The position numbers and the translations under genes were made by a program. Of a stretch of DNA of 64,000 nucleotides, positions 1 through 64,000 are shown one piece after another. This DNA comes from a virus. The notes below the pieces were generated by a model. The model worked only from the letters and a program-made list of their open reading frames with translations. It searched no databases and was not told the DNA's origin. Where the stretch lies: positions 32,001 to 96,000 of the IMG/VR virus record IMGVR_UViG_3300021959_000011; one strand, written 5' to 3'. Positions within the stretch are counted from its first letter, which is position 1; each line of letters begins with the position of its first letter.

Positions 1-543
1 ATATCCAGCCGCTACTGGATCGCCGTTAACGTCAAGAGGTGTTGCATGTGTTGCCTTTAACAATTCTGGTGTGTCATAAGGATGAACAGTCAAGTCTTTT
101 GCAAGTTGGTATAATAAACCACCATCTGTACCTGTCCAAGAATCTTGCGCCTCTTGAAATCTAACCTCAACTGTATCACCAGATACTGGTCTATATTCTT
201 CTGCAAAAATCAAAGAACCGAAAATTCCGGCACTTCTATCAAATTCTACAGAACCTAGGCCGGCAAGTTGTGAACCTTCTTTATATGTACCATCTTCCCA
301 AGATGTTACATCGGGGTCTGTTGTAGTACCATCAACTGAATTTTTACCTTGTGTTCTGTCAATAGAATATCTTACTTCACCAACTTTAATTTCCCAATTC
401 CAATCTTTATCTTCGTAATCGATTTTTGAACGTAATGGAAACACTCTTGTAGAACCGCCACCTGTATGGTATTCTACGTGTTGTCTGTGAGAGATATTAA
501 TAATCTCATTTCTTTGAATACTATACCCACTTGAACTTGGCAT
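1..543 (-). CDS. Virion structural protein, truncated at window edge (MPSSSGYSIQRNEIINISHRQ...)
   Basis: ATG at 543 with AGGAG SD, TATAAATA late promoter at 590-597, reading frame open to position 1. Confidence 0.6.
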   Translation of the reverse strand, partial: MPSSSGYSIQRNEIINISHRQHVEYHTGGGSTRVFPLRSKIDYEDKDWNWEIKVGEVRYSIDRTQGKNSVDGTTTDPDVTSWEDGTYKEGSQLAGLGSVEFDRSAGIFGSLIFAEEYRPVSGDTVEVRFQEAQDSWTGTDGGLLYQLAKDLTVHPYDTPELLKATHATPLDVNGDPVAAGY

Positions 544-589
544 TAATAATCTCCTTTAAAATTTTTAGGACTTTTTGTTTATCTGAATA

Positions 590-597
590 TATTTATA
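590..597 (-). promoter_or_regulatory. T4-type late promoter TATAAATA
   Basis: Exact gp55 consensus upstream of the gene starting at 543. Confidence 0.7.
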
Positions 598-608
598 AAA
601 CTTTTCTT

Positions 609-2357
609 CTAGTCTATGTTAACATCACTGTTGAAAATATAGTCTCCATTCACTAACATCAACACTCTCATTCCGTTTCCATTTGGTAGAGTTGATAACA
701 TCCCCTGATATCTTCGGTTATCTGTATTTGTTCCATCTGGTTTGTATGTTTGCATAGGTACATTACTACTCTGTGCAACTACTTCTGAAGATGAGAATGC
801 AATTAAATCAATTTCTTCTTTTGGATACATATATCTTTGAGTAGTGAGTCCTGTTGGGAAAGTGATAACAAACCTGTTATCATCTGTAATTGCAAGTTGT
901 TCCATTGGGTTGATAATTGCATTACTATCTGTCTGGTGTCTAGTACAATCTTTGTGTACATCCCATGGTTTTACGATATCAAATTCTCTTGCAACAAATC
1001 TCCAAATATTTTTTGCCATAAATTCATCTGCGAGAGAATCTTCTCTGTCATACGGATTCAAAATATATAATGAATCTGAATTTAATTCGGATACCGAAAA
1101 TTCATTTCCAGATTCATCATACACACTACCAATAGCATTTGCTGCAGTCTGTAAATTTGCAGCCTGTTGAGTAAAGTATACACCAAAATCTCTAGGCGAA
1201 ACACTTTCCCTTGAACAAGAATACATACAATGTAATGGGAATCTAGATGATTCATCAGTTCTTGTAATACCTGTTTGATTATCTACAGTTCTTTGTGCAA
1301 GTACCCATGCATAATCATCGTTTTGGTCTGTTGAACTATCATCCATTATAAAGAAACAAAATCCACGTTCTGTGAATGTAATTCTATATTGCATAGGATA
1401 TGTACCGGCTACTGAACTATCCTGTTTGGGGAATCTTTTAAACCAACCTTTGCCGCGTCTTTTATTTCTCCAACGAGTACTTCTATTAATAGTACCACCA
1501 TCTTCAGGAATTACAATATCTTCGAAAAATAAATCAACACACTGGCCAGGATCTCGTAAGATAGAAGTAGAAACTGATGCACCATTTTCTAAAGTAATTA
1601 AACCATCACTAATACCTAATGGTGCAGTAATATCTCCGTTATCTAAAATTTGGTTTTTGGTTGCAATGTTAATTTTTAACCACGCATAAGAAGGATTTGG
1701 AATTCCTACTGTGGCCTCCCATCCCGCCGGCAAACTTGCATTTGTAACAGTACCATAGCCAGGATGTGAATTAACTAGGGTTTCTCCCCAAGTACTTACG
1801 AGAGTTTCATCAATTGCATTACCGTCACTATATGTGTCTAATCCCAAATTACGCATTTTTAAATTTAGTTGATATAACTCTGCAGAAAATTCTTTGTCAC
1901 TTTCAAATAACCTCGGACGTTCATCATATTCAAGACGCAATCTAAATTTTTGATCGATACCTCTAGAAACTTGACCTTGATTTGGTGACATTTGGTCTGT
2001 AGAATCGTATACAATTACATGTTGCAATTGTGGTTGTCCATCATCAGTAGTACCATAACTAGGTGTACCATCATATCCAGCAACAGGAAATACTGGGTCA
2101 AAAAATCTTTTTGTTACTAGGGTTGAACCATCTGCGGCGTCTACCACTTCATTACCAGATTGTGGGATTCCGTTGTATAATTGCCATTCTCGTTTTAAAT
2201 CTAAATCTAAAACTTTGAGCATTCCACCATATGGAGTACCGTCCAATCCACCATCACCAGTAAAACCACCATTACCAGTGAAGGCAGTGAACCCTGTTCT
2301 TACAGTAGAAACTCCATAGTTTTTAAATGCTGATAAGGTAACTTGTAATTGTGCCAT
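609..2357 (-). CDS. Putative virion structural protein
   Basis: 582-aa ORF within the late structural cluster; no family recognised. Confidence 0.55.
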   Translation of the reverse strand: MAQLQVTLSAFKNYGVSTVRTGFTAFTGNGGFTGDGGLDGTPYGGMLKVLDLDLKREWQLYNGIPQSGNEVVDAADGSTLVTKRFFDPVFPVAGYDGTPSYGTTDDGQPQLQHVIVYDSTDQMSPNQGQVSRGIDQKFRLRLEYDERPRLFESDKEFSAELYQLNLKMRNLGLDTYSDGNAIDETLVSTWGETLVNSHPGYGTVTNASLPAGWEATVGIPNPSYAWLKINIATKNQILDNGDITAPLGISDGLITLENGASVSTSILRDPGQCVDLFFEDIVIPEDGGTINRSTRWRNKRRGKGWFKRFPKQDSSVAGTYPMQYRITFTERGFCFFIMDDSSTDQNDDYAWVLAQRTVDNQTGITRTDESSRFPLHCMYSCSRESVSPRDFGVYFTQQAANLQTAANAIGSVYDESGNEFSVSELNSDSLYILNPYDREDSLADEFMAKNIWRFVAREFDIVKPWDVHKDCTRHQTDSNAIINPMEQLAITDDNRFVITFPTGLTTQRYMYPKEEIDLIAFSSSEVVAQSSNVPMQTYKPDGTNTDNRRYQGMLSTLPNGNGMRVLMLVNGDYIFNSDVNID

Positions 2358-2392
2358 ATTAGTTTACTCTTTCTAATTCGTTATATATCTAT

Positions 2393-2989
2393 TTATGCCG
2401 CAGAACCTGTATTACTTCCGCCGCCACCAGACAAATTTTGATAATGTATTGGTACAAATCCATTACAAGATACAGTTGCAGTTATATTGTTAATTCCAGA
2501 ATTGTCTCCATAAGAAAGTACGAAGATATCATCATTTTCTGGTTGTGGTAATATTAGACTATGGAACTTAGAAGTTCTATTGCCGGTGTTATCTTTTCCA
2601 GAAACACTTACAATTTTTTCACCAGTTGTCCAATCTTCTGTTTCACTTAATCTCCAAAAACCAATATCAAATTCATCTTGTATATCAAATCTAAACCAAA
2701 CCTCAATAATAGAATATGATAAAACTGTTTCTTCTGGGTCTATTCCAAGACTAACCAATCTTTCTTTTGTTACACTGGGCCCAACCAATACTATTTCAGT
2801 TTCACATGAATATGCATTACCATAATTATTTGAGGTAAATGACGAAATCATAGGGGCAAAGTCTACTGCAATATCACCATTCGGAGTTGTTACCACACCA
2901 TTACTAACATTATCAATACCAGTAGAATTTCCATCTATACCGATATTTATGATAAAATTACTTTGTTGACTGTTTTCTATATATGACAT
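2393..2989 (-). CDS. Hypothetical structural protein
   Basis: 198-aa ORF coupled to neighbours in the fibre cluster. Confidence 0.5.
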   Translation of the reverse strand: MSYIENSQQSNFIINIGIDGNSTGIDNVSNGVVTTPNGDIAVDFAPMISSFTSNNYGNAYSCETEIVLVGPSVTKERLVSLGIDPEETVLSYSIIEVWFRFDIQDEFDIGFWRLSETEDWTTGEKIVSVSGKDNTGNRTSKFHSLILPQPENDDIFVLSYGDNSGINNITATVSCNGFVPIHYQNLSGGGGSNTGSAA

Positions 2990-2992
2990 TTC

Positions 2993-5521
2993 TTATCCAT
3001 TAAAATATTTTGTACCAAATGAAAAATCTTCATTAGGGTCGTGCATCCATGAAAAATCAGAATTCTTTAATTGCCAATCATTACTATGGTTTGGAGATTT
3101 TACAAATACTCTCAAAACATCACTGCCGCGTCTTTCATACATGTTTGCAAATACAGGATATCTTTGTCCTGCTGTTAGATATTTAGAGTATTCCTGAGAT
3201 GCAAATCTTTTACCATGATCCCCACCATTGTCAACTTGTGCGTTTGCGCGAGTCCTAGTACTTTTAAATTTTGCATGGTCTCCTAACCAAAAATAACTAC
3301 CATCATCTGAATACGTATTAAATTTGTATGTACCAGAAACATGTGGTACAATATATCCATGATACATAGATACATAATAGTTACCAATATTTTCTGGAGT
3401 ATCCATTTGGCTTTCAATATACTTAACTGTTGCAGGTCTACCACCACGATAGTACCCATACCCACCTAATAATTTACTATCGCCCCACCAACCCCATACG
3501 TGATATCTGACAACGCCAGGTGACAGTGGTGGTAAAGTTCTTTTAGTATTTGCCAATGCATCAGCACTTGTAGAACCAGTTCTATTTAAATTCATTCCAG
3601 ACCATGCTAAAGTAAATGCATGTGGATTTGTAGATGATGTTTGTTGTTTAAATCCGGCCTTTGCAACAGTTTTAATAGGTATATTATTTGTATCTCTAAA
3701 TACGATAGTAAATATTTCTGATGAGTCATTTGCATGTTGTGGAAAGTTATATACTTTTCCTGAGTCCGCCTTTGATGCAATTTTTGTATAAACTACAAAA
3801 CCATTTTCACCACCAGAAAATGACTGTAAACTCCACCCTGCAGGCCTTGCTGAATTATATTCAGTTTCTGTACGTACAGAACTTGGATTAGAAAATCTTT
3901 GTATTGCAACTATTAAATCATTATCTTTTATTCCTGATTGTAAATTTGCACTAAATCCAACATCCTGTATACCAACTCCAACTTGGTTAAGATCATTTAT
4001 ATTTGGCCCATCAACTTCTAACGCCAACATAAATCCGTTATTATACGAACCTGTATCGTTTTGATCTAATTTCCATTTTGGTAATTTTTCACCTCGATTG
4101 TATAGAGAATATCCCCATTCAAAGTTTGTGCCCGTCAACTTACCAGATTCCAGTGGAGGTGTGATTAGGAAACTTGGAGCTGCATCGGAACTCACCCCAG
4201 CAATTAATATTACTGGATTTGGTAAAATACTGGATGCAGTAATAGTTGTCGTATTATCCACATAAACTGCACTTAAAGGAATATAATCTTTCTTTTGTTT
4301 TATTTGTATATCGGAAATACTAACAAAATTTTCTGAGTTAATAAACAATGGATATACTTTATTCCAATTATTGTTATTCTTTACATAAACTTCTCTGATT
4401 TCTTTCCATGCACCAGAATCTTTTGCATATATTTCTTTTGGAACCCACCATTTTGTCCTATCATTTCCTAATGGACTTAGTAAAGTACCTGTCGAATTGT
4501 TTGGTTTAACATCTCTTACTACATTATGACCATTTTTTGATATAACAGAAAATCTAAAAAATCTCTTATTCGCACCACGGCCAATATTATCACCAGAAAC
4601 GTATGGTCTACCATCACCTATAACTTCAACTCCCTGATACTCACCACCCTGATTAAAGTAGAAATTTGCAGTTGCATCACCATTTTTATAATGAGTTATA
4701 GTTGATGTGCCTTTGAAAAAACAAAATCCTGCTCCATCATATTTACCGCCAGAATGATGTGGTTGTACAATTTTAATATAACAGTTTCCACTTGCATTTC
4801 TCACGTTCATACTCATTAGTGCCCAAGAGTTTTGTCTAAAGTCAAAGTTTAGTGTCTGCATTACACGACCATCAGATTTTCTCACCAATGTCATGATATA
4901 TTTTTCTCTGGTCATATCTGTATATTCCAGACCATTACTATCATTACCAATGATATAATAAAATGAAAGAGTATCCATTCCAGTTGCATTAAATGTTGGG
5001 GATTGCCAAGAACGAGGATAATGTGTACCTATTTGTACATATCCTGTAATATCATTTCTGTTTGCAATGATACCATGTTTGGATGCACCACCAGTATCGC
5101 CAGAACCACTACCAAATCCACGGTTCTTTGCATCTAGTTTAAGACTCACTCTAGTCTCTGTCCAAGATAAGGGTTCGTTTGTTGCATCAATTCTTGCAAC
5201 TTCTGTCCAAGGGCCCTCTTCTGTTTCACATGCCTCTAATGATAAAATTCTATCACCTGTACCAATATTTGCAGGCCAAGTTAAATCATACGTGATATAT
5301 GGATTTTCTCCCTGTTTTCTAGGATGGTTATCATCGATAGTAAAAACAGGTGTATACATTCTATCTAAATTATTTTCACTGTAATTTTTAAGTGGCTCAT
5401 ATAATCTGGCATCGACTGCCTTCAACCCTCTACCCTTATTACCAGAGTGTTGGATTTGCAAATCTACTTTATACTCTACGTTCTGTTGATTAAGAGTATC
5501 ATCTTTGACATAGTATGCCAT
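2993..5521 (-). CDS. Tail-fibre adhesin / receptor-binding protein with C-terminal PA14-like carbohydrate-binding domain
   Basis: GYIVPHVSGTYKFNTYSDDGSYFWLG matches the PA14/GLEYA core; internal YAKDSGAWKEIREVYVK fibre motif. Confidence 0.7.
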   Translation of the reverse strand: MAYYVKDDTLNQQNVEYKVDLQIQHSGNKGRGLKAVDARLYEPLKNYSENNLDRMYTPVFTIDDNHPRKQGENPYITYDLTWPANIGTGDRILSLEACETEEGPWTEVARIDATNEPLSWTETRVSLKLDAKNRGFGSGSGDTGGASKHGIIANRNDITGYVQIGTHYPRSWQSPTFNATGMDTLSFYYIIGNDSNGLEYTDMTREKYIMTLVRKSDGRVMQTLNFDFRQNSWALMSMNVRNASGNCYIKIVQPHHSGGKYDGAGFCFFKGTSTITHYKNGDATANFYFNQGGEYQGVEVIGDGRPYVSGDNIGRGANKRFFRFSVISKNGHNVVRDVKPNNSTGTLLSPLGNDRTKWWVPKEIYAKDSGAWKEIREVYVKNNNNWNKVYPLFINSENFVSISDIQIKQKKDYIPLSAVYVDNTTTITASSILPNPVILIAGVSSDAAPSFLITPPLESGKLTGTNFEWGYSLYNRGEKLPKWKLDQNDTGSYNNGFMLALEVDGPNINDLNQVGVGIQDVGFSANLQSGIKDNDLIVAIQRFSNPSSVRTETEYNSARPAGWSLQSFSGGENGFVVYTKIASKADSGKVYNFPQHANDSSEIFTIVFRDTNNIPIKTVAKAGFKQQTSSTNPHAFTLAWSGMNLNRTGSTSADALANTKRTLPPLSPGVVRYHVWGWWGDSKLLGGYGYYRGGRPATVKYIESQMDTPENIGNYYVSMYHGYIVPHVSGTYKFNTYSDDGSYFWLGDHAKFKSTRTRANAQVDNGGDHGKRFASQEYSKYLTAGQRYPVFANMYERRGSDVLRVFVKSPNHSNDWQLKNSDFSWMHDPNEDFSFGTKYFNG

Positions 5522-5533
5522 TTATTGCCCTCT

Positions 5534-6664
5534 TTATACTCTATACCAAACATCACCATTAGAACCACCAGATGGTAGATTTGAACTAATTGTTTGGTTG
5601 TGTTGCGACTGATTACCTAAATTTCTTTTTGAAAAAGATTGTATGTGTCCTGATGAATCGACAATCACTTTATCAATCACTTCAGTACCATTGGTATTTA
5701 CAGATGATGGATTATGTGTTGCGTGTGAATATGTAAATGCTGCAGAATCATATACAATTAAAGTGTCACCAGATGTTGGTGGTGTTTCTAATTTAAGAGC
5801 AAGTTGATTATAGATATTTGTATCTTCGTTTATTAATGATTGTAAAGAAACATCTACTGCCTCTAATTTAACATCAACTGCATTAATATCGCCCTTAATA
5901 TTATCTGTTATTGCATATGTATTTCCACCATCTGATGTGTAAACGCCGGCAGAGTTCAATCCAATATTTGTTTGTGATTTAGTTAATCTATTGTCTAATC
6001 CAACAATAGATTGAATATTTTGATTAATTCTATTTTCATTTGTCGCAGACTGAGTATCTAATGCAACCAAAGATTCTTTAACAGTACCAGTAATATAATT
6101 ACCAACTAACGTAATATTACCACTAGAATCTGCACCAAGATTTGTTTGCGTATTATTTAATATATCAGCTTCTTCTTTAATCTTCGTGTCTAATAAATTG
6201 TCTGCATTTGCGAGAGAAACAGATGTTGACAAATAATTAGATGTTGTTGGTTGGATATATTGTCCAGCTGGTGTTAGACCTGCATTTAATTCAACTGCAT
6301 CAATACTTTGTTGCAATCCAACATCGGCATCAATCCTTGAATTCTTTTCAGTTAAAACTTCTGAATCAGTATATGCGACTAAAACATCATGTGCATTATT
6401 TAAACTCTCAACAAGGTTTGCACCAGCATATGCAACATCAATACTTCCAAGAGGACCAATATTCGAAATATTGGTATTAATTAATGTTTCGTGTTCGTTA
6501 AACGCTCCTACTACAGTCTTACTATCTGTAGATAGTCCGTTAAAATCTCCTACTAGTGCCTGTACATATAATGCATGGTCTCTAATTTCATTAGTTTTAG
6601 TGGCCCAAACGTCAAACGTATCAGTTCTAATAACTTGTGTTAGTGATGGATATGTAAATGCCAT
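5534..6664 (-). CDS. Fibritin-like / short fibre structural protein
   Basis: N-terminal TDTFDVWATKTNEI motif, coiled-coil body, C-terminal PSGGSNGDVWY motif. Confidence 0.6.
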   Translation of the reverse strand: MAFTYPSLTQVIRTDTFDVWATKTNEIRDHALYVQALVGDFNGLSTDSKTVVGAFNEHETLINTNISNIGPLGSIDVAYAGANLVESLNNAHDVLVAYTDSEVLTEKNSRIDADVGLQQSIDAVELNAGLTPAGQYIQPTTSNYLSTSVSLANADNLLDTKIKEEADILNNTQTNLGADSSGNITLVGNYITGTVKESLVALDTQSATNENRINQNIQSIVGLDNRLTKSQTNIGLNSAGVYTSDGGNTYAITDNIKGDINAVDVKLEAVDVSLQSLINEDTNIYNQLALKLETPPTSGDTLIVYDSAAFTYSHATHNPSSVNTNGTEVIDKVIVDSSGHIQSFSKRNLGNQSQHNQTISSNLPSGGSNGDVWYRV

Positions 6665-6665
6665 T

Positions 6666-6884
6666 TTAAGTTCTCTCTACTAGTATTTTTAATAATTCTT
6701 TTATTTCTTGCACTTCTGTTTTAAGGTTGTCTATTTCTCTTTCAGTTTTATCAAATCGATTTACTCTTTTCATATAGTTTCTATATGATTGTATATCTGT
6801 ATTAATAACCGCCTTTGAGTGCGGATCTCTGCGTAGATTTTTTTCTTCCTTAACTATCATAAAATCATTTATATCTCTACTCAT
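6666..6884 (-). CDS. Small conserved T4-like protein downstream of the VrlC-like gene
   Basis: LRRDPHSKAVINTD motif plus C-terminal coiled coil; late promoter at 6885-6892. Confidence 0.6.
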   Translation of the reverse strand: MSRDINDFMIVKEEKNLRRDPHSKAVINTDIQSYRNYMKRVNRFDKTEREIDNLKTEVQEIKELLKILVERT

Positions 6885-6895
6885 TATTTATAATC

Positions 6896-9800
6896 CTAAG
6901 TGGCGAGTGCAACAATTCTTAAATCTGAGACACGAGGCACTATAGAAGAATTTTTACTTCTCAATACAATTTTAACGCCAAACCCAATGAATTCTTCAAT
7001 ATCTCTTATATCATACTCAAATTCCCTAAAGTCACTTATTGAATTTGCAGGAATTCCATACCCATCTGGTCTTTCAATGAAAGTATATGGCAATTTTCTA
7101 TATTCAAGTGAATCACTACTTTTAGTTTTGTAATATAAGTCAATATCTGTATCTGCAGGTCTATTCGCAGTAATAACAATTTTCATAGATTTAGATGGCT
7201 GTGCAAGTTGGATTTCTCTAGTGATATATGTTGCATCAACAGAACCACCCGTCGATTCTAGTTCACTCACAAATCCTGTATAAACATGTCCAATATTACC
7301 AGATGCGAGGTTGGTATCCGTTTGAATACCATTCGCATCAACGTCACTAGTCCACTGTGGTGAGTTAGTTCTATTAGATACTAATATTGCACTACATCTT
7401 TGCGTATCAACCTGTGGAGACAAATTGTCTGATTCGGAGTACATATCGATTTCGTAAACCAAAGATTTTTTATTTATTGCATTACCACTATTAAACTGTT
7501 GTTCATTAAATCTACTAGAAATCATTCTTGGTGCATTGAATGTGATATTACTATTAGGCACCATTGTAGACCAGTTACTATCCTTTACTCCAGCGATTTG
7601 ATCTCCATCTTGTGATGCACCAGAGATAGATTTAAACTTATATTGAATATTTGTGCCAGGCAACTGTACGTTTTGTACAATAGGCATCATCAAATCATAT
7701 TTAATATTCGAATTTAAATATGGTAAAAATCCATCTACACCTACTGGAGAAAATCTTCCAGATGTTGCAGGCATAACATTTGTACCAGTTGCAGCTGAGT
7801 ATGTCTTATTATTAAAATCTATAGTAGTTTCATTATATTTAACATTTCTCATGTCAATAGAAAAACTATCAAGTGTAGTTGACAATACCTTATGAATCCC
7901 ATTTAACTGGGCACCACTAAGTGAATTTGTAGAATCTGTACCACCAAACAACGCATTATCTTTAAATCCAGTAATTTGTACATAATTATGATTTTCATGG
8001 AAATCTGTACCAATACAACCGTGATCTATAGCATGGAATGTTACAATATGTGAATTCGCAGTCAGTTCCATAGAATCCGTACCAAGTAAAATTCTATTTT
8101 CTTCACTACCCAATGAATCATAATCTTCGTTTGCAAAGTACAATGTTGACTTTTTAGAATTATCAAATTTTGCGCGATAAACTTTAAATTTTAAATCTTC
8201 CATTTGATCCGCAGTCCAAGTGGATGCGTTTTGTGATTTAAAGAAAACCCCTGCATATGGTTGTTCTGAAATAATACCAGAACCATCAAGTGCCTCTTCA
8301 CCCAATCTTGAAACATGACAGCGATATCCCTGTGTATCCGCAAGCACAACAATACAATACTCTGTACTATCCTGTACATACACTGGACAATCAAATCTAA
8401 AGTTTGTTGGTAAACTACCATCATCTGAAATTTGTACTTGATTTGGATATAAAGTTTTCTCACCAAAAGGTAGAATTTTCTGGCCAGGATAACCATTTAC
8501 TGTTTCTCTTAATTGCAGAGTTACAGGAATTCCTTCATCTTTTGTAGAGAAGAATAAATCTACACTAGTAATATATGCACCACCATCTTCCTCAATCAAA
8601 ATTGTTTCTGCAAGTGGGTCATACCAACCAGTGTCAGACTCAACAACTCTTCTGGTAGTTGTATTTTGTAAAGTTCTTGTATCAGAAATATTTCTCTGTA
8701 CAATTTCTGCAGTACGAGTTGATAAAATAGTTTGTTGTCTCGTTTCGATTGTACCTTTTGCGGTATAGTTTGTTTGTGCGTTTGTATCTGTGTCATCAGA
8801 GTTGTTTGGTTGGTCTGTTAATCTAAAGATACGATCACCAGTTCTAAATCTGATATTATCTGTATTTGGTAGGTTAAAGATACCACGTACCTGTCCTAAA
8901 TCATTTGTTTTTAGAACTTTATTATCTACTGAAACACCTTCTCCACTTTGATAATTACCAACACGAATTGAATTTCCACGAGCATCTCTTAGATACATTC
9001 TTTCTAATGTTGTGTAATTTTTGTTATCCATATTATCAACAACAAAAAATCTAACTGAATTTGTATCTACATACTCTAGTCCAAATACATTTGTTTGATG
9101 ACCACTAGTATCACCTGTTAGAGTCATTTCACCAGCTTCTGAAATCCATTTTTGTTCATTATCATTTATAAAATTGTTTGCACTTTGTGTCATTGAACCG
9201 ACAGTATGTGTCTGCGCTGCAACACAAAATTCACTCACATCAACATCATCAAAGAATGGATAAACCTTTGTGTTTGGTTTCATTCGTGTACCATGGAAGA
9301 AAATTGAACGTTCTCTAATAAATGGTACAATCTCTGTATTAACTACTCTATCACCCATGTTTTCTGTGGTTACGCGAGGTACTAATTCAGTTGTGATACC
9401 AGTTCTGGTTTGATTATTTGTAGTTTGAATGGTTTCATTTCTACCAGTAACCCTTCTAATGCCAGGGCCTCTCATAAAGTCGTTGAATTGAGTATTGCCA
9501 GTAACTTCAGTACCTGTCCAAGCGGTTTGCCAGTTATTCCATTCTGTACCCAATACTCCCATTTCGTTTGCAAGGAATTGAATATTATCAAATTGTCCTT
9601 CGCGGTTGATAGTCAAATCTGGTTGTCTATTGACATCTCTCCACTCATCACTCGCTGGAGTAAGTTTAATAGAGCCACGGAAGGTGAAAATTGCAAATGG
9701 ATTTACGTTTACAGTTTTAGATGATTTGTCTTGGTTGATTACCATCACATCTTCGTATGGTAACAATAAAACACCATCATGGTCAGAATAATGACTTGAA

Positions 9801-12800
9801 TCATTATATCTGAATTTCATATTAGTATTTTTTTCTGCAAATCTAGGTCTTAATTGTCCAGAAACACTATCGATAGAACAATTATATTCTGGGTCAAAAA
9901 CATCACCAATATTGTGTCCAGTAAATGGTTCTACTACAAATCCGTTCTTAAATCTGTCCATACCATTTTCGTCAGTAATTTGCATGTCTTTTGTTTCTTT
10001 TTCCAAAAGACTTAGTGATGTATAGTATTCTAAACTTTTGATTCTTGTTTCTAGAGCACCAATATCTCTCATAGTGTAACGTTTGTTGTCAACCATTTCC
10101 GCCTTTACATCTTGCACCGTTGCAGTGTAAGGACTTGCCTGTAATCTATACAATACCATACCATCATCAGGATCTTCGGGATATTCTGGTGTGAGACTAG
10201 AAGAACCATATTTAACCTTGAAATTACCAATTTTATCCACAAAAACTTTATCTTTTCTTGCGAGATATTGTCTATAATCACAAATAACATATGTGTTGTC
10301 TAATGGATATTCCCCACTTGTTGAAATTTTAGAATAACCACGCAACTTAGATTCTGTTGTACCATCGTTTGCCTCATATATTGTGGCAGGACGAAAATCT
10401 AGTACATCAGACAATCTACTACTATTAAATTCTCCAATTTCTCCATATGTTAAACCAGAGTTTGCATGTGTATATGAATCCACAGATGCATAGTCACCGG
10501 CACTATGTTCAAAGTATGAATATACAATAATTGGTCTACCGGCACAAATTGATTGTCCACGTTTAAGTGTTACGTTACCCAAATTTAAAACGCCAGGCCT
10601 CATACCATTATCAAAAGTGTATCTATTCGTAACATCTACAATTTTACTTGGAACACCACCAGACGCTGGTACTGGAGTACCACCTGATTCAATCAAGTCT
10701 AAAATATCCTGTCTGAATGGGGCATTTTCTGTTGTATCTGTAAATGGATCTGCACCAGTTTCTTCGTAATAATTCCATGCACTGAGTGCAAACAACAATT
10801 CTTCTGCAGTCATTTCAACAATAAGTTTAAATGTACCGTCAACATTAGTTTGATATGCAATTGTATTAACATTACATGTGTCATAAATCTTTTTCAATTC
10901 ATGAATATCTGAGTGTTGAAGTTGTAAATCTGCTAGAGATAAATCATAACCCTGAGCATCTTGGAAAGTTTCTGGAATATCACCACTTGCATTCAAACTA
11001 GTATAAAGAATATCTGCCTCAAATGTATCACTACTTGGAGATGACACAAAAGTTTTTCCGACTTCTGTGAAATTACCAACACCGTTTATAAGTGAGTAGG
11101 GAGTAATTACAACATCTTCGATTAATCTTTTTTGTTTTTCGACTGCTTCAGTTTTAATAATTGGAATGAATAATTTGACAGATTGTCCAACACTAGCAAC
11201 TGAAAGGTTTGTGATTGTTAAAGTTTTACCAGAAATACTAATTTGTACATCTTCTGATGCAATACTTTCGATACCACCCACATTTGCGTCATCTGTTGGG
11301 GGCTTTACTAGAAAATAATAATCAGAATTATATGTACCAAATGTTTCGGCCACATTTGGAGATAATTCAATCACTACTCTTGGTTGTCCGCCATCTGGAT
11401 TAATTACTTGTGCGTTGATCTCTCTTTGGACTGTGTATGAAGTATCAATAGTTTCATTGCCACTTACGTCATCAATGAATCTAACTGTTTTTACATAATC
11501 TGCGTAAGTATCTACAATACTAGAACCATCACCATCAAAAATAACTTGTTTATTTAAAATTCTTGCCCCGTTATCGATATAACGATAATTTGCAAGAGAA
11601 TTGAATAGGTTAGTTGTACCACCAGTAGATGTGAATGTAATTTCTTTTAAAATCTCATTTGGTTTGAATTGTCTAGGAGTCAATAGTGCTGCATCGTCAC
11701 TTGTAAAATTACCACTACCTAACATCTTGACAAGTGCAGAACTTCTAGTTGCATTAAAATCGTAAACAATTCCACGCACTTTTCTATCTTCATATTCAGA
11801 TACTAAAATATTTTTATTCGCAAAATCTTGATTTTGGTCTATAACTGAGTAATCAGACAAAACGTTAGAGGTAAATCTATATGTCTGTAATGCACCTGTA
11901 CCAACTTTTTCTTTAGATACCAAAGACCTAACATCATTGATTGTATAATCTTTTGTTGTTAATGGATTTTTTTGGAATTTAAAATCATATAGATATACTT
12001 TCCAAATACCAGTTTCTACTGAGGCATTTGTACCATTCCAATCACCTTGTAGAAAGTCATTTACTTGTGCATTTTTATAATGTTCAACATATTTTACTTT
12101 TGCAGTTGCAACTACATCATGTCCTAATGTATTATTTGCATCGGAAAAGTCTGCTTCTGGAGAATATGCATAAGTTGTTACTGTAAATGAATCATCAATA
12201 GTAACAAAATCTGGACCATTAGTATTTAAGTTTGTAAATAAAACTTCTTCATTAATAAATGGTAAAGTCATATTATCAGTGACATAAACATATGTACCAA
12301 GTTTTGCAGTTAAGTATTCATTATTCTTTTGAATATCATCTCTTGAACGTTTATAATCAACAAATGTAGTTGCAAGAGTTTCAATTTCATAACCACGAAC
12401 ATATGCCTTACCAGCCTCCAATCCTAGAGACAAGTTTTGTTGCAATGCATATACTAAATCTGCATGAGTACGGCCTGGATAGAATTTTTCACCAGTAGTA
12501 TCTAAATCTTGATCTGGGTATGCAGCCCTTTCAATTGGACCTACAGTATGTGCCAGTCCAACATCCAGTACACCATCAACCATTCCACTATATTCACTAA
12601 AACGATCATACGCTTGGTTTTTTGCATCTACCTCAGTATCAAATTCAAAATCTTTCATGGTGAATACACCGCGATTTGAGTTTTCATTAAATAGTGCTCT
12701 AATATCTAATTTAAATGGACTAACTGTATAGTCACCAGACTCATCAAATGTGCGTCTTGCGAGAGTTTCTTCTAAAACTGCATAATCGGTACTACGCACT

Positions 12801-13663
12801 TTTTGTTGAATTTTACCATTCTGAATAGAAATTAATTGAATAAAGTTTTTGGTATCAGAACCACCATACTCTCTTTTCTTAAACACAAGGGTCGTTTTAT
12901 ATCGATCTGCGCCTGGCGAATTATAGTTTTGTGTGCCTTGGGCGTTATCTAAAAGACTAGGATCGTCATTTGCACTAATCACTTGTTCTTGAATTTCTAA
13001 ACCAATTCTATATGATGGCGAATTTGTATACTTATCAAGAATAATTTTTTGATCTTGCACAACCACCATATGTTTTTGTACATAGTAAATACCACTTTCG
13101 ATAAACGCAATGGAACCCGTACCAATAGGTGTTTCTTCTACTGGTCTTACAATACAACTATAATCTGATTGATTTGTAGATGATATCGTTGTTAAAATTT
13201 CATTAGGTAAAAATGAAATACTATCTCCGTCCGCAAAACTGACTGATGACGGGTCTGATGGATTTGCACCAGTTGTATACTTTACATAAATTGTGTCGGG
13301 GTCATCTGTTGTTTCAGTGCCAGTTGCACCAACTGCGTGTACAATAATACCTTGTACACCAGAAATAGAACCAGTAACAGTTCTACCTATAAAATCTGTA
13401 GGACTGATATAGGAATTTGCACCATTTAAATCAATCTTTACATATGTTGCACTAATATCTACTGCAGATTGTCCAGGCACCACCATTGCACCTTCTTTGA
13501 AGAAATGGTCTGCCATGTTTGCAATTTGTTGTTGCAAAGTAGTTTGGATTTGAGTAAGTTCACGCGCCTGTACAGAATGGCCTGGCTTGAATAAAATTCT
13601 CAAATAGCCTGTATTTACATCATAATCATCGTAATACGGTGTTACATTAAAATTTGTAGCCAT
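6896..13663 (-). CDS. Large VrlC-like (DUF4815) baseplate/tail structural protein
   Basis: 2255 aa; begins MATNFNVTPYYDDYD...LFKPGHSVQARELTQIQ, contains PGADRYK, LARRTFDESGDY and YDPLAETI, ends PRVSDLRIVALA. Confidence 0.85.
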   Translation of the reverse strand: MATNFNVTPYYDDYDVNTGYLRILFKPGHSVQARELTQIQTTLQQQIANMADHFFKEGAMVVPGQSAVDISATYVKIDLNGANSYISPTDFIGRTVTGSISGVQGIIVHAVGATGTETTDDPDTIYVKYTTGANPSDPSSVSFADGDSISFLPNEILTTISSTNQSDYSCIVRPVEETPIGTGSIAFIESGIYYVQKHMVVVQDQKIILDKYTNSPSYRIGLEIQEQVISANDDPSLLDNAQGTQNYNSPGADRYKTTLVFKKREYGGSDTKNFIQLISIQNGKIQQKVRSTDYAVLEETLARRTFDESGDYTVSPFKLDIRALFNENSNRGVFTMKDFEFDTEVDAKNQAYDRFSEYSGMVDGVLDVGLAHTVGPIERAAYPDQDLDTTGEKFYPGRTHADLVYALQQNLSLGLEAGKAYVRGYEIETLATTFVDYKRSRDDIQKNNEYLTAKLGTYVYVTDNMTLPFINEEVLFTNLNTNGPDFVTIDDSFTVTTYAYSPEADFSDANNTLGHDVVATAKVKYVEHYKNAQVNDFLQGDWNGTNASVETGIWKVYLYDFKFQKNPLTTKDYTINDVRSLVSKEKVGTGALQTYRFTSNVLSDYSVIDQNQDFANKNILVSEYEDRKVRGIVYDFNATRSSALVKMLGSGNFTSDDAALLTPRQFKPNEILKEITFTSTGGTTNLFNSLANYRYIDNGARILNKQVIFDGDGSSIVDTYADYVKTVRFIDDVSGNETIDTSYTVQREINAQVINPDGGQPRVVIELSPNVAETFGTYNSDYYFLVKPPTDDANVGGIESIASEDVQISISGKTLTITNLSVASVGQSVKLFIPIIKTEAVEKQKRLIEDVVITPYSLINGVGNFTEVGKTFVSSPSSDTFEADILYTSLNASGDIPETFQDAQGYDLSLADLQLQHSDIHELKKIYDTCNVNTIAYQTNVDGTFKLIVEMTAEELLFALSAWNYYEETGADPFTDTTENAPFRQDILDLIESGGTPVPASGGVPSKIVDVTNRYTFDNGMRPGVLNLGNVTLKRGQSICAGRPIIVYSYFEHSAGDYASVDSYTHANSGLTYGEIGEFNSSRLSDVLDFRPATIYEANDGTTESKLRGYSKISTSGEYPLDNTYVICDYRQYLARKDKVFVDKIGNFKVKYGSSSLTPEYPEDPDDGMVLYRLQASPYTATVQDVKAEMVDNKRYTMRDIGALETRIKSLEYYTSLSLLEKETKDMQITDENGMDRFKNGFVVEPFTGHNIGDVFDPEYNCSIDSVSGQLRPRFAEKNTNMKFRYNDSSHYSDHDGVLLLPYEDVMVINQDKSSKTVNVNPFAIFTFRGSIKLTPASDEWRDVNRQPDLTINREGQFDNIQFLANEMGVLGTEWNNWQTAWTGTEVTGNTQFNDFMRGPGIRRVTGRNETIQTTNNQTRTGITTELVPRVTTENMGDRVVNTEIVPFIRERSIFFHGTRMKPNTKVYPFFDDVDVSEFCVAAQTHTVGSMTQSANNFINDNEQKWISEAGEMTLTGDTSGHQTNVFGLEYVDTNSVRFFVVDNMDNKNYTTLERMYLRDARGNSIRVGNYQSGEGVSVDNKVLKTNDLGQVRGIFNLPNTDNIRFRTGDRIFRLTDQPNNSDDTDTNAQTNYTAKGTIETRQQTILSTRTAEIVQRNISDTRTLQNTTTRRVVESDTGWYDPLAETILIEEDGGAYITSVDLFFSTKDEGIPVTLQLRETVNGYPGQKILPFGEKTLYPNQVQISDDGSLPTNFRFDCPVYVQDSTEYCIVVLADTQGYRCHVSRLGEEALDGSGIISEQPYAGVFFKSQNASTWTADQMEDLKFKVYRAKFDNSKKSTLYFANEDYDSLGSEENRILLGTDSMELTANSHIVTFHAIDHGCIGTDFHENHNYVQITGFKDNALFGGTDSTNSLSGAQLNGIHKVLSTTLDSFSIDMRNVKYNETTIDFNNKTYSAATGTNVMPATSGRFSPVGVDGFLPYLNSNIKYDLMMPIVQNVQLPGTNIQYKFKSISGASQDGDQIAGVKDSNWSTMVPNSNITFNAPRMISSRFNEQQFNSGNAINKKSLVYEIDMYSESDNLSPQVDTQRCSAILVSNRTNSPQWTSDVDANGIQTDTNLASGNIGHVYTGFVSELESTGGSVDATYITREIQLAQPSKSMKIVITANRPADTDIDLYYKTKSSDSLEYRKLPYTFIERPDGYGIPANSISDFREFEYDIRDIEEFIGFGVKIVLRSKNSSIVPRVSDLRIVALAT

Positions 13664-13694
13664 GTTTTCTCTCTTGTTCTAGATACTACTTAAA

Positions 13695-15389
13695 TTAGAA
13701 TTCAAAGACAACTTTAATATCTTCGATTTGGTCGACAGCACGCGAAACTGGTTGTCTGTTTTCTATGTATAATACTTTTCCAGTACCAGTATCGATATCA
13801 AAAATTGTCTGTCCTGCAGTACCATAATTAGGATGTTTTGGGCCTCTATAAGAAGTACCGTATGCAAGTTTATCTGTATATTCATCAACTGGATCACTTA
13901 AAATAACAATTTGTCTGAATACTGATCTATCTCCAGTTACAGGGAATACAGATTCTGTAACATTTGTTACACCATCTTCTGATCTTGTATCTTGTTCATC
14001 ATATTCTAGTTTGAGTGCAACCATCGCATAATAACCACCCAATTCTTCAACTGCGTTAAATCCATGTCCAGTTGTAGGCGAAATGATTGGTTTTGCTTTA
14101 CATGCAGACACACTAGATGATGATACATTTCCTGCCGAGACAGTTGCGGTTGCGTTAGTGTATCCTGTACCTTTATTGGTAATCATTACTTTTTTAATTT
14201 GGTCGCCCTGAGTAATTCCATATGCAGTAAATCCTGTACCATCACCATTAATTTCAACATCTGGTGCAATAACAATACTACCAGAACCACCCTCTCCCTC
14301 TAGAAATGCATTTTCAATTGTGATTGTTGCAACATTGGTAGAAGTATTAAAATTCCAATTACTAATTTTTCTTTGTACTGGAGTAGTCGCACCAGTTTTT
14401 GTAAATACTACTGCATAACCAGTATAATCATTTGTTGCGAGTGCAGTTGCAGTTCCAGATAAGGTTACTGCAAAACTTAAAGTGCCCTCTGCAACTGTTG
14501 AATTGGATTGATTAATATTTTGATAATATCCAGAACCACCAGCATGGCCACTATTTACATTATCATCAGTAATTTTAACCCAATCAATTCCACCAGAATT
14601 TGCGATTGCATTTTGTTTAATTTGCCACTGTACATAATCAGCAGTCGCGGCATTTGGTTCTGCAGTCAAAAACTTAACAGGTACATAATCCTTTGTCAAG
14701 AATTTTAATGATGCATCTAAATCTACAGAATACATATATTTCCATGCATAACCATCACCAGTTTCAATAATTGCATTTGTTGGTGTACCAGTTGGTTTTA
14801 CTGTAGATTTACCAGGCTGCACACCAACTGCAGCATCTTTCCAACTAGTATTATTGATACATTTATAAACATTGAACTGGTTGTTGCCTTCTGTCAAGAT
14901 ATATCCATTAGGAATAATTTCTTCTACGTTGTCATGTTCATACATTGTGTATTGGGTATCAGTATTCCAATCAATTCTAGGAATTGCAAGAGAGATTGTG
15001 TCTGCAGAAACTTTCTTGAGTGCCAATAGATCAGATTTTGTTGTATTATGATATCCGACAGAATCTTCTGGAGTTGGTGGATTACTGTCATCATCCCAAG
15101 ATGAATACTTACCAATACCCATGTAAAGATTGTTGAAAAGTGACCTGTTGTAGAATGCCCAAGAGACACCCCCATCAGTTACAATACCTGACAAATGAGT
15201 TGGTGGCACTGTACCAGAAACCCCACCACCATCTGGTCCTACTGCAACATACAAATTTGAATTGTGCAAAACAACATCACCCTCATTGTAGGAATTACTT
15301 TCTTTCCACAATGGTGATTGTTCATTAATAGATTCAATGAACTGCTGTGCATTGAAAATTCTAAGTTTGTTGGTAATAATAGCAGACAT
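13695..15389 (-). CDS. gp8: Baseplate wedge subunit
   Basis: MSAIITNKLRIFNA start, NVYKCINN, DGYAWKYMY, C-terminal EDIKVVFEF; follows gp7. Confidence 0.9.
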   Translation of the reverse strand: MSAIITNKLRIFNAQQFIESINEQSPLWKESNSYNEGDVVLHNSNLYVAVGPDGGGVSGTVPPTHLSGIVTDGGVSWAFYNRSLFNNLYMGIGKYSSWDDDSNPPTPEDSVGYHNTTKSDLLALKKVSADTISLAIPRIDWNTDTQYTMYEHDNVEEIIPNGYILTEGNNQFNVYKCINNTSWKDAAVGVQPGKSTVKPTGTPTNAIIETGDGYAWKYMYSVDLDASLKFLTKDYVPVKFLTAEPNAATADYVQWQIKQNAIANSGGIDWVKITDDNVNSGHAGGSGYYQNINQSNSTVAEGTLSFAVTLSGTATALATNDYTGYAVVFTKTGATTPVQRKISNWNFNTSTNVATITIENAFLEGEGGSGSIVIAPDVEINGDGTGFTAYGITQGDQIKKVMITNKGTGYTNATATVSAGNVSSSSVSACKAKPIISPTTGHGFNAVEELGGYYAMVALKLEYDEQDTRSEDGVTNVTESVFPVTGDRSVFRQIVILSDPVDEYTDKLAYGTSYRGPKHPNYGTAGQTIFDIDTGTGKVLYIENRQPVSRAVDQIEDIKVVFEF

Positions 15390-15451
15390 TTTTATAATAC
15401 CCTTTATAGATTAATTTTTTTTGTTTCTTTTATTTATAAGATTTTTTTGTG

Positions 15452-18400
15452 TCAAATCTGTTGCAACTCTTTTAATTCCGCAAAACTTGTAGGTTCAGTA
15501 GAATATTGTTGAATAATTGTTTCATGAGTGATGTTTGTGCGCGTATTATATTTGGTCATTACATCATCAATACTTTCTAAATATAGATTATTATCAACAC
15601 TTTGTGGTGTTTGATTAAATTTCATTCTTTCAATTGATGCGAAAGTCATACCAGATAATAAAGGTCCGTCGACTCCTGCAGTATCCTTAGATATAACTAA
15701 ATGTTTAGGCATCAGATTTACGTGTGCATCTAACACTGCGCGATAAGATTTGTCGTAACTTGCCATTATATTTTGTATTGTTTCTTGTTGCCAGTCATGA
15801 TCTGTACCATCAGTAACACCTAAATACTGATTATTTCCATATGTTGGAACCATTCCAAAGGTATTATCTCCATTTGGATTTTGCATAATAGTATGTTGAG
15901 TACCCTTCATATTAATATTATTGAATTCTCCATCAAATCCATAGTAGTCCAAATATGGAGAACCCTGTGCCTCTTCATACGGACTAAATCTATATCTAAC
16001 AAGATTATCAAATGGGAATATTGCAGAAAAATTAAATTTGAACCTTTCCAGTGATTTATAAGTACTACCACTATCTGGCAATTCCTTTGGTTGAATTTTC
16101 ACAATAAACTTTTCATCTCTTGGATTCGCGCCGTCTCTGATTGAACCAATCCAAGAACTATTTACTCTTTCAACATTACCCCTAGTTTTCTTATCCCATC
16201 TAAACTCTATATTATTTAGTGGACTTTCATTGGGTAAATTTAGATAACTATTTTCTAAAACAACTCCAAACATAATAGTATTGTTCACACTATCTTCCAC
16301 TGCACTAATAATTTTATATTTTGCCCAAGGCCTTGTAGATTTCCATTCATCATCTACAATATTTTTTTCAGATATATTGTAGATTGTAAATGTTCTTTCT
16401 AATATTTCACCACCATAAAAAAATGAATAATCCTTACCAGAACCATCTAACTGATTTAATCCAACATATTTAACTTCGTTCCAAGTGGTTGCGTTTGTAA
16501 ACCCATCTCCTAATAGGACATATCTGCCAGAACCAGTATCTACTGACTGTCCAGCTGGAGTATCATCACCTACTCCATATAATTCATTCATTGCAGATTG
16601 TCTATTGTTGTATACAATAGTATAACCATGTGACATGATATCATTAGAGTTTTGGGGATCTGTGTCTTGTCCTGTCCATACACCCAACCCATCCATGTTT
16701 TTAACTGTGACATCAACATTCTTGATAATCTCATAGAACAAGAATAGGTATGCATCTTTCAGTCTTTTACCTTCGACTTTGGATAGTAGTGTTAATTCAC
16801 CAAACATCATCATACCAGCTGGGTGGATAACTTTTTTAACAATATCTCTCCACTCATCAATAACTCTACCAACTTGAATTACATAGGAATAATCCTGCCA
16901 TAGATAACTATCATGTATTCTATTATTATCCGATAAGAAACCTTGGTCTGAAACAAAAGAACCATCACGCACACATAAAGGTCCAGTTATGGGAACAACA
17001 ACTGCAGTACCATCTCCTAATCCTGTTAAATCTAGTGTTGGTGGAGTGACATATCCAATTCCAAATCCATCATATGCATCATTTGGGTCATTTTGAGTAA
17101 TTTTAATATCTTTAATTCCACCAATAGTATCTCCTTTTGCAAGTAAAGTTGCACCAAGACCCTGAGAAACATAACTACCAGTTTGTTCTGAAACAAATGT
17201 TGATGGTGGAATGATATACCCAAATCCACCTGTCATTAAGTCAACTCTTTTTACACCACCCCTAGGCATCTCTGTCCAATTAATTGTAACACTATAATAA
17301 TCTGGAATTGGTACAGGACGCAAAGATTTTAAATCATCACCAGAACGTATGGTTAAATCGTCTACAAAACCAGTAGTATCACTCAAAAGTCCAGTGATAG
17401 AATCCCATGTTTCTGGTTTCCCGCCCGTATCATAAATTTCTTCCATAATAGTAAGTTTATTATTTGCAATTGCATAATAATATTTTGCATTACTATTTTT
17501 AGTATTCTCTGCATTAACTGCAATGTTTGATTTTTCGATGGGGTCAAGTTCCCATTCATATAAAGTTTCTACATTGGAGTTAGCGGCATCCAAGAAAGTT
17601 GTATATCTGTTTCCTTTAGTAATTCTAAATGAGTCAAAATATGCAGCGATATAATCCCCCATATCAAGTTCACCAAATACTCTAAATTCCGTATCTTCCC
17701 ATGCAGCGCCACCCTGACTATGGTTACAATATCCATAAGGAGATAAACCAGCAAAAACATTTCCCCAAGAATAATCAGAAAGTTTGAATGTATGTTCTGT
17801 TGTTGGGTCTAAATCTGCATCTGTATGCGTTGCATTTGTAGTAAATTGGGAGACACTTACAGTAAATACATCTCCAACATCCCTAGTAACTTTGATTCTT
17901 GATTTGTTGCCTTGCCAATCACCGGCAAGACCAGGCGCCAATGAGTTTCCATCAAATACTAATTCCGCATCTGATTGCAAATGGTTATACCAAATTTGAT
18001 AACCGCCACCCGACAACGTACCTTGCATCGATCTTAATACTGATAAACTATGTTCTTTTCCTGTATCTGGGTCTTTGTAAAATCCTATCAATGCACCAAT
18101 TGTGTCATTATCACCACCAGAGGCCGTAACGGTTACTCCAAAGTCATATTGCGAATAACCAGAAGGAGAGTAAAATCCTGTTAACCGCGCCAAGTTTGTT
18201 GTACACTCAATTCTATCTAAACTTGAATTATATGTGAATGCATTCAAATCACTTGCATCTGCTGGAAAATTATTTGAACTATCGTGAGAAAATCTCCCCC
18301 AAGTATCAAAAATTTGTTGTCTTGTTGGTGGTGGATCATCTGACCCTAAACCAGCATCACTGTCTGCAGCAATAAACAATCTGTCAGTAGATTCAATATC

Positions 18401-20419
18401 TGCACAATCCACAGAAAGTGCATTAAGGACAAGGGCCCCATTTAAATAAATTTTTGTGCCACTACCCACAACTGAATGTACTGCAATATGATTCCACGCA
18501 CTATAACTAATTGGTAAAACAACACTTGCCACCTCACTATCTTTATTCTGGATAATAATAGTGTTATCTGGTTTTTGCCACAATGTGAATGCATTATACG
18601 TACCATCTGATGCACCAATAGAGAATAATGCAGAACCCCTAGAATTATCAGTGTCTAAAGTAACTGGTAAATACCAAAAATCAACGATCAATTCATCTTC
18701 GCCTGCGATTTCAATCGCTGCGTCTTTAACTTCTACAAACCCATTTGTAAACAAGGTACTTTCATTACCAAAAAGTGGCCCTGCCAATGGAGTTTCTAGT
18801 TTTGCATTTGTTCTTAATGTCTGTAAACTATTTTTATATTCTTTATAGTTTCTACTATCAGTCATTGTTTCAAAGTCTAATAGAGTTGTTACATTATCAA
18901 AATAATTATCAATATTTCTAACATCTACAACTTCGTTTCTAGAAGATCCTGTAGTAAAAGTTTCTCCCCCATCTGAGAAATCCCAATAATAATTTGGATA
19001 AGTATCATTCGATTCGTGTTGTACCCAAGTGATATTTTTATCTTCTGTTACACCAGTTACTTTAGTAACAGTACCAATTGCACCACTACCAAAAGTTCCT
19101 TCGCCTTCAAAAATTACTTCTTCACCAGTAATATAATTATCACCTTCGTTTACAATTTCGATTGAGTCAACTTGTCCATCTGTGGTGTTTGTTATTCTTG
19201 CACCGAAACCTGTACCACTGCCGGCAGATGATATAAAAGAATTTAAGTACATATTTCTGGGATAATTTCTGCCTGGGTTTTGAATGTCAAAACCAGTAAC
19301 ACATGTCCACAATTTTTCTTTGAATGTTACACCATTTTCATTTTCAATGAATACATTTTCTTGATCTTGAAATTCACCAAAAATACTACTAATAAAATAT
19401 TCTCTCACCGCATTATTAGATAGAGAGTATTCTTGATATCTCTCTACTGTCGCAAAGGCTTTACTAGTTTCTCCAACAACTCTTATTGGATTTGTAAGTG
19501 CATTCGTGCTAGGTTGAGTTCTAATACTTGTTTCCGCCGTCCATTCATTATTACTTACCTTAAAAACATTTTCTTTTGGATAGTAGAATGAAATATCTTC
19601 GTTGAAAAAAGTTCTGAATAAAAATTCATATGATTTTTCTGAACCTTTTGCAAGATAAAACTCTTTCATAAGTTTCAGAAATTGTTTTTTGTTTGTAAAT
19701 TTAGTTTTCTTAATATCAGATTTATTATTGCCGGTGGATGCATTTGTGGTTTTAAGTCTATATAGAACTCTGATTGCAACTTGATCCGTAGGTGCAACAA
19801 TTTGACCTGTATTTTTATCGTAGAATATAATTCTATCTTCTGATACAATATAGTCTTCGTCTTTAACTAATTCTACAAAATCATCTGGAAAAGTTAGGTT
19901 TGCAAATACTTGCGAAGGAGTTTCACTACTTCTTGTAATTAATGATTCATCTGTGTATTGTCCAGTAGTTGGATTTACATAAACTTTAAAATCTACAACT
20001 CTGGTTGTTACAGTTTTTCCTTCGTAGAAAGAAGGCTCTCTATAAGAGATTGAAAATTCCGAACTAACACCATTACCCAAGAAATCATCAGATTCAAATC
20101 TTTCATTCTCCAACGGAGACACACCAAAAATTCCAGATAATTCTGAATTAATTTGATTTTTATTTTTGACCTGAACTGTATTTGGAAATGCTTCTGCAAG
20201 TAGGTGCTTAAATTCATCTACAAAAATATCTAGAGTGTTATCCAAATCCGAATAATCTAATATTTCTGCACCAACATCAAGAGTATTTGTTTCTTGAGAC
20301 ATCCATTCATAATACAACTCTAAAAATTTTACAAAATTATCATAATCATTCTGTTGTAAATAGAATGGTAGTTCAGAACGAACCTGAGATGCTAAATCTT
20401 TATAGTTACTATTATCCAT
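15452..20419 (-). CDS. gp7: Baseplate wedge initiator with inserted LamG/lectin-like domains
   Basis: FVKFLELYYEW, KEFYLAKGSEKSYEFLFR, IHDSYLWQDYSYVI, KVIHPAGM; synteny between gp6 and gp8. Confidence 0.85.
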   Translation of the reverse strand: MDNSNYKDLASQVRSELPFYLQQNDYDNFVKFLELYYEWMSQETNTLDVGAEILDYSDLDNTLDIFVDEFKHLLAEAFPNTVQVKNKNQINSELSGIFGVSPLENERFESDDFLGNGVSSEFSISYREPSFYEGKTVTTRVVDFKVYVNPTTGQYTDESLITRSSETPSQVFANLTFPDDFVELVKDEDYIVSEDRIIFYDKNTGQIVAPTDQVAIRVLYRLKTTNASTGNNKSDIKKTKFTNKKQFLKLMKEFYLAKGSEKSYEFLFRTFFNEDISFYYPKENVFKVSNNEWTAETSIRTQPSTNALTNPIRVVGETSKAFATVERYQEYSLSNNAVREYFISSIFGEFQDQENVFIENENGVTFKEKLWTCVTGFDIQNPGRNYPRNMYLNSFISSAGSGTGFGARITNTTDGQVDSIEIVNEGDNYITGEEVIFEGEGTFGSGAIGTVTKVTGVTEDKNITWVQHESNDTYPNYYWDFSDGGETFTTGSSRNEVVDVRNIDNYFDNVTTLLDFETMTDSRNYKEYKNSLQTLRTNAKLETPLAGPLFGNESTLFTNGFVEVKDAAIEIAGEDELIVDFWYLPVTLDTDNSRGSALFSIGASDGTYNAFTLWQKPDNTIIIQNKDSEVASVVLPISYSAWNHIAVHSVVGSGTKIYLNGALVLNALSVDCADIESTDRLFIAADSDAGLGSDDPPPTRQQIFDTWGRFSHDSSNNFPADASDLNAFTYNSSLDRIECTTNLARLTGFYSPSGYSQYDFGVTVTASGGDNDTIGALIGFYKDPDTGKEHSLSVLRSMQGTLSGGGYQIWYNHLQSDAELVFDGNSLAPGLAGDWQGNKSRIKVTRDVGDVFTVSVSQFTTNATHTDADLDPTTEHTFKLSDYSWGNVFAGLSPYGYCNHSQGGAAWEDTEFRVFGELDMGDYIAAYFDSFRITKGNRYTTFLDAANSNVETLYEWELDPIEKSNIAVNAENTKNSNAKYYYAIANNKLTIMEEIYDTGGKPETWDSITGLLSDTTGFVDDLTIRSGDDLKSLRPVPIPDYYSVTINWTEMPRGGVKRVDLMTGGFGYIIPPSTFVSEQTGSYVSQGLGATLLAKGDTIGGIKDIKITQNDPNDAYDGFGIGYVTPPTLDLTGLGDGTAVVVPITGPLCVRDGSFVSDQGFLSDNNRIHDSYLWQDYSYVIQVGRVIDEWRDIVKKVIHPAGMMMFGELTLLSKVEGKRLKDAYLFLFYEIIKNVDVTVKNMDGLGVWTGQDTDPQNSNDIMSHGYTIVYNNRQSAMNELYGVGDDTPAGQSVDTGSGRYVLLGDGFTNATTWNEVKYVGLNQLDGSGKDYSFFYGGEILERTFTIYNISEKNIVDDEWKSTRPWAKYKIISAVEDSVNNTIMFGVVLENSYLNLPNESPLNNIEFRWDKKTRGNVERVNSSWIGSIRDGANPRDEKFIVKIQPKELPDSGSTYKSLERFKFNFSAIFPFDNLVRYRFSPYEEAQGSPYLDYYGFDGEFNNINMKGTQHTIMQNPNGDNTFGMVPTYGNNQYLGVTDGTDHDWQQETIQNIMASYDKSYRAVLDAHVNLMPKHLVISKDTAGVDGPLLSGMTFASIERMKFNQTPQSVDNNLYLESIDDVMTKYNTRTNITHETIIQQYSTEPTSFAELKELQQI

Positions 20420-20423
20420 GTAT

Positions 20424-22304
20424 CTATCTTCTTATAATTTGTACGTTTTGTGTAGTAATATCGTAATTATTATTATATTCGTCTGAATCTGCATCCATTG
20501 TAATAGTAACATCATTAGGATCGATTAATAGAATTTGATTTCTTTTTGGAAAAATGTCAAAAGACACTGGTTCGGCCTCCATTCGGAAGTTATTATTAGT
20601 GCCACTTTCAACATTTTCAATTATAATATCTTGTACCGTAACTAATCCTGTGTTATAATCGATAGTTCCTTTAATATTATTAGTATAAATCTTTTTATTA
20701 TTTAAATCAAATGAATAAAAATTAAGATTACCATCGTAAGTATCGGTTTCTTCTACATACCAATAATTTTGAGATCCAGAAACTTGTACCCCAATAGATT
20801 TTAAAGTACCTTTCTTGATTTGATTATTAAATCCGAATTGATACTGTGCGGCTCCGCCTAATAAAATTACTTTTTCATTAATCATATTTATCTTGGTGAC
20901 GTTGTTTGTAATCGAACGATCTGTCATGTCAATTTGATGAACTAAATTTGAATATCTAAAATAACTATCAAATTCATTTAAATTTTTTGCACTAAAGTCT
21001 TTAATAGTAGTTAATACTTTTTCTTTAAGTTCGTCTGCAGTAAATATTGTAGATTCATTATCCCATTTTATTTCTGTATTAATTCTAATTCTTGTGTATT
21101 CGGGATCAACAATATCTGGGAGAATAGATACGATAGAATATTCTTTTCTTAATGTACTTTTAATAGTTTCCTTCTCAAAATCCGATAAAAAATATCCATT
21201 GTTAGGCCTAATTGCCATGAAAACTCTGCCAAATATTTGTGGTACGTTATCTTCTCCACCCCAAACATTTACTGATGATGCGGATGGATATATTTGCGGT
21301 ATAATCGCCTTATAATCTCTAATAGTAACTGCACGACCTTGTCCTTCAAAATTTCTTGGTGCATTAAATTTTATTGAAGAAATATCTTCTCTGTTTGCCC
21401 CACCATTTGCAACACCTGTTACAGACAAATTACTTACTCTAAACAAATCTCTATCTGCATTTGCTCCAATAGTAAATTGTGCAATCCCATTTGCTTCCGG
21501 GCCTGTTGTAACTAAATATTTTACAATTAAGACATTTCCTGATAACAATTCACTCCCCAAGACACCATCACCAAAAAATAATTCCCAACCATTTTTTGAT
21601 TCTTGTATAAAATATACTTCGTCTGTACTTTGTAGTCTTAAATTATCTGTAGATTTTTTATATTCTATTAATGCATCATCTTCGGCATCGGGTTGTACAA
21701 ATACTTTTAACGTGTCAATATCTGCCATTTCGTTAGACAGATAGAATCTTTGGTTTGGATTTGTGTTATCTACTACAAATTCTTCTTGTACTTCGATGCC
21801 TTGGATTAATTCTAGATCGTCAATTTTATATACATTTGTGTAAGTACCATTATCGTTTTGAATGGAAGTACTCTTTTCAACAATTCTAGTGATTGTTGGT
21901 ACAAAACTATAGGATTTTCCGTTATAGTTTGTTGTAAACTGAAGTCCACGATTGATTTTAATTGTATCATATACATCTGCCGATGCATAAGAATTTTGAT
22001 CTAAAAGTTCTAAACTAACCTGTGCCTTGGCTGCCTTTGCACTTCTTGGTGTATAGTTTAAAAGTTTTGCCTTTGATACAACATTTTCTCTAATTCTTGC
22101 AGTATCCAAGAACATTTCATTTGTCAACATATTCATATAGAAAGAATTATGATGTGTGTTTACTGCGAGAATATCGATAAGTGTATTAAGTCCAGATGCC
22201 TCAAAATCGTAATCTTTGAAGGTTTCATCTTTTTTCATATATGAGATAATATTAGATTTAATATTTTTTAAATCTAATTCTGTAATTTCTATAGTCTTTG
22301 CCAT
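20424..22304 (-). CDS. gp6: Baseplate wedge subunit
   Basis: FKDYDFEASGL, NEMFLDTA, ELFFGDGVLG, QGRAVTIRDY, VWGGEDN motifs. Confidence 0.95.
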   Translation of the reverse strand: MAKTIEITELDLKNIKSNIISYMKKDETFKDYDFEASGLNTLIDILAVNTHHNSFYMNMLTNEMFLDTARIRENVVSKAKLLNYTPRSAKAAKAQVSLELLDQNSYASADVYDTIKINRGLQFTTNYNGKSYSFVPTITRIVEKSTSIQNDNGTYTNVYKIDDLELIQGIEVQEEFVVDNTNPNQRFYLSNEMADIDTLKVFVQPDAEDDALIEYKKSTDNLRLQSTDEVYFIQESKNGWELFFGDGVLGSELLSGNVLIVKYLVTTGPEANGIAQFTIGANADRDLFRVSNLSVTGVANGGANREDISSIKFNAPRNFEGQGRAVTIRDYKAIIPQIYPSASSVNVWGGEDNVPQIFGRVFMAIRPNNGYFLSDFEKETIKSTLRKEYSIVSILPDIVDPEYTRIRINTEIKWDNESTIFTADELKEKVLTTIKDFSAKNLNEFDSYFRYSNLVHQIDMTDRSITNNVTKINMINEKVILLGGAAQYQFGFNNQIKKGTLKSIGVQVSGSQNYWYVEETDTYDGNLNFYSFDLNNKKIYTNNIKGTIDYNTGLVTVQDIIIENVESGTNNNFRMEAEPVSFDIFPKRNQILLIDPNDVTITMDADSDEYNNNYDITTQNVQIIRR

Positions 22305-22757
22305 TTATCGAACTCTCTCTATTGCAAATTGGGTTGTGATTTCCCCGTCCATTGCCGGTAGTGTATATACAATTGTAATAATAATATTATTTTCATCATT
22401 AAAATCGGATTCAACATTCACATCCAAAACAATAATTCGTGTTTCACTGGATTTTAGTATATCTTCAATATCCTTACCCATATTTATCAAACTTATTGGG
22501 TCTGCTGGCTCAAATAAAGATTTGTAGAGATTTCCACCAAAGTTTGGTTTAAATGGTCTATCAAAAAAATTTGTTAATAGATTATTCTTCAAAGATTGAT
22601 TAATTGCCGAAATATCTTTTTTTACTGTAATATCCTTAGTAACAGGATTCAGTTGCATTTTTAAATCAATATCAACAAATTGATTTTTTTTGGAATCTAA
22701 TATTCCTAATCTATCTTCTTTTACATCCTCAAAACTGGTTGTTACAACTTCTGCCAT
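22305..22757 (-). CDS. gp25: Baseplate wedge subunit
   Basis: AINQSLKNNLLTNFFDRPFKPNFGGNL motif; lies between gp5 and gp6. Confidence 0.9.
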   Translation of the reverse strand: MAEVVTTSFEDVKEDRLGILDSKKNQFVDIDLKMQLNPVTKDITVKKDISAINQSLKNNLLTNFFDRPFKPNFGGNLYKSLFEPADPISLINMGKDIEDILKSSETRIIVLDVNVESDFNDENNIIITIVYTLPAMDGEITTQFAIERVR

Positions 22758-22766
22758 TTTCTACCC

Positions 22767-24272
22767 CTATGGATTTAAATCTATTTTGGGTGCTTTTATT
22801 GTAGTGTTACCCCCACTTTTAGTATCGATAGTACTTCCTGCACCTATTAATGCAGTACCACCAACAACAACTTGCCAATAACCATCCACTACAATATTTA
22901 AATTTCCCTTTACGTGTATATTTTTGTCACCATGTACAATATCGAAATTACTACCAATAGTTCTTTCTACAATATCGCCGTTTGGATGATATTCTTCAAA
23001 CGAACCACTTCTATGATATGTGTGCAATCTTTCTGCGCCGGGCGTATCATCCATTTCAATCAAATGTCCTGAACGAGAATATGTTGCAGTATTATATGGA
23101 TACTGTGGCGCAGCTGGTGATTCTGGTTCTCCAAATAAATCATTTGATGTAACTGGAGTTTTATTCTCTACTGGTTCTGTTGTATCTAATTCTTGTTGAG
23201 TTGAATGTTGTGGTAAATCCGACAACTGGGCCCTAGACTGTCCAGTAGAACCTGATGTGCCACTACGAGAACTACCAGATGATGCAGCTTGACTAGTTGT
23301 GGTTGTAGATGCACGATTTCTTTCACTTGCGGTTTCTCTCTGTACTAATTGATCCGTTGATGTTTCTGGAGATAATGCAGCTGGTGGTACATTACCATCT
23401 GTACCACCAGAATTAAACATTGCAACTTCTTGTTGTCTACGTCTTGCAAGGCCAGGCAATACTTTACCAGATGCTTTATTGTATTGCAACATTTTATTTG
23501 CAATAGTCGCATTGTCTCGCGTACCATTTGCAGTCAATGTATCTATACTGCCGGGCCCAAGGTTGTATGCAAAAGAAGTAAGTGCATCTACTTGTCTATC
23601 ATTCCAATCATATCCATATTTATTTTTTCTTGCGATAACTCCAGCACGAAATTTTGCAATATTTACTTCTAGTCTACGGGTTGCTTCGGCTTCATCGATA
23701 ACTTCGCCTTTGAAGTTTGCCTTAGTGCCATACCCAATAGATTCTTGTTTATGATCCCAGAATGACTTTGCAGAAAATCCTTCTTGTTGTTTCAAAAAGT
23801 CAGTTAACTCTGCACTTCCTGCATTAGATAGTTGTTCTGGTGTTGCGGTTGTATCACCTTGTGCATATCCCGCTGTACCTTCTGAAACAGAATCTGGGGA
23901 TGCTGCACCACTAAGTACTTTAAGTGCGCCAGGCACCTGTGAACCCCTTCCAGAACGGTTTCCGTCTGGTGAAACTTGTTTGCCTGGAACTGTACCCCAA
24001 ATAATTGGGTCTTGTGCATATTCTCCATCTCTAAAAAATCCTAAACACCAAGAACCTTCAATTACACCAGTTGGTGAAATTCCAATACCCCCAGCAGACG
24101 CACTATTCATTGGCATTATTGGACTTGCCCATGGTAATTCTTCTGTTTGCACGAATTCTTCGTGATATCCAATAATACGAATTCTCACACGGCCCAATTT
24201 TTCTGGGTCGTTAACGTCCTCCACAACGCCAGTCCACCACACAAAATTGTCTTTGCCAGCAAAATTTAACAT
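22767..24272 (-). CDS. gp5: Baseplate hub spike (OB fold, lysozyme domain, short beta-helix)
   Basis: WWTGVVEDVNDPEKLGRVRIR OB fold; EGF...WD...SIGYG and GLARRRQQE lysozyme motifs; SGHLIEMDDTPGAERL. Confidence 0.9.
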   Translation of the reverse strand: MLNFAGKDNFVWWTGVVEDVNDPEKLGRVRIRIIGYHEEFVQTEELPWASPIMPMNSASAGGIGISPTGVIEGSWCLGFFRDGEYAQDPIIWGTVPGKQVSPDGNRSGRGSQVPGALKVLSGAASPDSVSEGTAGYAQGDTTATPEQLSNAGSAELTDFLKQQEGFSAKSFWDHKQESIGYGTKANFKGEVIDEAEATRRLEVNIAKFRAGVIARKNKYGYDWNDRQVDALTSFAYNLGPGSIDTLTANGTRDNATIANKMLQYNKASGKVLPGLARRRQQEVAMFNSGGTDGNVPPAALSPETSTDQLVQRETASERNRASTTTTSQAASSGSSRSGTSGSTGQSRAQLSDLPQHSTQQELDTTEPVENKTPVTSNDLFGEPESPAAPQYPYNTATYSRSGHLIEMDDTPGAERLHTYHRSGSFEEYHPNGDIVERTIGSNFDIVHGDKNIHVKGNLNIVVDGYWQVVVGGTALIGAGSTIDTKSGGNTTIKAPKIDLNP

Positions 24273-24292
24273 TTAAACTCCATAGTTTATAT

Positions 24293-24300
24293 TATTTATA
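24293..24300 (-). promoter_or_regulatory. T4-type late promoter between the two gp5 paralogues
   Basis: Exact TATAAATA. Confidence 0.7.
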
Positions 24301-25137
24301 TCATGGATTTTGATGTATAGTTGGTGCAAGTATAGTTACTGTACTACCACCTAATACTTCAAATGTTCCTGATATACTATATTCTATCTTATCCCCAACT
24401 TTAATATTGAGATTTCCCTCGACAATATAATTGCAATTACCACCTACATGCATATCATAATCTCCATGCACGACTTCAAAACTACTACCAACTGTTCTTT
24501 GTGTAACATCACCATTAGGTTGATACTCTTGTGACGAACCACTTCTATGGTAATTATGAATTCTTTCTGATCCTGCACTATCGTCAATTTCTTTGATGTG
24601 TCCAGACCTAGATGATTCAACCATATTTGATGGATATACTATTCCAATATCACTTTTTGGTTCATTACCTAGAGTACTATTCTTTTTTGTTTCGTGTATA
24701 GTTTCATCCAATTTATTAGTTGTTGCAAGTCTATTTAAATCAGATTCTTCAACAGTACTACCACCATAAAGAGAACCTTTTTCAGATGGATATATAGTGT
24801 CTGGGTCTTGAAATCCAACAGTTGCATCACTGTTAGACTTTTGTGGTTTGCCAGGCACAGTACCCCAAATCAAAGGTTCTTGAGCATATTCACCATCTCT
24901 GAAAAATCCTATAACCCATGAACCATTCGTAACACCAGTAGGAGATGTACCAATTCCATTCAAAGATGCACTGGTAACTGGCATAAGTGGACTTGCCCAC
25001 GGTAACTTGTCTGTAGGTAACAGTCCAGTATCTTCATTATGAATACCAAATATTCTAACCCTTACTCTACCAAGGCCTTCTGGGTCAAAAATATCTTCAA
25101 CCACACCTTGAAACCATACGAAATCATAAAGATTCAT
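24301..25137 (-). CDS. gp5: Second gp5 paralogue lacking the lysozyme domain
   Basis: WFQGVVEDIFDPEGLGRVRVR, GFFRDGEYAQEP, SGHIKEIDDSAGSERI; colinear with 22767-24272 apart from the enzyme insert. Confidence 0.85.
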   Translation of the reverse strand: MNLYDFVWFQGVVEDIFDPEGLGRVRVRIFGIHNEDTGLLPTDKLPWASPLMPVTSASLNGIGTSPTGVTNGSWVIGFFRDGEYAQEPLIWGTVPGKPQKSNSDATVGFQDPDTIYPSEKGSLYGGSTVEESDLNRLATTNKLDETIHETKKNSTLGNEPKSDIGIVYPSNMVESSRSGHIKEIDDSAGSERIHNYHRSGSSQEYQPNGDVTQRTVGSSFEVVHGDYDMHVGGNCNYIVEGNLNIKVGDKIEYSISGTFEVLGGSTVTILAPTIHQNP

Positions 25138-25144
25138 TCATCAC

Positions 25145-26359
25145 CTATTTTGTTGGTTGTGGTTGCGGTAATGGTTTATCTGTGGAATCTCTTACACATT
25201 CCATATCTATGTAATACGCTTCTTGTTCAAATCTATGCTTGACTGCAGATACTAACCAATTCCCAGATAAATAATTGTTTACCGCACCATCACCTAGTGG
25301 ACTAAATACAGGAAAAGTTAAATTTACCGTATCACCAGAACCCAATTCGGTATCTCCAAATACAGTCAAATCCATCTTTAAATTATTAAATAACTGTAAT
25401 TGCGCCCTACGTTTTAAATTAGTTTCTTTGTTGTTATATGTCAAAAATGGATTTTCTGGTAATACATATAAATTTGCAGGGTTGTATTGTGTACCTTGAC
25501 CACTGATATCAAATAATGGATTATTTGTTAAATGTGGAACATTTTGATACTCATCCCAAAAACTGTAAGAAATGTCTTTAAAACTTCTTGTAATAAGGTC
25601 TACAGTGATTGCTCTACTATTATACATACCTGATAAAATGTTTTGTACCACATCAAATGAAGATTTTAACCTATAATTTTGAATAATTTTATCTTCAAAG
25701 TTTGGATCTCCAACGACATTAGGTGGTTGTGCCTTATATTCAATTTTGGGAGATGCTTGAACTAACTCAGATAATGGTGAGAATACATAATTATCTTTAC
25801 TTTCATAGAAAACATAATTGGCTGCGTCACCTTTATATGCCTTTTCTGTCATCCAATTACAAGTTCTAAATGCAGTAAAATTTGGAATAACAATTTTTTG
25901 TTCGTCATCACTAGAAACTGCTGAAACTGGTTTACTTGCACCCATCAAACTCAATACCTGACTGGCAATATCAGATGATGGGCCCTCAAAGTATTGCGAT
26001 ATTTTTGTTTGGAAATTTAAGATATAATCTAATGTTACCAATTCTAATATGAATTTAGTTGACATATTATCTCGTTCAAAACCAACAATCTTATGCACAA
26101 CCATATGTAAATCTATTTGTTTTCTGCCGCCAGGATGGTCAACAGAAATTATAACTTCTTCTTGACCAATAATCGGCAAAATTGTAACTAAATCTTCTGT
26201 TGTTACAATACCCAAACGGGCAGTCATAGATGTGGAGTATATATCTTCATATATTTCTAAAGACGCCATAACTTGTCTCAAGTCCATAACAAACCCATTA
26301 TGTGACTTTATAGACAATGTAACTAATTCATATTGACCTGCTGCAACAATTCCTGTCAT
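25145..26359 (-). CDS. Baseplate hub protein (gp27-like)
   Basis: IYEDIYS...LPIIGQE and LSGNWLVSAVKH motifs; position between gp53 and gp5. Confidence 0.6.
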   Translation of the reverse strand: MTGIVAAGQYELVTLSIKSHNGFVMDLRQVMASLEIYEDIYSTSMTARLGIVTTEDLVTILPIIGQEEVIISVDHPGGRKQIDLHMVVHKIVGFERDNMSTKFILELVTLDYILNFQTKISQYFEGPSSDIASQVLSLMGASKPVSAVSSDDEQKIVIPNFTAFRTCNWMTEKAYKGDAANYVFYESKDNYVFSPLSELVQASPKIEYKAQPPNVVGDPNFEDKIIQNYRLKSSFDVVQNILSGMYNSRAITVDLITRSFKDISYSFWDEYQNVPHLTNNPLFDISGQGTQYNPANLYVLPENPFLTYNNKETNLKRRAQLQLFNNLKMDLTVFGDTELGSGDTVNLTFPVFSPLGDGAVNNYLSGNWLVSAVKHRFEQEAYYIDMECVRDSTDKPLPQPQPTK

Positions 26360-26361
26360 AA

Positions 26362-26916
26362 TTAATCCTTCATCGACTCAGCAAACTTTTCAACAAAATC
26401 CACTAATACACTTTTTCTCAATAATCTAATAACTCTATTTTTTTCATTTTTTTCATTTTCCATCACATATGCACTATATGGTAAATATTTTTCTGCTGCA
26501 GGGTCTTTTTTTTCTACCATTCTTTCATATGTTTGTTTATTGATAATAGTGTTCCACTGTTTATCGTAATAATGAATGATAGTACTTTCTGCATTTTGAA
26601 TTGTTTTATACTTACTCTTTATCATTGCATCAAATCTGGCGGTTGAAAGTGGCCATTCATCCCTGTAATTAATAATATCATTCATCATCAATATAACCCA
26701 ATAATAATTTGAATCGTCATAGTAAAGCTCGGAAATAATCTGTGGGGTCTCACCATCTTTTATTGTATATTCATAGTGACTATCGGGGTTTTGTTTAAAT
26801 GCATCAACTACAATTGCTTTGTTAAATATGTTTTTTACTTTTTTGGGTTTGCCATTATAAAACATATCATAATGAATATTATTAATTTTTTCGAACATAT
26901 ACGGTGTAGTTGCCAT
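26362..26916 (-). CDS. gp53: Baseplate wedge subunit (LysM-like)
   Basis: YTIKDGETPQIISELYYDDSNYYWVILMMNDI..EWP motif. Confidence 0.9.
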   Translation of the reverse strand: MATTPYMFEKINNIHYDMFYNGKPKKVKNIFNKAIVVDAFKQNPDSHYEYTIKDGETPQIISELYYDDSNYYWVILMMNDIINYRDEWPLSTARFDAMIKSKYKTIQNAESTIIHYYDKQWNTIINKQTYERMVEKKDPAAEKYLPYSAYVMENEKNEKNRVIRLLRKSVLVDFVEKFAESMKD

Positions 26917-26917
26917 C

Positions 26918-27751
26918 TTAATATCCCTCGTCTATATTTTTCTTGACTACCTGTTCCAATTCTAAAAATGTTAAATTCATAGAAACGTTAGTTGGTTTGC
27001 CATCAAAGAATAATCCAAATGATCCATCTCCCCCATAACTAATTTCACAAGAAGTTAATGCACAGGGTTTAAATTTGTGTAGAGTAGTCAGACTACCATT
27101 TGCAGAAGATAATATATATTCTATTTCAAATATATCTGGAATTGTATAAAACCCCACCTTACCTTCTGCAAAATCTGGTAACATGTGTTTTCTAAAAACT
27201 TTTGTTATCTTTTCAATTTCTTGACTTTCTTTTTCGTTTTTTGCGACAAATTTATATTGAAATTGAAATTGTCTAAATTCAATACCATTGAATAATTGAT
27301 AACGAGATGCATTGGATGCAACTCCTTTTTGAAATTGTGCTCTGGCTTCGCCCAAATTATTTAATAACATATTTGAAGCTTCTCTGGTAATTGTTTCTAT
27401 TCCCATACCAACCAATTCTCCAACAGATGCATCACCTTTTGCCATGATTGCACCAATACCAGAAGTCATTTCATAATTTGCAGTCTGATTCAGAGAAACA
27501 TTCTCTGGTACATAGAGACTCACATTTGCAATCGCCCTCTGATCTGCAGCCTGAGTTGCCTGTTGAGTATCAGTATGTACAACTTCTTTTTTGGTGACAG
27601 CACGATAATTGATAAAACTATGCAATTCCCCGTCCATTTGACCCAAATCTAAGGGATATTTAAATCCTGGCGCTCCAGTAGAGGCATATTTGTTATTAGA
27701 TTTTTGCTGCATAACTTTTGCAGGCCCATCATTAAAGTTTAGACTTACCAT
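26918..27751 (-). CDS. gp48: Baseplate tail-tube cap
   Basis: FNGIEFRQFQFQYKF, KFKPCALTSCEISY, LTFLELE. Confidence 0.85.
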   Translation of the reverse strand: MVSLNFNDGPAKVMQQKSNNKYASTGAPGFKYPLDLGQMDGELHSFINYRAVTKKEVVHTDTQQATQAADQRAIANVSLYVPENVSLNQTANYEMTSGIGAIMAKGDASVGELVGMGIETITREASNMLLNNLGEARAQFQKGVASNASRYQLFNGIEFRQFQFQYKFVAKNEKESQEIEKITKVFRKHMLPDFAEGKVGFYTIPDIFEIEYILSSANGSLTTLHKFKPCALTSCEISYGGDGSFGLFFDGKPTNVSMNLTFLELEQVVKKNIDEGY

Positions 27752-27776
27752 CTTGAGCTCCTAAATAGTATAATTA

Positions 27777-27784
27777 TATTTATA
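27777..27784 (-). promoter_or_regulatory. T4-type late promoter for the baseplate operon (divergent region)
   Basis: Exact TATAAATA upstream of gp48. Confidence 0.75.
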
Positions 27785-27807
27785 ATACATTATTAAGGAT
27801 TTGAATT

Positions 27808-28251
27808 TTGCACAAAAGATTCACATATAAAGGTAAGTTCAAACCAATAAATCCCCACAAATACGCTGGTGACGTAAAAAATATTGTATTTCGTTCACTA
27901 TGGGAACGTAGATTCATGAAATATTGTGACACAAATAGAAATGTTATTGCATGGAACAGTGAAGAAGTAGTAATACCATACAAATCGCCAATCGATGGAA
28001 AATATCATAGATATTATCCAGACTTTTTAATAAGAATAAAGTCATCAAATGACACAAAAAAGACGATATTGATAGAAGTCAAACCGAAAAAAGAAACAAG
28101 GCCTCCCAAAAAAAGAAAAAAGACTGTTAGATATCTACAAGAAGTAAAAACGTGGGGAGTAAATGAGGCAAAATGGAAAGCTGCAGAAGAATATTGTAAA
28201 GACCGTAAGTGGGAATTTAAGATTCTTACAGAAGATCATCTTTTGCCCTGA
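27808..28251 (+). CDS. gp4: Head completion nuclease (TnsA-like)
   Basis: YKGKFKPINPHKYAGD, RSLWER, HRYYPDF, IEVKP, NEAKWKAA. Confidence 0.95.
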   Translation: MHKRFTYKGKFKPINPHKYAGDVKNIVFRSLWERRFMKYCDTNRNVIAWNSEEVVIPYKSPIDGKYHRYYPDFLIRIKSSNDTKKTILIEVKPKKETRPPKKRKKTVRYLQEVKTWGVNEAKWKAAEEYCKDRKWEFKILTEDHLLP

Positions 28252-28260
28252 TATTTTAAT

Positions 28261-28268
28261 TATAAATA
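28261..28268 (+). promoter_or_regulatory. T4-type late promoter
   Basis: Exact TATAAATA upstream of gp2. Confidence 0.75.
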
Positions 28269-28286
28269 GTCTAAAACGAGGTTTAT

Positions 28287-28865
28287 ATGGCGAATTTTGA
28301 TGTACTAATCAATCGAATGCTGCGTTCTGGTGTAAAACCAAATACAAATGCAGCAAGAGAATGGTTTAGAAAAAAAATTAGAGAGACTAGAGTGAATAGA
28401 CAAAAATTGTTGTCTGATTCTAATAGGAGTTCATCAACTCCTACTATTGGTCGCATGTATTGTTATTCTTATAATCCAAAACATGCAAAAACATTACCAT
28501 ATTATGATGAATTTCCTTTAATTTTTGTCGTAGAAAGGTTTAGTGGTGGATTCTTAGGTATTAATTTGCACTATGTACCACCAAGAACAAGAATTATACT
28601 TATGGAAGCACTTACTGATATTGCAAATAATAAAAAATATGATGAAACAACTAGACTTATGTTGTCATATAGAGCATTAAAACAACTTTCCAAATTTAAT
28701 GTTGTAAAACCATGCATCAAAAAGTATTTGTTTAGTCAAGTAAGAAGTAAATTTGTAAAAATAGATGCAAATGAATGGGATCTTGCAATATTTTTACCAG
28801 TACAGAAATTTAAAAAGGCTGCACCATCAACTGTATGGTCGCAATCCGCTTTAAAAAGTAGATAA
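28287..28865 (+). CDS. gp2: DNA end protector protein
   Basis: YNPKHAKTLPYYDEFPL, GFLGINLHY motifs. Confidence 0.95.
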   Translation: MANFDVLINRMLRSGVKPNTNAAREWFRKKIRETRVNRQKLLSDSNRSSSTPTIGRMYCYSYNPKHAKTLPYYDEFPLIFVVERFSGGFLGINLHYVPPRTRIILMEALTDIANNKKYDETTRLMLSYRALKQLSKFNVVKPCIKKYLFSQVRSKFVKIDANEWDLAIFLPVQKFKKAAPSTVWSQSALKSR

Positions 28866-28876
28866 GAGGAATTTAA

Positions 28877-29803
28877 ATGTATAAGCCTGGATTTAGTGTA
28901 GAAGATTTTCGTAATGGTATTGCGCGTACTGGATTATCCAGAGCAAATAAATATGTGTTGAAAATATCTCCCCCGCCCAAGTTGGTTGGTAAACTAGAAA
29001 GTAGAAATCTAGAAGAAATATTTCTTAGAATTGACACAGTAGAATTGCCCGGCAAATCTCTTGCAACTTCAGAGGTTAAGTACTATGGGCCCCCAAGAAA
29101 ATCTCCATATGGAATGACATATGAAGATTTAAATTGCACACTTATGTTGTCTGCAAATATACGTGAAAGATATATTTTCAGTCAATGGATGAATGCGATA
29201 TACGATTATGAAACTGCAAGACTAGAATATTTTGAGAACTATACGACAGACTTAGAATTTATAACTTACAGTGAAGATGGAAACCCGTTAGCTACTACAA
29301 AGTTTGAAGAGGCATACCCATTGTCTATTGGTGCGATTAATTTTGCATATTCAAACGAAGATGTTGCAAGGATGCCACTAACATTCGCATATAGAAAGTG
29401 GGTAGAAACCGCGCCAGTTAAATTGAGTGGTGCGGTATCTCCATACGGTAGTCTTGCAAACGCACAGCAGTATTTATCATCAGAAGAATATGGAAATTCT
29501 TTTGAAAGATTTATTAATCAAGCCGAATCAAGTAGTCCATTCGGACAGATAGCTTCGGGATTTGCAAAACTAGGTGGGGTGGATGCATCATTAAATTCCG
29601 TAGTAAATAACATGAGTAGTATACTAAACGAACCATTTAGTGCAGTACAAGACTTTGGTAACAAGATAACTGCATCATTAAACGAACCATTTAAAGAATT
29701 TGGTAATTTACAAAATAGAATTAGTCAATTTAATCCAGTTAGTAGATTACAAAGTCAGGCGAACAATTTTGTCAAGAAAAGATTTGGTGGACTTTTCGGA
29801 TAA
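28877..29803 (+). CDS. gp54: Baseplate tail-tube initiator (gp19/gp54 fold) with C-terminal extension
   Basis: ELPGKSLAT, EAYPLSIGAINFAY, TFAYRKW; synteny gp2-gp54-gp26. Confidence 0.75.
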   Translation: MYKPGFSVEDFRNGIARTGLSRANKYVLKISPPPKLVGKLESRNLEEIFLRIDTVELPGKSLATSEVKYYGPPRKSPYGMTYEDLNCTLMLSANIRERYIFSQWMNAIYDYETARLEYFENYTTDLEFITYSEDGNPLATTKFEEAYPLSIGAINFAYSNEDVARMPLTFAYRKWVETAPVKLSGAVSPYGSLANAQQYLSSEEYGNSFERFINQAESSSPFGQIASGFAKLGGVDASLNSVVNNMSSILNEPFSAVQDFGNKITASLNEPFKEFGNLQNRISQFNPVSRLQSQANNFVKKRFGGLFG

Positions 29804-29831
29804 ATATAATTATTGAATTGAGGAGTATAGA

Positions 29832-30569
29832 ATGTCTTTACCTATTATTAACCAACCAACATATGAGTTGACTTTACCATCAACAAATAAAACATTAAGA
29901 TTTAGACCTTTTTTGGTAAAAGAAGAAAAAATTCTTTTAATGGCCCAAGAGGGGGGAGATATCGATGAACAGATTGAATCAGTAAAACAGATAGTAAGAA
30001 ATTGTATTGTTTCTGATACTAATGTAGATACTATGTCAACATTTGATATTGAATATCTTTTTATTAAAATTCGTAGTAAATCTGTCGGAAATATTATTAA
30101 TCTAAATTATAAATTTGATAACTGCACAGCAGAGTTAAATGATGATAGTACTGTACCAAGAATTTGCGAAGTACCATTTGAATTAGACTTAGATGAAGTA
30201 GTAGTTAAAACCGAAGGAGAGCACAATAACATTATCAACATAACCGACGATGTTGGTGTTGTGATGAAATATCCAGATTTTAAATTATTAAGTAAAATCG
30301 CATCAATGAATAATTATGATGAACTAATTGATGTTGTTGGTAATTGTGTAAAAATGATTTTTATGGGAGATGAAACATATGACCCCAGTGAATATAAATC
30401 AGAAGAATTGAGAAATTTCTTTGAGAGTTTGAGTCAGGAACAATTTCAAAAAGTTAGTAATTTTTTTGAAACAATGCCACAAACAATGGCAAATGTTCGT
30501 ATACAATGTAAAAAATGCGGAAAGATGGAAAATATTGAATTAAAAGGTATATCGGATTTTTTCGAATAA
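29832..30569 (+). CDS. gp26: Baseplate hub assembly protein
   Basis: LPIINQPTYELTLPS, FRPFLVKEEKILLMA, FDIEYLFIKIRSKSVG, FFETMP. Confidence 0.9.
   Translation: MSLPIINQPTYELTLPSTNKTLRFRPFLVKEEKILLMAQEGGDIDEQIESVKQIVRNCIVSDTNVDTMSTFDIEYLFIKIRSKSVGNIINLNYKFDNCTAELNDDSTVPRICEVPFELDLDEVVVKTEGEHNNIINITDDVGVVMKYPDFKLLSKIASMNNYDELIDVVGNCVKMIFMGDETYDPSEYKSEELRNFFESLSQEQFQKVSNFFETMPQTMANVRIQCKKCGKMENIELKGISDFFE
30557..30563 (+). other. Slippery heptamer T TTT TTC, probable programmed -1 frameshift site
   Basis: X XXY YYZ in the correct phase one codon before the gp26 stop; -1 frame open to 30739. Confidence 0.65.
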
Positions 30570-30739
30570 CTTTATATCATGAAAGTTTGGGGTCTCTCTA
30601 CCAAACAAATTTTTCTCTTATGCAATATCATAAATATAGTTTAACAGAACTAGAAAATATGATTCCTTGGGAACGTGAAATATATGTATCGTTATTAGTT
30701 AACTATTTGCGTGAACAAGAACAGAAACAAAAAGGCTAG
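30563..30739 (+). CDS. gp51: gp51-like baseplate hub assembly catalyst, in the -1 frame of gp26
   Basis: Hand translation RITLYHESLGSLYQTNFSLMQYHKYSLTELENMIPWEREIYVSLLVNYLREQEQKQKG*; missing from the ORF track; first ATG at 30620. Confidence 0.8.
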   Translation, partial: RITLYHESLGSLYQTNFSLMQYHKYSLTELENMIPWEREIYVSLLVNYLREQEQKQKG

Positions 30740-30747
30740 AGGATAAT

Positions 30748-30996
30748 ATGGAAATGACAGAAAACAGAGATAATAAATATCAAAATTGGATCGATTTGGC
30801 AAAGGCCGTCGATTCGTGGAGAATCTTTCCAAGACTTTTTATTACGACATACATTTATTTACTGTATGCAGTAGTAAATTGGTTCATGACATTAGACACA
30901 CCAAATTTAGAACAATCTGGTTTGGTTAGTATCGTTGTCGGTGCCGGTGCTGCATGGTTTGGATTATATTTGGGTTCAAGTAAAAAGGCTGAATAA
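30748..30996 (+). CDS. Small two-TM membrane protein
   Basis: DSWRIFPR followed by two hydrophobic helices; TAATG coupling to the next gene. Confidence 0.7.
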   Translation: MEMTENRDNKYQNWIDLAKAVDSWRIFPRLFITTYIYLLYAVVNWFMTLDTPNLEQSGLVSIVVGAGAAWFGLYLGSSKKAE

Positions 30997-33539
30997 TGGC
31001 AACTTTAGATTCCGTAATAGAAAATATTAATAGTTTTAATAATACAGGACAACTATCACAGGCACTAGAAAGTGTCTCTGATAGTTTAGAAACTGGTACT
31101 GGTGTCACTGCACTTGGTGAAATTTCACAACTCATCAAAACACAAGGTGATATGTCTGTTAAGGAATTAAAACGTTCAAGAGAAGATTTAGCATCTCTTA
31201 AAGATAAAGTATTAACATCTGATAGAATTGCAGAAAAAGATAGAAGTAATATTCTAACTCTTATTCAAAATCAAGAAGATGTAATTAATCAAAATACTAC
31301 ATTATCAAAAAGAGCTGCAGAGTTTGTCCAAGAAAATATTAAAGAAAAAATACCAGACATTGCTGGTGTTGCAGCAGGGGTACTTTCGGAGAGTCCAGCG
31401 GCCGCTCTTGGTGTTAAGTTTATTGGTGATAAAATCCAAGAGAGTAGAGAAAGAAAAAGAAAAGAAAGAGAAGAAAGAGCTGCAAGATTGCAGAGAATTG
31501 CAGACGAAGAAGATAGGCATAATAGAGAATTAGAAGTACTACGTGGACAAATAACTAACGAAGAAACTCTTTCTAAAGTCAATATGACTCAACAGGAAGC
31601 TGCAGATATTGCAAAACAAAATGGGATGGATTATCAAGATTATATCAATGACTTAAAAAATCAATTGATTGAACAATCCAAACTACAGAAACAACAAAAA
31701 GATGTTCAAGAAGCAAAATTAAAAGAAACTGAAGAACTAAAAGATAAATTTGGTTTTGATCAAAGTGGGGCCCCAGTAACAGAAAGTCCTATTGGGCCTG
31801 GCAATCCATCTACCCCATCAGAACCACTAGAAACATTATCTGATGGTGGTGGCGAACCATACCTTGCAGAAATTAGAGACTTGTTAAAATTTATGTCAAG
31901 TCCAGATACAGTGACTCCATTTGACATAGAAAATAGTAGAGAAGAACGTAGATTTCAAAAAGATTTGGCCGCAAAAGAAGAGGCAGTAATTGAACAATTA
32001 GAAATCCAAACTGATTTATTAGAGAAAATTCATAAAGAACAAAATGATGACTTAAAAGAAAATATCATTGCAAACATGGCAGGCAGTATTGGTGGCAAAT
32101 TAAGTGGTTTTGCCTCTATGATTGGTGGTAGTGTTGCAGGCGCATTAGGACTTGGTGGTCTTGGCGGTGCGTTAGGACTTGGCGGAAAGAGTGCGAAGGC
32201 AGGCAAAACAGCAGGCAGGGCTGCAAAGGCAGGAAAACTTGGTAGACTTGCAAAGATAGGTAAGATTGCAAAAACTGGTGGTATTGCGGCACTAGGTGCA
32301 ACTGCAGCAAGTGCATTAGTTGGTGGTGCTACAAAACTAGGAAAAACTGTAGTTGGTGCTGGTAGTGCATTAATGGGGGGTGTTAAAAGAGTTGCTGGTT
32401 CTGTTGGAGAGATGGCAGGAAGGGCGACAACCAATCTTGGTGAATCTATAGGTAAGGTTGCATCATCTGCAACTGGTATTGCAAAAGCAACTCCAGAACC
32501 AAAAGCACTCACGAATGTAGCAGATGCAATTACTAAAACTGGGCCTGATATGATTGATGGTAAAATTGCATCCCCCAAAGTTACACCAACCCCCAAAGTT
32601 TCTACTCCACCAAAACTACCAAAGGCCGCCGGTGCGTTAGATACTGCGAAAGGTGCATTAAAAAATGTAACTGCACCAGTTGTTAAACTAAAGGATGGTG
32701 CGGCCAAATCAGTTGCTGGTGCATTAGATAAAACCATTGCAAAAAAGATTCTTGCATCAAAAGGTGCAAAGTTACTTGCAAAGGCAATCCCAGGCATAGG
32801 TATGGCCGCAGGAGGATTATTTGCACTCAACTCATTATTTAAAGGTGACTTTGTTGGTGCAGCTGCGGAAGCGGGAGGAATATTCCTTCCATCTGTTGCA
32901 GGGGCCCCATTAGATGCAGGGATTATGGCAAGAGAAACATATAATCAAATGTTTGGTACAGAAGATAATCCATTTCCACTCGAAGGAGATATGATTAAAC
33001 AACCTGATGTTGCAAAAAGTCGTATGGGTCAACTAAAGGATATGGCATTAGAGGTTATTGGAGTTGGACAGGAAGAACTAGATAAACAAGGAAAAATACA
33101 GGCATTGCAAAAAGAAATAACTGATGCCGAAGATAGAATTACAAGGTCTACTGGCGGAGAGAATGTATATTATGGTAGAGATTCCAAAGGAATTGAAAAA
33201 GACCAAGCTTCTATTGCTGCAAAACAGGCAGAAATTAATTCTTTATCAGTCTCATCTGGTGAAACATCAACATCCCCAGACTTGAGTGGTGGTTCTGCAA
33301 CTGAACAAATGAGTATGAATTCTGAAAGAGCCAATTTAAACCAAGAAATGAACAACATGATGCGACAAGAGGCGATAACTAGAAATACACCATCCAATAC
33401 TGGTGGAACCGCAAATGTTGTTAATGCGCCTCAACAAAATATCAATGCATCAAAGACAACAATTGTACAACAACCGCACGTTAGAAATCCAGACCCATCA
33501 ATTGGGTTTGCTCAACGTGGATTACAAGGAGCAGTATAA
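30996..33539 (+). CDS. Tape-measure-like / baseplate hub protein (gp29 position)
   Basis: Coiled-coil N half, G/A/K-rich middle, KAIPGIG motif, NVVNAPQQN tail; follows gp26/gp51. Confidence 0.65.
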   Translation: MATLDSVIENINSFNNTGQLSQALESVSDSLETGTGVTALGEISQLIKTQGDMSVKELKRSREDLASLKDKVLTSDRIAEKDRSNILTLIQNQEDVINQNTTLSKRAAEFVQENIKEKIPDIAGVAAGVLSESPAAALGVKFIGDKIQESRERKRKEREERAARLQRIADEEDRHNRELEVLRGQITNEETLSKVNMTQQEAADIAKQNGMDYQDYINDLKNQLIEQSKLQKQQKDVQEAKLKETEELKDKFGFDQSGAPVTESPIGPGNPSTPSEPLETLSDGGGEPYLAEIRDLLKFMSSPDTVTPFDIENSREERRFQKDLAAKEEAVIEQLEIQTDLLEKIHKEQNDDLKENIIANMAGSIGGKLSGFASMIGGSVAGALGLGGLGGALGLGGKSAKAGKTAGRAAKAGKLGRLAKIGKIAKTGGIAALGATAASALVGGATKLGKTVVGAGSALMGGVKRVAGSVGEMAGRATTNLGESIGKVASSATGIAKATPEPKALTNVADAITKTGPDMIDGKIASPKVTPTPKVSTPPKLPKAAGALDTAKGALKNVTAPVVKLKDGAAKSVAGALDKTIAKKILASKGAKLLAKAIPGIGMAAGGLFALNSLFKGDFVGAAAEAGGIFLPSVAGAPLDAGIMARETYNQMFGTEDNPFPLEGDMIKQPDVAKSRMGQLKDMALEVIGVGQEELDKQGKIQALQKEITDAEDRITRSTGGENVYYGRDSKGIEKDQASIAAKQAEINSLSVSSGETSTSPDLSGGSATEQMSMNSERANLNQEMNNMMRQEAITRNTPSNTGGTANVVNAPQQNINASKTTIVQQPHVRNPDPSIGFAQRGLQGAV

Positions 33540-33683
33540 ATGAAAAAAATAATTAGTAGATTAACAAAAGAAAAAGAAGCAATTTGTATCATTGCTGGTA
33601 TTGCAGTATTACTAACACCAACTAGTTTAATTGGTTGGGGGTTAATTCTGTATGGCGCATACAATGTCTTTATGGATAGATGA
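33540..33683 (+). CDS. 47-aa membrane peptide
   Basis: MKKIISRLTKEKEAICIIAGIAVLLTPTSLIGWGLILYGAYNVFMDR*, abuts the upstream stop. Confidence 0.55.
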   Translation: MKKIISRLTKEKEAICIIAGIAVLLTPTSLIGWGLILYGAYNVFMDR

Positions 33684-33778
33684 ATAAAGAAGATACAATT
33701 AAATTTGTAAAGGTGCATGTATTAAGACATGTAATGAAAACTTTACGTCAGAGAGAAGAAAAAGAAAAGGAGGGATAA
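33680..33778 (+). CDS. 32-aa peptide
   Basis: ATGA overlap with previous ORF; MNKEDTIKFVKVHVLRHVMKTLRQREEKEKEG*. Confidence 0.35.
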   Translation: MNKEDTIKFVKVHVLRHVMKTLRQREEKEKEG

Positions 33779-33790
33779 ACCCTCCTTTTC
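33764..33790. terminator. Intrinsic terminator at the junction of convergent transcription units
   Basis: GAAAAGGAGGG-ATAAA-CCCTCCTTTTC perfect 11-bp hairpin. Confidence 0.8.
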
Positions 33791-33873
33791 CACTCTTGCT
33801 ATGTGTTAGTTTTTTTAGGTGGTGTTACGACCATTCGGACTTATCTGCACCAAGGATATACTAACTTACCTTT

Positions 33874-34794
33874 TTAGTCCTCTGCAGCAAGTTTTTCAAA
33901 GTACGAGAAATCCTCGTCATCATCATCTACTGTGCTACTTACACTTTTTGGTTCCTTCCATGATTTATCTTCAAAAGTAGGAGCCGAAACTTCTGGCATT
34001 ACTGGTGCAGGAGTCTCTTCGACATAAACATCTCTTTCTGCAGATGTTGTAGTCTGTACAGAACCAAGGACTTTTCCTAAACGATCCTTTAGTGCATCAT
34101 AAGATTTAAACTTATCTTCGGCAACAAACTCTGCGAGAGAATGTTGTGAGTTGTATATTGTTTCCAATACACTTTCATCTTCCGATAGTCCACTTGTTGA
34201 ATCGAATTCAGATTTATCGTAGTTCTGATAACCATCTACTCGTCTGATTTTTAGTTTAAAGTTTGCACCATCCCAAAAATCAAATGGGTTTACTGGTTTT
34301 TCATCTTCAAACTCAGGACGCATCATGTCTTGAAGTTTATCGAAGATTTTTTTACCAAACTGATAAAGGAAAACTTTTCCTTCATTGTGTGGGTTTGCAG
34401 GGTCTTTTACTACGTAAATATTAGAAATGTACTTCAATTTACGTTTACGTTCCCTAACAATATTCTGGTTTGCAGTAGAACCTGTCTGCCACAACTCAGA
34501 ATTCGCTTCACAGATTGGACATTTCTTGTTGATGGTTGTAAGACAGTTATCTATCAACCACCCGCCAGGGCCCTTAAAACCGTGATTAAATACTCTTACC
34601 CATGGCAAATCTTCACCTTGTGGTTGAGGGAGGAAACGAATAACGGCATAACCATTACCAGATTTATCAACTTCTGGTTTCCAAAATCTCTCATCCTTAT
34701 TAGACGAAGTTTGTTGTGGGTTTGATGTTTTTTCTAATTCTTCTGCAAGTTTAGAAAAGTTAGTACGGTTAGATTTTAATGCTGCGAATGACAT
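33874..34794 (-). CDS. gp32: Single-stranded DNA-binding protein
   Basis: DERFWKPEVDKSGNGYAVIRFLP, HGFKGPGGW, NCLTT...CPIC, acidic tail. Confidence 0.97.
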   Translation of the reverse strand: MSFAALKSNRTNFSKLAEELEKTSNPQQTSSNKDERFWKPEVDKSGNGYAVIRFLPQPQGEDLPWVRVFNHGFKGPGGWLIDNCLTTINKKCPICEANSELWQTGSTANQNIVRERKRKLKYISNIYVVKDPANPHNEGKVFLYQFGKKIFDKLQDMMRPEFEDEKPVNPFDFWDGANFKLKIRRVDGYQNYDKSEFDSTSGLSEDESVLETIYNSQHSLAEFVAEDKFKSYDALKDRLGKVLGSVQTTTSAERDVYVEETPAPVMPEVSAPTFEDKSWKEPKSVSSTVDDDDEDFSYFEKLAAED

Positions 34795-34868
34795 ATATTT
34801 TCTCCTATGTTTGTATACGTTGTATTCGATTGTTTATAGTAAGTCACATTTACATAATGTATGAGTGT

Positions 34869-34897
34869 ACTATATCACTCTTTTATTGATTCGTCAA
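34869..34897 (-). promoter_or_regulatory. Sigma70-type promoter for gp32
   Basis: TTGACG-17-TATAGT with GAATC overlapping the -35 edge. Confidence 0.7.
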
Positions 34898-36101
34898 GCT
34901 GTTTTTTTCTTTTTTCTTTGTTTTTTGAAACTTTTTGCCAACCAGTGTTGGTTTTAATGAGAACTTGTTCTGCGTCCTTGACACTATCCTCAATTTTTGT
35001 TCCTTTCTCTAACAGTTTTCTTTCTTTTCGCATCTTGAAAGATAACTGCGCGGCGATTAATAATAAGATTGCAAGAGGGTCGAAAACAAATACAATTGCA
35101 ATTATAACCCATCTCACTGCAGACTCAAGTATATCAGCATCTGCATCACCATACACAAACTCTGCAATGTATTTTACAGGTCCAACTTCGGCCTCTAGTT
35201 TTCTATATGATGTTTCTAAATTATACCTTTCTTCAGTCAATGTGTCAATAGATTTTTCCGCATCTATAATATTATTTTCTAGTCTTTGAATTCTTGTAAG
35301 TTGAGTTTCACTTAATTCATTAACACCCAATTTATCTCTTAGTCTATCTAAAAGTTCATTACTTTGTGTTAGTTCATTTCTTTCTGCATCTCTTAACTGA
35401 TTGATTCTTTCTCTTGAAGATGTGACAATTTCACTAACCTTTGACTCTTCTTTTTCTCTGAATTCTTCAACTTTCTTTGCAGTATTTTTACCATAGTTAC
35501 CATCTACTGCTGCACCGACTAGAGATTGCAAGGCCTCTATGTTTTGGTCTGCAATGTACTGTTTAAGTAAGTCTAAAGTACCAGATGCAGAATTAATAAT
35601 CTCTTGTTGTTCATCAACTAATGAATTGTAATTTTTACGTACTGTTTCAATTCTAGTTAATTCTTTTTCTATTTGTGCGTTAACTTGTTCGTTTGTGTTA
35701 GAACCAGAAGTTTCAATTTTTTCAATTTCTACGAGTGATTTAGTTACAATAGTTTCTTGTCTTACTATGTTGGTAGAAATCTGCTCAATCTTTGCAATAT
35801 TTTCTCTTGCGGTTGAAGTTTGTTCGATATGTGCGGAAGATAAAAATCCAAAAATACCCATACTGGTAAGCAACATTAGAACGAATACTGCAATTGTCAG
35901 ATATCCACGCAACCATCTAGGTATATCTTTCCAATGTCTATGTAACCATAGTGCAGTAACAATTTTACCGGCCTCTAAAACTCCACCCATGATGATAATA
36001 GGTAACATCGCAGCGGCGAAGATTTTAGATAAACCAATAATACTGTAATATGCTGCAACTCCACTAATAGATAGTGCAACAAATAAAGTTAAAAATTCCA
36101 T
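34875..36101 (-). CDS. Membrane protein with long coiled coil and possible peptidoglycan-binding motif
   Basis: Three N-terminal TM helices, heptads, LQSLVGAAVDGNYGKNT, EAEVGPVKYIA, C-terminal TM with VFDPLA. Confidence 0.7.
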   Translation of the reverse strand: MEFLTLFVALSISGVAAYYSIIGLSKIFAAAMLPIIIMGGVLEAGKIVTALWLHRHWKDIPRWLRGYLTIAVFVLMLLTSMGIFGFLSSAHIEQTSTARENIAKIEQISTNIVRQETIVTKSLVEIEKIETSGSNTNEQVNAQIEKELTRIETVRKNYNSLVDEQQEIINSASGTLDLLKQYIADQNIEALQSLVGAAVDGNYGKNTAKKVEEFREKEESKVSEIVTSSRERINQLRDAERNELTQSNELLDRLRDKLGVNELSETQLTRIQRLENNIIDAEKSIDTLTEERYNLETSYRKLEAEVGPVKYIAEFVYGDADADILESAVRWVIIAIVFVFDPLAILLLIAAQLSFKMRKERKLLEKGTKIEDSVKDAEQVLIKTNTGWQKVSKNKEKRKKQLDESIKE

Positions 36102-36113
36102 AGTTATCTACCC

Positions 36114-36794
36114 TTATAGTAGATGACCATACTCCTCGTTGAAATCATCTACCATTACTTTCTTTAAAATATCTTTATAGTAATCTATATTTATATCCAA
36201 AAAGGCAGAGTATTTTTGACATTTAAATTTGTATAGGGGCCAATAGGTTGTTTCGTTTATATTCACCTTATCCACAAAACCAAACATCTTATCAAATACT
36301 ATTAGGGTTTCTAGGGAAATTTCTCCCCTAGATTCCATTTTCATAATAAGTGGATATTCGCCATGTACAGATTTAAATATTTTTGCAAAATTTAAATCTA
36401 AATCTACGGCCTTGGTAAGTAGTTCCTTTACATCATTTTCAAATATATAAGATAAACTTTGGATTCTTTTTTTCCATTCCTTGTGTGTATCAAAGGTTTC
36501 GTCATCCAATAATTTTCCAGACCACATGAATTCATTTCTGGCGAGTGCGAGACTACCACCAGAAGTTACATCTAGAAACGCTGCAAGTAAAAATTCTTCT
36601 AACTCTTTTTTGTTAAATCTTCTAGAAAGTTCTTCAAAAGTTTTTTTATCATCTCTACGTTGAAATGCATCATTACTTACTTTTTGTTTACCTTTATATT
36701 TTACATAGTCATACTCACCTTGAAAATGAGATTTCATTGCAATATAAATTTTAAATGCGTCAAATTCATCCATTTTTCTTTGCGATACTATCAT
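36114..36794 (-). CDS. gp59: Helicase loader
   Basis: YIAMKSHF...YDYVKYKGK, ISLETL; synteny gp33-gp59-gp32. Confidence 0.9.
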   Translation of the reverse strand: MIVSQRKMDEFDAFKIYIAMKSHFQGEYDYVKYKGKQKVSNDAFQRRDDKKTFEELSRRFNKKELEEFLLAAFLDVTSGGSLALARNEFMWSGKLLDDETFDTHKEWKKRIQSLSYIFENDVKELLTKAVDLDLNFAKIFKSVHGEYPLIMKMESRGEISLETLIVFDKMFGFVDKVNINETTYWPLYKFKCQKYSAFLDINIDYYKDILKKVMVDDFNEEYGHLL

Positions 36795-37015
36795 AGAGGT
36801 AATTTAGTTGCGGTCTTGGGAATCATGTGAAGATTCTCAGCCTCATATTGTATCTTCTCCTTTAATAGTGGTCCAACCAAATTTGAAACTGATTCTATAT
36901 CCAAATCTTTTTCCTCGCAATATTGCACAATACACTCTATATAACTCATGCCAGATTCTTTTGCAATATTTTCAATATCACCTGTAAACTCTTTACTACT
37001 TTTAACTTTCAACAC
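36791..37015 (-). CDS. gp33: Late transcription coactivator
   Basis: SYIECIVQYCEE...LKEKIQYEAENL...KLPL. Confidence 0.9.
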   Translation of the reverse strand: MLKVKSSKEFTGDIENIAKESGMSYIECIVQYCEEKDLDIESVSNLVGPLLKEKIQYEAENLHMIPKTATKLPL

Positions 37016-37573
37016 TTATTTGTTCTCCCTATAAAAAATATGTTTACCAATTTTATTTGTTCGATGGAACTTTTTAGACCAAGATGGTTGTACATAATCT
37101 GCATGATAGAATGTTGCACCAAAACTTGGGTCGTAAGTTCGATTAGATAGATATTCATTAACTACGTGCCACGAAACTCGCATTGCAAGATCCCAAGCTC
37201 GTGCATCATAAATTTTATCAGACTTACCATCACACCACCAACTAAACTGACAACGATGACGGATAGGATAAAATTTACCATTTTGTTTCCAAGATTCTTT
37301 TACTGGACCTTGTTTAACGACCCCACAAATATCATTGGGAAAATTGTCTGAAAATACACGATTAAGAGTTACGTATGCAACTGCAACCTGTCCTGTAATA
37401 GATTCACTTCTAGATTCATGATATACATTTTCTGCCAAACATCGCAATTCCGAGTTTAACATATTTTCAACATCTTTATATTTTGGAATTTCTGCGTATG
37501 ATGCTGCGGTACTAACTGTAGTAGTAGCAAATACAGCAAGGGCCAAACCCAATTTAGTAACTACCTGTTTCAC
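37016..37573 (-). CDS. SleB/CwlJ-like cell wall hydrolase (Hydrolase_2) with signal peptide
   Basis: CLAENVYHESRSE, VTLNRV, CQFSW, GATFYHADYVQPSW, IGKHIFY. Confidence 0.92.
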   Translation of the reverse strand: MKQVVTKLGLALAVFATTTVSTAASYAEIPKYKDVENMLNSELRCLAENVYHESRSESITGQVAVAYVTLNRVFSDNFPNDICGVVKQGPVKESWKQNGKFYPIRHRCQFSWWCDGKSDKIYDARAWDLAMRVSWHVVNEYLSNRTYDPSFGATFYHADYVQPSWSKKFHRTNKIGKHIFYRENK

Positions 37574-37605
37574 TTTATGCCTCTTTAGTGATTCTTTATA
37601 GTTAC

Positions 37606-37634
37606 ATTATATTAGATTTGACCCATACTGTCAA
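37606..37634 (-). promoter_or_regulatory. Consensus sigma70 promoter
   Basis: TTGACA-17-TATAAT. Confidence 0.8.
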
Positions 37635-37642
37635 GTGTTTTA

Positions 37643-37864
37643 TTAATCTTTATTTGAAACAAAAGAATACATTTCTTTTGCTTTATTCATTAACTCGTCC
37701 ATAGAATATGGTTGGCAAGCCTCTTGAAATTCTTCAGTGGTTGCTTTATTAGCTTCAAACTGCTGGCGCCAGAAATCCATGTTGATATGGTATTGTTGAT
37801 CCATATAATCTTTTGCCAGTTTAAGCATATCTGCTCTTATTTCAAATGGGTTCTTATTAGACAT
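37643..37864 (-). CDS. Conserved small phage protein
   Basis: NKNPFEIRADMLKLAKDY...KAKEMYSFVS; TAATG coupling. Confidence 0.7.
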   Translation of the reverse strand: MSNKNPFEIRADMLKLAKDYMDQQYHINMDFWRQQFEANKATTEEFQEACQPYSMDELMNKAKEMYSFVSNKD

Positions 37865-38073
37865 TATTTCATCCCTTTCACAAAGGCATCACCAGTTGCA
37901 TTTGCAAAATCACTCATAGATTTTACTGCAACTTTTGTGAATGTTGTTTGGGCTTCAATAAAGGCCTTTAGTGGTGCAGACAAAGTTTCGTCTTTCACTA
38001 AAGTGTCAACCATTGTTTTCTTTGTAGTCTGGATATGGTCAATCCAGTAGTTTGTTGTCCAATCATTAATCAT
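37864..38073 (-). CDS. Small helical protein
   Basis: AGGAG SD with CA-rich leader. Confidence 0.65.
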   Translation of the reverse strand: MINDWTTNYWIDHIQTTKKTMVDTLVKDETLSAPLKAFIEAQTTFTKVAVKSMSDFANATGDAFVKGMK

Positions 38074-38104
38074 GATTCTCTCCTGTGTGTTTGTGTTGTG
38101 TAGT

Positions 38105-38224
38105 TTACATGCATAGATCTTCGTATTTGGTGGTATGAGCTCTATGCTTACTCATATCAAGATTATTTTCAATTCTAAATACAAATGAAAATAATTTATT
38201 TAATTTTTCTTTCAAGTTGAACAA
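38105..38224 (-). CDS. 39-aa peptide (MFNLKEKLNK...MSKHRAHTTKYEDLCM)
   Basis: TTG start with GGAG SD overlapping the upstream gene; hand translated. Confidence 0.5.
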   Translation of the reverse strand: MFNLKEKLNKLFSFVFRIENNLDMSKHRAHTTKYEDLCM

Positions 38225-38453
38225 TTCTTTTCTCCATCAAATCCATTTGATATGCTATGTTAGGATATTTATCTTTCCATTTACTTTCTGTTTGTAAAAT
38301 CTTGAAATCATATCTTTCAGCGGCCCAGTTATAAACATCTTCAGTTTTCTGAAAAAACCATTTACCTAATCTAGTATCTTCAAACCACTTACTTGTTGCA
38401 CTACCGATAATACTACCAGCGATGGCCTGTACCAACCAAAACCATATCATCAT
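38196..38453 (-). CDS. Hypothetical protein with N-terminal hydrophobic segment
   Basis: 85-aa ORF with ATGA overlap. Confidence 0.6.
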   Translation of the reverse strand: MMIWFWLVQAIAGSIIGSATSKWFEDTRLGKWFFQKTEDVYNWAAERYDFKILQTESKWKDKYPNIAYQMDLMEKRIVQLERKIK

Positions 38454-38647
38454 TTTCTAATCTCCTTATATATTCCTACTGGACATGTTTGCCAATCCCA
38501 TATCCAATGTCTTTCTGGATACATATTGTAAAATTTACTATCTTCTTTGGTTGATCTATAGTCACATATTCGCACGAACTGTTGTTGTCCGTCCACGTAA
38601 ATATGAGTCAGGGTTGTGAAGCTCAAGTAGAGTACGATGGTTTTCAT
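38450..38647 (-). CDS. Hypothetical protein
   Basis: 65-aa ORF overlapping the exonuclease 3' end; two Cys. Confidence 0.45.
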   Translation of the reverse strand: MKTIVLYLSFTTLTHIYVDGQQQFVRICDYRSTKEDSKFYNMYPERHWIWDWQTCPVGIYKEIRK

Positions 38648-39308
38648 TGTATTCTTCTATCATACCTCTCAGTCCATCTATGTGACTGTCTCTTTTGGAT
38701 GTGAATACTTCTGGTTCAGATTTACCATCAACCGCAGCAATAATAACTAAATTATTAATTGGAATTCCAGTTCTTTCTTCAAACATAACAGAATAACCAG
38801 ATGCCTGTCTAAAATACTTTTCTAATTTTCCATACTTATCACCAACCATAGTTTGTCTCGAAGTTTTAAAATCAATAATAGATAATTTTCCCATATATTC
38901 TGCAACGCAATCAACTGTACCAGCAAGTCGTAAGTGGTCAGAATAAAGACTACATTCTTGACTATACACATTATCTATCGCATTGTCAAGCACTGGTTGC
39001 ATAATTTTAAATAATTCTAAGTCAGTCGGAATCATTTTAGAAAAATTTAATTCAACATTATTAATATAATCTTCGCACATCTTGTGTACTGATGTACCAC
39101 GTCGAGCAGCTTGAGAACTTATTTTGTTTGCCTCTTTTTCACCTACACGCTTTCTCCATGCCATAATTCCCTTTGCAGAGAACCACCCAAGTACTGTAGT
39201 GATCGATGGATATTTCAATCCATCAGGTGTTTCGTAAAGTCTTTTGCCTTCGATATTTACTGTTTTTAATTTTTCAATTTCAAAGTCAAGTTCTACATGA
39301 TTAAACAT
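38562..39308 (-). CDS. PD-(D/E)XK exonuclease
   Basis: YPSITTVL, RGTSVH, LAGTVDCVAEY, IIDFKTS, Q...Y motif. Confidence 0.9.
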   Translation of the reverse strand: MFNHVELDFEIEKLKTVNIEGKRLYETPDGLKYPSITTVLGWFSAKGIMAWRKRVGEKEANKISSQAARRGTSVHKMCEDYINNVELNFSKMIPTDLELFKIMQPVLDNAIDNVYSQECSLYSDHLRLAGTVDCVAEYMGKLSIIDFKTSRQTMVGDKYGKLEKYFRQASGYSVMFEERTGIPINNLVIIAAVDGKSEPEVFTSKRDSHIDGLRGMIEEYNENHRTLLELHNPDSYLRGRTTTVRANM

Positions 39309-39321
39309 TGTGTTTCCTATA

Positions 39322-40215
39322 TTATTTTACATTTCCCATAATTTGAGATAAGGTTTTACCTCTTGGAATTTTTTTCATGATTGTTTTATATATTTTCTGT
39401 TTTAATGCATCACCTTGAATGGCGCCGCCGGGCCCAGATTTTACATCTCGTAAAACTGGTTTTCCTTCTTTCTTAATTGTAATGTATTCAAAATCTTTTA
39501 CCGTTAGATTACCAGATGAATTCTTAATAGGATTTCCTTTATCATCTGTGTAGAATACTGTGTGATTTTTTCCACCTAGAATCATATGTACTGCACCATC
39601 TACTCCACTAGGTAGTCCTCTATCTATGTAATCTAACATAGTTTTAGCGGCGCCTTCATGGGTAGATAATAAAATATCGTCTGGTACAACCCTACTTCTA
39701 GATTTATTTTGTTTCACCGCAACTGAATAATCAGTCAATACCCATACAACATGAATATCTTTTGGTTGATATCCGGCATTTAACAGAGATGGAATAACAT
39801 CAGAAATATGTTTTGTATGTTTCATCGTAACATCGAAAATAATATTGGGTAATCTACCTTGAGACATACCTTTAAGTAACAATTCTAAAGTTTTATCTTT
39901 TAAGTTTAGACCTTCCACATGTTTATGTAAAATAAATACATCTTTTGGGTCTCTGAGATTTAATCCTAATAATTCTTGATTTGTTCTTTTGATATCATTG
40001 ATTTTAAGAATAAGTCTTTTCCACTCATCGACATCTCTAACTTTAAATTTTTCACCTTGCATAAAGTTTGAGATAGCAAAACCTTTACCACTACCGGCAC
40101 CACCAGCCAAAAAAACTATTTGGTTATACTTTGAACCTTTACCAACAATTACTTGTTTTTCTTCTAGGTATTCTTTTTCTAAAAAATCATGTCTTATATC
40201 TTCAAACTGTTTCAT
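39322..40215 (-). CDS. P-loop NTPase/kinase (zeta-toxin/AAA_33-like)
   Basis: Walker A LAGGAGSGKG, Walker B IIFDVT, NKSRSRVVP lid. Confidence 0.7.
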   Translation of the reverse strand: MKQFEDIRHDFLEKEYLEEKQVIVGKGSKYNQIVFLAGGAGSGKGFAISNFMQGEKFKVRDVDEWKRLILKINDIKRTNQELLGLNLRDPKDVFILHKHVEGLNLKDKTLELLLKGMSQGRLPNIIFDVTMKHTKHISDVIPSLLNAGYQPKDIHVVWVLTDYSVAVKQNKSRSRVVPDDILLSTHEGAAKTMLDYIDRGLPSGVDGAVHMILGGKNHTVFYTDDKGNPIKNSSGNLTVKDFEYITIKKEGKPVLRDVKSGPGGAIQGDALKQKIYKTIMKKIPRGKTLSQIMGNVK

Positions 40216-40594
40216 TTTTCGTATCCAGTATCTGTTGTATCTTTTGAGCCTTTTCTTGCTCTGTATCTAAATGCAAATCCTTATTAATTACTTTCTCTAA
40301 TTTGAGAAAGGGAATTCTTTCGTTTGGTACGTATCTCCAAGTAAACCCTTTATCAGAGTATACACCAAAAATACTCTCACGTAAACCTATTTTTACGATT
40401 AATGCATCATTACCATCTAAAATAACCTTATCTCCCTCATTAAACGCAGCATTCATTTTGAAAGTTGCACCCTTAACAAATGCATCTACAAAGTTTTTAA
40501 TCCATGCGGCGATAATTAAAGATAAAAGTATTGCTGCCCAAGGAGCCAAATATGAAGTCATATCACTTGAAAAGTTTGTAATTACTGGATCCAT
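40202..40594 (-). CDS. Minimal MscS-like membrane protein
   Basis: TM helix then FNEGDKVILDG..IVKIGLRES...YVPN, resembling the MscS beta domain. Confidence 0.55.
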   Translation of the reverse strand: MDPVITNFSSDMTSYLAPWAAILLSLIIAAWIKNFVDAFVKGATFKMNAAFNEGDKVILDGNDALIVKIGLRESIFGVYSDKGFTWRYVPNERIPFLKLEKVINKDLHLDTEQEKAQKIQQILDTKNETV

Positions 40595-40614
40595 ATTCGA
40601 CTCCTTGGTTAAAG

Positions 40615-40944
40615 TTAAATTACCCCTTCGACTTCTTCACTTTCTTTTTTCCATTCCTCAATAACTTCGTCCATCTCTGTCAAAACAGGATTTTCCAGAC
40701 CAAGTTGTCTATCGATTGCGGCGTTTACAAATATATTTATAAAAGAAAAATCATCAACTAATTTATCCATATCTGTGTCTATATTATTATACTCCAAGTA
40801 ATCTACACATAAATTAATTACATCCATCGATAATTCTTCTGAGTATTTCAGTGTATCTTCATACGCTCCGTAGTTTTTAAATCCTTCTACTGGCGATTTC
40901 TGCTTCAGTTGAAAAATATGAGTGGCATCTACTACATTGGTCAT
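40615..40944 (-). CDS. Hypothetical acidic protein
   Basis: 109-aa ORF with AGGAGG SD. Confidence 0.6.
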   Translation of the reverse strand: MTNVVDATHIFQLKQKSPVEGFKNYGAYEDTLKYSEELSMDVINLCVDYLEYNNIDTDMDKLVDDFSFINIFVNAAIDRQLGLENPVLTEMDEVIEEWKKESEEVEGVI

Positions 40945-40965
40945 GTTAACCTCCTATTATTATAA

Positions 40966-41676
40966 TTATAGACCTTTTTTATCTTTTAAAATAATATAAT
41001 TTTTAACTAACTCGCTTCTCACAATATCAGATTGATGAAATTCAATAAATGAAAATTCTGGCATGTCTTTAATAATTTCGATAAAATCACTTATACCATT
41101 TCTTTCAGAAGACTTACTAAAGTCGGATTGTCTAAAATCTCCACAGAAAATAATTTTACAATTATCTCCAATACGTGTAATGATACTGTCTAGTTCATGA
41201 AAATTTAAATTTTGACATTCATCAACTATAATGATTGTATCTTCTAATGTTATACCTCTGATATAGGATGTTGTTAGAAAATTTACGGCATTCTTTTTTC
41301 GTAAAATTTCATACGCATCTCCTCTCTGGAATATATTAGTAAAGATTGATTTATATGGTGCTTCGTATACCTCCGTTTTTTGTTCTTCTGTGCCAGGCAA
41401 GAAACCAATATCTCTAGTTGGTACTACACTACGCACAATAGTTAAATTCTTATACTGATTTTGTGGGTCTAAAACTTCACTCATTCCAAGGTAACAGGAT
41501 ATAAAAGTTTTTCCTGTACCAGCTAATCCATGCAAAAATAAATTTTTGTCGTTCTCATACGCCGTCCAAACTTTGTCTTGCGTAAATGTTATAGGTGTTA
41601 TTTCCTGTAAATTAAAATATGGTTCATTAAGTACTGATTTTCTTTTTGCATTTTGTTTAGTTTTATGTCTACCCAT
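40966..41676 (-). CDS. phoH: PhoH-family ATPase
   Basis: GLAGTGKT, RDIGFLPG, YIRGITL, IVDECQN, CGDFRQSD, DIVRS. Confidence 0.95.
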   Translation of the reverse strand: MGRHKTKQNAKRKSVLNEPYFNLQEITPITFTQDKVWTAYENDKNLFLHGLAGTGKTFISCYLGMSEVLDPQNQYKNLTIVRSVVPTRDIGFLPGTEEQKTEVYEAPYKSIFTNIFQRGDAYEILRKKNAVNFLTTSYIRGITLEDTIIIVDECQNLNFHELDSIITRIGDNCKIIFCGDFRQSDFSKSSERNGISDFIEIIKDMPEFSFIEFHQSDIVRSELVKNYIILKDKKGL

Positions 41677-41724
41677 GTTTACTCCTTAGTTGGACCACCC
41701 ATAGTATAAAATATTCAAATGTGG

Positions 41725-41988
41725 TTATTGAAATTTAGATTCCCTTTTTGCAGCCCCCGGCATCTTTTTAACTTGGTCTAAAACTCCACTTCTAAAGTCA
41801 GTTGGCAGTTTCTGTACACCATATGCAACTGGGTCGCCAAGTGTTACTTTTGTAATCGTTTGTTGGATGTGTCCGTTACTACCACAGTCAGGACAATCTT
41901 CACTTAATGGTAAATGTCTATTTGACATTGAATTCATTTTTTCAAAAGAATGGTCACATTCTTTACATTGATATGAATATGTTGGCAT
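41725..41988 (-). CDS. FmdB-like zinc-ribbon protein
   Basis: MPTYSYQCKECDHSFE...CPDCGS; start moved to 41988 because of the AGGAG SD. Confidence 0.85.
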   Translation of the reverse strand: MPTYSYQCKECDHSFEKMNSMSNRHLPLSEDCPDCGSNGHIQQTITKVTLGDPVAYGVQKLPTDFRSGVLDQVKKMPGAAKRESKFQ

Positions 41989-41998
41989 TATATAACTC

Positions 41999-42787
41999 CT
42001 AAATGTTTTTATAATATAAAATAATATCGTGGTCTGCAATAAGTTTCAGTAGAGGCCTTCTACTGAAAAAACTGTTCCATCTACTTTTCCATCTTGTTTT
42101 AAAAATCTTCCATGCTGATGTTAGATGTGTTGTATTATCCATTTCTACATGGATGTATTCTCCCATGTGCGTATAAAGTAAACCAAAAGGTACTGATGGT
42201 ACAATATCTGCACCATGCACATGTCTGTAAAATTTTGATTTGACTGATTGACAATATTTTTTTGTACCCACTCTTGGTTGTCCAAATGTATATACCTGTC
42301 CAATGTACTTTGAGCGTGCGGCAGCAACCGTGGCAAGGGCGCCACCAAGACTATGACCAGTAAAGTATACAATATCACCTTTAGTATAAGTTTCGTCTAG
42401 CACTCGTTCTACATCATTCCAGATGTTATCTAATGCACCAGCAAAACCACGATGCACCATTCCTTGTTTTTCTCCCTTAGTGGGGAAAAGATTTAAATCT
42501 GCAACAACATCTTTTAATTCAGTTGGTTCTGTACCCCTAAATGCAATAACAATAGATTTACCAGACTTGAATAACATGGCCTCTGTACCATCTACATCAA
42601 AGTATGCGAGTTTAGTAACTTTATATGATTTTAAGTGTTGTTTAACTGTTTGCTTATTATCTGACAAATAAGCAAGTGCGGAAAACAAAGACATTTGTTT
42701 TGCAATATTTCTGTCATAATTAACAGATTGTGATATACTATTCCATTTTCCGAGCTCGTCAATAAGCTCAATCTTTTTTTCTTTCAT
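41999..42787 (-). CDS. Class 3 lipase (alpha/beta hydrolase)
   Basis: IAFRGTE, VHRGF, GHSLGGALA, YTFGQPRVG, DIVPSVP; probable start MKEKK at 42787. Confidence 0.9.
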   Translation of the reverse strand: MKEKKIELIDELGKWNSISQSVNYDRNIAKQMSLFSALAYLSDNKQTVKQHLKSYKVTKLAYFDVDGTEAMLFKSGKSIVIAFRGTEPTELKDVVADLNLFPTKGEKQGMVHRGFAGALDNIWNDVERVLDETYTKGDIVYFTGHSLGGALATVAAARSKYIGQVYTFGQPRVGTKKYCQSVKSKFYRHVHGADIVPSVPFGLLYTHMGEYIHVEMDNTTHLTSAWKIFKTRWKSRWNSFFSRRPLLKLIADHDIILYYKNI

Positions 42788-42791
42788 TCGT

Positions 42792-43346
42792 CTACTCCAA
42801 GTCCGTATCCCAATAAACATAATCAATCCAAGTTAGGTGCAGTTTTTGGTATTTTTCCTTACTGATACCTCTCATCAAATGGGTGTTTGATGGCACTACT
42901 GGTTTATTTATAGGATACATTCCAATCTCTTTGGTGAGTCGATTTCCTTTCTTTGTATTGCACCGCCGACATGCAGTTACAATATTATGCCAAGATGTGT
43001 TACCACCACGACTTAATGGTAATACATGATCGAATGTCAAATCTTTTGTTGGAAATTTTGTATTGCAATACTGACATTTAAATCTATCTCTTGCAAAAAC
43101 ATTAAGCCTAGTAAATCTAGGTGTCCTATGAGTTTTTACGTATGATTTAAGTGATATTACTGATGGTACATACATCTTGAAAGACGCACTATGTACAACA
43201 TGTTCATCATATTCGTGTACAACATTAACTCTTTCAAGCAAGGTAGAAGTAACTGCTTCTTGCCATGTGCAAGTAGATAAGGGCATTGTTGCCAGTGGTC
43301 TATAATCCGCATTCAGAACTAAAGTCTGAACATTGTTTGGTATCAT
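42792..43346 (-). CDS. HNH endonuclease (McrA-like)
   Basis: LVLNADYRP, RDRFKCQYC, DHVLPLSRGG, WHNIVTACRRCNTKKG. Confidence 0.92.
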   Translation of the reverse strand: MIPNNVQTLVLNADYRPLATMPLSTCTWQEAVTSTLLERVNVVHEYDEHVVHSASFKMYVPSVISLKSYVKTHRTPRFTRLNVFARDRFKCQYCNTKFPTKDLTFDHVLPLSRGGNTSWHNIVTACRRCNTKKGNRLTKEIGMYPINKPVVPSNTHLMRGISKEKYQKLHLTWIDYVYWDTDLE

Positions 43347-43407
43347 GAAAGTTTCCTACACAACCAACTCTATCTAATTTTATTTAGTGGAGTAAAGTTT
43401 TCCGAAG

Positions 43408-43665
43408 TTACGTTTTTGGAAACTCTATAATATTTTCTGCATTGGAAGTGCCATCATTTTTGGTCAAAAGATCAGTCATTAACCTGTCCAGTGAATCTTT
43501 AGACATTGTGATATCATTATCACCAAATAAATACTCACTATCAATGGCATTATCAACGTACCCAAGTTCTGCATCTTTTAAAAATTTTATATCTGATTCA
43601 ATCTGGTCTAAACGTTTACAGATTGCATTTAAAATTGTTAATGCAGTATCTTCGAATGGTGTCAT
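43408..43665 (-). CDS. Hypothetical protein
   Basis: 85-aa ORF; promoter TTGACA-17-TACTTT at 43695-43723. Confidence 0.6.
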   Translation of the reverse strand: MTPFEDTALTILNAICKRLDQIESDIKFLKDAELGYVDNAIDSEYLFGDNDITMSKDSLDRLMTDLLTKNDGTSNAENIIEFPKT

Positions 43666-43726
43666 TTTAGAATCCTTTTTGTATTTTGATTAATAAAGTA
43701 ACATTTTATTCATCATTTGTCAAGCA

Positions 43727-45769
43727 CTATTTTGTTGTTGCTATAAAAACACCATTCCAATCTTCTGGTAAATCCTGAGTTTCCATGTATTCGCACCTTT
43801 CTTTCCACATCCTGTAATAACCTTCCATACGTCCATCAAAATGGTCAACCAAACCTTCACACAAATACCCAGCGCGTACAAATTCCTTATTACGATAGTG
43901 CTTTAACATTTCATCATGTATTCTACCACTAACTCTATAGTGATTTTTAATATTATCTAATGCGGTGTAAATACTTATACCTATAGTCTTTCCTTTGACT
44001 GCAAGATCATCTAACTTCAGATAAAAGAAATCATCTTTTGTTCTATTATAGGTTTCTTCTCCAATTAACAAAACCATACCATATTCTTTACACTTTGATT
44101 CTATTCTCGCAGCAGTTGATACAGAATCCCCCAATACGTCATACGAGTGTCTTGCAGTACTTCCCATTTCACCCAAATAACCAAGACCAGTATTAATACC
44201 AGCCCCCATACCAACTGGAGGCCTACCTTCACTAGTAATTTTTTCATTGAACTTTTCCACAGCATTTAACATATCAAATGCAGTTTGTACTGCAGTCTTG
44301 GCATGGTTTGGATCATCTATAGGGGCATTATGAACATGCATACTTGCATCACCAATATATTTGATAACCATACCTTCACTATCAAGAATTGGTTGTGTGA
44401 TTGCATCCATATAACCATTCATAATCTTAGTCAAACCTTTTACGTCATCACCAAAAGATTCTCCTAATGGTGTGAAACCACGCAAATCGGAAAAACAAAT
44501 ACTAATCTCTTTTTTCATACCATCTTTGATAAGTGAAGGATTTTCTTGTAACATGCGTACAACTGTGGGAGATGCATAACCGGCAAATTGTTTTTTGATT
44601 TCTTGTTTCTCTAAAAATTCACTGATAAACTTTACTGAGTATCTAAAAGTACCTAATAAAAGTAACAAGAATGATATCGTAAGTCCATCAATCAAAAATC
44701 CATATTGATTAAAAATGTATACTGTACTGTACATTATACCCACTAATGTAAACGTAAAGAAACATAATCCAATATAAGTCCAGTTTGATAACACAATTAA
44801 TAACAGTCCAATAACTATCAATGCAGTAATTTCGCCCCAGGCCTTTGCATCTGGGTGTCTTGAAATATTTGAGTCGTTGAATACTGTGCCCAACATGACT
44901 GCCTGCATTTCGTGCGGCCATATACCACCTTTTGCAGTAGAGATAGGTTGTGCAATCCCACCAGCACTAACACCAACAAAAACAACACCACCATTAAAAT
45001 TATCTGGTAAGTTTTCACTACTCACAGAAGTATATCCCTGAGACCAATCAATCCAGATTTCACCAAGGGCGTTTGTCTGAATAGAACCAAATTGTGGAAT
45101 TCTCAGTTTATCTACGCCGAGGGGGGATAGTTTAATTTGAAATGAAGGATCTCCAGCAATAACTCTTAAAGTCTCCATTGTTACATTTGGATATAAAACT
45201 CCACCACTTTCAAACACAAGGGGAGCTCTTCTTGTTACACCATCCAATTCTGGATAAGTGTCAGTTATCCCTGTACCAAGTGCAGTACCTTCAAGTAATT
45301 CAATATTAGTTGTGATGCCAGATATACTTGGAATGAGATGCATATACTGACTATTAATAATTCCAGCGCCAGGGTTATATGGTTCATTTTTGTTCTCCTC
45401 TGTACCTATCATTGTTAAAATGACAGGATACTCATTTAAAATATAAGATAATTCTTCATCTTCTCCAAATCTATCTTTTTCGCTCATAAGTACATTAAAT
45501 ACAACTAGTCCAGCACCTCTATCGTAAATATCTTGGATAATCTCCCCATAAATACTTCGAGGAAATGGCCATTGTCCATATTCATCAATAGTTGTTTCAT
45601 CTATATTGACTGTAAAAATATTATTTTGTTGTATTGGTTGACTTGTAATAAGAGTGTCAAAATATCTTAACCTAACACTCTCAACAAAATTTGGATTGAC
45701 ATGATAGATCCATGTCAGACATGCGAGTAGTAAAATACTCCATACAGGTGAAAGTAAAACTTTTTTCAT
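43727..45769 (-). CDS. CHASE2-domain class III adenylate/guanylate cyclase
   Basis: GQWPFPRS and DGVTRRAPL (CHASE2), three TM helices, FSDLRGFT, KYIGDA, GAGINTG, YDVLGDSVSTAARIES, VKGK. Confidence 0.93.
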   Translation of the reverse strand: MKKVLLSPVWSILLLACLTWIYHVNPNFVESVRLRYFDTLITSQPIQQNNIFTVNIDETTIDEYGQWPFPRSIYGEIIQDIYDRGAGLVVFNVLMSEKDRFGEDEELSYILNEYPVILTMIGTEENKNEPYNPGAGIINSQYMHLIPSISGITTNIELLEGTALGTGITDTYPELDGVTRRAPLVFESGGVLYPNVTMETLRVIAGDPSFQIKLSPLGVDKLRIPQFGSIQTNALGEIWIDWSQGYTSVSSENLPDNFNGGVVFVGVSAGGIAQPISTAKGGIWPHEMQAVMLGTVFNDSNISRHPDAKAWGEITALIVIGLLLIVLSNWTYIGLCFFTFTLVGIMYSTVYIFNQYGFLIDGLTISFLLLLLGTFRYSVKFISEFLEKQEIKKQFAGYASPTVVRMLQENPSLIKDGMKKEISICFSDLRGFTPLGESFGDDVKGLTKIMNGYMDAITQPILDSEGMVIKYIGDASMHVHNAPIDDPNHAKTAVQTAFDMLNAVEKFNEKITSEGRPPVGMGAGINTGLGYLGEMGSTARHSYDVLGDSVSTAARIESKCKEYGMVLLIGEETYNRTKDDFFYLKLDDLAVKGKTIGISIYTALDNIKNHYRVSGRIHDEMLKHYRNKEFVRAGYLCEGLVDHFDGRMEGYYRMWKERCEYMETQDLPEDWNGVFIATTK

Positions 45770-46041
45770 GACAACTTTTTCTTTATATACAATACTACCG
45801 CATAAACTGTTAAAAGATACACTGTTGCGATACTAACATCTACAATATGTTCTCTCATATTATATATAAATTCTATTCCTGCCTGAACATCTCCCTGACC
45901 ACCTACACCAACATTTTCTGTAATATTGATTGTTTTGCCTTCGAACCCGTCAAAGGCGCCATCCTCAATAATAATTTCACAATCGTCACATTCGCCGTCT
46001 TGCCAAGGTTCTACTGTTTGATTAATTTCAATGTCATTCAT
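45766..46041 (-). CDS. Small acidic protein with C-terminal TM helix
   Basis: 91 aa, CDDC motif, ATGA overlap with the cyclase. Confidence 0.65.
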   Translation of the reverse strand: MNDIEINQTVEPWQDGECDDCEIIIEDGAFDGFEGKTINITENVGVGGQGDVQAGIEFIYNMREHIVDVSIATVYLLTVYAVVLYIKKKLS

Positions 46042-46048
46042 TTTTTCC

Positions 46049-46747
46049 TCAATTCTGTGTCACATTTACTGTACACCCAGATGAATTAGTGCAATAATTT
46101 GTAATAGAGATTGATTTTGATGCTGGGTCTTGGTAACTTGATCCAAGTTGTTGTATATTTGCTGTCACGGGCCCGCCAGCATTTGTTACATTGATAGTTG
46201 CTGAGTTATTAAGTGAACGTTGGTAAAGAGTAACATCGTTGTCATCACCTGTCACATAGATACCACCATAGGCTACACCATAACTGTCGCTGTTATGTTT
46301 TACTGTATTACCATCACCAGTTATATAAGTCTCACTTTCTTTGTGTCCACCCCAACTACCACCACTACTATTATTGATTAACCGACTCATTACAGTATTT
46401 TCATCACCTGTTATTTCTACAATAGTTTCTCTGGTGTTGCCATTGTTTTGTCCGGCCGCATGACTAGTTCGAACTATGTTTTCATTTCCAATCATTGTCA
46501 CATCTACAACACTGTTATCACTTTTATAACCTCTACTCCACCCTACTGCATTACCATTTAAGTCAATACAATTACTGTCAGCATTAGGTGTGGCACAATA
46601 ACGAAATTCGTTATCCCGTCCATCTTGAACCACAGTAAGTTCAAGATTGTCGCCAACTTGATTGATATAAATTTCGTTACTATTGGACTTGGATGATATT
46701 AATAGTGTTATTACCAACACCAAGCCGATAGTTATATATTGCTTCAT
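46049..46747 (-). CDS. Curlin-like secreted beta-solenoid protein
   Basis: Signal peptide; NEIYINQVGDNLELTVVQDGRDN and repeated ITGDxN. Confidence 0.75.
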   Translation of the reverse strand: MKQYITIGLVLVITLLISSKSNSNEIYINQVGDNLELTVVQDGRDNEFRYCATPNADSNCIDLNGNAVGWSRGYKSDNSVVDVTMIGNENIVRTSHAAGQNNGNTRETIVEITGDENTVMSRLINNSSGGSWGGHKESETYITGDGNTVKHNSDSYGVAYGGIYVTGDDNDVTLYQRSLNNSATINVTNAGGPVTANIQQLGSSYQDPASKSISITNYCTNSSGCTVNVTQN

Positions 46748-47795
46748 CTTGTTGCTCCACGTTTATCGTATACCCATATTCTTGGTTTAATTCTAAATCA
46801 ATATAATGAGTAATGGATGCATCTTCTCTACTAAACTTCCAATTTGGTTCTTCAACTTCTAATGTTATTCTTGTGGCTGGATCGTATCCAAATACTTTAT
46901 CTGCAAAAAATTCTTCGTTCTGTTTTTGTAACTCATCTTTAAATAATTCCGCCAATGCTAGGTTCATCGTGTCTAACATATCATGCAACAATTCTTGTAA
47001 ATATAAGTCAGTATTATTTAGTTCAGTTACCCAGATGTTTTTGATATCGTCTAAAAGTACATCTTCATCCAACCCATCATATTCTAAAAAGTCAATATCT
47101 AAAAAATCATAAATTTTTCGCGCCTTGCGTACAATTTCTTCTTCCTCTTCTATATATGGAGATTTCTTTCTAAGAATTAAGAGATTTGTAATATCGGATT
47201 CTTCTAAAGGTAATATTAATGGTTTTAACGGTGGGGTCCAAGATTGTTTTACAATAGTTGTTTGATAAGATTGATTCATTATAACAATACCATTATCATT
47301 TTCTACAGTAATTTCACCAGTAACACAATATCCACTTATATCACAACTAGGCAGTAATGTAACCATTGTGCCACCAATTTCATCTACAACCATTACAAAA
47401 TCCGTGCCACGCACATTAATCTTTGCACTAGGAGTTCTTATGTTTACACGCTGTCTACTATTCTTTGCAATTTGACCACTTGCGTATCTAACTGTACCCA
47501 GAGTTGCCCTTAAACCCAATCTACCAGTACGAGTATTTGGATCATAAACAAAATCATCGATCAACAATCTTGCATGTTCTGTAATATCTACTCTAGTTTC
47601 ATCAACAAAATCGATTCTCATTCTACCCTTGGCAGTAACAGCAGTATCCATAGGCATAACACCTACGCCCCTGCCACCATCAATAACTTGATTATCTCTT
47701 TCTAACACTCCACTACCACTAAACTTACCTATTTCACCGGCACTACCAAACGCATAAGTTGGTATCAACAATAATAGACTTATTATCCTAAACAC
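46680..47795 (-). CDS. FecR-domain periplasmic protein
   Basis: Signal peptide; VTAKGRMRIDFVDET, IRTPSAKINVRGTDF, GEITVEN. Confidence 0.85.
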   Translation of the reverse strand: MFRIISLLLLIPTYAFGSAGEIGKFSGSGVLERDNQVIDGGRGVGVMPMDTAVTAKGRMRIDFVDETRVDITEHARLLIDDFVYDPNTRTGRLGLRATLGTVRYASGQIAKNSRQRVNIRTPSAKINVRGTDFVMVVDEIGGTMVTLLPSCDISGYCVTGEITVENDNGIVIMNQSYQTTIVKQSWTPPLKPLILPLEESDITNLLILRKKSPYIEEEEEIVRKARKIYDFLDIDFLEYDGLDEDVLLDDIKNIWVTELNNTDLYLQELLHDMLDTMNLALAELFKDELQKQNEEFFADKVFGYDPATRITLEVEEPNWKFSREDASITHYIDLELNQEYGYTINVEQQDEAIYNYRLGVGNNTINIIQVQ

Positions 47796-47796
47796 A

Positions 47797-48525
47797 TTAG
47801 TCTCTCTGGATAATATCTACTTCGGCATTATCACCCACAAATGTTGCATCAACTTTTGTATCATAAATTCCACTTTGGTTTATACTAAACCAACCGCCAC
47901 CACCAGTAATACTTAATGTAACACTATGTCCGGCACTATCACCGGCACCAGATTGGTCAATCTTTACATAATTGCCAGGAGCTTCAGTAGCTAATCCAGA
48001 ATGACCGTCAGAAACTGTACCACTTGCAAGTGAATTTTCATTGTTTATTGTCACAGTAATATCTGCGGCCTTACCATCCTGATCAACATCAATGACGTTT
48101 CCATCACCAGTAATGGTAAATACGGCAACTAGGTCTTCCGCATCGCCGGTTTCACCAATTCTGAACAGAAATTTGTTATCATCTCCAGTTGTCGCAATAT
48201 TCAATGTGACATCTTCACAATTTGTACCAGAAGTATCATCACACGTCAGATCCACAGTATTGTCATCACCAGTAAATACCCACGTACCAGTGTAACTATT
48301 ACCTTTTATCAGTGCATCAATTTCATTAAAATTACCTGTTTGAGTAATTGAGAATGTCATATCATCACCATCTAAAAGAACATCTGTTGTAGAGTCACCA
48401 AACTCATTGTCCTGACCATCTTGCGTAATAGCTAAATCTAAATTATCACCAGATTGTGTAATATAGATATCATTAGCAAATACTGGAAACGAAAAGAATA
48501 TCAATGGAATTATATATTTCCACAT
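47797..48525 (-). CDS. Curlin-like secreted beta-solenoid protein
   Basis: Signal peptide ending VFA; NDIYITQSGDNLDLAITQDGQDN and repeated TGDDN/TGDGN. Confidence 0.75.
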   Translation of the reverse strand: MWKYIIPLIFFSFPVFANDIYITQSGDNLDLAITQDGQDNEFGDSTTDVLLDGDDMTFSITQTGNFNEIDALIKGNSYTGTWVFTGDDNTVDLTCDDTSGTNCEDVTLNIATTGDDNKFLFRIGETGDAEDLVAVFTITGDGNVIDVDQDGKAADITVTINNENSLASGTVSDGHSGLATEAPGNYVKIDQSGAGDSAGHSVTLSITGGGGWFSINQSGIYDTKVDATFVGDNAEVDIIQRD

Positions 48526-48546
48526 ATCTTATTTCTCCTTAATAAA

Positions 48547-49347
48547 TTATTTGAATTTCCATAATTTTTTATCAACACCTTCATAAACCAATTCTATAAT
48601 TCCCTGCTCTATCGCAGCTCTTACTGCATAATTTACAGGTTCGTTTACTGAAAAACCAGATTCTGTTTCTACGAGTTTTGTACCTAAATCCAAAAACTTA
48701 AAAACATCTGCGCCGGTTCTATAACTTGCAATAGATTTTTCTGTTGCAATACTCATTAAGACCTTACCAGTGTTAACGCTAACTAATCTCATTACGACAG
48801 TAACTGTATCTATTCTATATTCTGTTTGTGCGCCGATGCCAAGATATCTTCCACCAACACCACCTACAGCCGTATTACTGTCATAACCAACTACACCACC
48901 TTCTAAAATCAAACCCGCAAAAATCATAGGTTTTAATTTTATGGGTCCGTTTGGTAAATCCTTTTCGTATACCTCTCTTGTATTTCTAATAAGTTGTCTT
49001 TCTTTAATAAGGTTGTCCATACCAACTCTTTCAACAACCTCAAACCATTCACCCTGTCCAACATCCTGTAGGGCCTTTATAACCCAAACCTCCGAACCTT
49101 GTGTTACGGCCGAACTTAGATTTGCAATACCATCTGATGGTTTTCTCTGTCCAGTTTTATCCAAAAACTGATAGACTGCAATAGTAATTTTATCACCATC
49201 TATTGGTGGTACTGCTGCCAATCGTTCTTTGATAGGACTCTCCTGTGATACTGGAGAATCGTCCAAACTATTCAGAACATCAAGAGATTGCATTACTGCA
49301 CATCCGCCTAAAAAATTCATAAAAAATATTATAAAAAATATTCTCAT
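48547..49347 (-). CDS. csgG: Curli secretion outer-membrane lipoprotein
   Basis: Lipobox LGGC; AVYQFLDKTGQRKP, SSAVTQG, WFEVVER, LIKERQLIR, EGGVVGYDSN, NEPV. Confidence 0.95.
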   Translation of the reverse strand: MRIFFIIFFMNFLGGCAVMQSLDVLNSLDDSPVSQESPIKERLAAVPPIDGDKITIAVYQFLDKTGQRKPSDGIANLSSAVTQGSEVWVIKALQDVGQGEWFEVVERVGMDNLIKERQLIRNTREVYEKDLPNGPIKLKPMIFAGLILEGGVVGYDSNTAVGGVGGRYLGIGAQTEYRIDTVTVVMRLVSVNTGKVLMSIATEKSIASYRTGADVFKFLDLGTKLVETESGFSVNEPVNYAVRAAIEQGIIELVYEGVDKKLWKFK

Positions 49348-49809
49348 TTAAAATCCAAATTCTCCACTGCCTGGCACAGTAATTTCTGTAACAGTACCAT
49401 CATCACCAACAATAGTTAGTGTGATTTCACCAGTAGTTTCATCTCTAATCCAACTAATAGTTGAACCTTCAATCGATGCTGTACCTGTATTTGAACAAGT
49501 ATCAGTACAATCTGCAAACATCGAATCTACCATCTGTTTAGAAAGTTGTGCGTAAATTCTAGATTCAATGTTACGAATAAATTTATTTAGAGTTGTATTA
49601 TTCAATTCTCTTTCTATTCGTGCGGCCTCAGATTCTGCATCTTTTCGAAGTTCTTCTTTTCTATTATGTTGCAACTGTTCAACACTCAGTACATGAGTAG
49701 AATATCCATTACCATAATGAAATGCAGGGTTCTTAAATCCCCATGTCATTTCAGAACCATATACTGGAAATGTTAATAATAATATCACTAATATAAAAAA
49801 GATTTTCAT
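49348..49809 (-). CDS. csgF: Curli assembly component
   Basis: Signal peptide then SEMTWGFKNPAF; FIRNIESRIYAQLS; C-terminal TEITVP; adjacent to csgG. Confidence 0.85.
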   Translation of the reverse strand: MKIFFILVILLLTFPVYGSEMTWGFKNPAFHYGNGYSTHVLSVEQLQHNRKEELRKDAESEAARIERELNNTTLNKFIRNIESRIYAQLSKQMVDSMFADCTDTCSNTGTASIEGSTISWIRDETTGEITLTIVGDDGTVTEITVPGSGEFGF

Positions 49810-49817
49810 AATTATTC

Positions 49818-50108
49818 CTACTTATCTTTATTCTTTAAAAACTCATCTATTTCTTCTTCAGTTGGTATTTTTTGTTCTTTAGATTGTAAAATCATATTTA
49901 ATTTTGTATTTAGTCTAATTAAATCATTATCCATCATTCTTATGCGATCAATTAATGCAATCAAAGTCATATGAGATTCTTCGATTACAGGGTCGACTTC
50001 CTTAGTAACCCAATTCCAAATATAAAATATGAAATATCCTAGTCCTACCGCAGCGATTATTGGAAATCCATACTGCGATACTAAATCACCTAAATTTTGA
50101 TCTGGCAT
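49818..50108 (-). CDS. Single-TM coiled-coil protein (YvrJ/holin-like), paralogue of 50480-50767
   Basis: DLVSQYGFPIIAA...LIDRIRMMDNDLIRL. Confidence 0.7.
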   Translation of the reverse strand: MPDQNLGDLVSQYGFPIIAAVGLGYFIFYIWNWVTKEVDPVIEESHMTLIALIDRIRMMDNDLIRLNTKLNMILQSKEQKIPTEEEIDEFLKNKDK

Positions 50109-50311
50109 TATTCTGACTCAGACAAATCTTCTGGATTACATCTCATCAACCAACCATGTTCATTTACAACAAACTTATCGCCGGGCTTATAAAGGTGATA
50201 CTCCTTTACAGAATTTCCATCCTTATCCATTCCCATCACTTCGCCTGGCCAATCACCTTTGACTGTAAAATTATTGCCGGCCTGCTCAATACTATATTCA
50301 ACCCATAACAT
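50108..50311 (-). CDS. Small beta-rich protein (MLWVEYSIEQ...)
   Basis: Start moved to 50311; similar to 50298-50477. Confidence 0.6.
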   Translation of the reverse strand: MLWVEYSIEQAGNNFTVKGDWPGEVMGMDKDGNSVKEYHLYKPGDKFVVNEHGWLMRCNPEDLSESE

Positions 50312-50477
50312 TTTCAGCACCAATTTTTTCAAAGTACCCATTTGGGCCAACTCTATAAACATCACCGATTTGTAATTCAACATCATCAATGATAAAAAAT
50401 TTATCATCTGGATTTTTATTTGTCAAAATGCGAAAACCATTTTGAAATTTCATTAGTAGTAAATCTTTCCACAACAT
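50298..50477 (-). CDS. 59-aa protein (MLWKDLLLMKFQNGFRI...IGDVYRVGPNGYFEKIG)
   Basis: Hand translated; AAGGA SD; fills the gap in the operon. Confidence 0.6.
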   Translation of the reverse strand: MLWKDLLLMKFQNGFRILTNKNPDDKFFIIDDVELQIGDVYRVGPNGYFEKIGAENVMG

Positions 50478-50479
50478 AT

Positions 50480-50767
50480 TTAGTCCTTTCTAGCATCTTT
50501 TTGTCCATCTGCCCTTGCAATTCTATTTAAATCTGCAGGGAGCATTGGAATATTAAATGAACGGCACATTAATATATCTATTCTCAAAAGTTCATTATTC
50601 ATCGTTTTCACTCTATTATCAAGAGACTTTACGAATCCTCTTTGGGTACGGATATCATCTAAGACTCCGGCCAATATGAATTTCAATGTTAGGAACACAA
50701 AAAATCCACCCGCCAAAGCGGATGCAATTGGAAACCCCACATCACTGACCAAATCTAAAATATCCAT
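50480..50767 (-). CDS. Single-TM coiled-coil protein (YvrJ/holin-like)
   Basis: DLVSDVGFPIASA...LDNRVKTMNNELLRI. Confidence 0.7.
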   Translation of the reverse strand: MDILDLVSDVGFPIASALAGGFFVFLTLKFILAGVLDDIRTQRGFVKSLDNRVKTMNNELLRIDILMCRSFNIPMLPADLNRIARADGQKDARKD

Positions 50768-50786
50768 AATAGTTTATCCTCAAAAC

Positions 50787-50794
50787 TATTTATA
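50787..50794 (-). promoter_or_regulatory. T4-type late promoter heading the csg/FecR/cyclase operon
   Basis: Exact TATAAATA about 20 nt upstream of the ATG at 50767. Confidence 0.75.
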
Positions 50795-50815
50795 AAAATC
50801 AAAGAATTTACTTTA

Positions 50816-51292
50816 TTATCCTTGGGCCGACATGATAAGAAACACAATTAATGCCAATATTCCTGATAGACAAAGTATTAAAAATATAATTAATAGAAAT
50901 TCAAAAAACTTTTTACGTCTTTCCATTTGTTTATAAATGGTTTCTTCTCTTTCTTTTCGAATATTTCTACGCAACTCTACCATTTCTTTCCACGTACCAT
51001 AACCAAAACGGTTATTCAGTAGTGCCTGTAGGTCTGCCTCTTGTTCTGCGAGTTTCTTTTTATGAATAATTATCTGGAGGGCCTCTTCTTCGACAGAACC
51101 AGAAGAAAAAAGTTTAGTAAATAGTGGGGGATTTTTTCTTTGACTCTCTGCTCGAGTCAAATCTGCTGCAGCACCATACCAACGACCAAGATGACCGGCG
51201 ACTTCTTCCAAGTCTCTTCCGGCCGATACTAATTTACGTATACCATTGTATGCTGTAGTTGCAGCAGTTATTGCTGTTATGGGGTCAATCAT
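50816..51292 (-). CDS. Conserved phage protein with C-terminal TM anchor
   Basis: MIDPITAITAAT start, hydrophobic tail; TATAAATA at 51381-51388. Confidence 0.7.
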   Translation of the reverse strand: MIDPITAITAATTAYNGIRKLVSAGRDLEEVAGHLGRWYGAAADLTRAESQRKNPPLFTKLFSSGSVEEEALQIIIHKKKLAEQEADLQALLNNRFGYGTWKEMVELRRNIRKEREETIYKQMERRKKFFEFLLIIFLILCLSGILALIVFLIMSAQG

Positions 51293-51393
51293 TATTATAC
51301 CTTTTACTTTACACCGTAAATATAAGAAATTTACGTTACATAGTAAATAATGATCTAAGGTTTCAATTCACATTACAAAGTATTTATAATATT

Positions 51394-51678
51394 TTAAAAA
51401 ACTCTACCACTTTCAGTCTCATTAATTAATCTACTCCATATCTTTAATTTGTTTCGTTTATGTTCTTCACGAATTTCCACTTCGTTCCAACTAAACATAT
51501 CCCATTCGTGGGCAAGATTAATCATCGTCATAACATCTCCAAGTTCATCTTGGAATTTTTTTCTGTCGTATTCACCTTTACGAATACATTTGGAACATTC
51601 TTGAATTAATTCGGCACATTCTTCCATAAGAATTACCAAAAGTTCATCTCTAGGGTCTTTGAACTGTTTAATACTCAT
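51394..51678 (-). CDS. MazG-like nucleotide pyrophosphohydrolase
   Basis: LMEECAELIQECSK...DELGDV (EExxE...ExxD). Confidence 0.75.
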   Translation of the reverse strand: MSIKQFKDPRDELLVILMEECAELIQECSKCIRKGEYDRKKFQDELGDVMTMINLAHEWDMFSWNEVEIREEHKRNKLKIWSRLINETESGRVF

Positions 51679-51851
51679 TTTAGCGACAAATCCATCTTTA
51701 CTAAAACCATAGTACCATCTACCTCTACGGCCACATATGTATCAGATTGTTGTACACCTAATTGTTTAAAAGTTTGGTTTCCAGAAACTGTTAATCTGAT
51801 GTTTGCATCGTCATCAGTTATCCAAGATGTTGTTGTGTTTACTCTATGCAT
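51675..51851 (-). CDS. 58-aa hypothetical protein
   Basis: Hand translated MHRVNTTTSW...; ATGA overlap with the MazG-like gene. Confidence 0.5.
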   Translation of the reverse strand: MHRVNTTTSWITDDDANIRLTVSGNQTFKQLGVQQSDTYVAVEVDGTMVLVKMDLSLK

Positions 51852-51868
51852 AATATAATCCTATTAAT

Positions 51869-51945
51869 TGGTCGGAGTTAGAGGATTCGAACCTCTGACC
51901 CTCTGCTCCCAAAGCAGATGCGCTACCAGACTGCGCCAAACTCCG
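51869..51945 (-). tRNA. trnP: tRNA-Pro(TGG)
   Basis: Cloverleaf; anticodon arm TCTGC-TTTGGGA-GCAGA, GGTTCGAATCC T arm, encoded CCA. Confidence 0.95.
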
Positions 51946-51952
51946 TTTTATT

Positions 51953-52162
51953 TTAGTTTTCAGAAACTACTTTAATCATTTCATCAAAAAATTTAAAGTA
52001 AAGATTGTCTCCAAGAATATCCATCCAACCATCAATGCACAAATCTGCATCGATAAAGTTCCAATTGAAAGAACCGTTGTTGTTGATATTTTCTGGATTG
52101 TTTGCAGCAACTTCGAACGCATTTTCAAAACCTACCGCAACTTCTGATGATACATAATTCAT
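51953..52162 (-). CDS. Small early hypothetical protein
   Basis: NWNFIDAD motif; own promoter at 52194-52222. Confidence 0.65.
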   Translation of the reverse strand: MNYVSSEVAVGFENAFEVAANNPENINNNGSFNWNFIDADLCIDGWMDILGDNLYFKFFDEMIKVVSEN

Positions 52163-52193
52163 AAGTGATTCCTTTTTTTCTAACTACCCTTAT

Positions 52194-52222
52194 AACATAT
52201 CTGATTCGATACTGATTGTCAA
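52194..52222 (-). promoter_or_regulatory. Early promoter with GANTC in the spacer
   Basis: TTGACA-17-TATGTT with CGAATCA in the spacer. Confidence 0.65.
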
Positions 52223-52233
52223 GCGAATAATTA

Positions 52234-52458
52234 ATGTGTAGGTGGGATTTAGGAATACCCACAATTCCAGAATGATACATCCTCTATCAAACTATCTGAA
52301 AAGCCTCATATCAAACTAGTTAGGTCTGAAATCTAGCACTCCCTGTCTCCAGAGTCTACAAGTGTCACTACAACTATGAGCCAAGTTAGGGGCTGTATTA
52401 CCCCCATTTCCTTGCACTACAATCCCTACTCCGTCGAGTTTGGATTTTTTAAACTTAC
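52234..52458 (-). ncRNA. Candidate ~225-nt structured ncRNA (possibly manA-motif-like)
   Basis: No ORF; own promoter; several hairpins and a 3' pseudoknot. Confidence 0.6.
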
Positions 52459-52464
52459 TTGTGA

Positions 52465-52493
52465 AGTATATCACATTTTATATATTGTGTCAA
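52465..52493 (-). promoter_or_regulatory. Sigma70 promoter for the candidate ncRNA
   Basis: TTGACA-17-TATACT. Confidence 0.75.
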
Positions 52494-52629
52494 GTCTTTT
52501 TTAAATTTTAATTAAACCATCCATATGTTAAACACCATAATTCCAAATAAATTTTATGGACACCAAAAACGACTATTGGCATTAAAGGTATCGATAAGAG
52601 CCAAAATAATGGATCTGTTAATATATCTT

Positions 52630-52842
52630 TCATTTCTTTCCTTGGTTAACTTGAACACAAATTCCCTGTGTATCTATGGGAAAGTGTCCATTTGGATTTC
52701 TCCCAATTTCTTCTGCAAGACTTTCTCTTGCCATAAAACAATCATACATGTTTGAAAATTCCCAATAACCTTCTACTCTAGGTTGCTTAACATTGTCTTC
52801 TGGGGTCAGACTAAACACTATGAAAACTAAAACCCATTTCAT
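52630..52842 (-). CDS. Small exported protein with two Cys
   Basis: MKWVLVFIVF start; C...C pair; ATGA overlap. Confidence 0.6.
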   Translation of the reverse strand: MKWVLVFIVFSLTPEDNVKQPRVEGYWEFSNMYDCFMARESLAEEIGRNPNGHFPIDTQGICVQVNQGKK

Positions 52843-53048
52843 TTATCTTTCCTTAGTGACCAACTAGCTGGTGATAATTCTTCCCAAATAAGTGTATCGC
52901 CATCATCCCAACCCATTTGATTCAAGAGGTCAACTGGCAATGGAAGAATTAAATCTTCTCCATCTTGTTCTATCTTAACAGTAAAACTATCTTTACGATT
53001 TACGGCATCATAGTTGGGATAACCTTTTTCAAATACTGGATTGTTCAT
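52839..53048 (-). CDS. AbrB/MazE-fold small protein
   Basis: GEDLILPLPVDLLNQMGWDDGDTL. Confidence 0.7.
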   Translation of the reverse strand: MNNPVFEKGYPNYDAVNRKDSFTVKIEQDGEDLILPLPVDLLNQMGWDDGDTLIWEELSPASWSLRKDK

Positions 53049-53205
53049 TTTCTATTCTTTTCATAATTTCATCTCTACGTTTATCTGTCATTTTTGTCCA
53101 TAACATAATTTCTTCCTGACTTCTACCACAACCAACACATTCCATATGTGTGTGTTTATTCACTAGGTGACATAATTTTATGCATGGACTTTTTAGTTTT
53201 TTCAT
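53029..53205 (-). CDS. DUF1289 (YdhL-like, Cys-rich) protein
   Basis: Hand translated KSPCIKLC...CVGCGRSQEEIMLW; below the ORF-track size cutoff. Confidence 0.8.
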   Translation of the reverse strand: MKKLKSPCIKLCHLVNKHTHMECVGCGRSQEEIMLWTKMTDKRRDEIMKRIENEQSSI

Positions 53206-53209
53206 TTTA

Positions 53210-53296
53210 TGGTGCCCGCAGCTGGACTTGAACCAGCACAGCGATATCGCCGACAGATTTTAAGTCTGTTGTGTCTACCTATTCCACCATGCGGGC
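53210..53296 (-). tRNA. trnL: tRNA-Leu(TAA)
   Basis: 87 nt with long variable arm; ACAGA-CTTAAAA-TCTGT anticodon arm; encoded CCA. Confidence 0.95.
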
Positions 53297-53304
53297 ATAT
53301 TATT

Positions 53305-53829
53305 TTAATCTGTAATGTACGTAGTATTTACGTATACTCTAATTGTATTACCCATTGGTAGAGTTGTTGGATGTATTGTAATCATTGTACCATTGACATC
53401 AGCAGTCACGATATAGTGACTAATTTTTTCAATAGTGTTATATGTATATTGGGTATAACATGATTGAATTGGACGATATCCTGAGATAACTCTTTGATTA
53501 CCTCTATCCCCTGCAATAACTCCACCAATGATCGCACCGGCGGCTGCACCTTGGTCATTACCTGTGGCACCTTTACCTAGTAATCCGCCAATAATCATAC
53601 CCTGAAGTACATTCGCACCACCATTACCACCTACATTTCCATAAATTGGAGCTTGAGTAGTATTACACACTCTCTCTGGCACTTTCTCCATAAAAGATGT
53701 ATAAACTGGTGACGAACTAAGAATACGTGCATCAACGTATTCCCCTGCATTTACAGGAGTAGTTGCAAATAGGGCGAGACCAACAAAGGTTGACTTCAAA
53801 AACGATTTCATTTTTTTCTCCACGTTCAT
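53305..53829 (-). CDS. Glycine-zipper 2TM exported protein (YcfJ-like)
   Basis: Signal peptide; GMIIGGLLG...GAAAGAIIGGVIAG; promoter TTGACA-17-TATAGT at 53839-53867. Confidence 0.75.
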   Translation of the reverse strand: MNVEKKMKSFLKSTFVGLALFATTPVNAGEYVDARILSSSPVYTSFMEKVPERVCNTTQAPIYGNVGGNGGANVLQGMIIGGLLGKGATGNDQGAAAGAIIGGVIAGDRGNQRVISGYRPIQSCYTQYTYNTIEKISHYIVTADVNGTMITIHPTTLPMGNTIRVYVNTTYITD

Positions 53830-53873
53830 TATGTATATACTATAACAGAAGTATATGTATTTGTCAATACATT

Positions 53874-55166
53874 TTAAATTTTCATAATATAAAAAATTGC
53901 ATAATATGGTGGTCGGTTTTCATGGCCATTTCCACCACCAGCGGAACCAGTAGTACCACTAAAGTTGTGTTGATGGTCTCCAATATGTCCTGTCTGTCCA
54001 GTAATTGTATGAGTATGTGCCCCTGCAGGTCTAATAGTATCTTGCCAATCTTCTAGTAATCTTTCTGCATCATCACTAAATGCACCAACACCATCTTTCT
54101 GACTACCATAATTTCCACGATCATTTGCATAAATTTGGTGTATGTGTTGACCTGCTTGATCTGTTTTTAATGTACCAGCTGTATGAGAATGTCCACCGCC
54201 GGGCCCGGCACTTAATCCACTACCATCGTGAGTATGATTTGGCATCTGGGCATCTGTTAAAGTGACTGATGCAGATCCACCAGTAGTATTTACTGCATAA
54301 CTATCCCCTGCCCCTACAACAAATCTATTTCTCAAATCTGGAGTACCGTTTGCACCATTACATAAGGCCCAACCAGTAGGAATATTAATTTCGGAACCAT
54401 GCCACATAATGATAGAACCGGCCGGCATTAAATTATTTGCAAAGTTAGTAATAGATTCTGTATCTAGATTAGTAACATGTCCTTCACCATCTAATGTAAC
54501 ACCTTGTACAACCACACTAGAAACACTACTTGCATTAGATGTATTTGCATGAGAAATTGTAAGAGTACCAGCAGTATCATTATATGCAGTATTAATACCA
54601 TTACCACCAGAGATTAATGCATTAACTCTATCATCAACTCTTTCATTTGTATGATATAAATTACTACCCTCTGTTAAGTCAGAAGTACTCTTTGATGCAA
54701 GGTCACTATTGAAATCAGAAGAACTATAACTGGTAACACTAATTACACCAGTACTTGAATCATACGTAACATCACCACCAGCTGAAATTGCAGCACGTAC
54801 TCTTGCCGCTGTGTGATACTGATTGGTACTACCTTCTGTTAGATTGTCAGTAGTTGCATTATTAGAATCGTAAACTTCGGAAATAATAGTTGATAACAAA
54901 TCTGCACCAACATTTTTAGTGAGTAAAGTAATTTCTGGTGGCGTTACACCTTGATTAAAATATGCAACATCAAACCAATCGTCATCAGTTGCATTACGCA
55001 TCTTTAAAATATGATTTGTTGTATCATACCACCACATATGTGCAAATGTATTTGGTGGTGTTGATGGATTTGCATTATTAGAAACAATTGCCTGCAAGGC
55101 ATCATTTATTTCTAATCTAAGATCGCTTGCAGTTTGATCCGATAGGACATAATCACTTACTGCCAT
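53874..55166 (-). CDS. Tail fibre protein with collar domain
   Basis: TDNLTEGSTNQY repeats; PAGSIIMW...PTGWALCNGANGTPDLRNRF collar; HxH motifs; HENRPPYYA; TATAAATA at 55198-55205. Confidence 0.85.
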   Translation of the reverse strand: MAVSDYVLSDQTASDLRLEINDALQAIVSNNANPSTPPNTFAHMWWYDTTNHILKMRNATDDDWFDVAYFNQGVTPPEITLLTKNVGADLLSTIISEVYDSNNATTDNLTEGSTNQYHTAARVRAAISAGGDVTYDSSTGVISVTSYSSSDFNSDLASKSTSDLTEGSNLYHTNERVDDRVNALISGGNGINTAYNDTAGTLTISHANTSNASSVSSVVVQGVTLDGEGHVTNLDTESITNFANNLMPAGSIIMWHGSEINIPTGWALCNGANGTPDLRNRFVVGAGDSYAVNTTGGSASVTLTDAQMPNHTHDGSGLSAGPGGGHSHTAGTLKTDQAGQHIHQIYANDRGNYGSQKDGVGAFSDDAERLLEDWQDTIRPAGAHTHTITGQTGHIGDHQHNFSGTTGSAGGGNGHENRPPYYAIFYIMKI

Positions 55167-55205
55167 GTTCGTTTCCTCTGTATGATAAGTTTAATACTAT
55201 TTATA

Positions 55206-55235
55206 CAAAAAAGAGGGGCTAACCATGGCCCCTCG
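55206..55235 (-). terminator. Intrinsic terminator after the porin-like gene
   Basis: GAGGGGC-CATGGTTA-GCCCCTC-TTTTTT on the minus strand. Confidence 0.8.
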
Positions 55236-55275
55236 CGTGTTTATTTAGTAACAACCCTATTAATGTATTAATGTA

Positions 55276-55629
55276 TTAGAATGAGAACGATGCACCAATA
55301 CTAATATCACCAACACCCCAATCTTTATCTGTGGTAGTTTTTCCATATACTTCCATGCCGGATACACTGGCAATTGGTGCAGTAATTTCATATTGCATAG
55401 ATGTAAATTCAATATCTTCTAAATCGATAACATTTGGTCCGACTTCGAATGATGCAACACCTAAATCCCATGTGAAATCTGCTTCATATGTGATGGCATT
55501 GGTTTCTGTTTCTAAGTTTCTTTCTGCGGTAAATTCATTATTAAATGACATTCCATTTCCAAGATCAATCGCAGATGCTGTGCCTGCTGTGGCCAAGATT
55601 AAAGCTGCAGCTGTTAATACGTTTTTCAT
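55276..55629 (-). CDS. Small outer-membrane beta-barrel-like protein
   Basis: Signal peptide (TASA), alternating beta strands, C-terminal GASFSF beta-signal. Confidence 0.65.
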   Translation of the reverse strand: MKNVLTAAALILATAGTASAIDLGNGMSFNNEFTAERNLETETNAITYEADFTWDLGVASFEVGPNVIDLEDIEFTSMQYEITAPIASVSGMEVYGKTTTDKDWGVGDISIGASFSF

Positions 55630-55654
55630 TATAGTTCTTTCTAATTAGAGTTAA

Positions 55655-55978
55655 AGTACGACTACTTCTGTTGCCAAGTGAGCCGCCAACTCCGTTAGAA
55701 TCAAGCTGCGATAGCCATCTCTACAGGTGCAAAATTATCGTTTGCATTTATTATTGTTGACCGAATAACGTAGGTCATCACGGCAATCTACTCTCATCTC
55801 TACACACCTGTCGATCCTAGTTCGCCCCCATCATAAATGCACTAACTTCGACCGCCACTTACGGGCCATCTATGTTCTGCAAAACTTCCTGTTGCAGCAG
55901 GACATAGTGCATTTATGGTGGAGGCGTTGGGTACTGCCCCCAAGTCCAGTATGTATGTTGAATCGTATCAACGACTAC
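55655..55978 (-). ncRNA. ssrA: Permuted two-piece tmRNA; tag ANDNFAPVEMAIAA* at 55745-55701
   Basis: Acceptor piece ...CGCCTCCACCA (ends 55916) precedes GGGGGCGAACTAGGATCGAC (starts 55829); G3-U70 pair; promoter TTGACA-17-TATAAA at 55986-56014; outer ends approximate. Confidence 0.93.
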
Positions 55979-56047
55979 AAATATATTTATACACTATACT
56001 CTGTAAAATGTCAATACATTTCTATATGAAATATAGTGTGTTGTATT

Positions 56048-56260
56048 TTAGTCACTCCAACCATTTCTACTAAGTGCGAATGCACCATAACCAAACATAA
56101 ACAAACCACCAATGGAGCCAATTGCAGTTTGCCATAATGGAATCGGTTCAATATCTACTCCCGACATAATAAGTTCCATTGTGTAATCATCATTACCAAC
56201 AAAACCCAACATAATAAACAATCCACTAAAGCAGATAATTCCATTGATTATATTTTTCAT
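56048..56260 (-). CDS. Small two-TM membrane protein
   Basis: Two hydrophobic helices flanking VGNDDY. Confidence 0.6.
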   Translation of the reverse strand: MKNIINGIICFSGLFIMLGFVGNDDYTMELIMSGVDIEPIPLWQTAIGSIGGLFMFGYGAFALSRNGWSD

Positions 56261-56673
56261 AATACGTTATCCTTCCAAAGTTCTACGGTGTATTTGTCTT
56301 GTAACCTGTATGCCTCTTTTTCCCAAGGTTGATCCATGTAAGTAACATCTTGACAATTTCTACCTTTCCAATATTGGACGGCATTTACATCAACTAATTC
56401 CTTACGTGCATATTGTTTGACATGTATCATTTCATGAATAACAGTACAAACTAAATCATAAAGAGTTAAATTTCTCTCTATCTCCAATTCGAACTCATTA
56501 CCATCAAGGTGCAAACAACAACCTTCGATACCTTGTTTTTTACAATCTTTTAATTGAATTTGGATATCTAACGTTCTAAACCGTTTCATATGGTTTCTAA
56601 TAAACCACCCAACAGTCTTTCCGACAACATCTCTCTGAGACTTCAAACCACCAGTGACTTCTACGTAGTTCAT
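56257..56673 (-). CDS. Zinc metallopeptidase-like protein
   Basis: HEMIHVKQY (HExxH) and PWEKEAY; promoter TTGACT-17-TATAAT at 56705-56733. Confidence 0.8.
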   Translation of the reverse strand: MNYVEVTGGLKSQRDVVGKTVGWFIRNHMKRFRTLDIQIQLKDCKKQGIEGCCLHLDGNEFELEIERNLTLYDLVCTVIHEMIHVKQYARKELVDVNAVQYWKGRNCQDVTYMDQPWEKEAYRLQDKYTVELWKDNVL

Positions 56674-56783
56674 AACAAACTCCTATCAATCAAAATATAC
56701 ACATATTATACGATATTGATTGATAGGAGTCAAGCATTCTTTGAAAAAAGAACTCTTTGTAAATCAATGACTTACAAATTATT

Positions 56784-56993
56784 TTACTTTTTATTTACTG
56801 GAGTGTACTGATTTTCTACGTCAAAGGGCTCAGTTTCTAGTATTTTCTTTGCCCTCTTTAATTCATATTGATGATAAGGGTCAGGACTATCTTCCTTGAA
56901 CCTTTTCATTACACCTTTAGCGCGATTTCTTTCATAATATGAATACATTCCAAACGAATCTGCCTCTACAGGATTGTCCGGCCAATCTGACAC
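56784..56993 (-). CDS. Hypothetical protein
   Basis: 69-aa ORF abutting the endolysin stop. Confidence 0.5.
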   Translation of the reverse strand: MSDWPDNPVEADSFGMYSYYERNRAKGVMKRFKEDSPDPYHQYELKRAKKILETEPFDVENQYTPVNKK

Positions 56994-57464
56994 TTAGACA
57001 ATCAGTTCGAAATGTGGGCCATCAATAAATGGTCTACGTCCTTGTGAACGGCGTAAATCAACATATGCATTCATTGCATCTTCTGCAGTACCACTATAAG
57101 AACGAATATCACCTTCTGACCATGCAGCACCCCATTTGACTGCAACACCATGTTCTTCGGCGGCCTGTTTGAATGCATCACAGATATCATCATATACATT
57201 GATTTCCCAGATAACTTCTGATCCATCATAGGCGACAACATCTACTGCGTGAGAATACCCACTATCTTGAATTAAATGTTTAGATTTCATAGTCTGAGAA
57301 CGTCCAGATGCAACCAATCTTTTCTGTTCTTCTAGTTCACGTACTCCATAGGTCACACCAAAATCAACTTTGGTCAATTCAATAGCACGTTCAACGACTG
57401 CGACCATATCTGGATGGACGCCTTCTAATTTACCTTTTGATCTATTTGAAAGTTTAAAAGCCAT
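56994..57464 (-). CDS. Endolysin, peptidase M15 (L-Ala-D-Glu endopeptidase-like)
   Basis: LEGVHPD, SQTMKSKH, HAVDV, WGAAW, DGPHFEL. Confidence 0.9.
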   Translation of the reverse strand: MAFKLSNRSKGKLEGVHPDMVAVVERAIELTKVDFGVTYGVRELEEQKRLVASGRSQTMKSKHLIQDSGYSHAVDVVAYDGSEVIWEINVYDDICDAFKQAAEEHGVAVKWGAAWSEGDIRSYSGTAEDAMNAYVDLRRSQGRRPFIDGPHFELIV

Positions 57465-57524
57465 TATAATATCCTCATTAAGCTCTGTGGCATGTTACCA
57501 CAACATTATTTAGTAATCAATATT

Positions 57525-57707
57525 TTACCCACTTACATAAGTGTCTTTGGGTCTAAACCACACTTTCTGGTGGTGTATTTTTGCCAACAACTCAGTAACT
57601 TTTCGTTTATTATTGTTGTCTAATTCATTCTGGTAATGACGTAGAGCCTTTTCAATATACTCTACGTCACTTACTGTTAGTTTGAATTTTTCATTTGGTT
57701 TATTCAT
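57525..57707 (-). CDS. Small hypothetical protein
   Basis: MNKPNEKFKLTVSDVEYIE...HHQKVWFRPKDTYVSG. Confidence 0.65.
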   Translation of the reverse strand: MNKPNEKFKLTVSDVEYIEKALRHYQNELDNNNKRKVTELLAKIHHQKVWFRPKDTYVSG

Positions 57708-57715
57708 ACTATTAT

Positions 57716-57904
57716 TTATATTGTTGGATCATATTGTTCGCCATTGTAGCCAGGGTAACTCTGACCATCATGCACACCAGAGTTACATCCTACAACAACA
57801 ACAAGTAAAAATAATATAGACCACAACGTTACTCTTTTACTCCAAACCATAAATGCATCAAAAGTTTTTTCTGCCTCTTGTTGTGCCTGTTCTCTAGGAG
57901 TCAT
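57716..57904 (-). CDS. aa3-type cytochrome c oxidase subunit IV-like single-TM protein
   Basis: Start moved to MTPREQAQQEAEKTFDAFMVWSKRV followed by a TM helix; resembles the EKTFxxF motif of alphaproteobacterial subunit IV. Confidence 0.5.
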   Translation of the reverse strand: MTPREQAQQEAEKTFDAFMVWSKRVTLWSILFLLVVVVGCNSGVHDGQSYPGYNGEQYDPTI

Positions 57905-58073
57905 AAGATATTCCGAAACATGGTATCCAACTCTTATTACAATACTGGGCGTAATCTTCCAACCCAACCATTGCCATAAGTGCCAAGATTGGTACACCAA
58001 CAATCATGAATGCGATAACTGCAAAGGCCTTACCCAAATCTTTAGTTGTACAATAATTAGTTTGTTCACTCAT
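57894..58073 (-). CDS. 59-aa membrane protein with three Cys
   Basis: Hand translated MSEQTNYCTTKDLGKAFAVIAFMIVGVPILALMAMVGLEDYAQYCNKSWIPCFGISYDS*; overlaps both neighbours. Confidence 0.6.
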   Translation of the reverse strand: MSEQTNYCTTKDLGKAFAVIAFMIVGVPILALMAMVGLEDYAQYCNKSWIPCFGISYDS

Positions 58074-58473
58074 TATCAGTTACCCCCATAGTTTGTAAGT
58101 ATGCAATAATATCGGCACGCTTCTGTTCTTTCTTTTCTTTAAAGTTCATTTTAGTACCCTTAACTAATTTCTTCGAATTAGTCAACCAAGCATCCATCAA
58201 TTCTGGTGTCCACTCTGGATTTTCTTCTGCCCACGCAAGAAACTTTTTACTATATCTAAAGTCTGCCTGTGCAGTACCTCTTTGCATGATATTCCAGAGA
58301 TTAGGTCCAGTTTTATTCTTTCCGCCTTCGTCAATACTGTGACATGAGGCACATTTCTTAAAACCCTTTTTACCTTTGTCTGGATTACCTTCCGCCGATG
58401 CGGTTGCGACATATAACATACTTACTAAAAAACCTACAATAAAAGTCCAAATTAAAGCTTTATTCATTTTCAT
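58066..58473 (-). CDS. Class I cytochrome c (c2/c550-like) with signal peptide
   Basis: CASCH haem motif, KTGPNL, GTKM axial Met, RADIIAYL. Confidence 0.93.
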   Translation of the reverse strand: MKMNKALIWTFIVGFLVSMLYVATASAEGNPDKGKKGFKKCASCHSIDEGGKNKTGPNLWNIMQRGTAQADFRYSKKFLAWAEENPEWTPELMDAWLTNSKKLVKGTKMNFKEKKEQKRADIIAYLQTMGVTDNE

Positions 58474-58479
58474 TCCTTC

Positions 58480-58665
58480 TCAATTATTTTGGATTTTCCC
58501 TATTTCCAACATACATTTCTTGGCTTCCTCGTGCATACCCATTCTTGCGAGCTCCGCTGCCGCTCTCGCATAACCAACTGTCTGCGTATAACGATCTAGT
58601 GAAGACCACAATCCAGATAACGGTGAAAAGACATAGTTTGCTACTAAAGTTGTCATTAGACCCAC
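58480..58665 (-). CDS. Small DUF1127-associated protein
   Basis: GYARAAAELARMG motif; overlaps the DUF1127 gene. Confidence 0.6.
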   Translation of the reverse strand: MGLMTTLVANYVFSPLSGLWSSLDRYTQTVGYARAAAELARMGMHEEAKKCMLEIGKIQNN

Positions 58666-58898
58666 CCCTTCAAGTTACCATTTGAATATGTGTACACTCT
58701 TTCTTTTGCTTTATTTTCTTCGACAATATCTCTATAATGAGATTGTGCGACATATTTAATTTCTCCGCGACTAAGACCAATATCATTTAATTCATAATCG
58801 GTTAGTCTAGAGAGTTCTCTGATAGTTTGTTTTCTTGCTACTGATGCTTCATGACGAGATTGCCATGAACCATATAAGTTGATTAATACCCCTAACAT
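58656..58898 (-). CDS. DUF1127 (YjiS-like) small protein
   Basis: TIRELSRLTDYELNDIGLSRGEI; start moved to 58898 (AAGGA SD). Confidence 0.88.
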   Translation of the reverse strand: MLGVLINLYGSWQSRHEASVARKQTIRELSRLTDYELNDIGLSRGEIKYVAQSHYRDIVEENKAKERVYTYSNGNLKGWV

Positions 58899-58942
58899 TT
58901 GCGTTTCCTTTCGTGTGATAAATGTGTGTATCATTACGTGAA

Positions 58943-59029
58943 TATATAGTGCAAAAGTATATTTAAGTCAAGGGTTCTGACGGGTTTTTCATATAGAATT
59001 TTTGCATTCCCGCCATGCAAAAAATGCAT
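58943..59029 (-). promoter_or_regulatory. Promoter (TTGACT-17-TATATA) with upstream LysR-type dyads
   Basis: ATGC-N7-GCAT (T-N11-A) overlapping GCAT-N7-ATGC at 59002-59029. Confidence 0.55.
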
Positions 59030-59031
59030 TA

Positions 59032-60156
59032 TTATTTTGTTTCAAATACTCCATTATATTGATTATTAACTAACACAAAAGTTGTACATTTCGAAAGTTG
59101 TTTAAGACTCCCTGCACCCACGTAAGTACAAGTACTTCTAATGCCCCCTAGAATATCTTGGATTGTCTTTGCCACCTCTCCACGATATGGTACTAAGACT
59201 TCTCTACCTTCAGACGAACGATATTCTTTAAGTCCACCAAAGTGTTTATCATTTGCAGCCTTACTGCTCATACCATAGAACTGCACAAACTGTTTTTCTT
59301 CTATTGCCGAAACGTGATCTCCATTATCATGTATATCAACTTCATCTGATTTGTAATATTTCTTTATTACTTCACCACCACCTTCATCGTGTCCGGCAAG
59401 CATACCACCCAACATTACAAAGTCAGCACCACCAGCGAATGCCTTCGCTACATCACCAGAGCATGTACACCCACCATCAGCAATGATATGCCCACCAAGA
59501 CCATGGGCAGCATCAGCGCATTCAATAACTGCCGAGAGTTGGGGATAACCGACTCCAGTTTTGATACGAGTAGTACAAACACTGCCAGGCCCAATACCCA
59601 CTTTAACAATATCGGCTCCATTTAAAATTAACTCCTGTGTTTGATCTGCAGTAACAACATTCCCTGCAATGATTACAATATTAGGATACAACATTCTAAA
59701 CTGTTTTATAAAGTCTACAAACCGTTCTGTATATCCATTTGCAACATCAATACAAACATATTTTAGATTATATCCAACTTGTTCGTAGACCATGCGAAAC
59801 TTATCATGATCCGCATCAGAAATACCAATAGACATTGCAACATATTCTCTGCGCTCAAGATATTCTTCTGTATCGAAATAATCCACTAGTTGATTTACTG
59901 TGTAGGTTTTGACTAAACAGGTCATAATCTGACCTGTTGCAAGCATATCAGCCATTTCAAATGTACCGACACCATCCATATTTGCAGCAATGATAGGTAC
60001 ACCAGAAAAATCTGAATCACATATATCATCGAAATTATAGTTTACAAATTGGTATTCTCTATTCAGAGATACGCACTTGCGACTTGACAGTGTAGAACGT
60101 TTCGGACGAATTAATACGTCACTATAATCTAATTTGGTTTCCTGTTCGATTCTCAT
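59032..60156 (-). CDS. guaC: GMP reductase
   Basis: [59 protein letters not shown]. Confidence 0.96.
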
Positions 60157-60455
60157 TAGATACGTTCCGACTCATTGCCTTCAAAGTTAAATGAAATTTG
60201 AGATTCATCTATTGAAACTGATTCAGATGGATGATAATGCCAATCATCTGGATTATATGCATATGAATGTGAAATTGATGTTGGATCTTCAATTGTCGGT
60301 TCTTCATAGATAATGGAACCTTCTTCAACCCAAGTAAATCCACTTGCATAAAGAAATGCCTGAAATCTTTCTAGTATTTCATTCATATCTGCATGTTCGT
60401 TTGAAACACTGACTGAAACATCACCGTCATCATCATATTTTGTAAAAGTATACAT
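60156..60455 (-). CDS. Hypothetical acidic protein
   Basis: [10 protein letters not shown] motif; promoter TTGACA-17-TATATT at 60491-60519. Confidence 0.65.
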
Positions 60456-60524
60456 AAGTTCTCCTTTGAGTAATTACACATTTAAGAACTAATATACTAC
60501 ATATGATTGTTTATGTCAATAGAT

Positions 60525-60950
60525 TTATTTCCAACGACCAATATTTTTCCAACATTCATCTACCAACATTGAATAGTGTGGATTTAATTGATAGAGTAAA
60601 CTACAAACGCCATATAAACACCAACATCCACCAAGATTATTCAGAAAGTGACCAATCTTTATAAGCCTTGGTTTGTAATGTTGATATGCAATTGTTGCGT
60701 CTTGCATATTGGAGAAACTTTTTTGTTCTATTTGGTGTAAGATATTTACAATAGTAAGATATGAATCAGTGATTTCATATTCATCAGTAAATTCGGTAGG
60801 TTTATCTTTAAAGAAAGTAACAGTTACAATCCAATGTGTAGTAACACCACCTGTTTCTTTTTCTTTTATTTTACGTAATACTTCTACGTCTGGAGTTTCT
60901 TGCAATTCCAATTGCGAATCATTCATAATCTTTTCTAGGTCAAATTGCAT
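60525..60950 (-). CDS. Hypothetical protein
   Basis: TAATG coupling to the fibre-like gene. Confidence 0.55.
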   Translation of the reverse strand: MQFDLEKIMNDSQLELQETPDVEVLRKIKEKETGGVTTHWIVTVTFFKDKPTEFTDEYEITDSYLTIVNILHQIEQKSFSNMQDATIAYQHYKPRLIKIGHFLNNLGGCWCLYGVCSLLYQLNPHYSMLVDECWKNIGRWK

Positions 60951-62254
60951 TAATCGCCAACTCTGAGTAATTTAATAGATTGTGTTGTGGTTGTAGAACC
61001 CCCCAACGTAAACTCAATATTCCAATTCCCACCACGGACGGAAAAGATTTGAGAATTTGGATTTGTAAATTCTGTATAATCAAATGTATGAGAAGTTGTA
61101 AAAGTTTCATTTACAGTAGTTGCCCCAGAACGAAAACCAAAATCAACACTGTTTACTTGCAGCTGAGTGTTTGCAACGTTAGGACTAATCTTAAACGTCA
61201 TACTCGCAATCAGGTCATCCGATGTACCAGTTTCGTTCATATTATCTGGCATCATAGTCCACTGGCCCGGCGCCAATCCACCAGTATATGAATATGTTGA
61301 CCCATGAGAAATTCGAAAGACAACCCACTGTTTAATAAATGTGTGTGGAGCGGGTGCAATCCATGCATAGTCTGTACCAGACCAACTTAAAATATTTCCT
61401 GCCGTCACACTACTATTATTTAAATGTGTATCTACAGCACTATCCGAATAAACATTATTATCTACATAGGTTGTTGTTGCATATGCAGATAAATCAATAT
61501 TACCAACTGCAGTACTCACGTAAGACTTTGATGCATAATCTTCAGCCTCCAATGCAGTCTGAGTCACATATCCAGAAAAATCAATATTTGAAATTGCATT
61601 TGTTACATATGTCTCAGACGCAAGGCCTGTGATATCTGGAATTGTTGGTTTGTTGGTCAGATCATCATAGTCTCCACTAAACACGTCTGGAAGATTATCA
61701 ATCTGTGTTTGTAATCCAGCAAGAGATGTGGTCATCGTTCCTGCAAAATCTGCATCATCTCCAAGTGAAGCTGCAATCTCATTCAGTGTGTTTAGTGTAT
61801 CTGGTGCAGAGTCCATCAAATCCGCAATTGCAACATCCAAATCAGTAACTGTCACAAAACCACCACCAGTTGTTGGTTGTTCAACAAATGAGTTACCGGC
61901 TGCATTATATCGCAAATAAGACCCATCCGAAAAGTAACCACTTGCAGGCTCTGCAACATCAATAAGTTGTTTAATAGAAAGTGACACGTCACCGGCTCCT
62001 AAGTCAATTGTGATTGGTACGTAAATTGTATCGATACCATATTCAGTTTTTAATTCTGTTCGTTGAATTCCAACATCTACTAGATTTGCCGCAAAACGAA
62101 TAAAAGAATTATGTTTTAAAAAGTTTCCATACGTTTGTTGAGTCACTCTATGAACAATTACAGTAGGTAGGATCAAATAACCACCAATCCCAAGATCAGT
62201 AACATTTCCATTCTCATCCGTTTCTACGTAACTATATTGACTGTCTCTGGCCAT
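60950..62254 (-). CDS. Tail-fibre-like structural protein
   Basis: APDTLNTLNEIAASLGDDADFA, SGDYDDLTNKP, YAxxxYV repeats; TATAAATA at 62272-62279. Confidence 0.75.
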   Translation of the reverse strand: MARDSQYSYVETDENGNVTDLGIGGYLILPTVIVHRVTQQTYGNFLKHNSFIRFAANLVDVGIQRTELKTEYGIDTIYVPITIDLGAGDVSLSIKQLIDVAEPASGYFSDGSYLRYNAAGNSFVEQPTTGGGFVTVTDLDVAIADLMDSAPDTLNTLNEIAASLGDDADFAGTMTTSLAGLQTQIDNLPDVFSGDYDDLTNKPTIPDITGLASETYVTNAISNIDFSGYVTQTALEAEDYASKSYVSTAVGNIDLSAYATTTYVDNNVYSDSAVDTHLNNSSVTAGNILSWSGTDYAWIAPAPHTFIKQWVVFRISHGSTYSYTGGLAPGQWTMMPDNMNETGTSDDLIASMTFKISPNVANTQLQVNSVDFGFRSGATTVNETFTTSHTFDYTEFTNPNSQIFSVRGGNWNIEFTLGGSTTTTQSIKLLRVGD

Positions 62255-62390
62255 AGATAACCCCTTTCTTTTATTTATAAATCTATCCCGAAGGGATTCC
62301 GCGCTGAACGCATATGTCGGAAAAAGAAGGAATCATCGACACAACTGACTGACATGTAGATATGATGTACATACCATATCAAAAGAATGC

Positions 62391-62419
62391 TTGACAATAC
62401 GCCTCAAATCAGATAGATT
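62391..62419 (+). promoter_or_regulatory. Early promoter of a small plus-strand unit
   Basis: TTGACA-17-TAGATT; shares flanks with the 52194-52222 promoter. Confidence 0.65.
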
Positions 62420-62447
62420 ATAAGAGTAATAAGAAAGGTGATTCGAA

Positions 62448-62612
62448 ATGATTCAATATCTACCAAAAAAACTTCAATATGCAGCCGGTTATTCAGTCTC
62501 AGTGATATCCAGAGTGACAGCGATGTTAACATCTTCAGCATCGATAACAACTGTTTCGTTTATTCTGAACGTTGCATTTCTTGTTTCAATTCTTCTTCTA
62601 CTGAAAGGTTAA
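62448..62612 (+). CDS. 54-aa hydrophobic peptide
   Basis: GAAAGG SD; MIQYLPKKLQYAAG...FLVSILLLLKG*. Confidence 0.5.
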   Translation: MIQYLPKKLQYAAGYSVSVISRVTAMLTSSASITTVSFILNVAFLVSILLLLKG

Positions 62613-62615
62613 ATC

Positions 62616-62762
62616 ATGTACATTGTAAAATATACACTCTATCGCAAATACCACCACGAAAAAACTTTTGATGACTACGAGTCTGCAAGAGGTTTCTTCT
62701 ATGGCATCTCTCGCAAATGCCGTGGTTCAAAATGCACGAAGGCAGAACTCATCTGCCTTTAA
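62616..62762 (+). CDS. 48-aa basic protein
   Basis: GAAAGG SD; MYIVKYTLYRKYHHEKTFDDYESARGFFY... Confidence 0.55.
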   Translation: MYIVKYTLYRKYHHEKTFDDYESARGFFYGISRKCRGSKCTKAELICL

Positions 62763-62951
62763 TTTTTTCTTCCATGCAATTTCAAAACCTTCTTCATAAT
62801 CAGACAGGGGAGCTCCATTGCTTCCATCAATCCATAATCTTTTAAAATATCCATTATAACAATCTAATGCAGTCTGATCACTTTCTGCGATATGTCCTTT
62901 GACAATCCAGAATATTCTATATGCTTCCTTTAAATCAGTTATGCAAATCAC
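62727..62951 (-). CDS. Conserved small phage protein
   Basis: EAYRIFWIVKGH...YFKRLW...EEGFE. Confidence 0.65.
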   Translation of the reverse strand: MICITDLKEAYRIFWIVKGHIAESDQTALDCYNGYFKRLWIDGSNGAPLSDYEEGFEIAWKKKLKADEFCLRAF

Positions 62952-63132
62952 TATCTCTACCTAACCCCTTGACTCTCACAATTGTTCGCGGAAGAATTTC
63001 ACAATTCTCTCCGCGATTTTCTATAGCGATAGTTTCATAACAATCTTCGTAGGAAGGCAACCCTTCATGGATACACTCTCCATGAAGGTAAATATCAAAA
63101 ACTACAGAATTTTTTTGAATTATTTTTTGCAA
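62935..63132 (-). CDS. Hypothetical protein
   Basis: Ends VKGLGRDSDLH; overlaps neighbours. Confidence 0.55.
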   Translation of the reverse strand: MQKIIQKNSVVFDIYLHGECIHEGLPSYEDCYETIAIENRGENCEILPRTIVRVKGLGRDSDLHN

Positions 63133-63365
63133 TCACACCCACCAGATGAACACTCACACTTTCTCATAAAAAAATGTATGACTGCCATGGAGAACCACAT
63201 CCAAGTCATTTCTCCAATACCAAAAATATCTGCGCTATGTGGATGATGTATATTCTCCATATGGCCATGTGACATATCACAATAAAGGAAATATGATCCT
63301 AGAGCGCCCAAGATGAGAGCCGCTTGTGCATTTGTAATTCGGAAATTTTTCATTCGTTTTAACAT
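63120..63365 (-). CDS. Small His/Met/Cys-rich membrane protein
   Basis: TM, HGHMENIHHPH, GEMTWMWFSMAVIH, CECSSGGCDC tail. Confidence 0.6.
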   Translation of the reverse strand: MLKRMKNFRITNAQAALILGALGSYFLYCDMSHGHMENIHHPHSADIFGIGEMTWMWFSMAVIHFFMRKCECSSGGCDCKK

Positions 63366-63559
63366 TCGATATCCTTTCTAGATATTTCGATATTATTTAG
63401 GTTTCGGATATATTTTCTGGCAAAAAAAAAATTTTTCGAAAGTGTTTCTGAGGCGATTGAAGAACTTCTAGGGCCACTCTATAGACCGACCTAACCGAAA
63501 ATATGGAACCAACTTAATAAAGTCTTCACCAGTTTTGGGGGAGGGGGTCTTGAAGGATC

Positions 63560-63773
63560 AAAAAAAGGTCACAGTGGAATGAATGAGCAAACCAGAGCGA
63601 CCTTTTAGATACGAAGGTAAAGGAGAAAATCCTTCGTTGTTATATGGGAGGCCCTATACCTGTCGCTGGTTAATGCAGGCATTTACTCCTCGACTATGAT
63701 CGACCTCCAACCATAATCCAGCCAATTTTTATTATAAGGTGATAGAGATAAATTGGCGAAACTCTCTATCATA
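63560..63773 (-). ncRNA. Candidate structured RNA array downstream of tRNA-Arg, ending in a terminator
   Basis: No ORF; five hairpins, two or three loop-pairing pseudoknots, final stem plus U7. Confidence 0.5.
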
Positions 63774-63776
63774 TCT

Positions 63777-63853
63777 TGGCGACCTCTATAGGACTCGAAC
63801 CTATAACCTACGGCTTAGAAGGCCGTTGCTCTATCCAGTTGAGCTAAGAGGCC
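63777..63853 (-). tRNA. trnR: tRNA-Arg(TCT)
   Basis: ACGGC-CTTCTAA-GCCGT anticodon arm, GGTTCGAGTCC T arm, encoded CCA. Confidence 0.95.
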
Positions 63854-63858
63854 TTATC

Positions 63859-64000
63859 TTATACTTGTTGATAAGGTTTGTTCCAATCCCCAACTGAGAT
63901 ATCCATGTAATATGCAGTGTCGAAATAATCAATCATGGCATCAGAGTTATCATACCAACCACGACCCACACCTTTTACCAAAGGCGCAGTTTTCACAATC
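63859..64000 (-). CDS. 3' end of a conserved phage protein (truncated)
   Basis: ...GWYDNSDAMIDYFDTAYYMDISVGDWNKPYQQV*. Confidence 0.65.
   Translation of the reverse strand, partial: IVKTAPLVKGVGRGWYDNSDAMIDYFDTAYYMDISVGDWNKPYQQV

Follow-up and report, generated by a model that had tools for sequence, protein, structure and literature searches.

The closest described relatives of the locus analyzed here are pelagiphage and bacterial gene clusters. Wittmers et al. (2022) reported a gene module with the order 'HK'-CsgF-CsgG-CsgA/B-FecR-CsgA/B-adenylate cyclase in podo- and myo-pelagiphages; its genes co-occur across GOV2 stations and metatranscripts were detected (PMC9599517). CHASE2, promoters and membrane topology go unmentioned in that paper. 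The annotated module is carried in the same gene order by HTVC008M (gp011-gp019) and Melnitz (gp97-gp104), and the Melnitz authors observed no clumping in infected cultures (PMC9004378). The best-studied CHASE2 cyclases, CyaD1, CyaD2 and CyaK of S. meliloti, sense an extracellular protein via an outer-membrane barrel (PMC13001267). A FecR-domain gene, smc02177, lies beside cyaD1, and no role of it in signal perception was found (PMC5498481). In the Burkholderia 'BiofilmReg' operon the genes encode a response regulator, a LysM-FecR protein and a CHASE2-kinase (PMC5192318).

The window, a stretch of 64,000 nucleotides from a marine T4-like phage, contains 11 co-oriented ORFs spanning 43727-50767. 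These genes and the motif at their head lie on the minus strand, and adjoining genes overlap or are separated by gaps of at most 21 nt, in agreement with the tightly packed, co-oriented set of 11 genes described in an earlier note on this DNA. Starting from the TMcc1 side, the junctions are a 2-nt gap between TMcc1 and the 59-aa ORF, a 14-nt overlap of the latter with the 67-aa ORF, a 1-nt overlap of the 67-aa ORF with TMcc2, an 8-nt gap to CsgF, 0 nt between CsgF and CsgG, a 21-nt gap to solenoid 1, a 1-nt gap to FecR, a 68-nt overlap of FecR with solenoid 2, a 7-nt gap to the 91-aa ORF and a 4-nt overlap of this ORF with the cyclase gene. The cluster belongs to the published pelagiphage type VIII secretion (curli) module known since 2022. 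The earlier note, which names csgF and csgG as the genes known from marine myophages, is outdated on this point: the whole module with both curlins, FecR and the cyclase was published then (PMC9599517). We somewhat favor the interpretation that here, late in infection, a bacterial-type FecR-CHASE2 sensor pair is grafted onto phage curli genes.

The T4-type late promoter motif TATAAATA occurs as an exact match at the cluster head (50787-50794), 19 nt 5' of the first ATG; a Shine-Dalgarno sequence, GAGGA, lies in this interval. With 15 sites in the window against 10.6 expected, TATAAATA is by itself not enriched. Intergenic DNA makes up 7.4% of the window, yet holds 11 of the 15 sites. These intergenic sites lie 5' of the baseplate wedge, hub/tail lysozyme and tube cap genes and also 5' of the genes for a gp2-like end protector, a virion protein and tail-fibre-like proteins. 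In related loci NATAAATA was present within 100 nt upstream of TMcc1 in 42 of the 65 cases where this is the first cluster gene (random 100-nt windows, 1.5%). Upstream of csgF the motif was found in 13 of 26 relatives where csgF leads the cluster and in 0 of 40 where it is not first, which indicates that NATAAATA tracks whichever gene leads the cluster. No copy was found upstream of csgG (0/53) or FecR (0/58). The intergenic bias, the sites at virion genes and the position in relatives bear out the exact late promoter that had been proposed at 50787-50794. That TATAAATA acts as a late promoter of this phage and marks the cluster head, also in relatives, is a well-supported prediction; late timing of cluster expression is predicted from this motif.

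Conservation was surveyed in 80 IMG/VR loci, which gave 39 CsgG clusters at 90% identity, of which 25 were assessable. FecR, curlin and the TMcc pair were present in 25/25 of these clusters and the cyclase in 24/25. The neighborhood survey proposed in the earlier note found FecR and cyclase to be regular, not infrequent, companions of phage csgG. The order csgF-csgG-curlin-FecR-curlin-cyclase and its strand were invariant. Where the TMcc pair has moved to the 3' side of the cyclase, it still accompanies the cluster; there it lies mostly on the opposite strand, but on the same strand in L040, L041 and L055. These results support the view that the cluster is one tightly conserved unit.

The channel genes encode a CsgF homologue with a signal peptide (49348-49809; Pfam CsgF 1.1e-12, above the cut-off; phrog_35372 4.8e-52) and the CsgG lipoprotein of the type VIII outer-membrane channel (48547-49347; Pfam CsgG 2.4e-47), which matches E. 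coli CsgG structures with E 6e-49. In the CsgG constriction loop Asn55 is retained, Phe56 is replaced by Leu and Tyr51 by Ser or Asp. Signal peptides in the cluster and the CsgG lipobox (LGGC) were assigned by eye; alignments in which the mature N-termini are conserved and the hydrophobic leaders before them vary back these calls and agree with the earlier reading that the central proteins carry signal or lipoprotein peptides. Solenoid 1 (47797-48525), a candidate fibre subunit with a signal peptide, matches Pfam Curlin_rpt (6.2e-10; 39.3 bits against a cut-off of 20.7). Among the beta-helices matched by its all-beta AF2 model (pTM 0.79) are CsgA 8c50 (Z 14.7) and 8enq (Z 11.7, 26% identity). 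Generic beta-helices outscore CsgA as matches to the solenoid model. Solenoid 2 (46049-46747), also with a signal peptide, scores just below the Curlin_rpt cut-off (7.4e-4, 19.9 against 20.7 bits), with a summed score of 20.8 bits in the genome search. Its N-terminal NEIYINQVGDN is the N-terminal motif of solenoid 1, and the 68-nt overlap of its gene with FecR is kept in relatives. Pfam thus confirms the CsgF, CsgG and two curlin-like proteins named in the earlier note, and a search of the phage record for CsgE, which had been listed as not visible, was empty.

TMcc1, the product of the first gene, is 95 aa long and combines a TM helix at the N-terminus with a coiled coil (50480-50767; phrog_18771 8.9e-24). 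Among 50,697 phage records it was found in HTVC008M and Melnitz only, the TMcc pair being absent from all other cultured phages, and no Pfam family matched at E<=1. Its paralogue TMcc2 (96 aa, 49818-50108; phrog_18771 6e-31; E 2e-12 between the two) has a weak match to a holin PHROG (E 0.0077). The Atlas neighbors of TMcc2 are viral without exception, with one cluster auto-named holin; the holin link is treated as a lead only. In these paralogues, published as 'HK' (histidine kinase) genes, a kinase domain was not found. Between them lie a 59-aa protein without a signal peptide (50298-50477), for which PHROG and Pfam searches gave no family and which shows 67-89% conservation in the closest relatives only, and another small ORF, given in the ORF list as 50108-50407. 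The tblastn coverage of the latter begins at residue 31-33 in all relatives. Because only residues 33-94 are conserved, its true start is probably Met33 at 50311, judged from these alignments, giving a 67-aa protein (50108-50311). The two small ORFs were also considered as paralogues, which was unsupported (E 0.056). A 91-aa ORF (45766-46041), whose product has a TM helix at its C-terminus, gave no tblastn match in 80 related loci. In the closest relatives solenoid 2 is directly followed by the cyclase, and in relatives the other genes in this variable slot 5' of the cyclase take up between 0 and about 3.6 kb. The claim that the 91-aa protein belongs to the module therefore did not hold. Directly upstream of the cluster, a 158-aa protein with a C-terminal TM helix (50816-51292, minus strand; phrog_32327 7.8e-10) has its own TATAAATA at 51381-51388. 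Its homologues occur within the cluster in L025 and L027 and beside the TMcc pair in L092, and it is possibly a twelfth member.

A lysis-timing device has been proposed for Melnitz (PMC9004378), in which CsgG/CsgF would form a gated outer-membrane pore, the TMcc pair would be its holin/antiholin-like counterpart in the inner membrane and the cyclase would set the time of release. The late promoter heading the cluster, the missing CsgE gate, the altered aromatic constriction residues of E. coli CsgG and the small, single-pass, phage-only TMcc proteins with their weak holin matches fit this proposal. We nevertheless consider it improbable: two signal-peptide curlin-repeat substrates, needless for a pure pore, are kept in 25/25 clusters, the holin evidence is under any threshold, and Pfam and PHROG searches of the cluster gave no endolysin or spanin. 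Furthermore, the Melnitz paper took csgA/B as absent, but Melnitz in fact has them.

In the product of the last gene, a CHASE2 sensor and a class III nucleotide cyclase are fused (43727-45769; Pfam CHASE2 1.2e-29, Guanylate_cyc 3.4e-17), as had been noted earlier. The catalytic positions are D428, K470, D474, D544, S551 and R555, where Ser551 stands in for the transition-state Asn. This replacement is conserved in the cyclase clade of the window (33 phage loci and four phage-like MAG contigs), whereas the Asn is retained in a second phage clade and in all bacterial relatives. The activity or product of the window's clade may therefore differ. No cNMP-binding domain was found in the phage record, with a CheckV estimate of 70% completeness, or in two SAR11 genomes. 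In the L056 group (seven loci from one phage clade) FecR and a curlin are kept and no cyclase lies within 10 kb. Since the cyclase is absent there and rarer in podoviruses (PMC9599517), FecR is not strictly dependent on a phage cyclase.

Among bacterial loci with a relative of the window's FecR, 25 of 73 have a CHASE2 gene within 10 kb, which in 16 cases is a CHASE2-cyclase. They come from Alpha- and Deltaproteobacteria, Myxococcota, Planctomycetes, Spirochaetes, Elusimicrobia and Omnitrophota, and none of the 25 contains CsgG. In SAR11 single-cell genomes, CHASE2-PP2C and FecR proteins are encoded in a row together with a weak DUF2860 barrel-like protein. Around the csgFG loci of Alphaproteobacteria that are closest to the phage genes (seven loci, 41-49% identity), neither FecR nor CHASE2 was present within 10 kb. 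The bacterial pairing lends independent support to a functional FecR-CHASE2 link. It also speaks against a cyclase that is merely co-located with the curli genes and acts separately in host reprogramming or anti-defense, flooding or consuming nucleotide while FecR serves curli alone. Such a role, which we regard as unlikely, would fit the clade that keeps FecR without cyclase, the variable slot preceding the gene, an own NATAAATA at 5 of 44 cyclase genes in related loci, the altered active site and the missing cNMP receiver. However, 24 of 25 clusters hold the cyclase at the same place and strand, and selection has kept the periplasmic sensor domain CHASE2 (mean column identity 61%).

The secreted FecR-domain protein (46680-47795, GTG start) was identified by Pfam FecR (6e-8), in line with the earlier assignment. 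In the model the FecR fold (20-182) is followed by an acidic low-confidence linker (~200-300) and a C-terminal beta domain (301-369). It matches the PupR cell-surface signaling domain 6ovk (Z 15.3, rmsd 2.8, 137 residues) and the adhesin anchoring domain 5ix9 (Z 9.7), so the predicted fold is that of a known periplasmic docking domain. The C-terminus resembles curlin weakly (hhalign P 0.015), and Pfam Curlin_rpt was found in 0/29 FecR homologues. The Pfam family name, and the fact that an ungated CsgG could let small solutes through, would suit iron or cofactor uptake, with import through the CsgG channel and regulation by FecR of the iron-citrate type. This option, one of those raised in PMC9599517, is highly improbable: the protein has a cleavable signal peptide and neither a cytoplasmic anti-sigma domain nor a TM anchor, searches of the phage record for Sigma70_r2 (ECF-type sigma) and STN signaling domains were empty, in line with the earlier remark that no sigma-factor partner was visible, and FecR-CHASE2 is a widespread bacterial pair without CsgG, also with a SAR11 version, which makes an iron-regulator role unlikely.

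In the preferred sensor-pair interpretation, the channel would be installed late in infection in a host without curli genes, and the two solenoids would be exported as fibre subunits. Together, FecR and the CHASE2 cyclase would form a bacterial-type periplasmic sensor pair added to the curli genes. The FecR domain may dock on the periplasmic side at the position of the missing CsgE, and/or on curlin subunits, and would signal the state of export or of the envelope to CHASE2, which would then alter cytoplasmic cyclic-nucleotide synthesis. Candidate pay-offs are aggregation, exclusion of competing phages or release timing. The missing cNMP receiver, the Ser in the cyclase active site, the L056 group without a cyclase, the weak curlin resemblance of the FecR C-terminus, the better match of the solenoid model to generic beta-helices and the lack of clumping in Melnitz cultures weigh against this interpretation. 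A surface-to-cytoplasm circuit is plausible; the single circuit tuning lysis or aggregating hosts that the earlier note put forward is still something we infer.

Compared to E. coli csgBAC/csgDEFG, the phage cluster shares the CsgG lipoprotein channel, CsgF and a pair of secreted proteins with curlin repeats that parallel CsgA/CsgB, but lacks CsgE, CsgC and CsgD, has changed constriction residues and solenoids of ~240 aa with degenerate repeats, and is phage-encoded and late-expressed, as predicted from its promoter. With FecI-FecR-FecA/PupR it has the FecR fold in common, without the anti-sigma domain, membrane anchor, ECF sigma or STN-bearing transducer. Pairs of the Burkholderia 'BiofilmReg' and P. 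aeruginosa PA4035/PA4036 type likewise have a secreted FecR-domain protein (COG4254) directly before a CHASE2 sensor (PMC5192318), but they signal through a histidine kinase and a response regulator, LysM is part of their FecR protein, and curli genes are absent. The S. meliloti CyaD1/CyaD2/CyaK-NsrA-Clr pathway shares CHASE2 with a class III cyclase and an adjoining gene for a secreted FecR-domain protein. There a beta-barrel protein takes the signal at the outer membrane, with NsrA as partner instead of CsgG and Clr as the known receiver. Bacterial relatives retain the catalytic Asn where the window's cyclase has Ser. The pelagiphage module has the same gene order, with one or two small 'HK' genes, lack of CsgE and a host lineage without curli genes; in the window, two extra small ORFs separate TMcc1 from TMcc2, and the cyclase is preceded by a 91-aa ORF found nowhere else. 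New with respect to the 2022 description are the kinase-less nature of the 'HK' paralogues, the Ser for catalytic Asn in the cyclase clade, the absence of cNMP-binding proteins from the search results for the phage record and two SAR11 genomes, the predicted late promoter at the cluster head, the CHASE2 sensor identity of the cyclase and the bacterial FecR-CHASE2 pairing.

The window comes from a 140,926-bp (140.9-kb) IMG/VR viral record with an estimated completeness of 70%. The phage falls within the T4-like pelagimyophage/Melnitz group, and its virion genes encode baseplate, tail and head-completion proteins of the T4 type. Among 50,697 phage records nucleotide-level matches were found only to four Melnitz genomes, within the cyclase gene. 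The cluster consists of eleven ORFs on the minus strand (43727-50767) whose junctions vary between an overlap of 68 nt and a gap of 21 nt; inside it neither an intergenic terminator nor a convincing sigma-70 promoter was found. The domains named in the earlier note, which had proposed a circuit joining curli-type secretion to FecR and a cyclase, were all recovered with Pfam and PHROGs: CsgF, CsgG, two curlin-repeat proteins, FecR, and CHASE2 with a class III cyclase. The two TM/coiled-coil proteins TMcc1 and TMcc2 (95-96 aa) are paralogues (E 2e-12); for the 59-aa and 67-aa small ORFs such a relationship was unsupported (E 0.056). Since only residues 33-94 of the second small ORF are conserved, its true start is probably Met33 (50311). 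The FecR and second curlin genes overlap by 68 nt (46680-46747; about 65 nt in the closest relatives), and the signal peptide of the second curlin is encoded in the other frame across the conserved FecR C-terminus.

The anatomy, conservation and late-promoter placement of the cluster are, in our view, solid. According to the working model that we consider most likely, the phage would install a curli-type channel late in infection and would export the two curlin-like proteins, and a FecR/CHASE2-cyclase sensor pair would be attached to this apparatus.

The same genes occur in the cultured phages HTVC008M (gp011-gp019) and Melnitz (gp97-gp104), where their annotations read CsgF, CsgG, curlin-associated protein, FecR (Melnitz) and adenylate/guanylate cyclase. 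In these phages, as in the window, csgF, csgG, curlin and FecR lie on one strand in a fixed order; downstream of FecR the window carries a second curlin and the adenylate cyclase, as often in myoviruses. Two earlier papers treated csgF/csgG alone and stated that csgA/B were missing (PMC7029224, PMC9004378). The whole module was described in podo- and myo-pelagiphages by Wittmers et al. 2022 (PMC9599517) as one or two 'histidine kinase' (HK) genes, CsgF, CsgG, CsgA/B, FecR, a second CsgA/B and an adenylate cyclase (AC). These authors found CsgE absent from the module and FecR, HK and AC foreign to bacterial curli operons, reported near-equal frequencies of the module genes at 65 ocean stations as well as detection in metatranscriptomes, and stated that the module came from Alphaproteobacteria and had been passed between phage families. 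FecR was taken for an iron regulator, and CHASE2, promoters and membrane topology were not mentioned. Because the module was published in that work, the gene composition in the earlier note and the survey proposed there amount to known results, and no new system comes with the window. What is new here is a better-founded reading of three module parts, together with two flagged anomalies. This re-reading turns an annotation puzzle into a testable pairing, with a FecR-CHASE2 sensor pair, small membrane proteins and a unit predicted to be driven by a late promoter.

IMG/VR was scanned with CsgG, and the 80 loci obtained were searched by tblastn with the eleven proteins of the cluster. Throughout, the genes followed the order csgF-csgG-curlin-FecR-curlin-(variable slot)-cyclase on one strand. 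Grouping at 90% CsgG identity produced 39 clusters, 25 of which had sufficient flank to be judged. The co-occurrence that the earlier note had anticipated was seen in nearly every case: FecR, curlin and the TM/coiled-coil pair accompanied CsgG in 25/25 clusters each and the cyclase in 24/25. The TM/coiled-coil pair was located directly upstream of csgF or had moved downstream of the cyclase, mostly to the opposite strand (same strand in L040, L041 and L055), and was never lost; the two cultured phages that possess the cluster, HTVC008M and Melnitz, are also the only ones in which the pair occurs. One clade, the L056 group, retained FecR and a curlin with the cyclase absent within 10 kb. That the cyclase acts independently of the curli genes has lower odds than the working model of an attached sensor pair. 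Brevundimonas jumbo phages also have CsgG-like genes (28% identity), which were set aside as a separate acquisition; their surroundings are unrelated and contain no large cyclase gene.

The 91-aa ORF preceding the cyclase had no counterpart in any relative when the related loci were searched by tblastn. The closest relatives have nothing in its slot, which contains different genes in other loci. In several related phages (L015:13865-15652, L035:13792-15291 and L046:14251-16251, plus strand) it is occupied by a signal-peptide protein of 500-666 aa whose end, ...K-F/W-K-F, is typical of outer-membrane barrels. Other occupants are a protein of ~114 aa with a weak OMP_b-brl match (E 0.003) and a secreted Cys-containing protein of ~135 aa. 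The slot between second curlin and cyclase collects envelope proteins.

The motif TATAAATA is present at 50787-50794, with the first ATG 19 nt downstream. This is the arrangement of a T4-type late unit, in which TATAAATA lies about 10-40 nt before the first gene and is common to virion genes. Its count in the window, 15 observed against 10.6 expected, is unremarkable. Of these sites 11/15 are intergenic, though intergenic DNA makes up 7.4% of the window, and the genes behind them encode baseplate wedge, hub/lysozyme, tube cap, DNA end protector, a virion protein and two tail-fibre-like proteins. For related loci the motif was scored as NATAAATA within 100 nt upstream of a gene, which occurs in 1.5% of random 100-nt windows. 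It preceded the first TM/coiled-coil gene in 42/65 loci and csgF in 13/26 loci where that gene heads the cluster, as compared to 0/40 where csgF is not first, 0/53 for csgG and 0/58 for FecR. The earlier suggestion of one late transcription unit thus has good sequence-level support, owing to motif placement and not to raw count.

The flanks of the cluster differ from those in Melnitz and HTVC008M, where tail tape measure or baseplate genes follow. In the window an HNH endonuclease gene (42792-43346, minus strand; phrog_16726, 1.3e-34) lies about 380 nt downstream of the cyclase and is followed by an esterase/lipase-like gene and phoH. Upstream of the cluster, minus-strand tRNA genes for Pro-TGG (51869-51945), Leu-TAA (53210-53296) and Arg-TCT (63777-63853) sit among many very small ORFs. 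A two-piece (permuted) tmRNA of alphaproteobacterial type, comparable to the tmRNA reported for Melnitz, is encoded at 55610-56018 on the minus strand (Rfam alpha_tmRNA, 137 bits; tag peptide ANDNFAPVEMAIAA), and a copy of TATAAATA lies near its 5' end (55984-55991). Two adjacent minus-strand genes that match the gp5-type baseplate hub/tail lysozyme family (22767-24272 and 24301-25137; phrog_430, 7e-83 and 2e-76) represent either a split or a duplicated gene.

CsgG scored 161 bits in Pfam (cut-off 20.8) and matched E. coli CsgG with E 6e-49, aligning over its length with the constriction-loop Asn55 kept, Phe56 replaced by Leu and Tyr51 by Ser/Asp. By inspection it carries the lipobox LGGC, consistent with an outer-membrane lipoprotein channel. 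CsgF scored 48.7 bits (cut-off 25.8); a phmmer search of CsgF against the PDB returned only a spurious designed-repeat match. The candidate secreted curlin subunits, solenoids 1 and 2, flank the FecR gene and gave Curlin_rpt scores of 39.3 bits and a summed 20.8 bits, respectively. Solenoid 1 was modeled as an all-beta solenoid (pTM 0.79) that resembled CsgA (8c50, Z 14.7; 8enq, Z 11.7 with 26% identity), and generic beta-helices matched it as well or better. A Foldseek search of this model against the PDB gave nothing at E<=0.001. The structure comparison of the predicted model shows a beta-helix and does not single out CsgA. No match to CsgE (PF10627) was found in the 140.9-kb record, an estimated 70% complete, with a positive E. 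coli control.

The 'HK' genes preceding csgF do not qualify as histidine kinases: they encode proteins of 95-96 aa with no match to HisKA, HATPase_c or HAMP at E<=1. The genes themselves are conserved and it is the kinase label alone that fails; the published 'kinases' are small membrane proteins. A role of the module in lysis timing has lower odds than the channel-and-sensor model. When the TM/coiled-coil pair was examined for holins, a PHROG holin match with E 0.0077 and an Atlas label were all that emerged, and no endolysin was found in the cluster.

The FecR domain was detected with 33.5 bits (Pfam cut-off 24). The predicted structure (mean pLDDT 73) is confident for the FecR domain (20-182) and for a C-terminal domain of seven strands (301-369); the acidic helical linker at about 200-300 was modeled with low confidence. 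The N-domain resembled the cell-surface signaling domain of PupR (6ovk; Z 15.3, rmsd 2.8, 137 residues), and its first half the 76-residue 'cell surface anchoring domain' 5ix9 (Z 9.7, rmsd 2.2, 73 residues, 26% identity); both are periplasmic docking modules. The extreme C-terminus, …G-x-G-x-N-x-I-x-I-x-Q, is kept in 29/29 homologues with Gln369 invariant, and resembles the last rung of solenoid 1, which is a motif-level lead. Statistical support for a curlin nature of this terminus is weak: hhalign against the solenoid-1 alignment gave an end-to-end register with P 0.015, and Pfam Curlin_rpt matched 0/29 homologues. Only a signal peptide precedes the FecR fold, with no cytoplasmic anti-sigma domain or TM anchor, and neither an ECF-type sigma factor (Sigma70_r2) nor an STN domain was found in the phage record. 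For these reasons the FecI-FecR-FecA anti-sigma paradigm does not fit the phage protein. A role of the module in uptake or iron has lower odds than the working model.

The cyclase has the layout of a CHASE2 sensor, i.e. an N-terminal TM segment, a periplasmic CHASE2 domain, further TM helices and a cytoplasmic output domain. CHASE2 spans residues 22-325 (104 bits), with hydrophobic stretches before and after the domain as read from the sequence. Active-site residues were assigned by alignment to CyaB (3r5g) and Cya2 (2w01). The metal-binding Asp pair (D428, D474) and the adenine-specifying Lys and Asp (K470, D544) are kept, as is Arg555; the transition-state Asn is replaced by Ser551. Throughout the clade of the window's cyclase (33 phage loci, down to 46% identity) Asp544/Ser551 was found, and a second phage clade and all 19 readable bacterial relatives have Ser/Thr in place of Asp544 and Asn in place of Ser551. 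The active site of the window's clade is thus conserved and derived. No cNMP-binding domain was detected in the phage record or in two genomes of SAR11, a possible host of this phage; class III cyclases and CsgG are likewise absent from these two genomes. Any model must account for both the missing cyclic-nucleotide receiver and the Asn-to-Ser change in the active site. CHASE2 domains in general are not known to have an established ligand, and the phage system, in which the genes of the periplasmic partners are neighbours, could help here. The hosts of pelagiphages are the most abundant bacteria in the sea; the module occupies a visible share of the phage genomes and would equip the host with a surface apparatus that it does not have of its own.

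A bolder proposal, which we consider rather improbable, is that the secreted FecR protein replaces CsgE and relays the state of export or of the surface to the CHASE2 cyclase, making the module a phage trans-envelope sensor. FecR would dock under CsgG and/or cap curlin subunits via its conserved C-terminal beta domain, and the state of fiber export or of the cell surface would be passed from FecR to the cyclase. The receiver of the cyclic-nucleotide output would be of a so far unrecognized kind, since no cNMP-binding domain was detected in the phage record or the two SAR11 genomes. Prediction of a complex between the CHASE2 periplasmic domain (25-310) and the FecR domain (18-200) gave 0.28, 0.39 and 0.00 in separate runs against a mark of 0.32, values that weigh neither for nor against binding. 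If true, the same logic would explain many orphan FecR-CHASE2 pairs in bacteria, including those of SAR11 itself.

A scan of 185,579 species genomes with an alignment of FecR yielded 79 loci. Six of these (L083-L087 and L092) were rejected as bacterial donors and set aside. They are short contigs with the full phage cluster including the phage-only TM/coiled-coil genes, binned in unrelated MAGs (Rhodobacteraceae, Pirellulales, Flavobacteriaceae, Luteolibacter and Rickettsiales), and therefore are probably mis-binned phage DNA. In 25 of the 73 loci counted, a CHASE2 gene lies within 10 kb of FecR; 16 of these 25 encode full CHASE2-cyclases, from at least seven phyla, and CsgG was near none of the pairs (0/25). 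CHASE2 lies near FecR in 8/12 Pelagibacteraceae loci examined. In a Pelagibacteraceae single-cell genome (L157:6479-11452) a CHASE2-SpoIIE(PP2C) phosphatase, a protein of 455 aa that matches the outer-membrane barrel DUF2860 weakly and below the cut-off (E 2e-4), a 191-aa FecR protein and a 345-aa protein of unknown function are encoded just after ftsW/rodA. The phage FecR could in principle address this CHASE2-PP2C sensor of SAR11.

This pairing is also described in the literature. In Burkholderia and Pseudomonas a LysM-FecR gene adjoins a CHASE2 kinase (PMC5192318), and in S. meliloti cyaD1 adjoins smc02177 (PMC5498481), the CHASE2 cyclases of this organism responding to an extracellular protein via the outer-membrane barrel NsrA (PMC13001267). 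FecR and CHASE2 are a recurrent bacterial sensor pair and probably no iron regulator. In a sample of 401 genomes, neither FecR nor CHASE2 nor a cyclase was found within 10 kb of the seven alphaproteobacterial csgF-csgG loci that are closest to the phage genes (41-49% identity). Since bacterial FecR-CHASE2 pairs occur without CsgG and bacterial csgF-csgG genes without FecR or CHASE2, the phage module joins a minimal curli set to a FecR/CHASE2 sensor pair, two units that are separate in bacteria.

What the first reader, a model, noticed from the sequence alone, without database searches (positions are those of the whole stretch)
63560..63773. Dense pseudoknotted RNA plus anti-SD hairpins downstream of tRNA-Arg
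Seen on the minus strand: (i) 9-bp stem TGATAGAGA/TCTCTATCA whose loop GCCAATTT is complementary to downstream AAATTGGC; (ii) 11-bp stem GATTATGGTTG/CGATCATAGTC whose apex GGAGGTC can pair with GGCCTCC; (iii) TGCCTG/CAGGTA hairpin whose loop CCAGC matches upstream GCTGG; (iv) ACGAAGG/CCTTCGT hairpin exposing TCTCCTT, an anti-Shine-Dalgarno sequence; (v) long-loop stem plus U7. No ORF. Inference: one or more undescribed ncRNAs processed from the tRNA trailer, either a ribozyme-like fold or sRNAs that block host ribosome-binding sites.
Basis: partly seen in the sequence, partly recalled or inferred. Interest (0 to 1): 0.7.

Follow-up and report, generated by a model that had tools for sequence, protein, structure and literature searches.

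The report
New double-pseudoknot RNA after phage tRNA-Arg
Directly after the tRNA-Arg gene of an abundant uncultured marine T4-like phage lies a gene for a folded non-coding RNA with two pseudoknots; compensating mutations in related phages keep the fold, it matches no catalogued RNA family, and its job is unknown.

Summary
On the minus strand, window 63776-63560 starts right after the CCA of tRNA-Arg(UCU) and carries three hairpins and two loop-to-downstream pairings.

I found the same element behind the same gene and tRNA in metagenome contigs of related phages: 11 distinct sequences in about 5 lineages. On these, 42 proposed pairs are 97.6% paired. 19 pairs show changes on both sides, against 1-4 in shifted controls. 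Both pseudoknots are 100% paired and covary.

Invariant G-U pairs fix the RNA strand as the tRNA's strand. Rfam 15 has no match and no reading frame is conserved.

The "anti-SD" hairpin exists only in the closest relatives. A pyrimidine-rich tract and an intrinsic terminator follow the fold in every lineage.

A conserved consensus sigma-70 promoter upstream makes one early unit: LPD29 gene, tRNA, RNA, terminator.

The closest known analogue is T4. There tRNA-Arg(UCU) is followed 1 nt later by the stable RNAs rnaD and rnaC, but my model finds no homology to them.

Function is unknown. Ribozyme and anti-SD ideas are untested.

This scan has reported other, apparently unrelated pseudoknotted RNAs in phage tRNA arrays on other DNA. 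It reported this sequence only in this genome.

The parts
63777..63853 (-). tRNA-Arg (anticodon UCU) with encoded CCA; the RNA element starts at the next base
   Evidence: ARAGORN; Rfam tRNA 70 bits
63772..63776 (-). Short unpaired 5' leader. A conserved 4-nt motif follows CCA after 0-3 variable nt.
   Evidence: Alignments A1, A2 and A5; upstream context
63740..63771 (-). Hairpin P1 (63771-63763 with 63748-63740). Its loop carries the 5' strand of pseudoknot PK1 (63757-63750).
   Evidence: 8 of 9 pairs changed on both sides across lineages
63721..63728 (-). 3' strand of pseudoknot PK1, pairing with the P1 loop
   Evidence: 8 pairs, 100% paired, 4 with compensatory changes and three different complementary versions. 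The pseudoknot was not part of the search model.
63692..63718 (-). Hairpin P2 (63718-63709 with 63701-63692). Its whole 7-nt loop (63708-63702) is the 5' strand of pseudoknot PK2.
   Evidence: 10 pairs, 100% paired, 4 compensatory and 3 one-sided, with invariant G-U pairs
63683..63691 (-). Invariant purine-rich joining strand J2/3. It resembles a Shine-Dalgarno sequence and runs into an AUG that opens P3.
   Evidence: Invariant in all 11 distinct sequences
63656..63682 (-). Hairpin P3 (63682-63675 with 63664 and 63662-63656). The stem is nearly invariant and the loop varies in length.
   Evidence: 8 pairs, 7 never vary, 1 compensatory plus G-U variants
63647..63653 (-). 3' strand of pseudoknot PK2, pairing with the P2 loop
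   Evidence: 7 pairs, 100% paired, 2 compensatory in three versions
63611..63637 (-). Hairpin displaying a pyrimidine-rich (CU) tract in its loop (63630-63618). Distant lineages lack the hairpin but keep the tract.
63560..63606 (-). Intrinsic terminator: stem, long loop, U7. It marks the 3' end of the RNA.
   Evidence: Fold. A terminator stands at the same place in all relatives.
63417..63554 (-). Context only: 'element B', a conserved, single-copy, unstructured non-coding block after the terminator. It is probably a DNA-level control region.
63394..63400 (-). Context only: a late-promoter-like heptamer in front of the next gene (81-aa ORF 63365-63120)
   Evidence: the same motif before the differing downstream genes of relatives

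Best explanation
Window 63776-63560 (minus strand) is a gene for a non-coding RNA of about 215 nt from a family that has not been catalogued.

Shown:
- It sits at the end of a small early operon conserved among relatives: a consensus sigma-70 promoter (just beyond the window's end), the 126-aa LPD29 gene, tRNA-Arg(UCU) (plus a tRNA-Asp in one lineage), the RNA, then an intrinsic terminator.
- Its 5' 135 nt fold into two consecutive H-type pseudoknots. The first is P1 with PK1. The second is P2 with PK2, and hairpin P3 is inserted in its long loop.
- The fold presents an invariant purine-rich joining strand.

Inferred:
- The RNA is freed from the tRNA by the normal 3'-end cut of tRNA maturation, as T4 rnaD and rnaC and the bacterial 3'ETS RNAs are.
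- It accumulates as a stable RNA early in infection.

Mechanism (inferred, about 35% likely): the RNA acts in trans. The exposed pyrimidine tract just before the terminator would pair with purine-rich ribosome-binding sites. The knotted 5' domain would serve as a protective or partner-binding module.
For: Homologues:
- The element was found only behind the same gene and tRNA, in related marine phage contigs.

Covariation (11 distinct sequences):
- 97.6% of cells are paired.
- 19 of 42 pairs changed on both sides, against 1-4 in slid controls.
- No shuffle of 500 reached the observed covariation score.
- PK1 and PK2 are each 100% paired with 4 and 2 compensatory pairs, although they were not in the search model.

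Strand: invariant G-U pairs fit only the minus-strand RNA.

No known family: Rfam gives nothing at gathering score or at E up to 10.

Internal control: the adjacent conserved element B shows no structure in the same genomes.

Operon:
- A 12/12 sigma-70 promoter lies upstream of the LPD29 gene.
- It is conserved in all lineages.
- A terminator is present in all lineages.

Analogue: in T4, tRNA-Arg(UCU) is followed 1 nt later by rnaD and then rnaC.

RNA libraries: perfect-match contigs cover the element. One 187-nt contig from an rRNA-depleted metatranscriptome spans exactly 63595-63776.

Pyrimidine tract: it is kept in all lineages although the surrounding sequence is not alignable.
Against: - No direct evidence shows a discrete, stable transcript or its ends. 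Contigs cannot show ends. The contig break at the tRNA border may be an assembly effect of the shared tRNA sequence.
- RNA libraries can carry DNA.
- The pyrimidine tract is the least conserved part, whereas base-pairing RNAs usually conserve their seed. The strongest constraint lies in the knotted domain and its purine strand, which favours the decoy rival.
- Complementarity of a CU tract to ribosome-binding sites is nearly automatic.
- Only about 5 lineages are known, all from one phage clade.
Confidence: 0.6

Rival explanations
1. The knotted domain itself is the active part. It would be a decoy or sponge that holds out the invariant Shine-Dalgarno-plus-AUG-like strand on a rigid double-pseudoknot scaffold. 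Its target would be a protein or the 30S subunit: for example a translational repressor, an RNA-cutting enzyme, ribosomal protein S1 or a host defence nuclease. The pyrimidine tract would mask this strand or be incidental.
For: - The joining strand, the P3 stem and the PK2 flanks are invariant, while P1, PK1 and P2 change freely by compensation. That pattern is typical of a sequence-specific binding surface on a structural scaffold.
- In several lineages the pyrimidine tract holds a 7-9-nt perfect complement to the joining strand (read by eye).
Against: - No partner is known.
- The invariance could equally reflect tertiary contacts inside the fold.
- No binding data exist.
- The distance from the SD-like motif to the AUG is only 3 nt.
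Confidence: 0.25
2. It is a self-cleaving ribozyme or a cis-acting processing element. It would define the 3' end of the last tRNA of the array by cutting right after CCA.
For: - The element starts 0-3 nt after CCA in every lineage, behind a conserved 4-nt motif.
- It has a compact double-pseudoknot fold.
- One RNA contig begins at the first base after CCA.
Against: - No match to any ribozyme family in Rfam, even at E up to 10.
- The topology differs from the HDV-like fold: no P3/L3 and no P1.1 equivalents.
- The spacing to CCA varies.
- Host enzymes process CCA-encoding tRNAs without such help.
- The contig end is explained by assembly branching at the shared tRNA.
Confidence: 0.07
3. It is a cis-regulatory leader, that is a riboswitch or attenuator, controlling read-through of the terminator into the downstream gene.
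For: The order resembles a riboswitch: folded domain, then terminator.
Against: - Downstream genes differ between carriers: the 81-aa ORF, an Fe-S biogenesis protein, and unrelated 56- to 89-aa proteins.
- Each downstream gene has its own late-type promoter, and the conserved element B lies in between.
- I could find no conserved anti-terminator alternative.
Confidence: 0.05
4. It is not an RNA at all. It would be a DNA-level element (a promoter inside P1, an origin), a short protein gene, or chance inverted repeats.
For: - A promoter-like pair of hexamers overlaps the P1 loop in the window.
- A conserved AUG follows an SD-like motif.
Against: - The '-35' hexamer is the PK1 strand and changes together with its distant partner.
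- G-U pairs are tolerated on one strand only.
- The short frame is not conserved in length or sequence.
- The fold z-score is -3.5.
Confidence: 0.03

Closest known systems
Phage T4 small stable RNAs rnaD (species 2, 119 nt) and rnaC (species 1, 139 nt)
   Same: - Both lie in a T4-like myophage, immediately 3' of tRNA-Arg with anticodon UCU and encoded CCA, at the end of the tRNA cluster and on the same strand.
- Both are 120-215 nt long and of unknown function.
   Different: - There is no detectable homology. The covariance model of the new RNA scores at most 7 bits (E 0.27) in the T4 tRNA region, and its only match inside rnaC scores 2.6 bits.
- T4 rnaC ends in a tRNA-like T-arm and acceptor-like stem. 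The new RNA has two pseudoknots and no tRNA-like part.
Bacterial tRNA 3' external transcribed spacer RNAs (3'ETS of the leuZ operon in E. coli; from my own knowledge, not checked in a paper here)
   Same: Both lie between the last tRNA of an operon and its intrinsic terminator, so release by tRNA 3' processing is expected. Both are trans-acting RNAs made from a 'trailer'.
   Different: The 3'ETS RNA is short and simple and acts as a sponge for other small RNAs. The new RNA has a 135-nt double-pseudoknot domain with invariant unpaired bases. Processing and function are untested here.
GOLLD and ROOL RNAs (large ornate RNAs of phages and prophages)
   Same: These are structured RNAs of unknown function with pseudoknots, often located next to tRNA genes and in prophages (PMC5737381).
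   Different: - They average about 580 nt (ROOL) or more.
- They are in Rfam and do not match here.
- The new RNA is small and restricted to one clade of marine myophages.
tmRNA pseudoknot string
   Same: Both have consecutive H-type pseudoknots next to a tRNA-type module. The same phage carries a permuted alpha-type tmRNA at 55655-56018.
   Different: The tRNA here is a normal tRNA-Arg. There is no tag reading frame and no match to tmRNA models.

Membership tests
T4 rnaC/rnaD-type tRNA-cluster stable RNAs | Encoded directly downstream of the last tRNA (tRNA-Arg UCU) of a T4-like phage tRNA cluster, on the same strand | tested here: met
   Window; T4 annotation and sequence
T4 rnaC/rnaD-type tRNA-cluster stable RNAs | Sequence or structure homology to rnaC or rnaD | tested here: not met
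   Model R1 with filters off on the T4 tRNA region: best 7 bits, and 2.6 bits for its only match inside rnaC. The folds differ.
T4 rnaC/rnaD-type tRNA-cluster stable RNAs | Accumulates as a discrete stable RNA processed from the tRNA precursor | tested here: inconclusive
   RNA-library contigs cover it at 100% identity, and one spans 63595-63776. Contigs cannot show ends, strand or level.
tRNA 3'ETS-derived small RNA | Lies between the last tRNA of a transcription unit and an intrinsic terminator | tested here: met
   Promoter; terminator
tRNA 3'ETS-derived small RNA | Released by RNase E and acts by base pairing in trans | not testable with these tools
   No host and no raw reads. The duplex scan of the phage genome was not discriminating.
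Known self-cleaving ribozymes (HDV-like, twister, pistol, hatchet, hammerhead) | Match to the family covariance model or its conserved core | tested here: not met
   cmscan of 63300-63900 at E up to 10 gave only the tRNA and noise. Relatives were also negative.
Known riboswitch classes | Match to a family model and a consistent regulated downstream gene | tested here: not met
   No Rfam match. Downstream genes differ and have their own promoters.
tRNA, degraded tRNA or tmRNA piece | Match to tRNA or tmRNA models, or a T-loop motif | tested here: not met
   ARAGORN and Rfam find nothing in 63560-63776

The most novel reading that the evidence does not exclude
The RNA would be a phage counter-measure. 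A rigid double-pseudoknot scaffold would display a mimic of a ribosome-binding site (or of a tRNA or mRNA cleavage site). It would be made together with the phage tRNA early in infection, to capture 30S subunits or a host RNA-targeting defence nuclease.

It would then be one example of a wider, still unexplained class of pseudoknotted RNAs that phages keep inside their tRNA arrays. That class would include T4 rnaC and rnaD, whose function has been open for about 50 years.
Probability: 0.12. Interest if true: 0.85.

Novelty: new variant of a known kind. Interest (0 to 1): 0.55.

Why it matters
Phages from T4 to giant gut phages keep small folded RNAs inside their tRNA clusters, and none has a known function. 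This one offers several advantages for study:
- The fold is unusually clear, with two covariation-supported pseudoknots and an invariant exposed strand.
- The operon is defined: consensus early promoter, small gene, tRNA, RNA, terminator.
- The host virus is widespread in seawater data. At least 16 public runs from 17 studies hold the stretch, and contigs carrying the neighbouring gene are counted in the hundreds.

That makes it a compact, tractable model for asking what tRNA-linked phage RNAs do. It also adds a family that is missing from Rfam.

Tried and rejected
- **Exact-pattern scans.** Two scans of IMG/VR for the conserved core gave nothing besides the window's own genome, which is withheld.
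- **GTDB genomes scan.** It gave 3 hits, about what chance predicts (my estimate is about 6). The model scores them at 11 bits or less, so they are not homologues.
- **Model R1 on related loci and genomes.** It found nothing on 80 IMG/VR loci with more distant LPD29 genes. It found nothing in the whole genomes of phage Melnitz and three IMG/VR relatives. The own genome holds a single copy. An empty answer there is not proof of absence.
- **T4 tRNA region.** No homology.
Not conserved.
- **Anti-terminator alternative.** The P2 loop can pair with the terminator's 3' arm in the window, but the pairing is lost in other lineages (by eye).
- **Target search with the CU loop against the phage genome.** The best non-self duplexes, about -16 kcal/mol, fall on ribosome-binding-site-like purine runs such as G000 minus strand near 70101 and 68876. 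Any CU tract would do this, so the result does not discriminate.
- **Read laying.** Parts of the stretch without RNA-contig cover are not evidence of silence. The oligo-dT libraries cover the coding flanks too and may carry DNA.
- **Element B as an RNA.** No consensus structure.
- **Lookup of P0005.** No contig on record.
- **Literature.** The search for the T4 species 1 RNA found nothing in the open library.

Full report
**What is there.** The window is part of a 140,926-bp IMG/VR virus record. It is a contractile-tailed phage: it has a tail sheath and a gp5-like baseplate hub with lysozyme. Its G+C content is about 35%. It carries three tRNAs and a permuted alpha-type tmRNA. It shows weak DNA and protein similarity to the Melnitz group and other T4-like phages.

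The finding lies on the minus strand, directly after tRNA-Arg(UCU) at 63853-63777. That tRNA ends in an encoded CCA. No minus-strand ORF of 30 aa or more lies between the tRNA and the next gene, the 81-aa ORF at 63365-63120.

**Checking the observation.** The 217 nt fold to -64.4 kcal/mol with a z-score of -3.5, and none of 200 shuffles folds as well. Rfam 15 gives nothing here except the tRNA, both at gathering score and at E up to 10 with permissive filters.

**Finding relatives.**
- The upstream gene is a 126-aa LPD29-domain protein. I used it as an anchor.
- IMG/VR loci with LPD29 at 70% identity or less have tRNA arrays or small ORFs at this place, with no similar DNA.
- JGI and ENA metagenome contigs with LPD29 at 77-87% identity do carry the element.
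- Exact-protein look-ups added more carriers.
- In all there are 23 occurrences, 11 distinct sequences and about five lineages: the window with L190-198 and L200-205; L082 with L185; L084, L086 and L168; L085, L170 and L171; and L175, L181 and L182.
- In L082 a tRNA-Asp lies between tRNA-Arg and the element. The association is therefore with the end of the tRNA array, not with tRNA-Arg as such.

**The fold.** I wrote down five helices:

| Helix | Window coordinates (minus strand) |
|---|---|
| P1 | 63771-63763 with 63748-63740 |
| PK1 | 63757-63750 with 63728-63721 |
| P2 | 63718-63709 with 63701-63692 |
| PK2 | 63708-63702 with 63653-63647 |
| P3 | 63682-63675 with 63664 and 63662-63656 |

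On the 11 distinct sequences the counts are as follows (the same picture with 5 and 8 sequences):
- 97.6% of 462 cells are standard pairs, against 32-46% when partners are slid by 1-3 columns.
- 19 of 42 pairs carry changes on both sides, against 1-4 in slid controls.
- The covariation score is 0.43, against 0.05-0.09 in slid controls.
- No shuffle of 500 reaches the observed values.
- P1 is almost completely rewritten between lineages, with 8 of 9 pairs compensatory.
- PK1 exists in three different, mutually complementary versions.
- PK2 also exists in three versions.

The covariance model contained only the nested helices. The two pseudoknots are therefore tested independently of the alignment method.

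Several G-U pairs are invariant, and single G-U variants occur. These would be A-C mismatches on the other strand, which fixes the RNA as minus-strand, the same as the tRNA.

Topologically the RNA is two consecutive H-type pseudoknots separated by 2 nt. The second has P3 inserted in its long loop.

The unpaired purine-rich strand 63691-63683, the P3 stem and the flanks of PK2 are invariant. The P3 loop and the long loop of the first pseudoknot vary in sequence and length.

**What is not confirmed.**
- The hairpin at 63637-63611 occurs only in the window's near relatives and in L082/L185.
- All lineages nevertheless keep a run of 8-14 pyrimidines with a similar core motif. It is exposed in a loop or in a single strand just before a terminator of unrelated sequence.
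- The short frame starting at the conserved AUG has 7, 8, 25 or about 60 codons in different lineages, so it is not a gene.

**Transcription unit.**
- A perfect sigma-70 consensus (12 of 12) lies about 60 nt upstream of the LPD29 start. This is at locus L001 2242-2214, about 270-300 nt beyond the window's end.
- A near-consensus promoter stands at the same place in every lineage.
- The unit is therefore: early promoter, LPD29 gene, tRNA(s), the RNA, terminator.
- After the terminator comes a roughly 135-nt conserved block, 'element B' (63554-63417). It is single-copy in the genome. It is also present in relatives that lack the RNA, where it sits upstream of tRNA-Arg. It has no conserved secondary structure.
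- Element B serves as an internal negative control for the covariation analysis. It is probably a DNA-level control region.
- Each downstream gene then has its own late-type promoter motif. These genes differ among carriers. This argues against a cis-regulatory role for the RNA.

**Expression.** Sixteen runs hold half or more of the stretch's sampled words, and the holders come from 17 studies. Six of the holding runs are RNA libraries.

When laid on the window, an rRNA-depleted metatranscriptome (X17) has one perfect-match 187-nt contig covering exactly 63595-63776. That span runs from the first base after CCA into the terminator. Two oligo-dT libraries cover 63135-63935 in small perfect pieces.

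This is only a hint. Contigs show neither ends nor strand, DNA can be present in RNA libraries, and the break at the tRNA border is what a de Bruijn assembler would produce at a sequence shared with other organisms.

**Comparison with known things.**
- In T4 (NC_000866), tRNA-Arg with the same UCU anticodon and encoded CCA is followed after 1 nt by rnaD and then by rnaC. These are the 'species 2' and 'species 1' stable RNAs of unknown function. The position is the same, but there is no homology. Model R1 with filters off scores at most 7 bits in that region. rnaC folds with a tRNA-like 3' part that the new RNA lacks.
- The layout also matches bacterial tRNA 3'ETS RNAs (from my own knowledge).
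- It matches too the known tendency of GOLLD and ROOL RNAs to lie near tRNAs in prophages (PMC5737381).
- The paper on the related Melnitz phages reports the tmRNA and a glutamine riboswitch. My term search of it found 'small RNA' and 'noncoding' nowhere in the text (PMC9004378), and Melnitz itself lacks the element.
- Notes of this scan list several other pseudoknotted RNAs in phage tRNA arrays on other DNA. All name T4 rnaC and rnaD as the closest known thing. By shared words, none is this sequence.

**How it most likely works.**

Shown: the RNA-level fold, the strand, the operon layout and the terminator.

Inferred: release by the tRNA 3'-end cut and accumulation as a stable early RNA.

For the function I see two live readings.
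- **Base-pairing RNA (about 35%).** The exposed pyrimidine tract would bind purine-rich ribosome-binding sites. The tract is retained in all lineages and sits where small-RNA seeds often sit. It is, however, the least conserved part, and its complementarity to ribosome-binding sites is close to automatic.
- **Decoy (about 25%).** The knotted domain would be a binding surface for a protein or the 30S subunit. This reading explains why the joining strand, P3 and the PK2 flanks are invariant while the other helices drift by compensation. In several lineages the tract contains a 7-9-nt perfect complement of the joining strand, so the two may also pair with each other. With an invariant partner this cannot be tested by covariation.

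A ribozyme, a riboswitch and a DNA element are each unlikely, for the reasons given under rivals.

**Verdict.** This is a real, new, small structured RNA family of a widespread marine T4-like phage clade. It is a new variant of the known but unexplained kind 'stable RNAs of phage tRNA clusters'. The structure is well supported and the function is open.

Noticed in passing
window 63417-63554 (minus strand): 'Element B' is a roughly 135-nt conserved, C-rich, single-copy non-coding block ending in an A-run/T-run palindrome. It is shared by 12 distinct relatives. Some of these lack the RNA, and there it lies directly upstream of tRNA-Arg. It has no conserved RNA structure, so it is probably a promoter or protein-binding region.
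   Followed up: partly
L001 2214-2242 (minus strand; about 270-300 nt beyond the window's end): A perfect 12/12 sigma-70 consensus promoter lies about 60 nt upstream of the LPD29 gene. It is conserved in all lineages, which marks the LPD29-tRNA-RNA unit as an early operon.
   Followed up: yes
L042 5402-5640, L046 5413-5651, L051 4433-4560: More distant relatives carry a different G+C-rich block right after their tRNA-Arg. By eye it has a long covarying closing helix and a terminator-like end, and Rfam has no match. It may be a second, unrelated tRNA-trailer RNA. The automatic alignment was poor.
   Followed up: partly
window 55655-56018 (minus strand): A phage-borne circularly permuted alpha-type tmRNA (Rfam 137 bits; tag ANDNFAPVEMAIAA), as described for Melnitz-like and pelagimyophage genomes.
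   Followed up: no
window 63120-63365 (minus strand): The next gene encodes an 81-aa protein with a hydrophobic stretch, several His residues and a Cys-rich C-terminus, and has no Pfam match. In close relatives this slot instead holds an Fe-S biogenesis (PF01521) gene or other small genes, so the slot is variable.
   Followed up: partly
L082 3162-3236: One lineage has an extra tRNA-Asp inserted between tRNA-Arg and the RNA. This shows turnover of the tRNA array while the trailing RNA is kept.
   Followed up: yes
window 59032-60156 (minus strand): An IMP dehydrogenase / GMP reductase family gene (Pfam E 6e-67) is carried by the phage as an auxiliary metabolic gene.
   Followed up: no
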